Positions 1 through 64,000 of a stretch of 64,000 nt of DNA are shown here, piece after piece. The position numbers were made by a program, and so were the translations under genes. The stretch spans positions 1 to 64,000 of the forward strand of contig NIVC01000127.1 of assembly GCA_002269645.1 (NCBI GenBank), given 5' to 3'. The notes under the pieces are model-generated. The model made no database searches. It was not told where the DNA came from and saw nothing but the letters and a program-made list of their open reading frames with translations. The first letter of the stretch is position 1; each line of letters begins with the position of its first letter. Source of the stretch: Macrostomum lignano. Taxonomy: Eukaryota.

Positions 1-3000
1 ACATTATAATTTAACAGTCCGATTTTCTTTCTCTATAATTTTTAATTCGAATTAAAAAATTAGCTTTATTCTATAATTAGATATTGTTGCTTTGCAAAGT
101 TATAAATTAGGCCTAACAAAAAACTACTTTTTTTCAAATTTTCTTTCTTCAAGTTCATGCACACACAGCACAGTTAGGTATCTCACTAGGCCTAGGCCTA
201 AAATCTCTGGCTTATTGACAAAATAAAATAAATTTAACAATTGACACTGTCATTAATGCCATTGGCATTGAAATCAAAAAATGATTTAGTAGACCTAGGC
301 TTTGTCAATATTTTGCCTGAGCCCTGTATAAACACTTAATTTATTTGACAGCAGTACTAAGGCTTTAGAAAATTAGGCTGGGATTAGGTATAATATGAAA
401 GTTATTTAAAAAACTGGGCAATTCAAAAGATTTGTCTTTATATATTGTATAATATTATTTGTTTTAAACTAAAAAATGCAAAAATTAGGCTTACCGCCTT
501 GCCTTAGGCCTAGTCTAAATTATTGTTGAAAAAACACATTAAAAATAAAATTTTAATGGGATATAATATATTCAATAAAAGCAACAGAATAAAATGAATA
601 AAAAGCCTAAAAAGAAAAGAAATAATAAAAATAGGCCCTATAGCTATACTCTATTTTCATAAACAGGATAAGCCTATTAGACTAGAGCCTAAATGGCATC
701 AATTGAAAAGTTTAAAATTAGGAATTAGAGATAATTATATTTTGAAATAGAGAATACTTAGCATAATAATTTACTATGTTGTATTCAAGTTTTGAGAAGG
801 CTTTAGGTTCAAAAGGAATAGAAGACTAAAGAGTTTGAATTTGAAGAGTTGAAAATATTAGGTTTTATAGGTTTATGGCTTAAAAATAAAAAGAAGCAAT
901 TAAAGATAAGATAACATATAGTATATTTTTAGAAAGGGCAAAGGATGGTTAAATAGTTACAAGTATGTTGTGCTTAGATTTAAAGCTTTATGAGACACAG
1001 AAAATTTAGAATTAAGTTTATAGATATATTTATAGATAGGCCTACTGATTTTATCAACTCAAAAAGATAGGATTGGCATATGTTTTAGTTCTAGACTTCT
1101 AAGTAATTTTATTGGACAAGAAATAAAGATGCAAGCCTATTGATTAAAGGCTGCTATAAGAGAATAGAGCTAGATATTAAATAGGGGGGGGGGCTGGGTT
1201 TTTTTCGCCAGAGACAAGGTGCGAATCGCACCTTGTGCCAAATTTCAAGGTGCGATTTTAAGGCTCAGAGTGCAATTTCTCTTGAGTCTTGTTTCAGACA
1301 ACTGGGAATATATATTTTAATATCTTACATAAGGCTATAGCCATAGGCTATATCGCCTATATGACTTAATAGGATTTAAAGAGTTATTTTGTTTATATAT
1401 TTTTAGGTACTGCATAAAAAATAGCTTAAGCATAGTTAAGCCTTTAAAGAAAAATGGTTATAAGACTGCACCTAAACCGCACCTACTTTTTTAATTTCAG
1501 GGTGCGATTTTAAAATTTAGGGTGCATATGCACACTGTACACAAAAAACCCTGGGGGGGGCTAGCATATGTTTCTAACAATTAGTAAAAATAAATAATTT
1601 TAATTTTATTGCAATTCATGGCTTTACCAAAATTTTTTACCGATATAATAGTAAGTCTATAATTATAATTGCATTAATAGCAATTTATAGGCCCTATATA
1701 ATGAATTCATTCAAATAATCAATTAACACTATTGGAAAATAACTAGGCCTAATAAATAGTAAGATAGGCATAATATTGATTAGGACTACTTAGTATTATT
1801 GGTATTTTAATTGGTTTTTTCAATTTGAATTGGTTGTTTTTTTCATGTGTCAAAACAATTCATTGCTCATTCATGTTCATTGCTATTTGTCACTTTTTTA
1901 TAGTTATACTTAATAAACTTAACTATCAAATGTCTTAAAAACTCTTAAAATACAAAAAACTAGGCCTAATTTCAAATTTTAGAAATATATTTTTTTGTTT
2001 GCATTCAAACAAAAATGGTTTCAATTTGACATTGATGGTTTTTCTTTCTATTCTAGTTTTGATAATTTGATTTGTTAGAGGTTTGGTAAGTTGACATTAA
2101 TCTTAGAATTAACAAGGTATCAATTTGGAATTAGGGATCTAAATCTAAGATGTCATGATATAGAGATAGAACAAATATTTGGAATCTTTAAAATGAAATT
2201 AAATCAACTGAATATGTGGTTCAAATCAGAATTAGAAAGTTGATAATCCAAATACTAAATAGTTGCTTTGATATGGGGCAAAGCTTTGGAATAAGTCAAG
2301 AGTTGAATATTGGTGTTGTGGCTCATAAGTAAAGGGAAAGGATAAAGGACAGATAAAAATTAGGGAATTAATAGACTAAGAAGTTTGTGTTTGAAAAGAT
2401 AGAATATTAAGGATTGTGGACTTGTAGCTAAAAAATGAGAGAATTACAGATTACATAATATACAGCATGTCTTGAGAAAAGATGGGTGCTTAAGCAGTTG
2501 CTAGCACTTTGTGCTCAGATTGAGTACTTAGGCTTTAGGAGGCTTTGAAGTTTGAGGCTTTAGGTTGTTTAAGAAAAGTGGAACATTAAGAATCAAGTTT
2601 ACATATGCTTGTAACATGGATCAAGAATACTGATTCCTATAAACTTGGAGGGGTGGGGTTGGAATTTGGTCTGGGCACATTTCATTGGACAAGAAGATGC
2701 ATGCCTATTGGTTTAAGGCTGCTAAAAGGAAAATGACTAGATATTAAATACCATGTGCTTCCAACAGTGAGTATAGCTAGACATTCCACATAGTTTAATC
2801 ATAAATTTATCTAGAATAAACTCATTTAACCATCAATTAGCACTACTGACAATTGACTAATAAGTAGTGAAGTGGTTTGTCTAGACCATGAAATATTCAA
2901 ATACTCTTAAAATTAATGGTTCTATATTTTCTGTAGTTCATATTTCATTTGAGTTAAGAAATATAATTATTTGGATGCTCAGGATTTTAAGACTTCTGCA

Positions 3001-3150
3001 ACTTTTGTGGGTCAGAGAGGCTCAGTCATTATAAAATGTAAGCTAGCTAGAGATGTTGGATATTTCACTTGACTTTAAGAAACTGTAATAAGAAAAAAGT
3101 ACAATATATTCGTCAACAGAAAGCTAAGAACTAGCTGGGACTTGAACTAC
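1..3150. other. AT-rich, CpG-poor non-coding domain upstream of eIF2-gamma
   Basis: Visibly AT-rich with very few CG dinucleotides and recurrent TAGGCCTA motifs; no ORF in the track; abrupt switch to CpG-rich coding sequence near 3200. Confidence 0.75.
1194..1553. mobile_element. Putative MITE (non-autonomous DNA transposon) inserted in a G-run
   Basis: Termini CTGGGTTTTTTT ... AAAAAACCCTG (imperfect TIR); internal repeated GGTGCGATTTT/GCACC motifs; G-runs on both flanks. Confidence 0.5.
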
Positions 3151-3240
3151 TAATAGTAGCATTTGACATTTCAAATGATTTTGAAATTCATGCAACTTTC
3201 AACCGCTACAGCAACAAGCGCACACTAAACGGCGAGCACT

Positions 3241-6096
3241 ATGGCTGACAACTTAGCAGTCCAAGATATAGAGAAATTGGATGTGAGCAAGCTCACCCCG
3301 CTAACTCCCGAGGTGATTAGCCGTCAGGCCACAATCAATATCGGCACCATTGGTCACGTGGCCCACGGCAAGACCACAGTGGTGAAGGCCATCTCCGGCG
3401 TGCACACAATCCGGCACAAGAACGAACTGGTCCGCAACATCACCATTAAGCTGGGCTACGCTAATGCAAAATCTACCGCTGCGACAATCAGCTGTGCCCT
3501 AAGCCCGGCTGCTATCGGAGCAAAGGCTCCGCACATCCGGACGACTTTCCCTGCGACCGGCCCGGCTGTTCCGGCCGGTTCCGGGTGCAACGCCACGTCT
3601 CCTTTGTTGACTGTCCCGGCCACGACATCCTCATGGCTACCATGCTGAACGGAGCCGCCGTTATGGACGCCGCTTTGCTGCTAATCGCTGGCAACGAGGC
3701 CTGTCCGCAGCCTCAGACCTCCGAGCACCTGGCCGCCGTTGAAATTATGCGACTGCGTCATCTGCTGATTTTGCAAAATAAAATCGATCTGATTAAAGAG
3801 CAGGAGGCCCAGAATCAGTATGAGGCTATTTTGGACTTCATCAAGGGCACCGTGGCTGACGGCAGCCCCGTGGTGCCGATCTCCGCCCAGCTTGGCTACA
3901 ACATCGACGTGGTGTGCGAGTACATCTGCCGCCACGTGCCCGTGCCGCTGCGCGATTTCACTAGCGACCCCAGGCTTATCGTTATTCGCAGTTTCGATGT
4001 TAATAAGCCAGGTTGGTTAGTTTCTTATCTGATTGCTGATTCTTTCACAGCCTCCCAGATCCTCAGTTGCTGGGCCACCCTCTCAGATCCTCAGTTGCTG
4101 GGCCAGCCTCCCAGATCCTCAGTTGCTGGGCCACCCTCTCAGATCCTCAGTTGCTGGGCCAGCCTCCCAGATCCTCAGTTGCTTGGCCAGCCTCCCAAAT
4201 CCTCAGTTGCTTGGCCAGCCTCCCAGATCCTCAGTTGCTTGGCCAGACTCCCAGATCCTCAGTTGCTGAGCCAGCCTCCCAGATCCTCAGTTGCTGAGCC
4301 AGCCTCCCAGATCCTCAGTTGCTGGGCCAGCCTCTCAGATCCTCAGTTGCTGAACCAGACTTCCAGATCCTCAGTTGCTGAACCAGACTTCCAGATCCTC
4401 AGTTGCTGAACCAGACTTCCAGATCCTCAGTTGCTGGGCCAGACTCCCAGACTCACGAGATCCCTCCACATCTTGGGGAATACTTTTACATTAGCTATCA
4501 GTTTTTAATTTTTTATGCTTTAAAATAATTAGAAATGTTCATCATATCCTTCCCGGACTGAGTAGTTAGCCAAGCGCATGCTAATATAAAATCATTTACG
4601 TCAATCCAGGCTCGGAAGTTGACGATTTAAAAGGTGGCGTAGCCGGCGGCTCCGTCCTTCGCGGCGTCCTTCGCGTTGGCCAGGAGATCGAAGTCCGGCC
4701 GGGCATCATCTCCAAGGGCGCCGAGGGCCGCATGACCTGCCGGCCGATCCTGTCCCGAATCGTGTCGCTGTACACCGAGCGCAACGATTTGCAGTTCGCC
4801 GTTCCCGGCGGCCTGATCGGAGTTGGCACCATGGTTGATCCCACTCTGTGCCGGGCCGATCGCATGATTGGCATGGTTCTAGGCGCTGTTGGCACTTTGC
4901 CAAGCATCTACATCGAACTGGAGATCAGCTTCTTTCTGTTGCGCCGGCTGCTTGGCGTTCGAACCGAGGGTGACAAGAAAGGCGCCAAGGTTTGTTGGGG
5001 TGGTCTGTGACAGGGTTGCCAACAACAGGTTGATTTGCCTGAACCCAGGATTGTTTAGGTTTATTTAGCTTTGTTTACCAGCACCTGGATTTTTAGGTTT
5101 ATTTAGTTTGGGCTACCAGCACCTAGATTTTTAGGTTTATTTAGTTTGGGTAACCAGTACCTATATTTTTAGGTTTATTTAGTTTGGGTAACCAGTACCT
5201 ATATTTTTAGGTTTATTTAGTTTGGGCTTCCAGCACCTGGATTTTTAGGTTGATTTAGTTTGGGTAACCAGTACCTAGATTTTTAGGTTTCTTTTGGGTT
5301 ACCAGCACTTAGATTTTTTAGGTTTATTTAGTTTGGGTTACCATCACCCATTTTCAAAGTTTTACTTAGGTTGGCTTACCAGTAATCAGTTTGTTTAGGT
5401 TTATTTAGGTTGTATTGCCAGTGACCAATATTTTTAGGTTTATTTAGGTTGTATTGCCAGTGACCAATATTTTTAGGTTTATTTTGGTTGTATTGCCAGT
5501 GACCAATATTTTTAGGTTTATTTTGGTTGTATTGCCAGTGACCAATATTTTTAGGTTTATTTAGGTTGTATTGCCAGTGACCAATATTTTTAGGTTTATT
5601 TTGGTTGTATTGCCAGTGACCAATATTTTTAGGTTTATTTAGGTTGTATTGCCAGTGACCAATATTTTTAGGTTTATTTAGGTTGTATTGCTAGTGACGA
5701 ATATTTTTAGGTTTTGTTACCAGAACTCAGATTTTTTAGGTTTATTTAGGTTAGGTTACTAGCACCTAGAGAGTTTAGATTTAGTTAGGTTTTTTGACTT
5801 AGGTGTCCATGTCCATCCACTGTGATTTTTAACGCTTATCTGCCCCCCCCCTAAAAAATGAATCGCAGGTGCAAAAGCTGGCCAAGGCGGAGCTGCTGAT
5901 GGTGAACATTGGCTCCCTGTCCACCGGTTGCCGGGTGATTGCAGTTAAAAACGACCTGGCCCGCATCGCGCTCAACCAGCCAGTGTGCACTGAGATTGGC
6001 GAGAAGATCGCCCTGTCGCGCCGCGTTGACAAGCACTGGAGGCTGATCGGCTGGGGTCAGATTAGAAAGGGCTCGCCTATTAAAGTTGTGGAATGA
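3241..6096 (+). CDS. EIF2S3: Eukaryotic translation initiation factor 2 subunit gamma; exons 3241-4011, 4610-4989, 5869-6096; apparent 1-nt deletion at about 3467-3471
   Basis: [16 protein letters not shown]-loop, [33 protein letters not shown]|[22 protein letters not shown]|VQKLAK...WRLIGWGQI. Introns 4012-4609 and 4990-5868 are GT-AG and phase-compatible. Confidence 0.95.
4049..4450. repeat. Minisatellite (about 28-bp unit CCAGATCCTCAGTTGCTGGGCCAGCCTC) in eIF2-gamma intron 1
   Basis: Tandem degenerate copies visible. Confidence 0.9.
5050..5800. repeat. Minisatellite (about 39-bp unit TATTTTTAGGTTTATTTAGGTTGTATTGCCAGTGACCAA) in eIF2-gamma intron 2
   Basis: Tandem copies; homogeneous core at 5400-5700, degenerate flanks. 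Confidence 0.9.
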
Positions 6097-6253
6097 ATTA
6101 CCTGACTGACCCTGTGTGTTGTGTTTCCATTTGTGGGCTGGGAGTCCGGGGGTAGGCATTCAGCTTAATGGAGTGAGCGCCTTGGCACACCGCTGCTGCT
6201 GCTCTGTCTCCCAATTTTTTTGCAGTCATTAACGGTTTTGCCTTTTCGGGGTC

Positions 6254-6800
<547 letters not shown>

Positions 6801-7424
6801 TTTAACATCCTAGCTATGATTTTCCAACCAGACATATGTAATCATCTTGAAAGCAATTATTTAAAAGCAAGACTTATTTGAAAGCTGATTCTCTTTAGGA
6901 GCAACGCCGGCTTGCAAATCGTCGATTTGTTGTTGTTATTCTCTTTAACCCAGGCAGTCTGTCTTCTTGGTTCAAATTGATAAATTAAATCCACTGTTTC
7001 CCTCTCGAGATTCACACTCGGTGTTTGACAAAACTGGAAAATGATGTTTAAATAAAGAAGCTGTTCTGACGCAGAGCGAGAGAGGATGGGTGAAAGAGGC
7101 GGCTCTGTCTCTATCTCCCTTCCTGATGTCTGAGAGCTGTTTGAAAGAATAAACAACAATTTATTTCGTGTTCGTTGCTGCGTTCTTTGTCGCCAAATTT
7201 CTTTTAAGTCAACTTCAAAGATAATCGGACTGCTGGCTTGGCTAGCGAGCCAATTAAGTTCAATTAGATGCTGTTTATGCAGCTGTCGCAGTCGTTTCGA
7301 AATCTGTATTGCAAATTATTTTATTTTTACTTTCTAATTGCTCCCAGACCAATTTACAAGATTGCCAGTAAAAAATTTTTTAACGAATTTTTGCGATAAT
7401 TCCCTTCTGTTTCTGTGCTATTTA

Positions 7425-8262
7425 ACAGCCTGTCTATCTGACAGCACAGTCTGTCTATCTGACAGCACAGCCTGTCTATCTGACAGCACAGTCTGTCTAA
7501 CTGACAGCACAGTCTGTCTAACTGACAGCACAGTCTGTCTAACTGACAGCACAGTCTGTCTAACTGACAGCACAGTCTGTCTATCTGACAGCACAGTCTC
7601 TCTAACTGACAGCACAGCCTGTCTAACTGACAGCACAGCCTGTCTAACTGACAGCACAGTATGTCTAACTGACAGCACAGTCTGTCTAACTGACAGCACA
7701 GTCTGTCTAACTGACAGCACAGTCTGTCTATCTGACAGCACAGTCTCTCTAACTGACAGCACAGTCTGTCTAACTGACAGCACAGCCTGTCTAACTGACA
7801 GCACAGCCTTTCTAACTGACAGCACAGTATGTCTAACTGACAGCACAGTCTGTCTAACTGACAGCACAGTCTGTCTAACTGACAGCACAGTCTGTCTATC
7901 TGACAGTACAGTCTGTCTAACTGACTGCACAGTATGTCTAACTGACAGCACAGTCTGTCTATCTGACAGCACAGTCTGTCTAACTGACAGCACAGTATGT
8001 CTAACTGACAGCACAGTCTGTCTAACTGACAGCACAGTCTGTCTAACTGACAGCACAGTCTGTCTAACTGACAGCACAGTCTGTCTAACTGACAGCATAG
8101 CCTGTCTAACTGACAGCACAGTCTGTCTAACTGACAGCACAGCCTGTCTAACTGACAGCACAGTCTGTCTAACTGACAGCACAGCCTGTCTAACTGACAG
8201 CACAGCCTGTCTAACTGACAGCACAGTCTGTCTAACTGACAGTACAGTCTGTCTATCTGACA
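7425..8262. repeat. 21-bp minisatellite CTAACTGACAGCACAGTCTGT
   Basis: About 40 tandem units. Confidence 0.95.
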
Positions 8263-8264
8263 GG

Positions 8265-8448
8265 CATACATGCGCAACCTTGGGAATCACCCGGCCGTTT
8301 CTAATGGCAACACACACATGTAAGTCGCTATTGACTGAGAGCAGTCACGTGACTACTATTCCGTCCAATAGCGACTTACATGTGTGTGTGTGTGTGTGTG
8401 TTGCCAATAGAAACGGCCGGGTGAATCCCTAGGTTGCGCCCAAGCATG
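8265..8448. mobile_element. Fold-back MITE (hAT-like CATACATGCGCAAC terminus) inserted at the end of the 21-bp array
   Basis: Arms GCGCAACCTTGGGAATCACCCGGCCGTTTCTAATGGCAACAC...ATGTAAGTCGCTATTG and its near-perfect reverse complement; flanks CTGACAGG/CTGACAGC; left end identical to the TIR of the MITE at 21313. Confidence 0.7.
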
Positions 8449-9029
8449 CTGACAGCACAGTCTGTAACTGACAGAACAGCCTGTAAACTTACAGCACAAA
8501 CTCCAGGTCGTAAATCCTGTAGACATTTTTAAACTAATTTTGCGTCACACCCCGTGTCGAGAGCGAGGCCCATATTGTTTTGAGTCTCCCTCCATCAACA
8601 GGTTTTTGTTGCCAAATCTAAAAATAGGACGACAAATTGAGTTAAACAAAGAAGGAAAAGAATTGAGAAGAATGGGTGGGTTGGGCTGGGCGACATTTTA
8701 ATCAGTTTTTGTCTCGAGCTATCAATAAAGAGAAGCTGGCGAAGCGGAACAAGTGCCAGGGGAAACCTTTTCAGGCTGATTGAACCTAAACTCGGGACCC
8801 TGGATTCTCGGTGTGTTTAACACGGCTTTTTGAAAGCTAACTGCAACTGTTTTTTTAGATTGACAGTTCAACCTCTCCTCATCGTTTTTATGCCCGAGCT
8901 GCGTTCTCTACCAAATCCCAATTGTGTCATGGCCAAGAGAGAGGCCAAGTACTTGCCTTCACTTTGTTTTTTCGGCTATTGAAAATGGCAAAAATATCTA
9001 CGTCTACATTGCTGCCTTTGCCACTGAAT

Positions 9030-9200
9030 ACACAACTGTGAATAGACAAATGTGTGAATAGACAACTGTGTGAATAGCAACTGTGAATACACAACTGTGT
9101 GAATACACAACTGTGTGAATACACAACTGTGTGAATAGCAACTCTGAATACACAACTGTGTGAATAGCAACTCTGAATACACAACTGTGTGAATAGCAAA
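9030..9200. repeat. Short minisatellite (CAACTGTGTGAATA-based, 18-20 bp)
   Basis: About 8 degenerate tandem units. Confidence 0.8.
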
Positions 9201-9800
9201 AGTGGGAATAGCATAAGCAACTATGTAAACAGATAAACTGTGTGCGAAGAAAATTGCATAAAAATGTTAAACTTCGTGAATTCACAACTGTGAATCTTCC
9301 AATGCACAGCAGCCGTGATTATTCGAAATTGTCGGTGCGCTAAAAATCAGCTTCGACTGTATTTTCTGTGTTTGCCGCCTTGTCTTTAACTCGCTTCCAA
9401 TTAGCCGCTCTCCCACCTGTGCCGCTGCTACGATGGAGTCTCTCAAAATCGCTTTTCTTTCTTTTTCAATTTAAACAAAATCTTGCTCACCTGAACAGGC
9501 AATTATTGACAATTAGCGAGAAATTTCCAGCAAATTCTTCAAAGCGGCAAAAACAGAAGAGAACCACGGCCAAATTCGCGGGACCAGGTGAAAATTTAAT
9601 AGAATAATTTTTTCCCAATTATAGCAATTCGCGCGTCCCAATTAGGACTTGAAAGTAAACCGATTTGAGGACTTTATTCCCAGAAATTCTTGCGCACTCG
9701 GCTGCGAAGAATCTCATAGCGCACCTGTTGCTACCCTGCTGGTGCATCTCAAAGGAGGAATAAGGATATGGAAAAAAAGCATCGCTCCTGCTCTTTATTC

Positions 9801-10227
9801 GGGAGCATGAGATTTGCCCGCCGAGATTTTTCCCGCCGAGGTTTGCCCGCAATGTTTATTCCTGCAGCGCATTTGGCCACGGCAGCTAGATTCTGTCTGC
9901 ATTGCCCCCCATGCTTAGTACCGCGTAAGTCTTAATAAAGAGATTTGGGGGACATGGCATTTGCATGAATTAATAGCTCACCGATGTACTCGTACCCCTG
10001 CATGTGTATAGAACACCTACAAGAAAATATGAATTTTATATGCAGCTACTATCAAAACGTTTTGATCGGCTGTAAATCTCTTTATTGAGACTTACTAAGC
10101 ATTGGGGAGGCAATGCAGACAGAATCTGCCGCGTGGCTGAATGCACTGCAGGAAAAAAGCATTGCGGGCAAACCTCGGTGGGAAAAACTCGGCGGGCAAT
10201 TCGTCTGCGGGCAATTCTCATGGACCC
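9801..10227. mobile_element. Long-TIR MITE, GGG...CCC termini, 8-bp TSD (Merlin- or MULE-like)
   Basis: About 150-bp imperfect inverted repeats (9801-9945 vs 10077-10227); exact direct repeat CTTTATTC at 9793-9800 and 10228-10235. Confidence 0.8.
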
Positions 10228-10254
10228 CTTTATTCTGCGTTTTCCTGACTAAGT

Positions 10255-10860
10255 TCCTTTCTCTCTCTATCTCTCTCCCTTCTCTCTCTATCTCTCCCCT
10301 CCCTTCTCTCTCTATCTCTCTCCCTTCTCTCTCTATCTCTCCCCTCCCTTCTCTCTCTATCTCTCTCCCTTCTCTCTCTATCTCTCCCCTCCCTTCTCTC
10401 TCTATCTCTCTCCCTTCTCTCTCTATCTCTCCCCTCCCTTCTCTCTCTATCTCTCCCCTCCCTTCTCTCTCTATCTCTCTCCTCCCTTCTCTCTCTATCT
10501 CTCTCCTCCCTTCTCTCTCATCTCTCCCCTCCCTTCTCACTCTTCCCTTCTCTCTCCTCCCTTCTCTCTCCTCCCTTCTCTCTCCTCCCTTCTCTCTCTT
10601 CCCTTCTCTCTCTTCCCTTCTCTCTCTATCTCTCTCCTCCCTTGTCTCTCCTCCCTTCTCTCTCCTCCCTTCTCTCTCCCTTGTCTCTCCTCCCTTCTCT
10701 CTCCTCCCTTGTCTCTCCTCCCTTCTCTCTCCTCCCTTGTCTCTCCTCCCTTCTCTCACTATTTTCTCCCCATCTCTCCTTTCTCGGTCTCTCCTTTCTT
10801 CTCTCTACGTCTCTCCCTTCTCTCCCTTCTCTTTCATTCTCTTTCCCATATTTCTCGCTT
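10255..10860. repeat. CT-rich compound micro/minisatellite
   Basis: CCTTCTCTCTCTATCTCTC-type units. Confidence 0.9.
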
Positions 10861-11389
10861 CTTTACTGTTTGCCCTCACATTGTATCCTTTTCCCTCTTC
10901 ATCTCACCGCTCTCCCGTCTACCTGGTTCCCGCGGACGCGAGAGCACATGCTGGCACGCACGTGGCCTATTTATCCTCATCGGATTCGCACCGACCAGCT
11001 GCAAATTTGCTTCCACACGGTGCCGCTAGGCCTATAAGCTGTACGAGTATTCCGATTCCCTTTCATCACCATCCGACTTTCTAGTATAGAAAAATTCATG
11101 TGCCCACGGAGCCGTGACGAACTGCGGGGCAACTCACTATTAATCTATAATCCCGCCCCCCATCCAATGTACTCTATAATTATAAGAAGGCTAAAAATAC
11201 TGAAGTATAAGTTAGAAAGATCACATGCACCATTGAACACTTGCATTAGGCTGTCTCGTGTGAGCGTAGGCGTTGTATATTTGTCATAACAGAATCTTTC
11301 TTAAAATTAAATTTAGTAGACGCTTCTTTAGGATAGACGGCTGGGCAGAAACATTGTCAAGAAGGAATTTCTTCCCAAAATTTAATGGG

Positions 11390-12260
11390 TTGAGAAACGG
11401 TCAGTGGGGAATTTCTTCCCCCCGGGTTTAAATATGGTTGGAGAAACGGTCAGTGGGGAATTTCTTCCCCGGGTTTAAATATGGTTGGAGAAACGGTCAG
11501 TGGGGAATTTCTTCCCCGGGTTTAAATATGGTTGGAGAAACGGTCAGTGGGGAATTTCTTACCCGGTTTTAAATATGGTTGGAGAAACGGTCAGTGGGGA
11601 ATTTCTTACCCGGTTTTAAATATGGTTGAAGAAACGGTCAGTGGGGAATTTCTCTCCAGGGTTTAAATATGGGTGGAGAAACGGTCAGTGGGGAATTTCT
11701 TCCCCGGGTTTAAATATGGCTGGAGAAACGGTCAGTGGGGAATTTCTTCCCCGGGTTTAAATATGGCTGGAGAAACGGTCAGTGGGGAATTTCTTCCCCG
11801 GGTTTAAATATGGCTTGAGAAACGGTCAGTGGGGAATTTTTCTCCCGGGTTTAAATATTGATTGAGAAACGGTCAGTGGGGAATTTCTCTCTCGGGTTTA
11901 AATATGGTTGGAGAAACGGTCAGTGGGGAATTTCTTCCCCGGGTTTAAATATGGCTGGAGAAACGGTCAGTGGGGAATTTCTTCCCCGGGTTTAAATATT
12001 GATTGAGAAACGGTCAGTGGGGAATTTCTCTCCCGGGTTTAAATATTGATTGAGAAACGGTCAGTGGGGAATTTCTCTCCCGGGTTTAAATATTGATTGA
12101 GAAACGGTCAGTGGGGAATTTCTTACCCGGGTTTAAATATGGTTGGAGAAACGGTCAGTGGGGAATTTCTTCCCCGGGTTTAAATATGGCTGGAGAAACG
12201 GTCACTGGGGAATTTCTTCCCCGGGTTTAAATATGGGTTGAGAAACGGTCAGTGGGGAAT
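11390..12260. repeat. 47-bp minisatellite GGAGAAACGGTCAGTGGGGAATTTCTTCCCCGGGTTTAAATATGGTT
   Basis: About 18 tandem units; internal GGGGAA...TTCCCC palindrome in each unit. Confidence 0.95.
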
Positions 12261-12756
12261 GAGTCTGGGGATAAATATAGGTGAAGAAATACTCAGTGGA
12301 GGGAATTTATTCCCCGATTAAGAACTCTACGTGAGAAACTCGACCAGTTTGTTTTCCAGTTTCCAGGAAAGACTGTCCCTCTTCATTTTTAAAACGCTCC
12401 CTGGCTAAAGCGCGTGCAGTGCCCTTGTTTCAATTCTTCGCTCAAGGCTTGCCCGGTTGCAGCTGGTTTTTCCTGGAATCGAGCCGCGGATCCTCCTCTA
12501 GATCAGCCTCTTGAGATTCCGTCGAACCCTCTGTACTAGCAAATTTGCCCATGTCATGATGAACTCTTCAGCCCACGCCCAGCCTCTGCTGGTGGAGCGC
12601 GTCCCCCACCCGGGCAGGGTCCGACGCAGGCGAGCGGAAGTAATTTGTATCTGCATGTTCCAATTCGAAAGTAATAGGAAAAATTTATTGTTATTACTCG
12701 TAGTCTGTTTGACCGACACACCCTTCTTACTGATCTGAATCAGGGTTCATGATTCA

Positions 12757-13455
12757 TCCCAAACTGCACCCCAAACTGCACGCCAAATTGCACCCCAAAC
12801 TGCACCCCAAACTGCACCCCAAACTGCACCCCAAACTGCACCCCAAACTGCACCTCAAAGAGCACGCCAAACTGCACGCCAAACTGCACCCCGAACTGCA
12901 CCCCAAACTGCACGCCAAACTGCACCCCGAACTGCACCCCAAATTGCACTCCAAACTGCACCCCAAACTGCACGCCAAACTGCACCCCAAACTGCACCCC
13001 AAACTGCACCCGAAACTGCACCCCAAACTGCACGCCAAACTGCACCCCAAACTGCACTCCAAACTGCACCCCAAACTGCACCTCAAAGAGCACCCCAAAC
13101 TGCACCCCAAACTGCACCCGAAACTGCACCCCAAACTGCACCCCAAACTGCACCCCAAACTGCACCCCAAACTGCACCTCAAAGAGCACCCCAAACTGCA
13201 CCCCAAACTGCACCCCAAACTGCACCCCAAACTGCACCCCAAACTGCACCCCAAACTGCACCCCAAACTGCACCCCAAACTGCACCTCAAAGAGCACCCC
13301 AAACTGCACCCCAAACTGCACGCCAAACTGCACCCCGAACTGCACCCCAAACTGCACTCCAAACTGCACCCCAAACTGCACGCCAAACTGCACTCCAAAC
13401 TGCACCCCAAACTGCACCCCAAACTGCACCCCAAACTGCACGCCAAACTGCACCC
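12757..13455. repeat. 12-bp minisatellite CCAAACTGCACC
   Basis: About 58 units with recurring variants (CTCAAAGAGCAC). Confidence 0.95.
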
Positions 13456-14214
13456 AGTTGACTAATGCCATAATTATATGTTGCGATTAAAACTGTTGTG
13501 AAATCCCTATTGCAGCCGTCTCTGCATTTTGCCTGAAATTTTCCCAACTCTAGCGATTAAAACTCCGCTCTAATCGCTGCTTATCGGCACTTGTCTTTTG
13601 AGGTAAATTGCGGAAATTGCTGGGGATGCGTCTTCAAAGAGCAGAAAAAGCGAAGTTTAAAAAGTGTTGAAGAAAAGTTGCTCCCGGCGGCAGCTGCGCT
13701 AACGGCAAAGCCTGGCTGCTCAAAAAAGCAGGAAAACCTGTTTGATCAACCAGACAAGCCAACCCCAAGACTCCAACTGCTCCGGCCTCTGCCCGCCGAT
13801 GCACCGTAAGGATGTGGCGGATAAACAAGCCAATTAAATGGGCGGCCGGGGGCTGCAGCACACCGAAGTCAGTCAGCTGCTGTAGCTGGCAGACCAAGCC
13901 AAGACGCGGTGCAGCCATCACCGCCAGCTATGATAGTCATAAATCATGCCCATGCAAGAGTGCGAAGCACTTCATCGGATGCATGACTAGCATTGTTGCA
14001 GCTATATTTTCAATCGCTGCTGTATGGGGGGCTATGCAGGTAAACCAACACTGCTAATTTAAAAAAGACTGATTGAACTGCGTGAAGAGTGGTGTCCCTG
14101 ATACAAGCACAAAATTAAAGTGGCATCAGTGGCGTCCTGACGCGGACAATAAAAAGTGACGCCGAAAAACAAGGAACCACCGACACAGATAAATAAATGG
14201 CACTACTATCACCG

Positions 14215-14515
14215 AAACACAAAATAATGGCACTCCTGACACCAAAACAAAATAGTGGCACTCCTGACACCAAAACAAAATAGTGGCACTCCTGACGCCA
14301 AAACAAAATAGTGGCACTCCTGACACCAAAACAAAATAATGGCACTCCTGACACCAAAACAAAATAGTGGCACTCCTGACGCTGATACAAAAGTGGCACT
14401 CCTGCCATTGAAAAGTGACACCAAATTTCGACACAGACACAGTGGCACTCCTGACGATGACACAGTGGCGCTCCTGGCGATGACACAAAAGTGGCACTCC
14501 TGACACAGACAAAAG
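14215..14515. repeat. 28-bp minisatellite CACCAAAACAAAATAGTGGCACTCCTGA
   Basis: About 7 clean units, then degenerate copies. Confidence 0.85.
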
Positions 14516-14739
14516 ATGACACCCCTGACGCCGACTAAGGCGCGTCTGCGACGCGCTGTCAGCCATGCACCCACCTCGTGATCTGCCATCTGCCGCTCTG
14601 TAAAGAGGTGACAAAGAGCCGCTCCGCGCGACAATCGCTGCGGCCGCTTTTGGAGTGGCCAGCAAAACCTGGCAGATCTGTGCAGCAAATCGCCGAACGC
14701 ACCTGCCCTCCCCCCCCTGTCCCACCCCAAAATCCAGTC

Positions 14740-14746
14740 TATAAAT
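14740..14746 (+). promoter_or_regulatory. Candidate TATA box of the insulin-like peptide gene
   Basis: TATAAAT about 125 bp upstream of the split start codon; positional inference only. Confidence 0.35.
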
Positions 14747-14867
14747 TCGGCAACAGACAGCGGCCTAAACGGCAGCTCTCTCAGCTCGATCCTCCAGCTT
14801 CTCCTGCCCGACACTGCCGAATCGCTTCCCTATAATTGATTCAATAGGAAATCCCCTGCTAAGCAAA

Positions 14868-15663
14868 ATGTAAGTCAATGATTTTCGAATCACGTTTTTT
14901 CAAAAAAGCACCAAACAGTTTGTCCAATACAATCTAATCGTCACCTGCCCCCCCCCCTCACCGCCGCAGGAGTTCGACACTTGTGACTGTCGTTTGCACA
15001 GGAAAAAGCTGCAGTCTCGGTGGCGGTCGGCTGCCACTGCTGCTGCTGCTGCTCGCCCTGTCAGCTGGGGCGGCCATGGCCGAGGACGCCCGCAGGGTCA
15101 GCCGAGCCGTTGGTCCGTTCGACAGCTACGAAGAGGTCAGTCGTGAGAGCAGCTGGCAGCCCCATGCGTTGCATACAATTTTATCCGATGCCGCATCGCT
15201 AAAAGACCCGCATGACTTTTTTCCAGATTAGCTTGTCGCCAAACTCAAAGATTTACAAGGCGTGCGGTTTGCCGCTGATGATCCTGATGACTCGCGCCTG
15301 CAGGCGTCACGGCGGACTCTACGTGCCGGCTAAGGACCCGGTGCTGGAGGAGTTCGGCAGTCTGTCCAAAAGTGAGTTGCTCTGCTCAGCCGCCCCCCCC
15401 CCTGAAAAACTCCCTAATGCCGCCGATGCATCGTAATTTGAGAATCGAAAATTTCCATTGCAGCCACGAAAATGCCCCCCGTCGGAGCCGGAGGCGTCAG
15501 GAACCCCTGCAACAGACCCGACATCGGGCAGCGCGACCCGTTCCTCCAGTGCTGCTGCAACTACTGCTCGGAGAGGACACTGCGCGGCTTTTGCTCTGAC
15601 GACGCGCGCCACGCCTCCCAGCAGCTTTTCCTGATGGCCCGGCCGGGCAAGAGGTCCAATTAA
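14868..15663 (+). CDS. Insulin-like peptide precursor (170 aa); exons 14868-14869, 14970-15135, 15227-15371, 15464-15663
   Basis: Spliced ORF of 513 nt: signal-like LPLLLLLLALSAGAAMA, B-chain CGLPLMILMTRAC (C-x11-C), A-chain CCCNYCSERTLRGFC (CC-x3-C-x8-C). All three introns are GT-AG with matching phases. Confidence 0.85.
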
Positions 15664-16576
15664 CAAACTCAATAACACCTGGCAACTGTGAATTTTGAGT
15701 AATTCATTAATTATCTAGTAAGTCTTCGACAGGCTGTGTCGAACCCCGCCGAGTGCGTCCGGATAATGTTTTGTCCCTGCTCCGACGCGCCAATCCTGTA
15801 GAGTTTCTGTAGAAGTCCGGCCGCACCGCCCCACCATATGTGTTTTCAAGCCGCAAAAATACACGGAACTCGCCTTCTCTCCCGCTTTTCAACTCAAAGA
15901 ACCCTTATTGAAACAGCAATAGCAATGCAATTTTTGTAACGAAGTGTCTTATGATATTCTTAGTAATTTTGGCGCGCGCCCACTGCAGCACGCGATAGCT
16001 CAGACAGGAATATTGATACAAGTCGCCTTTAGGAGCTGACGGCGATTTTTAAATTCAATTTTGAAGCAAAATTTCAAATTCGTGCACAAGCCCCAAGCCC
16101 ACTGCAGGGGGTTGTGGCGCAAGAGTCAGACGCGTACTTCAAATTTACAATAATTTGCTTTAGCGAACGGCAATACAATTAATTTCTATTTGTTTTCCAC
16201 GAGAGATCACGTGACTGACTTCATAAAGCTAGTGATTAAAGTGTTTTCTCTGCTATTTACAGAAAACCAATTATAAAATCGCAAAAAATGCTGCGAGGTC
16301 GCGCTGTAATTTAGGACAGTTTTGTTTCAATTTAGACCGCATACATTTATCGCGGATGTCAGGACGCAAGTTTGTCAATTCGCTGTTGGACACATTTTTA
16401 AGCCAGAGCTGAAGCATTTTGGAGAATTTTTCTATTTTTAACTTTGATTTATGACATAAAAATCAAGTTCTTTTGCGCTCAGCCACTCGAGCCAAGACCA
16501 TTATTGTCCATAAGACACAGCCTGGCGTAATGGCAAACTCAAATGGCCATTATTTCAGCTTTAGCAGGCGTTTTAA

Positions 16577-16802
16577 CCATGGACGATTCGCCACTCGTGA
16601 TTGCGGTCATTATCTATATCAAATACATACCGAATAATATACCAATATTGATGGGCTGCAGACGGCAGAAACGAGCTATAACGCTGAGGCGCGTAGCGCC
16701 GAGGAGTGTTAGCTCGTTTCTGCCCGATGCGGCCCATCCATATTAGTGTTATAGTTAGAGGGCGTGAAACCGCGTTTCACGGGCCGCTGAGACTGTCTAT
16801 GG
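16577..16802. mobile_element. Small element with CCAT(A/G)GAC...GTCTATGG termini
   Basis: Short TIR; the same termini recur at 34578-34692 and 35052-35150; superfamily not assigned. Confidence 0.45.
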
Positions 16803-19800
16803 TAAAATCGCATTTACTCCAATGCATTCAGTCGGTTTCACGGCCCGCTGAAAATGTCTATGGCAAAGTCAGAAGAAAGCGGGGTCAAGGGGGCACACCA
16901 GCACACAAGACAAAGAAAGAAATAATGAAATCCAAAAAATTTTTTATGTCCAAAACTCCTTATTTTGCGAATTGAAAAAATGGTAACTGATACTAAAAAT
17001 TGTATCTCGCTAGTGCGTGTGTTAAATGACTTGTTACTGTGTAAGAAACGCAGTTGTCTAAATGGTTTGAACACATTAAACGAAGCGCGGGCAGCGTGAA
17101 CAAAACGCAGGTCAGCGTGTAAGAAACGCAGTGTCTGGACCATAGACAACTGCGTTGATTACACGCTGACCAAAATCAATGAAAGTACAGTACGATGTCC
17201 ATGTATTTTTTTTTCAAGACGCAAGTAACTGATATATAAACAGAGCTTGTCCCTAACCACGAAACACACAGTTGTAGAGCTGTCCGTGGAAATTGAACAC
17301 AATAGGTCGATTGCCATTGGTAGACAGATCCATGGTAACAGTGTGGCAGCCGGTACATGTATTGACTGACTGACCATTGTCACTGACTCGATGGTTGAAA
17401 CAACCGCGCCTTCTTGCCTGGCAGCTGTTGGCATAGTTGCCAACATCCGCTCCAGACACAGGAACATGGGATTACCCGCTTCCTTGATTCGGCTGATACT
17501 AGATCCTTGCCATCAGAATGCAGCGACATATCATGTCATGTCATTTAAAAGTCATATAAAACACGCACTAGCGAGATAAAATGTGCCACACACTTACAGA
17601 TTAAATGCATTTTTCACAACGATGAAAATTTCCAAGCTTTTGAAATTTTGATATGAATAACAATAATTGTAGGAGGATTGTGAGCACCCTGTTGCTATGC
17701 CTTCGACAACATTGTCCCACAACTGCAGCGCTGACGGCAGCGCTCATACACACGCTCACACAGGGTGTACAACGGATCTGATTTTCTATCGTGTACAAGC
17801 AGAATGTGTCTGCGCACCACCGAATCGAAGCACTAATCTTTGTCCTTCAGCAGCTCTTCGCCCGCCTAATTTCTGCAGTACTGCTCCATGCAGACTGCTC
17901 TAATAGTACGTGATACGAGCGCTATATACTCTCTCTAGCTGACACAGCAATTTATCCCGATCCTCGGTTTGCATCCCTCAGCTCATATTCCGCGCGCGTT
18001 TCTCTGTGCTCTTGACGGCTCCGCCTACGCCAAAGCCGGCCGACTTGATTTAATTAATTCGAGAACCCGTCTCAGATACAGGTATAGGCGCAACACCGGT
18101 GTAATTGCCGGAAATATTTTTGGCGCTTAAAACCGAATAGAATTGGATATTTTCGTTTAAAAAAACTCACGGAAATGGTACAGGTTGGCGGTGGCGTCAT
18201 TTAGTCTTTATCAAGATTGTCTTGCTATGTACATGTACGAGATCTTTAGACTCGCTTGATTTTCCACCCTGCGCAATGAGGAAATTTTAATATTAATCTT
18301 AGGCCCATAATGTCCTGTCGTTCACTGCGCTCGCAAATTAAATTATTTAATTTTTTGAAGGCTATCTTTGAAAAAAATCTATTTTATTGACGTCGTAAAG
18401 AAGGCTGTTTTCGCCAAGGATATCCCGAGAATTGATCCCTCCTTCAAGAAAAATATATGACAAGCTAATGACTAATTATGCAAAATTTTAAAAATATGAA
18501 TTGGCATACGGAAACAAAAAATCTATTGATATAGCTTATAATGTATTTCGATATTGTCTGTAAATCAATGAGATCAATACAATGTAAAGGACGACTTGAG
18601 AAGAAAACAATTAATTAAAAAGCTATTAGGACCATTATACAGAGATTTTGAACCAAATAATGGCAGCTAGACGACAAAAAATAATAACTGTCAAAAACTA
18701 TTGGGAGAACAAAGTTGATCGAATCACTTTCTTAAACTCTTTTGACTTTTGGCGCCAAAATTGACAATTTACATGCCGCCGGTGAACGAAAATCAAAACT
18801 GGCCCGGACAGGTTGACTCAGTAAAAGATACTTAAAAATACATTACTGTATATTGCCCTAAACAAGAACCAGAAAAAACAAAGAAGAAGAAATCCTTAGC
18901 TAGCCCACAAAAAATAAGAGAGAAGGGGAGATGGGAACTCGGGTGCGATTCCAAGATCACAATCATAACAGAAAAGAAGCGATGTACTTGGTAGTACATG
19001 CAATAAGGTTCAACTCTATTGAGACGATTAACTCTTAACCCCCCCCCCCTGTTCTCCGGTTCCGTCGCCAAGCTGCCAGTAAGCGTACAAGGACGACGTA
19101 AGTCCTGCAGTCTGCAGTGAGATCTGCAGTTAATAGGTTAAATTTTGTCAAACGAGAGTTTTTGTTGCAATTAGCACAGCATTGCTGCGAAACTGATATA
19201 GATAATGGTAGTAGTGAATTCTAAAAACTTTTTTGCTCCCTAATTTTTTCTAATTCAACCCGTCGTTATTGTTTGTTCTACAAAACTGATACATTGATAC
19301 CATAATTGAAGGCCTATCGCCATCGTTCACTCTGTGTGAGATTTCAACATCGTAAGTAACAAAGTTCAACGGATTTTTTCTAAGAAAACACATTATATTT
19401 AACTGCTTTCTAGACGAAGCGTATTAACCTTTCTTGTTACTTTTTATGTTTTCAAACATTCAGTCTGTGCATTTTATAGTGTCACCACTTTAAGGCTTAA
19501 GTGATTAGTAATTATGATGACGAAAAATTAGCCTTATTTCATTATATGTTCATTATGTTCAATGTGTTCATTATATAAAGAGTGGAGTAAAATGACTTAT
19601 ATTGTATATAGTAGGCTATTGCTATTGTACCAAATACCAACCAACCCAATATTGCAATAAAAACAAATTACAAATTTTACATTTCATGCTTCATGCTGTT
19701 GTAAATTGTGCAGGCCTACTGATATCTATATAAATAATGTATGTATATTATATTTGTTATATTCCATCTATATTATAATGGCACTGCCGGATCGCGGATC

Positions 19801-20697
19801 CATAGGCCTAGCCATTAGAAAATGGGTTCTAGTGCTGGAACTCTAGCCATTGCCTAAAAAAAGTGCTCACAATGTTAAAATGAATGCCTATGCCTAGATA
19901 TTCTATAGTCTAGATCATAATAGGTGCATGCTTAAACAAAAATTAAACAATTACAATTGCATGCCAAAAAATTGAGTGCATTGTGCATGCCCATTCTCAC
20001 AACTATGCCAGTGTTGCAACAATAAATGACCTTTTCTTATGTTGTTACAATAAGTAACCTTTTTTGAATTGCATAATGGACCCTTTTTGACATATAATTT
20101 TAGGTTGATTTTTCTACTTTTTAGCAATATTCTTTATAGCAGAAAATTAGGCCTAATACATGCAAAGATTAGTTTAAATGCTTTATTGCAATTGCAAGCT
20201 TAAAAACCTGGAAAGCTTGAAATTTATGCTTAAAATGAACTTTTTCATCTTTTTTTCTACTTTACAATCACTATTTTGCATTATTCTATAAAGTGCACAT
20301 TAGGTATGCATGCACATTATTTTCTTAGGAGTGATATATGCCAACTGTGTACTTTTGGCATAAAAGGCCAATGCATGCCCAAATTTTCTTGTGTATATTA
20401 TATGATCCAGAGTATAGCCTACAATATAATCATATATGTCTAATAATGATGGACCAAATGTAGATTTTTGTAAGTTTCCAAAACTGAATCCAAATATACA
20501 AAAAAATTCTAAATCCAAATATCCAAATGTGTTTCCGAATATAGACAAAAGTAGAAAGTAAATAGTGGGAGTAACTACAATACCTTTCAGTGACAAAAAT
20601 GCCTCATCATCTAATTTGTAATAATATTAGTGCGATACAATAATTTACTGACAAGATTAAATCTAATCTTGGGCTTATACTATATCTATCTAGTATC

Positions 20698-21090
20698 TAG
20701 AGGTCAGATAGGATTGAAATCTTCGGGCAGGATCGGGATCGGGAATAATTTTTTTCTCGGGATCGGGATCGGGATTTGGGAATCGGGATCAGGTCTTTTA
20801 GTGTATTGTCCATGTAAAGTTAAACAAAATTGAGAAAAGATTGTCAAGATCAAGAAGTAAAACACAACGAAATTGATATGAAGTTTTGTAACCAACAAAG
20901 TAAATAATGTAACGAGTACAAGTTAAAGCAAAATACCTTCAAGTAATCACTAATTCTATAAATTATTAATCGAAAGACCTGTTCCCAAATCTCAAGTTTT
21001 TTAGGGTCGGGATTCTGGTCCCGCGGGAATTCAATTTTCCTCGGGATCCCGAGATTTTGGGATCGGGATCGGGATCCCGTCTGACCTCTA
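20698..21090. mobile_element. hAT-type MITE
   Basis: TIR TAGAGGTCAGA / TCTGACCTCTA; exact 8-bp TSD CTAGTATC; subterminal GGGATC repeats. Confidence 0.85.
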
Positions 21091-21312
21091 CTAGTATCTG
21101 AATTGAATTAAACTTAGAATTGAACTCAATTCTTATATATATATAATCTAACTAATTCTAATTACTAATACTAACTAACATTACATTTGTGCAATTTGAT
21201 AACTTTACCTTGTATAACACATATAAAGTTTGTTGCATTTGCATTTTGAAAAAAGAGATGATTACACTTAAACAATGGTTACTGCGATTAAATGTTTTTG
21301 TAACTTTAGGTT

Positions 21313-21610
21313 CATACATGCGCAACAGTCGGCCGAGTCGGCCGATCCGGCCGACCGATTTGGCGGCCAACCAAGGAAGTCGCAAAAATGCCCACCCGAA
21401 AAAATAATCAAGTAGTAGTACTAAGTAGCTGACGAGGCATTTTGGCTTAATAAGACAGTCATAGTTACTCCTGCCGTTTACCCAAAGTTGCGTTAATTTT
21501 GCTTTAGGGTTTTTTTACATGTAAGTCGCATTTTTGGCCAAAAACTACGTCGCATTTTTGTTAAAACTAAGTCGCATGGCCGACCGAATTTCAGAGGTTG
21601 CGCATGTATG
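21313..21610. mobile_element. hAT-type MITE
   Basis: 14-bp TIR CATACATGCGCAAC / GTTGCGCATGTATG; exact 8-bp TSD TTTAGGTT. Confidence 0.88.
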
Positions 21611-22464
21611 TTTAGGTTGAATGCCTCAAAGGTCCTGAAGTTAAATTACTTTACTTATTCATACCTTTTTTAAACATTACTGCAAAAATAGACAATTGTC
21701 AAAACAAACAATATTACATTAAATTTTGCATTCTTGTTTTTTAATTTACTTTCTTTTTTCAAAAGTTGTATTTCTTTTATGTTTGTATAATTTTGTTTTG
21801 GCTTTTTGATTTTTTCATATTTGGAAGCACATTCGGAAATTCAGAAAATAAAATTTCCAAATCCAAAGCATTCAGATTTCTAAAAAAGTGAGACATTTTT
21901 TGGATTCGGATTCCAAATCTGAATATTCAGATCCATCACTAATGCCCAACCTTAAAATTTCACCTATCCGGTGCAACTTAGTTTTGTCTAGATTAGTGAC
22001 TTAGTTTCTCCTAATCACAACTTAGTTCCTCTCAATTGCAACTTAGTTCCCCCAATTACAACTTAATTTTCACTTTGTATAAGACTTTTTTATTGCCTTT
22101 TTCTATTTTCTTCTCTTTCCTCTTTCCCTCTCTTTTCCCTTCCTTCTTTTTCTTTTTTCTTCTCCTTCCTTTCTTCCCCCAATTTTTCATTTTTTGCATT
22201 TTTAAATTTGCAAATTACATTGGCCAGTAGCCATTTCACTCGTCTAGTTTAGATGGGTCAGATGAGTGTTGGGCATGTATGAAAACAGTGCCAAAATGAG
22301 TGTATCTATAAAGCCTTTTTGAAACATACCTTATTAAAATGTTTTTTTTTCTATTTTGGTTTCTTTGTTTTTTTATTATTTATGTAAGTTTTTCCCTTTT
22401 CTTTATTTTTTTCTATGTTTAATCTGTCTATAATTTTTATTGCTTTTGTCTTATGTCCTATTAT

Positions 22465-23105
22465 TAGTGTTCTGCTGTAAGGAAGGTCCATGTACCATAG
22501 CTGTAGCTGTAAGCAAAACTAAAGCCGTTTCCAATTCTCTGTATTCCGTAGCCATAGAGACCCCAATATTACCATATTCCCATAATTGCCGTAGCCTTAG
22601 TTTTAACAAAAAAGTCTAGAAAACAAAATATTTTGAATCAAGAAGATAACCTAGTGCTTAAACAACTGCAAATAAAGTTAGAAAATAAAAGAAACACTTG
22701 ATTGCCTTTGTAAGATTATCTTTTGTCTTTTTTTCAGAGCAACAATACTTAATTGTTACTGAAAATACTAATGCTGAACTTTTTTCACATTAATAAAAAT
22801 TATAGTTTGCTAGTGTTTAATTGTACTTTATTAGGTATGTTTTAAAAGTTTCTAAGTTGATAATACAGTTTACTAAAAGTATCTTTGTTTTACTCTACCT
22901 GTTTCTAATAATTTTTCAATTTTTTAACATTAATAACTACAGCTACAGGAATCTACGGAATGTGACAACAACTACCATATTTCCGTAGTCATAGCCATAA
23001 GAGCAGCTAGCTTCTGTAGGCGTATCTGTAGCTGCTGTAGGCACCTATTTTACCATATTTGCCGTAGGATCCCATAGTTGTAGCTATGGCTATGGCGGAA
23101 CACTA
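22465..23105. mobile_element. hAT-type MITE (older)
   Basis: TIR TAGTGTTCTGC / GCGGAACACTA; TSD CCTATTAT / CCTATTTT; subterminal CCGTAG/CCATAG repeats. Confidence 0.7.
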
Positions 23106-23604
23106 CCTATTTTAACCTTTGGGGCTTGTTTGATTGGTTTTGTAACATACCTACTTTGGCCTCCTTGTTACTTAGATTGGCTTGGTGATCCAGACTAGAT
23201 ATTATATTTAAAGCCTTTAAGTTACTAGATAATTAACAAAGCTAGCCAAAACTAAAGCCACCATTATTATTTCTGTCTGTTATCTATAGACTATAAGGTT
23301 TGATTCTTTTTTTAGGGAATTTATGCTACTAAGCAAATTATATTATATTATATTTAATATAAAGTGTATAATGTCTTTCTGTATCTGAGCAATGCATTAT
23401 GTTGTCTTTAGTGGAAGTAGAATCTGCTTTCAAAGGCTCTACTCTAATGCTATATTAAGGTAAGCATTTTGCTAATATATATATAATAGTTTCAACTTTC
23501 AATGTGTTCAATTGAAATAAATGTTCACTTAGAAGAAAGTTGCTTTCTAGTTTTGGTAAAATAATTTTTTATTGTTTTAATGTAGTAAGTATTTTATTAT
23601 TATA

Positions 23605-24310
23605 AATAGCTGATCACTAGCACCTGGATACACAACTGGAGCACTGGCACCTGGATACACACACGGATCACTGGCACCTAGATATATACACTGAGCATTG
23701 GTACCTAGATACACACAGCATTGGTACCTGGATACACACACTGGTCACTGGCACCTGGATACACACTTTGAGCATTGCTACCTAGATACACACACTGATA
23801 ACTAGCACCTAGATATACACACTGAGCATTGGTACCTAGATACACACACTGATAACTAGCACCTAGATATATACACTGAGCATTGGTACCTAGATACACA
23901 CAGCATTGGTACCTGGATACACACACTGGTCACTGGCACCTGGATACACACTTTGAGCATTGGTACCTAGATACACACACTGATAACTAGCACCTAGATA
24001 TACACACTGAGCATTGGTACCTAGATACACACACTGATAACTAGCACCTAGATATATACACTGAGCATTGGTACCTAGATACACACAGCATTGGTACCTG
24101 GATACACACACTGGTCACTGGCACCTGGATACACACACTGGTCACTGGCACCTGGATACACACACTGGTCACTGGCACCTGGATACACACACTGGTCACT
24201 GGCACCTGGATACACACACTGGTCACTGGCACCTGGATACACACACTAAGCACTGGCACCTGGATACACACACTAAGCACTGGCACCTGGATGGATACAC
24301 ACACTGAGTA
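23605..24310. repeat. Compound minisatellite (about 27-bp GCACCTGGATACACACACTGGTCACTG and variants)
   Basis: Tandem units with a higher-order duplication (about 185-bp period at 23690-24110). Confidence 0.9.
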
Positions 24311-24358
24311 CCGACCCCTCTAGTTCGTTATTAATATTAATCGCGAGTTTATTAAGAG

Positions 24359-27300
24359 TTGGCATATTCATCCTGCCCCACCGAAAGCCGGCAGGCTGCC
24401 TGCATCAGCCAGGCGGCGTCATCAGAGCGCTGGCAATGGCACCAGCAGCAGCGGCTCCGGCATCAGCAACCATTGCTGCTGAATCGCGCGCAGCATCCAA
24501 TACAGTCGCAGCTGGCATCTGTACTGCTGATCCGTGGCCTGCACTCGAGCTGCTGTCATCGCACTGGCGATGAGATCAAAAACAAGCCGCCGCCGCCGGC
24601 TTCGCCGCCAGCAAAGACGCAGTCGCAGCCGCCGACGGCTCGGCCGTCACTGCCTGCCCGAATCTGGCACGAGATTCTGCACTATTGGAACGGCTTCCGC
24701 CTGCTAGCCTTGGAGACTCGGATCGCCCTGCGAATCAGCTTGAAGTACATGCGCGGCGCCACCATCTCTAGACGGGAGCGGCGCCACTTGGTTCGCACAG
24801 TGGCCGACTTGTTCAGAATGGTGCCCTTCTTGTTCTTCATTGTAATCCCGTTCATGGAGTTCCTGCTGCCATTCTATCTTAAATTCATGCCATTCATGCT
24901 GCCGAGCACGTTCAAGGAGAAGGACAAGGAGGCTGAGAAGTTGCGCATTAAGCTCAAGGCCAAGCTGGAGACGGCCAAGTTTCTGCAGGAGACTCTTTAT
25001 GAAGGCTTTCAAGCGAAGACTACGGTAAAGCGAGCAGGGCTTGCCACTCTTATAGATTGTCCGGAACCCCATCGTCACTCATACTCTTGGTCACAGCCCC
25101 CAATCACAGTCACCAGTCACAACCCCCAGTCAGTCCCACAATCACAGTCCCCAGTCACAGGCCCCTATCACAGTCCCCAGTCACAGGCCCCTATCACAGT
25201 CCCCAGTCACAAGCCCCTATCACAGTCCCCAGTCACAGGCCCCTATCACAGTCCCCAGTCACAGGCCCCTATCACAGTCCCCAGTCACAGGCCCCTATCA
25301 CAGTCCCCAGTCACAGGCCCCTATCACAGTCCCCAGTCACAGGCCCCTATCACAGTCCCCAGTCACAGGCCCCTATCACAGTCCCCAATCACAGCCCCCA
25401 ATCACAGTCACCTATCACAGTCCCCAGTCACAGGCCCCTATCACAGTCCCCAGTCACAGGCCCCTATCACAGTCCCCAGTCACAGGCCCCTATCACAGTC
25501 CCCAGTCACAGGCCCCTATCACAGTCCCCAGTCACAGGCCCCTATCACAATCCCCAGTCACAGGCCCCTATCACAGTCCCCAGTCACAGCCCCCAATCAC
25601 AGTCACCTATCACAGTCCCCAGTCGCAGTCTTCAGTCCCAGTTTACAGTCACAGTCACACCTTCCGTCACAATACTTAGTTCCAGTAATAGTCCCAGTAA
25701 TGATTCTCAGTGACCGTCCATCACAGCCCCAGTCACAGTCCTAGTCCTCAGTCACTGTCAGTCACAGCCCCAGTCACAGTCCTAGTCCTCAGTCACTGTC
25801 AGTCACAGTCCTAGTCCTCAGTCACTGTCAGTCACAGTCCTAGTCCTCAGTCACTGTCAGTCACAGTCCTAGTCCTCAGTCACTGTCAGTCACAGTCCTA
25901 GTCCTCAGTCACTGTCAGTCACAGTCCTAGTCCTCAGTCACTGTCAGTCACAGCCAGTCACAGCCCCAGTCACAGTCCTAGTCCTCAGTCACTGTCAGTC
26001 ACAGTCCTAGTCCTCAGTCACTGTCAGTCACAGTCCTAGTCCTCAGTCACTGTCAGTCACAGCCCCAGTCACAGTCCTAGTCCTCAGTCACTGTCAGTCA
26101 CAGCCCCAGTCACAGTCCTAGTCCTCAGTCACTGTCAGTCACAGCCCCAGTCACAGTCCTAGTCCTCAGTCACTGTCAGTCACAGTCCTAGTCCTCAGTC
26201 ACAACCAGTAAAACCCCAACTGTCGCCCAACCAGGACAAGTCCAATCGCGAAGCCCTGGCCGATTTTCGCCGCTTCATGCAAAAGTGCACAACGGCGAGT
26301 CGCTATGCAACTACAGACGAGCTGCTGCGCTTCTCCGCCCTATTTGCTGACGAGTTGACGCTCGACAATCTCGAACGGCCACAGCTGATGGCCATCTGCA
26401 AACTGTTGGACATGGCCGCCGTCGGGTCCAAAGCCATGATCCTGCTGCAGCTGGAGCTGCGGCTCCGTCAGCTGCACACTGACGATTTGATGATTCGCGA
26501 CGAGGGCGTCGACCGACTGAACGTGACGGAGTTGCAGGCCGCCTGTCGGGCCCGCGGCATGCCGGCTCTGGGCGTGTCCGAGGATCGGCTGAGGGAGCAG
26601 CTGAGCCAGTGGCTTGATCTGCACCTGGTGCACAGCGTGCCGGTCTCCCTGCTGCTGCTGTCCAGGCTGCTGCACTTCCCCGACAGTGTCGATGCAGAGG
26701 AGAGGCTGCGCAAGGTGATTGGCAGCCTGCCAGAGCAGGCGATTCGCTCCGCCGAGGCGTCCAGCTCCGAGGCCGACAGCCGCACCCGATTGGAGGCGTT
26801 GAAGAGCCGTGACCGGGCAATCCGCTCCGAGGAGGCCGAGATTAAGAAGACGCAGAAGCAGAAGAAAAAGCATCAACAGGAAGAGGTGGCGGATGTGCTC
26901 ACGACTACTGACTCTGCCGAGAGGCTGCGCGATCCGGCCGAGGCGGCTGGAGCGACCACTGGCCGGTCAGCGACAGCCGCCGGCGACGCCGCGTCTGACG
27001 GAGCCGACATTGACGTCGGCGCCGCGGATCTACAAGCGCTAGAGTCGGCCATCGACGAGGTGTCGGCAAAAGCGCTGGACGAGGAGGAGATTCGCGAACT
27101 GAAGGAGGAGCTGAGCGAGTACTTCAGCGGCCTGGCCGACGCCCCCATCGTCGGCGACGTCAGAAGGGAGCGAAGCAAGGAAGAGAAACGGGTGGGTGAT
27201 GCTTTTGGGCTCTGGAGTGACCCGGAGTGACCTTTTAGGCTCTGGATTGACCCGGAGTGACCTTTTAGGCTCTGGATTGACCCGGAGTGACCTTTTAGGC

Positions 27301-29200
27301 TCTGGATTGACCCGGAGTGATCTTTTAGGCTCTGGATTGACCCGGAGTGATCTTTTAGGCTCTGGATTGACCCGGAGTGATCTTTTAGGCTCTGGATTGA
27401 CCCGGAGTCATCTTTTAGTCTCTGGATTGACCCGGAGTGATTTTTTAGGCTCCGGATTGACCCGGGGTGATCTTTTAGGCTCTGGATTGAGCCGAATGAC
27501 CTTTTGTGCTCTGGAGAGACCTGGAATGACCTTTTCGGCTCTAAATTGACCTGAAATGACCTTTTCGGCTCTAAATTGACCTGAAATGACCTTTTCGGCT
27601 CTAAATTGACCTGAAATGACCTTTTTATGCTCTGGATTGACTCGGAGTAACCTTTTAGGCTCTGGATTCACCCAGAGTGACCTTTTAGGCTTTGGATTGA
27701 CTCGAGGTGACCTTTTGGGCTCTGTATTAACCAGAGTGACCTTTTAGGCTCTTGATTGACCCAGAGTGACCTTGATTGAGCCAGAGTGACGTTCTAGACT
27801 CTTTATTGACTTGGAGTGATATTTTAGGCGCTGGATTGACCCGAAGTGCCCTTTTCGGCTCTTAGTTGACCCAGAGTGACCTTTTACGCACTCATGCAAA
27901 CGCTCACTCAGGGTCAGGCGTGTATACACTGTACATTTGGGGTTGGCCCTCATGCGTGTGAATTTAGTGTAGCCGCTGCTTTGCTCAATCCAAAGTTGTG
28001 CCTTTAATCTCTGCCGCACCGCACAGGCCGCTAAGCTGCTGTCAGCCAAGGTGGACAGGCTTCTGCATGAGATGGACGGCATGTTTGACAAGGTCTACTC
28101 AGAGAAGGAGGCCCTTGAGCGGCGGCTGCACAAGGCCGAGCGAGACCAGGCGGAGCTCAGCAACGACGTCGCCGAATCCTCGGTCGACGACGCCACGGAC
28201 ATGGAGCGGCAGCTAGCGAAGCAGATCGCCAAGCACCGCGAGCAGGTGCTGTCAATGAACGACATTTTATTGGCCCTGCGCCGGCTGCAGAAAATGCCTG
28301 ACGACGACAAATGGGAGCGAATACTGCAGGTGCTCGACGAGGACAAGGATGGCAAAATCGAGGTGCAACACGTTGTCAAGGTGAGGCCCGAAGCTCTGAC
28401 TGGAGGCTCTGGGCGTGTCCGAGGATCGGCTCGGTCGAGTTAGTTTAACTAAAAAATTCAGTTCGAGGCACAAGTTTGAAACCAAAGTGCCAGTTTGAAA
28501 CCAAAGTGCCAGTTTGAAACCAAAGTGTCAGTTTGAAACCAAAGTGCCAGTTTGAAACCAAAGTCCCAGTTAGAAACCAAAGTGTCAGTTTGAAACCAAA
28601 GTGCCAGTTTGAAACCAAAGTGTCAGTTTAAAACCAAAGTACCAGTTTGAAACCAGTGTCAGTTTAAAACCAAAGTGCCAGTTTGAAACCAAAGTACCAG
28701 TTTGAACTCAAAGTGCCAGCTTGAAACCAAAGTGCCATTTTGAAACCAAAGTGCCAGCTTGAAACCAAAGTACCATTTTGAAACCAAAGTGCCAGTTTGA
28801 AACCAAAGTGCCAGTTTGAAACCAAAGTACCATTTTTAAACCAAAGTGCCAGTTTGAAACCAAAGTACCATTTTGAAACCAAAGTGCCAGTTTGAAACCA
28901 AAGTACCAGTTTGAAACCAAAGTGCCAGTTTGAAACCAAAGTGCCATTTTGAAAGCAAAGTACCATTTTGAAACCAAAGTGCCAGTTTGAAACCAAAGTG
29001 CTGGATCCAACAGGGTCAAACTGTTTCCCTATGCTCCAGCTTGTACTTTCTCATTCCAACAGGTGATCGAACTGCTGGGCTCTGAGAATCTTCGATTGAG
29101 CTCGCGAGACCTCACGAAACTGCTGGAAACCCTGGACAAGGAGAAGCTGCTGTCCCTCAAGGGCAAGGACAAGGACCCCGGTCGGAAGCTCTCGGATTAG
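24359..29200 (+). CDS. LETM1: LETM1 mitochondrial inner-membrane EF-hand protein; exons about 24359-25024, 26235-27191, 28027-28380, 29063-29200; 5' end uncertain
   Basis: HYWNGFRLL, RRERRHLVRTVADLFRMVPF, TM FFIVIPFMEFLLP, PFMLPSTF, DELTLDNLERPQL, ELQAACRARGM, QWLDLHL, EF-hand DEDKDGKIE, C-terminal VIELLG. All introns are phase 0, GT-AG. Confidence 0.93.
25085..26200. repeat. Two adjacent related minisatellites (26-bp CAGTCACAGGCCCCTATCACAGTCCC, then 29-bp AGTCACAGTCCTAGTCCTCAGTCACTGTC) in the LETM1 intron
   Basis: Tandem arrays at 25085-25640 and 25735-26200 sharing the CAGTCACAG core. Confidence 0.9.
27205..27885. repeat. 30-bp minisatellite GACCTTTTAGGCTCTGGATTGACCCGGAGT in the LETM1 intron
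   Basis: About 22 units, starting just after the donor at 27192. Confidence 0.9.
28470..29002. repeat. 19-bp minisatellite TTTGAAACCAAAGTGCCAG in the LETM1 intron
   Basis: About 28 units. Confidence 0.9.
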
Positions 29201-29689
29201 ATGGCTCAGTTCTGCTGTAGCAATTTAACCTAATTAATGCCTATTTATAAACCTTCATTTACTTTTCTAAGCCTGGGTTCTTTTTGAATGGCGAATTTAT
29301 CCGATCGGTAGGTCTGCCTGTTCCTGATATCATGATTTTTTAATTAGTATTTTCTATCACCTATCTTGAATTGAAATTGAATGATTTGACTGAAACATCT
29401 TGTAGGAGCACTGCCTCCTATACCCACTACATACCTGTTGATGAAGGCTGCCTAGTTTAGTCTAGAGAATCTCTTCTCATCCTCTACTTCTTGTTACTAA
29501 TAGTAGTAAGATATAGTTCGACTTATACTTTAATGTAGACATTGATTTTTAGTCGATTTGCCCACCTCACCATCGTGGTATTTTATGTTGACTTTTTTAA
29601 AAGCTTTCTTTTACGTGCAGTGTAGGGGGGTTGCTGTGTCCAAAATTAAAATTTATTGTTGAACAGTAGTTTATTGGGATATTCTCTTC

Positions 29690-30440
29690 TCTCGTATTCG
29701 GGTCCTGTCCATAGTTGGTATGTACTATTCGTATTCGGGTCCTGTCCATAGTTGGTATGTACTATTCGTATTCGGGTCCTGTCCATAGTTGGTATGTACC
29801 ATTCGTATTCGGGTCCTGTCTATAGTTGATATGTACCATTCGTATTCGGGTCCTGTCCATAGTTGGTATGTACCATTCGTATTCGGGTCCTGTCCATAGT
29901 TGGTATGTACCATTCGTATTCGGATCCTGTCCATAGTTGGTATGTACCATTCGTATTCGGGTCCTGTCCATAGTTGGTATGTACCATTCGTATTCGGGTC
30001 CTGTCCATAGTTGGTATGTACTATTCGTATTCGGGTCCTGTCCATAGTTGGTATGTACCATTCGTATTCGGGTCCTGTCCATAGTTGGTATGTACCATTC
30101 GTATTCGGGTCCTGTCCATAGTTGGTATGTACCATTCGTATTCGGGTCCTGTCCATAGTTGATATGTACTATTCGTATTCGGGTCCTGTCCATAGTTGAT
30201 ATGTACCATTCGTATTCGGGTCCTGTCCATAGTTGATATGTACTATTCGTATTCGGGTCCTGTCCATAGTTGATATGTACCATTCGTATTCGGGTCCTGT
30301 CCATAGTTGGTATGTACCATTCGTATTCGGGTCCTGTCCATAGTTGGTATGTACCATTCGTATTCGGGTCCTGTCCATAGTTGGTATGTACCATTCGTAT
30401 TCGGATCCTGTCCATAGTTGGTATGTACCATTCGTATTTG
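29690..30440. repeat. 37-bp minisatellite CGTATTCGGGTCCTGTCCATAGTTGGTATGTACCATT
   Basis: About 20 highly homogeneous units between convergent genes. Confidence 0.95.
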
Positions 30441-31385
30441 AACATTAAGTTAATACTTTAAAGCTTTATTATGCGGCCGGTTTTTACCTAGCTGTTGCTA
30501 GCTAATTTTTTAAACAAACATCTCTATGTAATTGTTAACCTGTTCGTCCTATGCGAAATGGTCTCAGGGTTTAGGTTATAAAAAATCAATTTTAGGTTCA
30601 TCGGACGATTGAACTGCCAAAAAATGAAACTGGCTCTTTCGAATCTAGTATCCTTTTGACTGGCAGGTCTTACAGTATCTCAAGAGGTGAGCATTCGTTT
30701 TGAGTCCCTGTCTCTTGGGCATATCTAGAGAGTTAAAACTTCCTTTCCCAGCTACCTTGTACCTGCAGACTCGATATTGTCTAACCTGTGCTGTATGGCC
30801 AGCATATCTGCAGGTCTCAAGCTGAATTGAGATCTGTCGTTAATGCTTTTTTTAGCTCCGTTTGACTTCCTTTCTAAGAGTTGAATAAAATTGTACATGT
30901 ATCGCGTACACACAGAACCTATCGTAGCCGACAATTATTACTGTAAGTAGTACTCTTCAATTTGTGCTCGTAATTGGCCACTATAATTTCTGAATTGTTT
31001 TCCAAATACACAAATGCGAGACTGATTGATGGTTGAATTTGTGTTATCGAATGTCCGAACAAGGGGAGAGGGCGTGCTTTAAAATTTTCAAATAAAAGTA
31101 GAGGCTTGCTAAAGTAAAACAAACGCAGTAAAACAATCGTCTTTTGTTATTATTTAATTTTTGAAATTAGGTTTTTTGTTAGATTATTTCCAAGTAATTT
31201 GGTTAAGAAAACGCTTCGCACCCAGTGCTGATAAAGAAGTGCTTTGTAATAAGGTTTAATTTACGTAAGTTTTTGTGTGCAATATATAATGTGCTCCTGC
31301 CAAACCCGTGTTCAGTAGTATGTTTAGTGTTTGCTGTCAATTGTCATCTTGTCATCTCTTGTCATCTTGTCAGCAGCAGACAGGC

Positions 31386-33748
31386 CTACAGCTCCACTTT
31401 TGGCTCGGGCATCTGCTGATCCGTCTCCAACTCCGAATGGTTGTATCCGGGCGGTTTCTCCTCCTGTTGCTGCTCCTGCGGCTTAATCACAATTACCTGG
31501 TTCCGCTTGCGGTCGGCTAGCTTCTTGTGCACCAGCAGCGCGCCGTACATTGCCAGTTCCAGGATCTCAACTAGCGTCACGATTGATGCACCGATCCATA
31601 GGCCTGAGAGAATTGATTGCTAATTGTTTTGTATTCAATTTGTGGAATTGGCGCTCAGTGGCTTCTGTCTAGCTGTAATTATAACCTCCAAATAGTAACA
31701 ATATCAATCTTGAAAGGTGCGCAACAAAAAGTTTTCTCCAGTATTCTTAAACTTTAAACTACATAAAGGTATTTTATAATGAAGGAGAAAGGCGTTTTGG
31801 TGTTTTTTCATTACCTAAAATTCCGCCCAAATCCGAAAAGAAATTTCTCAGCGGATAGGCCCAACTCTCGATGCTCATTTGCACGATCAGGTCCCTTGGG
31901 TACAGATCTAGAACTCCGGCGTAATATTTGACGCGACTTTCGTAGTTGCTGACCAGATCTTTGAGTCCCCGCACGTCCAAGCCCCTCGCCTTGGCCTCGT
32001 TCAGCGCTTCCGTGGCCAGATTGGACACCGCCTTGCCAGAATATTTCACGCTGTTCGGCCACTGGTAGTAGCGAGGCATCACTTCGTGCGATTTGACCCG
32101 GCACAGCACCGGGCAGCCGTGGGTGTCCACTCCCTCTCTGTTCTGCCTGTCCAGCACTCTCTGATAGCAGTCCAGGCGGGCGATGGTGCCGTTGTACATG
32201 TCGTAGTTGGTGGCGACATAATCCATCAGAGGGTATTTGTACCAGCTGTCGTTGCGGATAGTGTAGTAGGTGTAGCTCGACGTTGGCCTTCTGTAAAAGA
32301 TGTCCCGAAACAAGACGTGCTCGTTGATGTCGTGACAGACGCCTGGCTGCGCCATGTAGTACAGGTCGGCCGGCTTGGGCAGATGAGTGGCCAGGCAGCC
32401 GCAGGTGTCCAAGTACTCTTGCTGCATGATGCGCACGCGGCAGTCTTCGGTGCTGCCACGGAAGGTTTCATTCTCTGGCCCAGTCAGCTGGCTGTAGTCG
32501 GTGATGTAGGTTGCGTTGGGCAGGCTCTCCAGGCATCGATAGCTGCTCCGGTCGACTTTTTCCTGTATGGAAGTGTCAATCACCGCCTCGGTTTTGTACT
32601 TGAGCGGCGACATCACGTGCGGTCCGTTCATGTTTGGCTTCACGCCTGTTGTAAATTGGGGTGAGGTGGTTAGATTATCCGGTTGGTTTTGTGTAGAGAA
32701 ACCGGCTTGCAAACCAGCATGCCTTACGCACCTCTTGGATGCAGCACCACCTTCATTCCTGGTATATCGTCGATCTCCTCTTCGTCAGTAAAGAATGACG
32801 AACTGTATGTGTACATGAGCAGATAAAGTCCGTTGCCGGGCCCGGCACTGACCACCGTATTGTTAAGCGGCGCGAACGTCATGCACTTAAACAGCTCGTC
32901 GTCCTTGTAGATGGTGAAATTCAAATAACTGCAGGGAATCGAGTTGAATCGGCAGAGCAGGACAATCTCGTACGGGTCAGGTAGTTGTTTTGACCTTAAA
33001 TTTTTAATGAAAACAGCGATCTAAATACTAAGTGATTACGCATTAATGGGCACCATGTAAAGGTGTTTCTTTACAATGTAAGTGCAGTTTTAACAGTCTT
33101 CAACGGTAATCTTAATTCATTTTGACATCCGGTTTCTAAGACGTACAAAGATTATTGTCCAACTGTCACTAGATTTTGGTGAGCCAGCGACGATGCATCC
33201 ACGCATAGCGGCCTGACTCTGCCTCACCTGTATGCGATCTTGTTTAGAGCCAGTTTACCGTGCCGATAGCTGCTGTATGGATTCACCGGCACGCTAGCGT
33301 TCATGTCCGTTTGGTTGAGCAGGTGAAAGAACCGGGACACGTCGTAGATCATGTCCACCAGGCCGCGCGCTCGACCCGGCACTGCCACGGGGCTTGGCAC
33401 CGGGTCATAGCCGTAGGTGACGCTCAGATAGTTCGTCGAACAGATGGTCACGTCGGGAAATTCGAAGAAGTCCGTGCGAGCCTCCAGCTCTGTGCTAACC
33501 GGATAGGAGGTGTACTGCTGCACCAGCATGCTGAGGTGCAGGATGAAGCCTACGCACACTCCGACGACCACCAGGGCCCAGAGGACGCGCTGGACTCCAG
33601 AGCCCTGGCTCAGTCGGAAGATGCCGTGGCTGCTGGCCAGCTGCTGCTGCTGCTTCGTCGGCTGCTGATCCTCGATGCTGTCCTCGTTCCCGAAAGCCGC
33701 TTGCGCTGTGCGAACATCGGGCCTCGAGTTTATCGCCGAGCGTAGCAT
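31386..33748 (-). CDS. DEG/ENaC (amiloride-sensitive) channel subunit, about 610 aa; exons 33748-33228, 32994-32732, 32645-31815, 31603-31386
   Basis: SSHG motif, TM1 VLWALVVVGVCVGFILHLSML, FEFPDVTIC, thumb cysteines (EDCRVR...CGC...), TM2 FFSDLGGILG|LWIGASIVTLVEIL with the GAS filter; phases are consistent. Confidence 0.92.
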
Positions 33749-34577
33749 AGTTACGCAATTCAGAGACTGTTGCGCACTTAGCCTGTGATGGGTTAACCCG
33801 CTGGAATCCAATGGGGCAATCTGGGACCATTTGATCTCGGCCTACCAGCTAAATACTTTCTCAAATGTTTGCCGGTGTTGCCAAGACGACCAGCTCCAAT
33901 CTAAACGATAGCTGAATGCAACAACAACTTGTCAATCAAAAAGCTGTTCGCAAAGAAATTTGAAGTTTCGTTTGACACCTGATCTCTATGAATTACGATT
34001 TTAGAGGTTTTATATCCAACCGAAGAGCCAAACTTTATGAATCAGTTTCAGTGGCTGTTCTTTAGCTCTTTGCTTTGAACAGAATCTATTCACCACAGGT
34101 TCTTTGAACTGTTGCTGGCATTCGATCTTTAGTCAAAGTTTGCCACCTCTTTGAAATCAAAGACTGATCTATCTGACTTTGTGCTAGCAGTTCTTTTATT
34201 ACAAAGGACTTCATGGCGCATCTCGAGACAATAATGCTCTGATTATTGAATCAGCTTGATGAAAATCAAAAAATAGATTTTTTTGAAATTTTACGAGTGG
34301 AGGGGTGTTTCAAAAGTACTGAGAATTTTTTCATAACTCTTGAATTGAACTTTTTAACTTGAAATGGGAAAAGTTGCCAATTCTTAACAAGATTGCTTAT
34401 GAGTTTTATGTAGAAGATAATGCATGGTTTTTAGGGTTGTATTTCTTTAAATCCCGGAGAGCTCGAGTAATTTAAGTTAATACATGTACAACCCGTAAAA
34501 TCCATGCATTACCTCAATTAAATCCCTGCTTTCAAACTCCGGGATGTATTCAGATACAACCCGCAAAACAGTTTGAA

Positions 34578-34692
34578 CCATAGACACTGAATGGAGTGCA
34601 AAGAGGAGTCAAGGGGCCGCAGTCCCCTGCGGGGGTGTGGGGGCGGAGCCCCCACATGTACCATAGCTAATATCACTTTCAAATGTCTATGG
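34578..34692. mobile_element. Mini element with CCATAGAC...GTCTATGG termini
   Basis: TIR ACCATAGACA / TGTCTATGGT; GC-rich internal hairpin. Confidence 0.45.
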
Positions 34693-35157
34693 TCCGCTTT
34701 CATCTCGGAAAGTCAACTAGAAAGGATTTAAAGCGAAATATGAGAGAAGCTGCGATTTTTAGTTTTGTGAACAAGCCGAGCGGGTGAATTGCGGGTTTCG
34801 CAAAAAATACATCTCCGAAAAGCAAAGAGAGAAGCCCGCTGTGGCGTCTGTGGTTTTTTTGTGACTCTGAAAGTTTGAAAGCAGGGATTTAATATTTTTT
34901 AAAACATTCTGTCTGCGCTGTGTGCTCTCTAAAATATGCAGGGTCTCTCCTCCAATTTCGGCCATAGACAACTGCTTGACCAATGTATTCTTTGGGACTG
35001 GCCATTGACGTGAAGTGTTCCAATTGTCATTTTCTTCCCCGCCTATTTCGGCCATAGACGATTCAATCAGCAGCTAACCTTCCATTATTGTCCCATGACT
35101 GAGCGTGCGTTTTTGGTCCAAAAAGCGTGCATTAATCTTACAGTCTATGGCCCAACC

Positions 35158-35580
35158 CTATGCGGCGTAGCCAAAAAAGCGTGCAGATAATGAAAAAAGC
35201 GTGCAGATAATAATCATCAGGTAGCGGAACAAGGCAGCGCGAATGCACATGAGGCTGCTAGGAGCATACGGCTGGCCATCAGTCTTGCGAAGAGTGCCGT
35301 AAAAGTAGCGCAGGCCAACGCTCAGCTCCTCAGGTTGCGAGGTGTCCAAATCGACGCGCAGGTGCGGATACTTGGCCAAGAAATCGCGAAATTTCGTGAC
35401 GTATTGAGCCTCATGCTTCTTAGACGATTTGACATCGGTCTCTTGCTCCAGCGCCCGGATTGATGCGTCAAGGTCGATCGAGGCCAAGTCGTCGTTCAAA
35501 TCAGGGATGGAGTCGAATAGGCGGTTCAGCTCCTCGTTGTCGTCCACACTAGTTGATTGGAGACGTAACTGCTCGTCCAC
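35158..35580 (-). mobile_element. Crypton-like tyrosine-recombinase transposon remnant (N-terminal core-binding domain only)
   Basis: PEELSVGLRYFYGTLRKTDGQPYAPSSLMCIRAALFRYL resembles, from memory, the L..Fy...RK.DG..Y...SL..iR..l.RyL motif upstream of DUF3504 in Crypton/ZMYM/KCTD1 proteins; no catalytic domain follows; no ATG start. Confidence 0.65.
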
Positions 35581-36302
35581 AACGCACGCTCAGTCATGGG
35601 ACAATATTCGCGCACTCGAGCCAAGACTATTATCGCACTCGAAAGCCTAGTAGTAATCTTACATTAAGACCACAGATTCTACGAGCTATATTACCTCAGT
35701 CTGCCTGCTAGAGAATGACGAACGGTCACGAGTGCGGGAATGACATCTGCACGAGTGCGCGCTAGCGCACGAGTTCACGATGTCCTTCACGCACGAGTGA
35801 ACGTGAAGGAATCCCACTGTCGGATTATTCATCGTGCAGGAATGCACAAAACCGTGCAGGAATGCATTTCTGCGCCTAATGCTTTTTCAGTGAGATTTTA
35901 CCATAGACATCCATTCCTGCCATGATAAAATATATAACGCCATTCCCGCATGGAAAATCAGCCGACAGTTAAGGTTAGGGGTTAGGCACGCATAGGGCAG
36001 TTGTAAAAATGTCTGTTTGAGCCACATATACTAAAATAACTAGATGGGCCCACAGAATATACAGTATACAGAATGCTCAATCACACATTTTGGGAAAATT
36101 TCCTGCACAAGAATTAAATGTACTCGTATATTCTATACTAGCTACTCTCGTTGTGAAGAAAAACTATATTCTGTGGCATGTGCCATTCAATCATATATAC
36201 TTACTAAAACAGCTTTCTAATTTCAGTTCAGTAGCAAAGAAGAATGCATAAGCTATTTTATAAAAATAACGGCAGCTGAAATGACTGATAAGTTTAGAAG
36301 CC

Positions 36303-36938
36303 CAAGCTTGCAGGCGTAAACAACTTGCTAATTGGTTCAGCAATAATTTACATTAGCCAGTCCACTGAAATGTACATGGCAACTTTAGGCTGGAATTCCG
36401 AGAAAGGCAATAAAAATTGGGGCGGGGCGGGGGTAGTGTGGAAAGGCGCGGTTGGAGGGTTTAAGCTGGGGGTAAGAGCCAATCAATTGAGCCTTGGCTT
36501 TAAAAATGCATTAAAATGCTTCGGTTTAACTTACTACTGAACTGAAAGTAGCTTACACGCAAATGTGCTGAGTGGCCCATCTAGTTATTCTATTATCTAT
36601 GATTTGAGCCACAGGTTATACAAGCTTGCAGGCGTAAACAACTTGCTAATTGGTTCAGCAATAATGTACATTAGCCAGTCCACTGAAATGTACATGGCAA
36701 CTTTAGGCTGGAATTCCGAGAAAGGCAATAAAAATTGGGGCGGGGCGGGGGTAGTGTGGAAAGGCGCGGTTGGAGGGTTTAAGCTGGGGGTAAGAGCCAA
36801 TCAATTGAGCCTTGGCTTTAAAAATGCATTAAAATGCTTCGGTTTAACTTACTACTGAACTGAAAGTAGCTTACACGCAAATGTGCTGAGTGGCCCATCT
36901 AGTTATTCTATTATCTATGATTTGAGCCACAGGTTATA
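36303..36938. repeat. Near-identical 318-bp tandem duplication
   Basis: 36303-36620 repeated at 36621-36938; one substitution noticed (ATAATTTAC vs ATAATGTAC). Confidence 0.92.
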
Positions 36939-37503
36939 TTACCTAGATGGTCCACTTCAGCCGCCTAGCGGCAGCGCGAAAACCCCGGGTTTTGACCACA
37001 GACTGCAGCTTCTGCTGCTCTCAAGACATTACCTCTGGGTTTTCGGGGCCGAAAAACCGTAACAATTTTTTATCTGGACTGTCATGTAAAGATATCACAG
37101 CAATACATGCAGGCTGATTGAAGTTGAAACTGAAGCTATAGCTGATAAGTTCACCCATTCAGCTAGAGGTTGTGCCAAAATTGTCGTAACTTCAATAAAC
37201 CCTCGTAGTTTGATAGGCGTGTAGAAGAAATCTTATAATCGAAATAGAATTTAAATGATGTAGCTGTTATAGTCTGAATCACTTTTTGCAGAACTACAAA
37301 CTTATTTATTTATTTATGTATTTATTTCAAAAAATAGACATGACTCTTACTGTGTAACAGAATCCATATGATTCCGACAGGGTTTTGTTTAAATAATCGC
37401 AGGGTATATAAATAAAACAAAGCACTCGCCGCCACCACCACAAGCATTGGATAATTATTTGCTTTCCCTATTATATGGTTTCGATCCCATGACCATCATG
37501 AAG

Positions 37504-39081
37504 TCAGCCTCTGTGCAGGGTGCACAGCTTCGGCATCGGGCAGGGCGGACTGCTGCACTCCGACTTGCTGATGCAGTTGCCGCACCGGTGCGTGCGCACG
37601 TAGCTTTTGCGCGTCTCCTTGACCTTGCCGTCTGGCAGCTTCTGCCGCGTGATCTTCGGCTGCATGCACGAATTGCAGGCGTAGCACTTTCTGGTGCACA
37701 CGGTGCTTCCGCCGGATGTTGTACAGTTGGGCTTCAGCTCGCAGCTGGACTGGTTGTAGCACTTCCACCTGAGGGGTTGTGGAATACGGCGCTTTGTTTA
37801 AACTCCGGACTGAATGATTGATTGTACCGGCATTGGAATTTGCAAATTTCTATGGACTTCACTCACGGCATGAGGACGATCTGCATTCCCTTGCTCGGCA
37901 GATTCAACACTTTTTTCTTGCGGACAGGTGTCATGATGTTCTTCTTCTTCTGCTCTTGCGGCTGGTCCACGCGGTCAGCTGAAATATCAGCCAGGGCATG
38001 AGCCATGGTAAATAGCATTGGATTGCTAATCTATCCATGGTAAATAGCACTGGATTGCTAATCTATCCATGGTAAATAGCACTGGATTGCTAATCTATCC
38101 ATGGTAAATAGCATTGGATTGCTAATCTATCCATGGTAAATAGCATTGGATTGCTAATCTATCCATGGTAAATAGCACTGGATTGCTAATCTATCCATAG
38201 TAGATAGCATTGGATTGCTAATCTATCCATGGTAAATAACATTGGATTGCTAATCTATCCATAGTAAATAGCACTGGATTGCTAATCTATCCATAGTAAA
38301 TAGCACTGGATTGCTAATCTATCCATGGTAAATAGCACTGGATTGCTAATCTATCCATGGTAAATAGCACTGGATTGCTAATCTATCCATGGTAGATAGC
38401 ACTGGATTGCTAATCTATCCATGGTAAATAGCACTGGATTGCTAATCTATCCATGGTAGATAGCATTGGATTGCTAATCTATCCATGGTAAATAGCATTG
38501 GATTGCTAATCTATCCATGGTAAATAGCATTGGATTGCGAATCTATCCATGGTAGATAGCATTAGATTGCTAATCTATCCATGGTAGATAGCACTGGATT
38601 GCTAATCTATCCATGGTAAATAGCACTGGATTGCTAATCTATCCATGGTAAATAGCACTGGATTGCTAATCTAGACATGGTAAATAGCATTGGATTGCTA
38701 ATCTATCCATGGTAAATAGCATTGGATTGCTAATCTAGCCAACATCGTGGAGGACGGAATGGATTGGATTGCTAATCTATCCAACATCGTGGAGTACGAA
38801 ATGGATTATTGGATTGCTAATCTATCCAACATAATGGAGTACGAAATGGATTATTGGATTGCTAATCTAGCCAACATCGTGGAGTACGAAATGGATTGGA
38901 TTGCTAATCTAAATATCCAAAGCTTCCGGAGGCAAGGCGTACAGCAAAGATAAAAATCGAGGCTCTCACCAACTGAAGTTGCTGGCCGCAGATGAACTTG
39001 CGCTTTCACCACCTCCATGGGAAGCGATGAGGCGCCCAGCATCATCGCGGTGACCAGGCAAAACGCCAGCAGGTATCGCAT
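37504..39081 (-). CDS. Uncharacterised secreted, basic, 12-cysteine protein (162 aa); exons 39081-38970, 37978-37867, 37768-37504
   Basis: Signal-like MRYLLAFCLVTAMMLGASS; donors GTGAGA and GTGAGT; phases 1 and 2 join into an open 489-nt frame; GC3-rich codons like the neighbouring genes. Confidence 0.8.
38003..38910. repeat. 32-bp minisatellite CCATGGTAAATAGCACTGGATTGCTAATCTAT in intron 1 of the Cys-rich gene
   Basis: About 23 units, then longer variant units that keep the GGATTGCTAATCTA core. Confidence 0.93.
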
Positions 39082-40841
39082 TTCGATGCTGTCCTAGAGC
39101 GACTCAAAATACAGCAATTGAATTGCTGCTTTGAGTAATTGAACACGACTCAAGGAACTCTAGCAAGACAACGGAAAACCGTGATTCAGTTGCGAGTTAG
39201 CAAAACTGTCATTAACTCACTCAGTCCCGCTGAGAAATCTTTCCGGTGTAAAAAAACCCGAGGCTGAGACCGAGCTTTAATGCAGCATAGAGGCTGCATG
39301 GTCTGGTTTGCTCATCTGCCACCCTGAGTACATAAGCTATTGTGGCATATTGGGCACAGTGCGCAGTATGAGCACAGTGTGCCATTGTTTGAGTCCACTG
39401 TACAATTCCTAACTCGATGTTGGCCCAGCTGGATGTTGACACTCGCGCCCGAAGCACGTTTTAGTCTGCGCATACAATTAATGCGAAGCAAACGCCTTAG
39501 ACTAGCCTAAATAGCTCTTTAATTTGAACTATTCCTCGCGCACATAATCTGCAACATCTGCAACCGTCTACTAATATAGTAGACAAAATAGCGAATGTCT
39601 ATGGTTTTGAATTTAAAGAACATTTTGGCGGCCAGTTTGATCGTATTAACAGTAGAACTACCAAGGGGGTTTTCCCCCTGATAACTTTTTTGCTGCGCCG
39701 GAACGGAGCAACGCAGGCACACGAAATTCAATAAGATGGGCCAACCTTTTGTTGCGCACCTTCTCAAACAAAAATCATGTCACCCGCCCTCCAGACCGTC
39801 GAGATATTCGATGATTCTTTCGAAAGGTCGGATTTTTCCATAAGCGCTAGTGTATTCAGTACACCTCTGTGCGCCAATCAGCCCTGCGCCTCAGTGCAGC
39901 CTTGGCAAGTCTCCAAATTTCATCAGCACGTCGACCACATGTGTCTGCATCAGATGTGACTTCGCTGATCACTGGTCTTCACCCAGACGGAGCTTCTGGA
40001 CCTTCAACAGGTGGAACCAGGTGTCATCTGTTGAAGTTTCTAACGGCGTCGGGGTGATGACTGAATGCTTGAGAGACTAGCTGAGGATGTCCAGCAGTTG
40101 AGGCTTGCCCACTGTCGAGGCTTGATCAGCAAAACTCGAGAAATTTGCAACAGTGTGTCCATAGTCACCTTGATATCTCAGCAACTCCCCCTTCAGCCAT
40201 GGCATCTCAGAAAACTCCCCTTTGAGCCATTGGCATCCCCCTAAGACTGCAAAGAGCAGTCATTTTCTGAGTCTCATCCCTCAGAATAAGTTCCAGATTC
40301 TTAATCAAGTGTTCGTATGGCCCTGTGTGTAGCCAGGCCGCTAAGCTGGATCTGCACTTTTGCACCAAAGGTTCGTCGTCTCGGACTGGAGATTAGCTTG
40401 AATTATTTGAAGTAATTCACCTTTTATGAGGCCAAAAATTTAAAAACAATTCATGACGTTAACACTGATATTAAACTCTTGCAAGAATAGATAAGGTTTA
40501 CAAATAGCCGTTCATTTCTCTAAAAAATGATTGACACTGAAATTTCCGTCCCGAGCTTCACAAATTCTATGAACCAATCGAATCATGAAGCTTTTAATTT
40601 CAGTGCATCAAATTCAATAAATATTGGAACTAAAGAATAAAATCTGTTTGGGATTACTGAGTATTTGTATTTGAGTACACAATTGTATTAATATTTATTT
40701 GTTTAATAATTTAATCCGAACAAAGAATACAGTGTCCAATTAATAGTTGAGCTGGAGTTCGTAACAGCTATAAGGCTATCAGATTTGAATCCGCTTTAGG
40801 CATTGTTTTGCACTTTAATTGTATAGTGGAGTCGCAATCAA

Positions 40842-41260
40842 TCATTCTCTCTCGACGCTCTGACCCTTCATGGCGAAGCTCTTGACCTCCTGGCCCTCCT
40901 GGATGAGGGCGCACAGGCCGCAGAAAAACCAGACGCAGAAGTCGCCAATAAAGCTGCCATCGATGCCCTGACGCTCCCTGATCTTGCCGCGCACGATGGG
41001 GCCGAGGATGAAGCCGAGGCCGCAGGCCATGCCCAAGGCGCACAGCATGCAGCTGTCGCCAACGGCCTCTGCATTCTTGCCGAACGTGTAGCACGGCACA
41101 AAATAGGTGATGATGCACAGGCCTGCAAGAGAGTGCACGCATTCAAACAAATTTGTTCGCCAATAACTAATGAATGAAAGGTGAATGGTTAGTTGGCGAG
41201 CTGCCCGGACTTACCGCAATCGTCGAAGCAGCCGCAGAGTCCGTGCTGGAATTCGCCCAT
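40842..41260 (-). CDS. PLAC8/cornifelin-family cysteine-rich protein (108 aa); exons 41260-41215, 41122-40842
   Basis: MGEFQHGLCGCFDDC|GLCIITYFVPCYTFGKNAE...RGKIRERQGIDGSFIGDFCVWFFCGLCALIQEGQEV matches the PLAC8 pattern; 92-bp GT-AG intron. Confidence 0.92.
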
Positions 41261-41947
41261 GTTGCTGCAGCAGAGTTGTTAGTTGCGAACTAATTAGCGA
41301 GTGCGCGCCTGTATAGAGCTTGGTCCAATTTGCCCGAGCCGCAGTCTAAGCGTGGCTTGCTGTTGTAGGCCCCATATATATTTCCGCTTCGAATATATGC
41401 GCGCCTGAGCCACACTGCCTGTACAGCGATAAGTTTTATCGCTGTGCAGCTCGAGGCATGGAGCCGGTCCTCGCTGTTAGAGCAATGGCAATGGGCTCCG
41501 ATAACACCGCTTGGTGCCGGCGGTGTCGCCCCAACCCTTCCTCCCTAGCGAGTGTTGGCTTGCTGCACTGCGCCGTTGCTATGGTAACCCCAGCAAGTAA
41601 ATGTCTCTCCCGCCCTGCTGTCTCTCCATTTTGTTTTATTTTTATATATCTGCGCAACTGATTCACATGAATATTTTGTTGCTATTGGTGATGGAAACCA
41701 CTTGGAGAGAGGGAGAGGTCAGATTTTCATTGATAATGAAATTGTGTATTGGAGCTTTGGCTATTTATGTGCCTATCTGTCTCTGATATCTGACTTAAAC
41801 CTGTTTCGTTACAGCGAATCACCATATATGGTGAAATTCTGTCTTCAAGCGCACACAGTCTGCTTTCTCTGCAATTGAGATACTCCAATGAGATTTAGCC
41901 TGCCTCGACTGCCCGCAATGCATGCCTTGTTAATTGTTTTCAAGCTG

Positions 41948-42531
41948 GAATGGATTGCTAATCTATAGCCTGGCTTATCATGATGATGGAATAGAATGGA
42001 TTGCTAATCTATAGCCTGGCTTATCATGATGATGGAATAGAATGGATTGCTAATCTATAGCCTGGCTTATCATGATGATGGAATAGAATGGATTGCTAAT
42101 CTATAGCCTGGCTTATCATGATGATGGAATAGAATGGATTGCTAATCTATAGCCTGGCTTATCATGATGATGGAATAGAATGGATTGCTAATCTATAGCC
42201 TGGCTTATCATGATGATGGAATAGAATGGATTGCTAATCTATAGCCTGGCTTATCATGATGATGGAATAGAATGGATTGCTAATCTATAGCCTGGCTTAT
42301 CATGATGATGGAATAGAATGGATTGCTAATCTATAGCCTGGCTTATCGTGATGATGGAATAGAATGGATTGCTAGTCTATAGCCTGGCTTATCATGATGA
42401 TGGAATAGAATGGATTGTTAATCTATAGCCTGGCTTATCATGATGATGGAATAGAATGGATTGCTAATCTATAGCCTGGCTTATGATGATGATGGAATAG
42501 AATGGATTGCTAATCTATAGCCTGGCTTATC
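41948..42531. repeat. 46-bp minisatellite GAATGGATTGCTAATCTATAGCCTGGCTTATCATGATGATGGAATA
   Basis: About 12 near-identical units. Confidence 0.95.
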
Positions 42532-42887
42532 CCGGTGGCTACTGCAGCCTAGAGTTGGGAACTAGCCAATTGACTCAAGGTCAATAGGAGTCTGCAAGGA
42601 GATAAGGGTAAATCCCTAATTGGTTGGCTGAGAGCGACTCCCTTATCAAATCCCTCCTTCCAGTAACAGGATTTGAGATTTACCACTCTGTGCTGATTCT
42701 TTTAGATATACTGAACTGGACGCACAGTTTTTTTAGTGTTACTAAAAGTAGTCTGTTTTGTTAGATTCTAATTGAATTTTCTTTTCTTTTTTGGGCAATA
42801 TCAGCGCAAAATGGAGCTCTGTTTGTTTGCACTGGACACGGCGGGTGAAAGGTGAAGCAGAGCCATTACGAGCGTAGCGATCGAAAA

Positions 42888-43055
42888 ATCAATCAATCAA
42901 TAATCAGTCAGTCGATCCGTTAATAAATCATACAGTCAATCAATTCTTTATCAATCAATAGATCAATCAATTATCAATCAATGAATCACTCAACTTTATC
43001 TATCTATCAATCAGTTACGCTCGAAATCAATCAACCAATCAATCAATCAATCGGT

Positions 43056-43089
<34 letters not shown>

Positions 43090-43251
43090 TCGGTCAATCA
43101 ATCAACCAATTAATTAATCAATCGATCAACCAATCGATAAATCCTTCAATCAATCAATCAATCAACCAACCAACCAACCAATCAATCAACTAATGAACCG
43201 ATAAATCAATCAATCAACCGATAAATCAATCAATCTACCAATCAATCAATT

Positions 43252-43283
<32 letters not shown>

Positions 43284-43467
43284 CACCAATCAATCAATCA
43301 ATCAATCCACCAATCAATCAATCAATCAATCAACCGATAAATCAACCAACCAACCAATCAATCAACTAATGAACCGATAAATCAATCAATCAACCAATCA
43401 ATCAACTAATGAACCGATAAATCAATCAATCAACCGATAAATCAATCAATCTACCAATCAATCAATT

Positions 43468-43503
<36 letters not shown>

Positions 43504-43685
43504 CACCAATCAATCAATCAATCAATCAATCCACCAATCAATCAATCAATCCACCAATCAATCAATCAATCAATCAACCAACCAACCAACCAACCAACTA
43601 ATGAATCAATCAGACAATCAATCAGTCAATCAGGCAATCAATCAGTCATACAATGAATAAATCAATCAATCAATGAATCAGTCAG
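42888..43685. repeat. (AATC)n compound microsatellite
   Basis: Degenerate ATCA/ACCA tetramer tract. Confidence 0.93.
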
Positions 43686-44154
43686 TTAATCCGAGCATGA
43701 ATTCCACTAGTCTGATTTCATCCCGTGCATTTACATTGTTGCGTCAGCTCAAGCATCCCCTATAAACGAGCTAAGCAGCCTCAGCTGAGCCCTTAGCTTC
43801 GAAGAACACTATTTTTAGCTTTGAATTGAGCTGCAACTTGTAAATAATAGCAAGTGTGTCTATTATTCCGAGGTTGAATAACTGGTTTATCTACCTGGAT
43901 ATTTTTACAAGTATAGCTAGGAATGACAGCGAAGGTTTTTTATGCAGTAGAATTGCAAATATTTCAATATTTAATATTAACTCTATGAGAGTTATTGCTT
44001 AGTTTGCTAAGACAGCAAAGCAGTTCTCTGAAGTATAAGAATAATTGGCTTTTTGAAGTCATATATGCAAGTACATTATAAGCAACAGGGCAAGCTCGGT
44101 CAATACCTGCTCACAAGGACGCAAGGGTAAGTAAGTAGGACCAGTTTGGGTCTT

Positions 44155-44592
44155 AGCTGACTCCGCCAGATCATGATAGGCCTAGCTAGGTCATGACCCG
44201 GCGGAGTCATCTATGACCCAGCTATGACCCAGGACTAGATAGGTGATAGATGACTCCGCCAGGTCATGATAGGACTAGCTGGGTCATAGATGACTCCGTC
44301 AGGTCATGATAGGACTAGCTGGGTCATAGATGACTCCGTCAGGTCATGATAGGACTAGCTGGGTCATAGATGACTCCGTCAGGCCATGATAGGTCTAGCT
44401 GGGTCATAGATGACTCAGTCAGGCCATGATAGGTCTAGCTGGGTCATATATGACTCAGTCAGGCCATGATAGGTCTAGCTGGGTCATAGATGACTCAGTC
44501 AGGCCATGATAGGTCTAGCTGGGTCATAGATGACTCAGTCAGGCCATGATAGGTCTAGCTGGGTCATAGATGACTCCGTCATGTCATGATAG
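44155..44592. repeat. 40-bp minisatellite AGGTCATGATAGGACTAGCTGGGTCATAGATGACTCCGTC with one inverted unit
   Basis: About 10 units immediately 3' of the glycosyltransferase stop codon; inverted 21-mer at 44202-44222. Confidence 0.88.
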
Positions 44593-44603
44593 GCTTGGCA
44601 ACA

Positions 44604-47600
44604 CTATAGTAATTGGCTGGACTCCAGCTGCTCATAGGTGATTAATCTCGGGAATTCCTTGTACGCATCGAACGTTGGCATTCGCTGCTTGTGGTAGCCG
44701 AGGTGCGTGAACTGGTGAATGGCCACCGTCCTGTTTGTTATGAAGAGTTCGTCGCTTTTCTCAAAGCCCATCTGCTGCAGTTGAAGGCACACTCGCTGGC
44801 TTGGTGAGAGCCCTCCGGAGTGCCTTTGGAGACGTGGCGCCACTGCGGAGTGAGAGTGCGTTGGACTGTGCTTGCGAATGGCTAGATTAGCAATCCATTC
44901 TATTCCTTTATCCATGTAGGCTAGATTAGCAATCCATTCTATTCCTTTACCCAATGTAAGCTAGATTAGCAATCCATTCTATTCCTTTAATCATGTAGGC
45001 TAGATTAGCAATCCATTCTATTCCTTTATCCATGTAGGCTAGATTAGCAATCCATTCTATTCCTTTACCCAATGTAAGCTAGATTAGCAATCCATTCTAT
45101 TCCTTTATCTATGTAGGCTAGATTAGCAATCCATTCTATTCCTTTATCTAATGTAGGCTAGATTAGCAATCCATTCTATTCCTTTATTCATGTAGGCTAG
45201 ATTAGCAATCCATTCTATTCCTTTAACAAATTTAAGCTAGATTAGCAATCCATTCTATTCCTTTAATAATGTAGGCTAGATTAGCAATCCATTCTATTCC
45301 TTTATCCATGTAGGCTAGATTAGCAATCCATTCTATTCCTTTATCCATGTAGGCTAGATTAGCAATCCATTCTATTCCTTTACCCAATGTAAGCTAGATT
45401 AGCAATCCATTCTATTCCTTTATCCATGTAGGCTAGATTAGCAATCCATTCTATTCCTTTTTTCATGTAGGCTAGATTAGCAATCCATTCTATTCCTTTA
45501 TCCTATGTAGGCTAGATTAGCAATCCATTCTATTCCTTTATCTAATGTAGGCTAGATTAGCAATCCATTCTATTCCTTTACCCTATGTAGGCAAGATTAG
45601 CAATCCATTTTAATCCTTTATCTATGTAGGCTAGATTAGCAATCCATTCTATTCCTTAATCCGTGTTGGCTAGATTAGCAATCCATTCTATTCCTTAATC
45701 CGTGTTGGCTAGATTAGCAATCCATTCTAATCCTTAATCCGTGTTGGCTAGATTAGCAATCCACTTTATTCCTTTATCCATGTAGGCTAGATTAGCAATC
45801 CATTCTATTCCTTTATCCAATGTAGGCTAGATTAGCAATCCACTCTATTCCTTTATCCAATGTAGGCTAGATTAGCAATCCATTCTATTCCTTTATCCAA
45901 TGTAGGCTAGATTAGCAATCCATTCTAATCCTTTATCCATGTAGGCTAGATTAGCAATCCATTCTATTCCTTTATCCATGTAGGCTAGATTAGCAATCCA
46001 TTCTATTCCTTTATCCTATGTAGGCTAGATTAGCAATCCATTCTAATCCTTTATCCATGTAGGCTAGATTAGCAATCCATTCTATTCCTTTATCTAATGT
46101 AGGCTAGATTAGCAATCCATTCTAATCCTTTATCCATGTAGGCTAGATTAGCAATCCATTCTATTCCTTTATCCATGTAGGCTAGATTAGCAATCCATTC
46201 TATTCCTTTATCCTATGTAGGCTAGATTAGCAATCCATTCTATTCCTTTATCCATGTAGGCTAGATTAGCAATCCATTCTATTCCTTTAATCATGTAGGC
46301 TAGATTAGCAATCCATTCTATTCTTTTATCCAATGTAGGCTAGATTAGCAATCCATTCTATTCCTTTATCCAATGTAGGCTAGATTAGCAATCCATTCTA
46401 TTCCTTTATCCAATGTAGGCTAGATTAGCAATCCATTCTATTCCTTTATCCAATGTAGGCTAGATTAGCAATCCATTCTATTCCTTTATCCAATGTAGGC
46501 TAGATTAGCAATCCATTCTATTCCTTTATCCATGTAGGCTAGATTAGCAATCCATTCTATTCCTTTATCCAATGTAGGCTAGATTAGCAATCCATTCTAT
46601 TCCTTTATCCAATGTAGGCTAGATTAGCAATCCATTCTATTCCTTTATCCATGTAGGCTAGATTAGCAATCCATTCTATTCCTTTATCCACGTAGGCTAG
46701 ATTAGCAATCCATTCTATTCCTTTACCCAATGTAAGCTAGATTAGCAATCCATTCTCGAATTCGAAAGCACCGCATCACTCAGCAAGCAATTTATTCTAA
46801 GAACAACAAGAGAGGCCCCTCACTACTCTTGCAGCGGCCGTAGATGCCGCTCCGCGGGTTAATCTTTGGCGAGAAGTAGGTCTCGTTGAGCATGACAACC
46901 GTCGGGTTAGCTGCGTCCCTCTTCCACAGGTCGAACTGTTTCGTGAGCATTTCCGGGCCCGTAGTGGAGAAAATGGCTGAAACAGGAGTCAGGTGATCGG
47001 GCTTTGCAGAGAAGTTCTGTCCAATAATTCCTGGGAAAAAAACAATTTTGCGACTCACAAACAGGAAAAAGGAAATTCCTTTTAGCCGTGCTCGGTCGGA
47101 ACACGAATCGGATAACTTGGCGAAAGAACGGGTGCCCTGGCGTGCAGCCCATGGCCGAGTTCATGGCTGAGTACTGCCTGCCGTGTAGAAACTGAGTCTG
47201 GTGCCGCCGCTCGCTGTCCAAGAAGCAGCTGTGCGGTGCCAGGCTGGGCAGCAGCGGCGCATGGCAGGTCATGTCTAAGTCCATGTACAGCCCTGTGCAA
47301 GCAGCGGGCGGATGCTGGGAGTTGGCATTCAATATCGGATGAGGGACACCCAACGCTCTCGAATTCATGCAAATTTCAGAGGAAGATGCAGGTCTTTGCC
47401 CAGCCGAAATTCATGTCACACGCTTTGGTCGAGAGGTTTACCAGATAGACTGGCATGCAGTTTTATCCAATAGACTGGCAGTTTTACCCAATGGACTGGC
47501 AGTTTTATCCAATAGACTGGCAGTTTTACCCAATAGACTGGCAGTTTTACCCAATAGACTGGCAGTTTTACCCAATGGACTGGCAGTTTTATCCAATAGA

Positions 47601-50600
47601 CTGGCAGTTTTACCCAATAGACTGGCAGTTTTATCCAATAGACTGGCAGTTTTACCCGATAGACTGGCAGTTTTACCCAATGGACTGGCAGTTTTACCCA
47701 ATAGACTGGCAGTTTTACCCAATAGACTGGCAGTTTTACCCAATAGACTGGCAGTTTTACCCAATAGACTGGCAGTTTTACCCAATAGACTGGCAGTTTT
47801 ACCCAATAGACTGGCAGTTTTACCCAATAGACTGGCAGTTTTACCCAATAGACTGGCAGTTTTACCCAATAGACTGGCAGTTTTACCCAATGGACTGGCA
47901 GTTTTATCCAATAGACTGGCAGTTTTACCCAATGGACTGGCAGTTTTATCCAATAGACTGGCAGTTTTACCCGATAGACTGGCAGTTTTACCCAATAGAC
48001 TGGCAGTTTTACCCAATGGACTGGCAGTTTTACCCAATAGACTGGCAGTTTTACCCAATAGACTGGCAGTTTTACCCAATAGACTGGCAGTTTTACCCAA
48101 TAGACTGGCAGTTTTACCCAATAGACTGGCAGTTTTACCCAATAGACTGGCAGTTTTACCCAATAGACTGGCAGTTTTATCCAATAGACTGGCAGTTTTA
48201 CCCAATGGACTGGCAGTTTTACCCAATAGACTGGCAGTTTTACCCAATAAACTGGCAGTTTTACCCAATAGACTGGCAGTTTTACCCAATAGACTGGCAG
48301 TTTTACCCAATAGACTGGCAGTTTTACCCAATAAACTGGCAGTTTTACCCAATAGACTGGCAGTTTTATCCAATAGACTGGCAGTTTTACCCAATGGACT
48401 GGCAGTTTTACCCAATAGACTGGCAGTTTTACCCAATAAACTGGCAGTTTTACCCAATAGACTGGCAGTTTTACCTAATAGACTGGCAGTTTTACCCAAT
48501 AGACTGGCAGTTTTACCCAATAGACTGGCAGTTTTACCCAATAAACTGGCAGTTTTACCCAATAGACTGGCAGTTTTACCTAATAGACTGGCAGTTTTAC
48601 CCAATAGACTGGCAGTTTTACCCAATGGACTGGCAGTTTTACCCGATAGACTGGCAGTTTTACCCAATAGACTGGCAGTTTTACCCAATAAACTGGCAGT
48701 TTTACCCAATAAACTGGCAGTTTTACCCAATAGACTGGCAGTTTTACCTAATAGACTGGCAGTTTTACCCAATAGACTGGCAGTTTTACCCAATAGACTG
48801 GCAGTTTTACCCGATAGACTGGCAGTTTTACCCAATAGACTGGCAGTTTTACCCAATAAACTGGCAGTTTTACCCAATAGACTGGCAGTTTTACCCAATA
48901 GACTGGCAGTTTTACCCAATAGACTGGCAGTTTTACCCGATAGACTGGCAGTTTTACCCAATAGACTGGCAGTTTTACCCAATAAACTGGCAGTTTTACC
49001 CAATAAACTGGCAGTTTTACCCAATAGACTGGCAGTTTTACCTAATAGACTGGCAGTTTTACCCAATAGACTGGCAGTTTTACCTAATAGACTGGCAGTT
49101 TTACCCAATAGACTGGCAGTTTTACCCAATAGACTGGCAGTTTTACCCAATAGACTGGCAGTTTTACCCAATAGACTGGCAGTTTTACCCGATAGACTGG
49201 CAGTTTTACCCAATAGACTGGCAGTTTTACCCAATAAACTGGCAGTTTTACCCAATAAACTGGCAGTTTTACCCAATAGACTGGCAGTTTTACCCAATAG
49301 ACTGGCAGTTTTATCCAATAGACTGGCAGTTTTACCCAATAGACTGGCAGTTTTACCCAATAGACTGGCAGTTTTACCCAATAGACTGGCAGTTTTACCC
49401 AATAGACTGGCAGTTTTACCCAATAGACTGGCAGTTTTACCCAATAGACTGGCAGTTTTACCCAATAGACTGGCAGTTTTATCCAATAGACTGGCAGTTT
49501 TACCCAATGGACTGGCAGTTTTACCCAATGGACTGGCAGTTTTACCCAATAGACTGGCAGTTTTACCCAATAAACTGGTAGTTTTACCCAATAAACTGGC
49601 AGTTTTACCCAATAGACTGGCAGTTTTACCCAATAGACTGGCAGTTTTACCCAATAGACTGGCAGTTTTACCCAATAGACTGGCAGTTTTACCGAATAGA
49701 CTGGCAGTTTTACCCAGATGAACTGATGAACTTTTGAGTATTTGGCAAAACTTGCCACTTCTGACTTACTCTATTGATTTTCGCTGGCCCTGAGCCTAAC
49801 CTGTACTGGCCTGCTCAATTTTGTACACTCCACCCACCATCCCATTCATTGTTGCTTGAGGCGCTCTCACACTCTCACAAGCCATAAATTTTTCACAGCA
49901 TCCACCACCCTCTCCGGTGTTGAGAATGCGACAGCACTTCATCTGTGAATGCCCCGCCTTTCCTCAGGACAGGCTCACCTACCTCCGCCCAAACCCGGAC
50001 CTCTCCAACGTTTTCAGGCCACCTCGTCCGCTACCTGAGGGCTACCGGGCGAGCGACCACCCACCTCCTTGACTCTCCGGAAGGGGGCCCGCGCTGTGGA
50101 CACCGGCACCACTGGATCACCCTTCGCGGCACCGCAACCACAAGCTCTGTGGTCGCCAGGGGTTAGCGGAATTGGTGACAACGCCTTCCCGCTGTATCCG
50201 GATGCCCGAAGCCCCCTGCAGCTGAGTCAAGTAAGTCACCAGCTCACAGCACCCACCACCCCACAGAACCCCTCACCCCACAGCACCCATCACCCCACAG
50301 CACCCACCACCCCACAGCACCCATCACCCCACAGCACCCACCACCCCACAGCACCCACCACCCACAGCACCCATCACCCCACAGCACCCACCACCCCACA
50401 GCACCCACCATCCAACAGCACCCACCACCCTACAGCACCCACCACCCAACAGCACCCACCACCCCACAGCACCCACCACCCCACAGCACCCATCACCCCA
50501 CAGCACCCACCGCCATACATAGGAGCCACAACGCCACAGAACCCCAACCACCCCAAAGCACCCACCACTCATAGCACCGACACAACCGTCACATAACACA

Positions 50601-51958
50601 CAGCACCCACCACTTACCGCCATATTTGTACAATATAAGATAGCGAATGGCGTCGGATCGTTGAATTTTGTGCGGGAAAGATTCAAACACTTTCATATGG
50701 GAGGAAAAGTGCTTCTGCATGAAGGCTTTAATAGCTTGGTCAGTCCACAGCACCACCTGCCAGTCGGGGTTCTTGGTCACGCAGGTCTGCAGCGCCTCTC
50801 TGTAAGGCGCTAAAACATTGGCATCGCGATAGACAAAATGAATTATTTTTGGCACTCCGGCGGGGGTCCGCGGTATCTTAGTTTCCGCCGCTGGCTTTGA
50901 TATCAGTACCAGCGTCGTAACGTTGTATCTGGTAGCGTTGCCGCCACCTCGGCCGCCGTCTTGACCCGCCTTATCAGCATTGATCAGTCTGTTCTCAAAG
51001 AGTCGATACGAATTGCCAAATGATGTTGCGCTGAATTTGTTGCTGACAAAGACCAGGCCAATTAGTGTGAGCACCGATAGAGTTGTTAGGATCTGTCAGG
51101 GGTTAAAATTTGGCACGAATTAATTTGTGGCTGAATGACATTCTGACACTCACTATGGCCTTCTGACACTCACTATGGCCTTCTGACACTCACTATGGCC
51201 TTCTGACACTCACTATGGCCTTTTGACACACACTCTGACCTTCTGGCACTTAATCAACCTTCTGACACTCACTCTGACACCTTCTGACACTCACTCTGAC
51301 ACCTTTTGACACTCACTCTGACCTTCTGACACTCACTCTGACCTTCTGACACTCACTATGGCCTTCTGACACTCACTATGGCCTTCTGACACTCACTATG
51401 GCCTTTTGACACACACTCTGACCTTCTGGCACTTAATCAACCTTCTGACACTCACTCTGACACCTTCTGACACTCACTCTGACACCTTTTGACACTCACT
51501 CTGACCTTCTGACACTCACTCTGACCTTCTGACACTCACTCTGACCCTCTGACACTTACTCCAAGCTTCTGACTCTCACTCAACTTTCTGACACTTACTC
51601 AACCTTCTGACAGTCACTTTGGCCTTCTGACACTCACTCTGACCCTCTGAAACTTACTCAACCTTCTGACAATTACTCTGGCCTTTTGACACTCAATCTG
51701 ACCTTCTGACACTTAATCAACCTTCTGACACTCACTCTGACACCTTCTGACACTTATTCTGACCTTCTGACACTCACTCTGGCCTTCTGACGACACTCAC
51801 TCTGACCTCCCGACACTCACTCTGACCTCCTGACACTCACTCTGACCTTCTGACACTTCATTGTTTACTATAACTCGCATCTTTGCTGATTTCTAACCAA
51901 ACAAGATCGTACAAGTGCAGAATGTAGAGGGAAAATAAAACTTTACCTTTCTCTTCAT
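44604..51958 (-). CDS. Type II membrane DXD glycosyltransferase (GT32/OCH1-SUR1-like); exons 51958-51947, 51092-50618, 47292-46824 (with an unresolved small internal intron), about 44842-44604
   Basis: MKRK|[17 protein letters not shown] anchor; [36 protein letters not shown]|GLYMDLD (DXD), [32 protein letters not shown]. Confidence 0.85.
44881..46756. repeat. 39-40-bp minisatellite GCTAGATTAGCAATCCATTCTATTCCTTTATCCATGTAG filling the last glycosyltransferase intron
   Basis: About 47 units with a constant core and a variable 6-8-nt segment. Confidence 0.95.
47445..49716. repeat. 21-bp minisatellite GACTGGCAGTTTTACCCAATA (about 108 units) in a glycosyltransferase intron
   Basis: Very homogeneous array; produces the 700-780 aa spurious ORFs. 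Confidence 0.97.
50245..50612. repeat. About 17-bp C-rich minisatellite CACAGCACCCACCACCC
   Basis: Degenerate tandem units abutting the donor at 50617. Confidence 0.85.
51138..51860. repeat. About 21-bp minisatellite CCTTCTGACACTCACTCTGA in glycosyltransferase intron 1
   Basis: About 34 degenerate units. Confidence 0.9.
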
Positions 51959-52309
51959 CTGACAGATGCACAGGTTTTTTGTTAACCCTATCTTGTTGAG
52001 CTGAAGAATTATTATTGATCGCTCGCTTTGTTCAGTCTGATGCTGCTGCTTCACAGAGAGGGGGCAAAGCAGTTTCTCATTTTATCTAGATATGCAAACT
52101 GCTGCCTGTTTGTCGTCTGGGGGAGGAAGGGGTGGCCCGCATTGCCTGCCTGCCTTAAGCCTGCACGCGATTGTTTGGACAGGGGCTTGGAAACTAAGCC
52201 AGCCCAGTTCTACACCTCACTCCAAGCCAGCCCGGCCAAGGACATCTAGGACTGCATCTGGATTGGAAGCTGTTACGGTGGACCCTGCCTAAAACTAAAG
52301 AAAGTTTGC

Positions 52310-52750
52310 CTGTACTGAATTGTCTGATCTGAATGAGAGTTTGCCTGTACTGAAGTCTGATCTGAATGAGAGTTTGCCTGTACTGAAGTCTGCTCTGAAT
52401 GAGAGTTTGCCTGTACTGAAGTCTGATCTGAATGAGAGTTTGTCTGTACTGAAGTCTGATCTGAATGAGAGTTTGCCTGTACTGAAGTCTGATCTGAATG
52501 AGAGTTTGCCTGTACTGAAGTCTGATCTGAATGAGAGTTTGCCTGTACTGAAGTCTGATCTGAATGAGAGTTTGCCTGTACTGAAGTCTGATCTGAATGA
52601 GAGTTTGCCTGTACTGAAGTCTGATCTGAATGAGAGTTTGCCTGTACTGAAGTCTGATCTGAATGAGAGTTTGCCTGTACTGAAGTCTGATCTGAATGAG
52701 AGTTTGCCTGTACTGAAGTCTGATCTGAATGAGAGTTTGCCTGTACTGAA
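52310..52750. repeat. 33-bp minisatellite CTGTACTGAAGTCTGATCTGAATGAGAGTTTGC
   Basis: About 13 near-identical units. Confidence 0.95.
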
Positions 52751-54471
52751 TCTATAAAGACCCTATTATTATCATCAATTAGTCCATCGGCCAGCATGCT
52801 CAATCCAGAGTTAAGCTTCCAGACCGCCTTGGCTGTATGCTTTGCCGCCCGCCCCCTCTCTCTCTCTCTCTCTGTGCCCCTCGCCGTGCTCAATGCTGAA
52901 CTACAATGCGCTAGCCCACCCCTACTCACTGAGCTGTGTCCATAGGGAGAGAATGGAAGGAGGGTTGAGGCGGGAGAGAAGGGAAGATTTAGGGGGAAGG
53001 AGAGAAATGAGGTGGAGCTGTCTGCATGCGAGGAGAGGCCTGTGCAGAAAATTCACTCATCGGCTGCTCAGTAGCCTTCAGCTGCGAAGCAGCTGTTTCC
53101 GCAATCGGTTTGAATTAAAAGCAAAACGTAAAGTTTCAAGGAGGGAAAAAGGCAGTTTCATGATTGTCATGCACGAGTTTTAAGCAGTCGGTGATCGTTG
53201 GCTCGTTGGATACTCGTTGGATCGTTGGATCGTTAGATACTCGTTGGCTGCAGATGCACCCAGAGGTCTAGTTGACCGTCCTCTTGTCTTCTGGCCTGCG
53301 TTGGCGCGCTGTAGCGCTGGAGAACCGTCGACGACTCAAACTATTGTCCTGCAACAGTACAAGTAACTTGAGCTCCTTTTCCAAAATGATGTTCCCATGA
53401 TTCGCGTACTCTACCAGAAATGGATGAACTGCTAAAAGAGCATTCTCATTCTCTTGTGCTTTGTATCTCAGGACGAGATTAAAGGAAAACGCGTTTATGA
53501 GGTGGAATTTTCGAGATCCTGGTATTTGTCTTCCTAACAAGTCAATCATCGTTAGGAGTACCGTCCTACCCCTGGATCCCAGGAGCCGAGTTGCTTCCAA
53601 CTTCCAAGAGAGTGTCGTCAATGTTGGCAAGGCTATGAAAGGCGTGATTACTGAGGAGATGTCGCTGATGTTGCAACGGAGGCGCGCATGCTGAAGCGAG
53701 TGGATCATCAAATTTGTACTCAATGTTGACAGCAGCATCGTAAAATTCTGGCTTCAAGTGAGAGCTTTGGATTAACTGGCTCTTGCATCAATTTGCTTGC
53801 CGCGTTGTAAGAGCGTCAGGTATGCCAGAGCGTCTCCTCAAGCTGTTGACCTCAAATCTGTTCGAGTTCTGGTTCAGTACGACAAGCAAGAGCCAGCTGT
53901 GTATTAGTACACTGCACTAGTTCTTTTCGAATAAAAGCCTCTTAATGTCAAATGGAGGTATCTTCAGTGAAAATGGAAACACTCATCATGGAAACGTGGA
54001 TAAAGTTTCGGTGCAAAGCATGTATCAATTTCGAAAAGCGAAAAGCTATTTCGTTGCATTAAAACAAAATACGCCGCACCGACTAGGAACAAAAAGGACA
54101 GTCTTGGGTGCGCAATTTTTCTATCACTTGACGCGACTCGAGGGAGGGGTGTTTAAAGGCAATTTCGCATTCATGGAAAGATAATTTCAACTACTAAATA
54201 TTTTTACGAATGTGGCTGGCTGGCCCTAACTCTGCTGTATTTTGCTTTTTTTTCTATTGCTTGTACTCTAGATATTACAACACTTTTTTAATCAATCGCA
54301 ATTCAAACACAGCAATTTTGCTTCAAATACTCGTTGCATCATGATGCTGATAATTATTATATTAAGCTCGCTCTGTATTTTCAGGTAATTTTCAGGTTAA
54401 TTACGCTCGTATTTTGTTGGTTGGAGTTACGGTGGGCTGAGAAGGCTTTTGACTGTGCAGATGAAGGTCAT

Positions 54472-54870
54472 TGGGCAATAGGGTGGCGGGGCAATGGGGT
54501 GGTGGGGCAATGGGGTGGTGGGGCAATGGGGTGGTGGGGCAATGGGGTGGTGGGGCAATGGGGTGGTGGGGCAATGGGGTGGTGGGCAATGGGGTGGTGG
54601 GGCAATAGGGTGGCGGGGCAATGGGGTGGTGGGGCAATGGGGTGGTGGGGCAATGGGGTGGTGGGGCAATGGGGTGGCGGGGCAATGGGGTGGTGGGCAA
54701 TGGGTGGTGGGCAATGGGGTGGTGGGGCAATGGGGTGGTGGGGCAATGGGGTGGTGGAACAATGGGGTGGTGGGGCAATGGGTAGTGGGGGAATATGGTG
54801 GTGGTACATGCGTCGTTGGGTGTCGGTGAAACGGGGTGACGAGCCAATGGGTGTTGGGGCAATGGGGTGG
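54472..54870. repeat. G-rich minisatellite GGGGCAATGGGGTGGT
   Basis: About 22 units of G4/G3 runs with short loops. Confidence 0.9.
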
Positions 54871-55006
54871 TGCAACTACAAGCGTAAGCATCGAACAGCT
54901 GTAAATTAATGTTTTTCCCGTTTCCGAAAAATCACTCCGACGGCATCCACCGTTGAGATTCTTGACGCGCTAACATATATAGACAGCAAGAAGTCAGTCT
55001 TGCAGG

Positions 55007-62933
<7,927 letters not shown>

Positions 62934-62984
62934 CTCTCGGATTCCAGCATCAGCAGAGCCTTCACTACTTCACTCTGTCCTGCA

Positions 62985-64000
62985 CTCTCCCATCTCCCTC
63001 TCTCCCAACCCCCTCTCTCCCATCTCCCTCTCTCCCGTCTCCCTCTCTCCCGTCTCCCTCTCTCTCCCATCTCCCTCTCTCCTATCTCCCTCTCTCCCAT
63101 CTCCCTCTCTTCCATCTCCCTCTCTCCCATCTCCCTCTCTCCCATCTCCCTCTCTCCCATCTCCCTCTCTTCCATCTCCCTCTCTTCCATCTCCCTCTCT
63201 CCCATCTCCCTCTCTCCCATCTCCCTCTCTCCCATCTCCCTCTCTCCCATCTCCCTCTCTCCCATCTCCCTCTCTCCCATCTCCCTCTCTCCCATCTCCC
63301 TCTCTCCCATCTCCCTCTCTCCCATCTCCCTCTCTCCCATCTCCCTCTCTCCCATCTCCCTCTCTCCCATCTCCCTCTCTCCTGTCTCCCTCTCTCCCGT
63401 CTCCCTCTCTCTTATCTCCCTCTCTCCCATCTCCCTCTCTCCCATCTCCCTCTCTCCCATCTCCCTCTCTCCCATCTCCCTCTCTCCCATCTCCCTCTCT
63501 CCCATCTCCCTCTCTCCCATCTCCCTCTCTCCCATCTCCCTCTCTCCCATCTCCCTCTCTCCCATCTCCCTCTCTCCCATCTCCCTCTCTCCCATCTCCC
63601 TCTCTCCCATCTCCCTCTCTCCCATCTCCCTCTCTCCCATCTCCCTCTCTCCCATCTCCCTCTCTCCCATCTCCCTCTCTCCCATCTCCCTCTCTCCCCT
63701 CTCCCTCTCTCTCATCTCCCTCTCTCTCATCTCCCTCTCTCCCATCTTCCTCTTTCCCATCTCCCTCTCTCCCATCTCCCTCTCTCCCATCTCCCTCTCT
63801 CCCATCTCCCTCTCTCCCATCTCCCTCTCTCCCGTCTCCCTCTCTCCCGTCTCCCTCTCTCTCCCATCTCCCTCTCTCCTATCTCCCTCTCTCCCATCTC
63901 CCTCTCTCCCATCTCCCTCTCTCCCCTCTCCCTCTCTCCCATCTCCCTCTCTCCCATCTCCCTCTCTCCCATCTCCCTCTCTCCCAACTCCCTCTCTCCC
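62985..64000. repeat. 15-bp CT-rich minisatellite CTCCCTCTCTCCCAT (runs off the window)
   Basis: More than 60 units; source of the MGERE ORF. Confidence 0.95.

What the first reader, a model, noticed from the sequence alone, without database searches (positions are those of the whole stretch)
14868..15663. Hidden insulin-like peptide gene with an extra cysteine pair, IGF-like organisation and a possible amidated tail
Seen: four exons scattered over different ORF-track entries splice into signal peptide, N-terminal extension (EDARR...), B chain (C-x11-C), short linker, A chain and C-terminal extension. The mature region has 8 Cys: the canonical six plus a third Cys in CCCNYC and one 13 residues upstream (RNPC), which suggests a fourth disulfide within the A-chain region. 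No dibasic site precedes the A chain, and the tail ends ...LMARP-GKR-SN, a standard amidation/cleavage signal. Established: extra disulfides occur in molluscan and nematode ILPs, usually linking B and A chains. Inference: a divergent, possibly single-chain ILP subtype that may release a second amidated peptide.
Basis: partly seen in the sequence, partly recalled or inferred. Interest (0 to 1): 0.7.

Follow-up and report, generated by a model that had tools for sequence, protein, structure and literature searches.

The report
Ordinary flatworm insulin-like peptide gene
This is a real four-exon insulin-like hormone gene of the flatworm Macrostomum lignano, but it is already in UniProt, and its "extra" cysteine pair is also found in the planarian insulin-like peptide, so it is ordinary.

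Summary
Exons 14868-14869, 14970-15135, 15227-15371 and 15464-15663 (+ strand) join through three GT-AG introns of 100, 91 and 92 nt. They give a 170-aa secreted precursor with the insulin framework C-x11-C ... CC-x3-C-x8-C plus two further Cys.

The organism is Macrostomum lignano. UniProt already holds the same protein as "IlGF domain-containing protein" (A0A1I8HI28, A0A1I8HS64). Those models read through intron 2 and lack the split start codon.

The novelty claim fails. Planarian Smed-ilp-1 has the same eight-Cys framework (C-x11-C ... C-x10-CCC-x2-C-x8-C, against x13 here). It also has a similar acidic motif after the last Cys. CCCX2CX8C is published as the signature of schistosome insulin-like peptides.

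"Short linker / IGF-like" is wrong. There are 52 residues between the B- and A-chain Cys, against 51 in proinsulin and 28 in IGF-1. There really is no dibasic site at the C/A junction.

The PGKR tail is present and is kept in one paralogue. It is absent from Smed-ilp-1, and nothing supports release of a separate amidated peptide.

Pfam Insulin is below threshold and the AlphaFold model was inconclusive. A two-flatworm profile hits almost only insulin, IGF and DILP chains in the PDB. Low interest.

The parts
14740..14745 (+). TATAAA box, 128 nt upstream of the start codon; likely core promoter
   Evidence: the only TATA[AT]A in 14600-14870, with no ATG between it and 14868. Its function is inferred.
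14868..14869 (+). Coding end of exon 1: the AT of the start codon, in context CAAAAT|GTAAGT. The G comes from exon 2, so this is a phase-2 intron inside the ATG.
   Evidence: This is the only ATG that puts the signal peptide in frame. P0002 starts at the next codon.
14870..14969 (+). Intron 1 (100 nt, GTAAGT...CCGCAG, C-rich tract)
14970..15135 (+). Exon 2. Residues 1-38 form the signal peptide (h-region LPLLLLLLAL, AMA|E; coding ends at 15081). The N-terminal extension EDARRVSRAVGPFDSYEE follows and contains an RxxR site, RVSR.
   Evidence: Kyte-Doolittle peak 2.3-2.8 at residues 21-33. Identical to the N-terminus of P0002.
15136..15226 (+). Intron 2 (91 nt, phase 0). Read through, it hits a stop at its end in this copy.
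   Evidence: The UniProt models read through a 93-nt version of it. It carries the only amino-acid differences between the copies (W/S, L/P, T-run length), while the exons are identical.
15227..15371 (+). Exon 3. B chain with CGLPLMILMTRAC (Cys69 at 15263-15265, Cys81 at 15299-15301), then RRHGGLYVPAK (the counterpart of insulin GERGFFYTPK) and the first half of the C domain.
15372..15463 (+). Intron 3 (92 nt, phase 1, inside the C domain)
   Evidence: A phase-1 intron in the C domain is characteristic of insulin-family genes (Veenstra 2021). The junction is reproduced in P0001 and P0002.
15464..15663 (+). Exon 4. Rest of the C domain with the extra Cys120 (15508-15510). A chain CCCNYCSERTLRGFC (15550-15594; Cys136 is the second extra Cys). 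Then the tail SDDARHASQQLFLMARP-GKR-SN (GKR at 15646-15654) and the stop codon at 15661-15663.

Best explanation
This is the Macrostomum lignano member of the flatworm insulin-like peptide family, of the Smed-ilp-1 / schistosome ILP type.

Shown: the gene structure, the eight-Cys framework, and similarity to insulin-family proteins.

Inferred: a TATA-driven transcript is cis-spliced at three short introns. The first AUG is assembled across intron 1. The 170-aa precursor enters the secretory pathway and loses a 38-residue signal peptide. It folds with the three canonical insulin disulfides. A fourth, flatworm-typical disulfide probably joins the third Cys of CCC (position A8) to the Cys 13 residues upstream in the C domain, pinning that segment to the first A-chain helix. 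The secreted product would act as a ligand for insulin-receptor-type tyrosine kinases, which control growth, stem cells and gonads in flatworms.

Not determined: whether the 52-residue B-to-A segment is excised, and whether the PGKR end is trimmed and amidated.
For: - The gene model splices cleanly.
- The start is the only upstream ATG, and a TATA box is present.
- UniProt M. lignano proteins named IlGF domain-containing are identical over all exons and share the exon 3/4 junction.
- The top two PDB hits of the single sequence are proinsulins, aligned from the B chain to the A chain (E 0.2-0.9).
- A profile of this protein plus Smed-ilp-1 gave 61 PDB matches. All but one are insulin, IGF, DILP, bombyxin or relaxin chains, best E 0.0015.
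- Smed-ilp-1 passes the Pfam Insulin threshold (24.2 against 23 bits) and has the same framework, C-11-C...C-10-CCC-2-C-8-C.
- The A chain and the motif after it align between the two: QCCCNYCSERTLRGFC-SDDAR here, ECCCKSCTMLNLFKYCPSDDEAR in the planarian (pairwise E 0.004).
- CCCX(2)CX(8)C is described as the schistosome ILP signature.
- Intron 3 is phase 1 in the C domain, as in insulin genes generally.
- Smed-ilp-1 is expressed in the CNS and testes.
Against: - Pfam Insulin does not reach threshold. The full-length protein gave no hit. The domain alone gave 11.4 bits against a cut-off of 23, although the alignment covers the whole profile.
- The AlphaFold2 single-sequence model is of low confidence (mean pLDDT 47.5) and Foldseek found no insulin match.
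- Two sequence searches of billions of proteins found no homologue apart from the M. lignano copies themselves and Smed-ilp-1.
- No transcript or peptide evidence could be reached.
- The disulfide pairing and the receptor are inferred, not shown.
Confidence: 0.85

Rival explanations
1. One reading: a single-chain, IGF-like hormone. The C domain is never excised, the C-terminus is processed at PGKR to a proline amide, and a second amidated peptide may be released.
For: There is no KR, RR or KK between residue 84 and the A chain. The only dibasic sites are RR42-43 (N-terminal extension), RR82-83 (immediately after Cys81) and KR167-168. GKR is a working amidation signal in planarian prohormones, for example AYRLMRMa.GKR. 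The PGKRSN tail is kept in paralogue P0002.
Against: The B-to-A Cys spacing is 52, which matches proinsulin (51) and not IGF-1 (28). Smed-ilp-1 has a KK site before its A chain, and the peptide YSPESINCNAY that ends at that site was detected by mass spectrometry, so the family can be cleaved. No basic site with a suitable context separates the A chain from the tail, so a separate ...LMARP-amide is unsupported. The tail is absent from Smed-ilp-1 and frameshifted in P0001.
Confidence: 0.2
2. A silent or decaying duplicate. M. lignano carries several near-identical copies, and this one may not be expressed.
For: At least three database copies exist (P0001; P0002 with n=2). P0001 differs from this copy by the equivalent of two 1-nt deletions, which would uncouple the signal peptide and change the tail. 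No canonical AATAAA lies within 570 nt of the stop. A satellite block lies directly upstream.
Against: This copy has an intact reading frame, consensus splice sites, a TATA box and a good start context (A at -3). Its exons are 100% identical in protein to P0002, while intron 2 differs. The P0001 frameshifts could be indel errors of an older long-read assembly.
Confidence: 0.1
3. A chance cysteine pattern, or an unrelated cysteine-rich secreted protein.
For: Pfam is below threshold and no confident fold was obtained.
Against: All six canonical Cys have exact spacing, and CG..L and GxxYxPxK B-chain motifs are present. The hits are specific to the insulin family. The phase-1 C-domain intron is present. 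The framework matches the planarian ILP.
Confidence: 0.02

Closest known systems
Smed-ilp-1 (Schmidtea mediterranea insulin-like prohormone-1, UniProt E3CTK9; Collins et al. 2010, PMC2953531)
   Same: Signal peptide and a long N-terminal extension before the B chain. B chain C-x11-C. An extra Cys (followed by Asn in both) in the C domain, and CCC-x2-C-x8-C. An acidic SDD(E)AR motif directly after the last Cys, and a C-terminal extension.
   Different: The extra Cys lies 10 residues before CCC in the planarian and 13 here. The planarian has a KK site between the extra Cys and the A chain, and a peptide ending at that site was detected by MS; M. lignano has none. The planarian has no GKR tail. 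Overall identity is about 25%.
Schistosome ILPs (SjILP, SmILP, ShILP; PMC5391603) and cestode EmILP1/2 (PMC3923246)
   Same: The A-chain signature CCCX(2)CX(8)C is described for the schistosome peptides. They are secreted ligands of flatworm insulin receptors.
   Different: The schistosome genes have two exons with an 8-12 kb intron; this gene has four exons with introns of about 95 nt. I could not obtain their sequences, so the position of their eighth Cys was not compared.
Vertebrate proinsulin and IGF-1
   Same: The six canonical Cys with identical spacing. A B-chain C-terminal motif GGLYVPAK, against GFFYTPK in insulin. A linker of proinsulin length. A phase-1 intron in the C domain.
   Different: Two extra Cys. 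No dibasic sites flanking the C domain (unlike proinsulin). A linker twice as long as in IGF-1. A 22-residue tail ending in GKR.
Ambulacrarian octinsulin (Veenstra 2021, PMC8286064)
   Same: An eight-Cys insulin-related peptide predicted to have four disulfides.
   Different: In octinsulin the extra Cys sit after the second B-chain Cys (C-x2-C) and directly after the last A-chain Cys (CC): C-10-C-2-C-44-CC-3-C-8-CC. That is a different framework, so this gene is not an octinsulin.
Molluscan MIP-type insulins (including MIP-like cone-snail insulins) and nematode beta-type insulins
   Same: A fourth disulfide added to the insulin core (for the MIP-like type).
   Different: From my own knowledge, not tested here: in those families the extra bond links the B-chain N-terminal region to the A chain. 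Here both extra Cys lie after the B chain, in the C domain and at A8.

Membership tests
Insulin/IGF/relaxin superfamily | N-terminal signal peptide | tested here: met
   Hydrophobic core at residues 21-33 (KD 2.3-2.8) and AMA|E at -3/-1. Judged by inspection only; no SignalP was available.
Insulin/IGF/relaxin superfamily | B chain C-x11-C and A chain CC-x3-C-x8-C, in that order | tested here: met
   This is the only such pair in the window.
Insulin/IGF/relaxin superfamily | Pfam PF00049 at or above the gathering score | tested here: not met
   No hit for the full protein. The domain alone scores 11.4 bits, E 0.68, against a cut-off of 23, with the alignment covering profile positions 2-81 of 81. 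Smed-ilp-1 passes with 24.2 bits. UniProt's name implies a SMART IlGF hit, but that was not rerun here.
Insulin/IGF/relaxin superfamily | Sequence similarity to solved insulin-family structures | tested here: met
   The single sequence puts proinsulins on top at E 0.2-0.9. The profile with Smed-ilp-1 gave 61 matches, all but one from the insulin family, best E 0.0015.
Insulin/IGF/relaxin superfamily | Phase-1 intron in the C domain | tested here: met
   Intron 3 splits codon 105 after its first base, 24 residues after Cys81. The criterion is from Veenstra 2021.
Insulin/IGF/relaxin superfamily | Insulin fold (B helix, two A helices, three disulfides) | tested here: inconclusive
   AF2 single-sequence model of P0001: mean pLDDT 47.5. 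Helices fall on the B chain and on both A-chain segments, but Foldseek found no significant hit.
Insulin/IGF/relaxin superfamily | Binds and activates an insulin-receptor tyrosine kinase (or an LGR) | not testable with these tools
   Needs binding or signalling assays.
Flatworm ILP type (Smed-ilp-1 / schistosome ILP) | A-chain signature CCC-x2-C-x8-C | tested here: met
   CCCNYCSERTLRGFC. The signature is described and is present in Smed-ilp-1.
Flatworm ILP type (Smed-ilp-1 / schistosome ILP) | Eighth Cys in the C domain, shortly before the A chain | tested here: met
   13 residues before CCC here and 10 in Smed-ilp-1, followed by Asn in both. Not checked in schistosomes or cestodes because no sequences were obtainable.
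IGF-like single-chain peptides | Short C domain (about 28 residues between the flanking Cys in IGF-1) | tested here: not met
   52 residues, as in proinsulin (51).
IGF-like single-chain peptides | No convertase sites at the B/C and C/A junctions | tested here: met
   The only site in this stretch is RR82-83, directly after Cys81. There is none between residue 84 and the A chain. Actual processing was not tested.
Octinsulin | Extra Cys as C-x2-C after the B chain and CC at the A-chain end | tested here: not met
   Frameworks compared, using the Acanthaster sequence.
C-terminally amidated secretory peptides | Gly followed by a dibasic site at the processed C-terminus | tested here: met
   ...ARP-G-KR-SN*. 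Kept in P0002, lost in P0001, absent in Smed-ilp-1. Amidation itself cannot be tested here.

The most novel reading that the evidence does not exclude
The pair formed by the C-domain Cys and Cys A8 may be an ancestral flatworm (Rhabditophora-wide) fourth disulfide that tethers the "C-peptide" region to the A chain. The literature I could read has not treated it as a structural feature: the schistosome paper still counts three disulfides. On this reading, flatworm ILPs never release that segment. The M. lignano form lacks every internal dibasic site and carries PGKR, so it would be a single-chain, C-terminally amidated insulin-like hormone.
Probability: 0.2. Interest if true: 0.45.

Novelty: already known. 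Interest (0 to 1): 0.2.

Why it matters
It matters little beyond curation. The window gives a cleaner gene model than the UniProt entries: the start codon is split by an intron, and intron 2 is removed rather than read through. It also shows that the eight-Cys flatworm ILP framework is present in Macrostomorpha, an early-branching flatworm lineage with good genetic tools. M. lignano would therefore be a convenient system for testing what the fourth disulfide and the unprocessed-looking C domain do. None of this changes current views of insulin-family evolution.

Tried and rejected
- Protein searches. The search for homologous proteins with the spliced protein and with the Mlig+Smed profile, and a full HMMER scan of 1.84 billion representatives with P0001, returned only the M. 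lignano copies and Smed-ilp-1. No schistosome, cestode or other Macrostomum ILPs came back, so a phylogeny could not be built.
I therefore have no paralogue DNA and no transcript contigs.
- Structure. The AlphaFold2 single-sequence model was of low confidence and Foldseek against the PDB gave nothing. Coordinates are not exposed, so Cys-Cys distances could not be measured.
- Octinsulin orthology was considered and rejected on the Cys framework.
- A start codon donated by a trans-spliced leader at the 14970 acceptor was considered and rejected. An AUG placed directly before exon 2 reads a different frame, which ends at the exon 2/3 junction. This is reasoned from the sequence; the statement that the leader ends in AUG comes from my memory.
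- Tandem ILP paralogues in the window: none found.
- Literature searches for a described M. lignano ILP found nothing.

Full report

Yes. The + strand of 14868-15663 holds four coding segments that lie in different frames in the ORF list. Joining 14868-14869, 14970-15135, 15227-15371 and 15464-15663 gives a 513-nt in-frame CDS of 170 aa. The donors are GTAAGT, GTCAGT and GTGAGT. The acceptors are pyrimidine-rich and end in CAG. The introns are 100, 91 and 92 nt.

The product is:

MSSTLVTVVCTGKSCSLGGGRLPLLLLLLALSAGAAMA|EDARRVSRAVGPFDSYEE|ISLSPNSKIYKACGLPLMILMTRACRRHGGLYVPAKDPVLEEFGSLSKT|TKMPPVGAGGVRNPCNRPDIGQRDPFLQCCCNYCSERTLRGFCSDDARHASQQLFLMARPGKRSN

The start codon is split: AT comes from exon 1 and G from exon 2. 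It is the only ATG in the 270 nt upstream, it has A at -3, and it sits 128 nt downstream of the only TATAAA.

A six-frame scan of the whole window finds exactly one CC-x3-C-x8-C. The only nearby CG-x10-C on the same strand lies 250 nt upstream of it. This is not a chance pattern.

**2. What organism, and is the gene "hidden"?**

The spliced protein matches UniProt A0A1I8HS64 of Macrostomum lignano, named "IlGF domain-containing protein" (E 7e-74). The other member of its cluster is A0A1I8HI28 (P0002, 200 aa).

P0002 is identical to my model over every exon. It begins at the first full codon after the 14969/14970 acceptor. It uses the same exon 3/4 junction and ends in the same LMARPGKRSN. Its only difference is that intron 2 is read through as 31 codons. 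In that copy the intron is 93 nt and open. In the window it is 91 nt and ends in a stop. The intron translation also carries the only substitutions between the copies (W/S, L/P). This is what an intron should look like.

P0001 differs by the equivalent of two 1-nt deletions. This is either a decaying paralogue or indel errors in an older assembly.

So the gene is already catalogued and correctly assigned to its family. The window only improves the model.

**3. Is it an insulin-family member?**

- The Cys framework is C-11-C-38-C-13-CCC-2-C-8-C. It contains the canonical B chain (CG..L...C) and A chain (CC-x3-C-x8-C).
- After the B chain comes RRHGGLYVPAK. phmmer aligns this with GERGFFYTPK of proinsulin.
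- For the single sequence, the top two PDB hits are proinsulins, aligned from the B chain to the A chain, but only at E 0.2-0.9.
- A profile of this protein plus planarian Smed-ilp-1 returned 61 PDB matches. All but one are insulin, IGF, DILP, bombyxin or relaxin, best E 0.0015.
- Intron 3 is a phase-1 intron inside the C domain. Veenstra describes this as characteristic of all insulin genes.

Against membership:

- Pfam PF00049 is below threshold. The domain alone scores 11.4 bits against a cut-off of 23, although the alignment covers the full profile.
- The AlphaFold2 single-sequence model is of low confidence (pLDDT 47.5) and Foldseek gave no hit, although helices fall on the expected segments.

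I take membership as well supported. It rests on the framework, the intron and the profile evidence, not on a curated threshold.

**4. The "extra cysteine pair".**

Smed-ilp-1 was recovered from the supplement of Collins et al. 2010 and from UniProt E3CTK9. Its framework is C-11-C-47-C-10-CCC-2-C-8-C. It has the same third Cys in the CCC, and a Cys (followed by Asn in both species) shortly upstream. The last Cys is followed by PSDDEAR, against SDDAR here.

The schistosome ILP paper gives CCCX(2)CX(8)C as the A-chain signature of SjILP, SmILP and ShILP. The pattern therefore occurs across flatworm ILPs: the full eight-Cys framework in planarians and the CCC signature in schistosomes.

It is not the octinsulin framework, which is C-10-C-2-C-44-CC-3-C-8-CC. 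By position it is also not the molluscan MIP type (and my own knowledge).

One point is worth noting. The schistosome paper still speaks of six conserved cysteines and three disulfides. The fourth bond seems to be under-discussed rather than unknown.

**5. "IGF-like organisation" and the tail.**

The linker is not short. There are 52 residues between Cys81 and Cys134, against 51 in human proinsulin and 28 in IGF-1.

It is true that no KR, RR or KK lies between residue 84 and the A chain. The only dibasic sites are RR42-43 (within an RRVSR furin-like motif in the N-terminal extension), RR82-83 (directly after Cys81) and KR167-168.

Smed-ilp-1 does have a KK before its A chain. Mass spectrometry detected the peptide YSPESINCNAY, which ends at that site. 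Cleavage is therefore possible in the family. In the planarian, the segment carrying the extra Cys may stay attached only through the disulfide.

For M. lignano, a single-chain product is a fair hypothesis but is untested.

PGKR-SN* is a textbook amidation and cleavage signal, and GKR is used that way in planarian prohormones. However, it is absent from Smed-ilp-1 and frameshifted in P0001. Nothing separates the A chain from the tail: AR|H has no basic residue at P4, P6 or P8 (my reading of the sequence). The realistic product is an amidated C-terminal extension of the A chain, not a second peptide.

**6. Mechanism.**

The gene and the framework are shown. The rest is inferred.

The precursor would be secreted and would fold with three canonical disulfides plus a Cys120-Cys136 staple. 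It would act on insulin-receptor-type kinases. Flatworm ILPs bind flatworm insulin receptors in yeast two-hybrid assays. Smed-ilp-1 is expressed in the CNS and testes.

**7. Context.**

- The gene sits alone, between a 4-kb block of satellites (10255-14504) and an AT-rich stretch.
- Other genes in the window are an EF-Tu-type GTPase, a LETM1-like gene, a DEG/ENaC channel, a QRICH1-like ORF and a retroelement protease.
- There is no second ILP in the window, no tRNA and no Rfam family.

**8. Verdict.**

The finding is real and correctly modelled, but the gene is an ordinary flatworm ILP that is already catalogued. The held literature describes no M. lignano ILP, so it is uncharacterised, but it is neither new in kind nor structurally unusual for its phylum. 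Interest 0.2.

Noticed in passing
window 10255-14504: A dense block of unrelated tandem repeats lies directly upstream of the ILP promoter. It contains a CT-rich 24-bp unit x24 (10255-10832), a 47-bp unit x18.6 at 94% identity (11388-12260), the 12-bp unit CCCAAACTGCAC x58 (12758-13455), and 28/23-bp units (14198-14504) that end about 240 nt before the TATA box.
   Followed up: partly
window 15104-15105 and 15641-15644 (compared with UniProt A0A1I8HS64): One database copy of the same gene differs by the equivalent of two single-base deletions. These would put the signal peptide out of frame and replace the PGKRSN tail with RARGPINKLNNTWQL. It is either a decaying paralogue or assembly indels.
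   Followed up: partly
window 15136-15226: Intron 2 is 91 nt with a terminal stop in this copy. In the copies behind the UniProt models it is 93 nt and open, and the gene predictors read through it. The T-run before the acceptor varies in length.
   Followed up: yes
window 24359-25744 and 26277-27230 (+): Two large exons of a LETM1-like gene (Pfam LETM1_RBD, E 1e-27 and 8e-38).
   Followed up: no
window 31774-32712 and 33224-33811 (-): Exons of a DEG/ENaC (amiloride-sensitive sodium channel, Pfam ASC) gene.
   Followed up: no
window 3241-4409 (+): Exons with an EF-Tu-type GTP-binding domain (a translational GTPase).
   Followed up: no
window 47367-49721: A stretch of about 2.3 kb is open on both strands (784 aa on +, 745 aa on -). 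It gives only weak hits of the coiled-coil or low-complexity type. It is probably a repetitive coding or satellite-like region.
   Followed up: no
window 56705-57664 (+): An ORF with a retroelement-type aspartyl protease domain (gag-asp_proteas, RVP_2), probably part of an LTR retrotransposon. Neighbouring ORFs at 54-62 kb had no Pfam hit.
   Followed up: no
Smed-ilp-1 (P0003), residues 97-107: In the planarian orthologue, the segment carrying the extra Cys (YSPESINCNAY) was detected by MS as a separate peptide that ends at a KK site. If the fourth disulfide exists, the planarian hormone could have three chains.
   Followed up: partly
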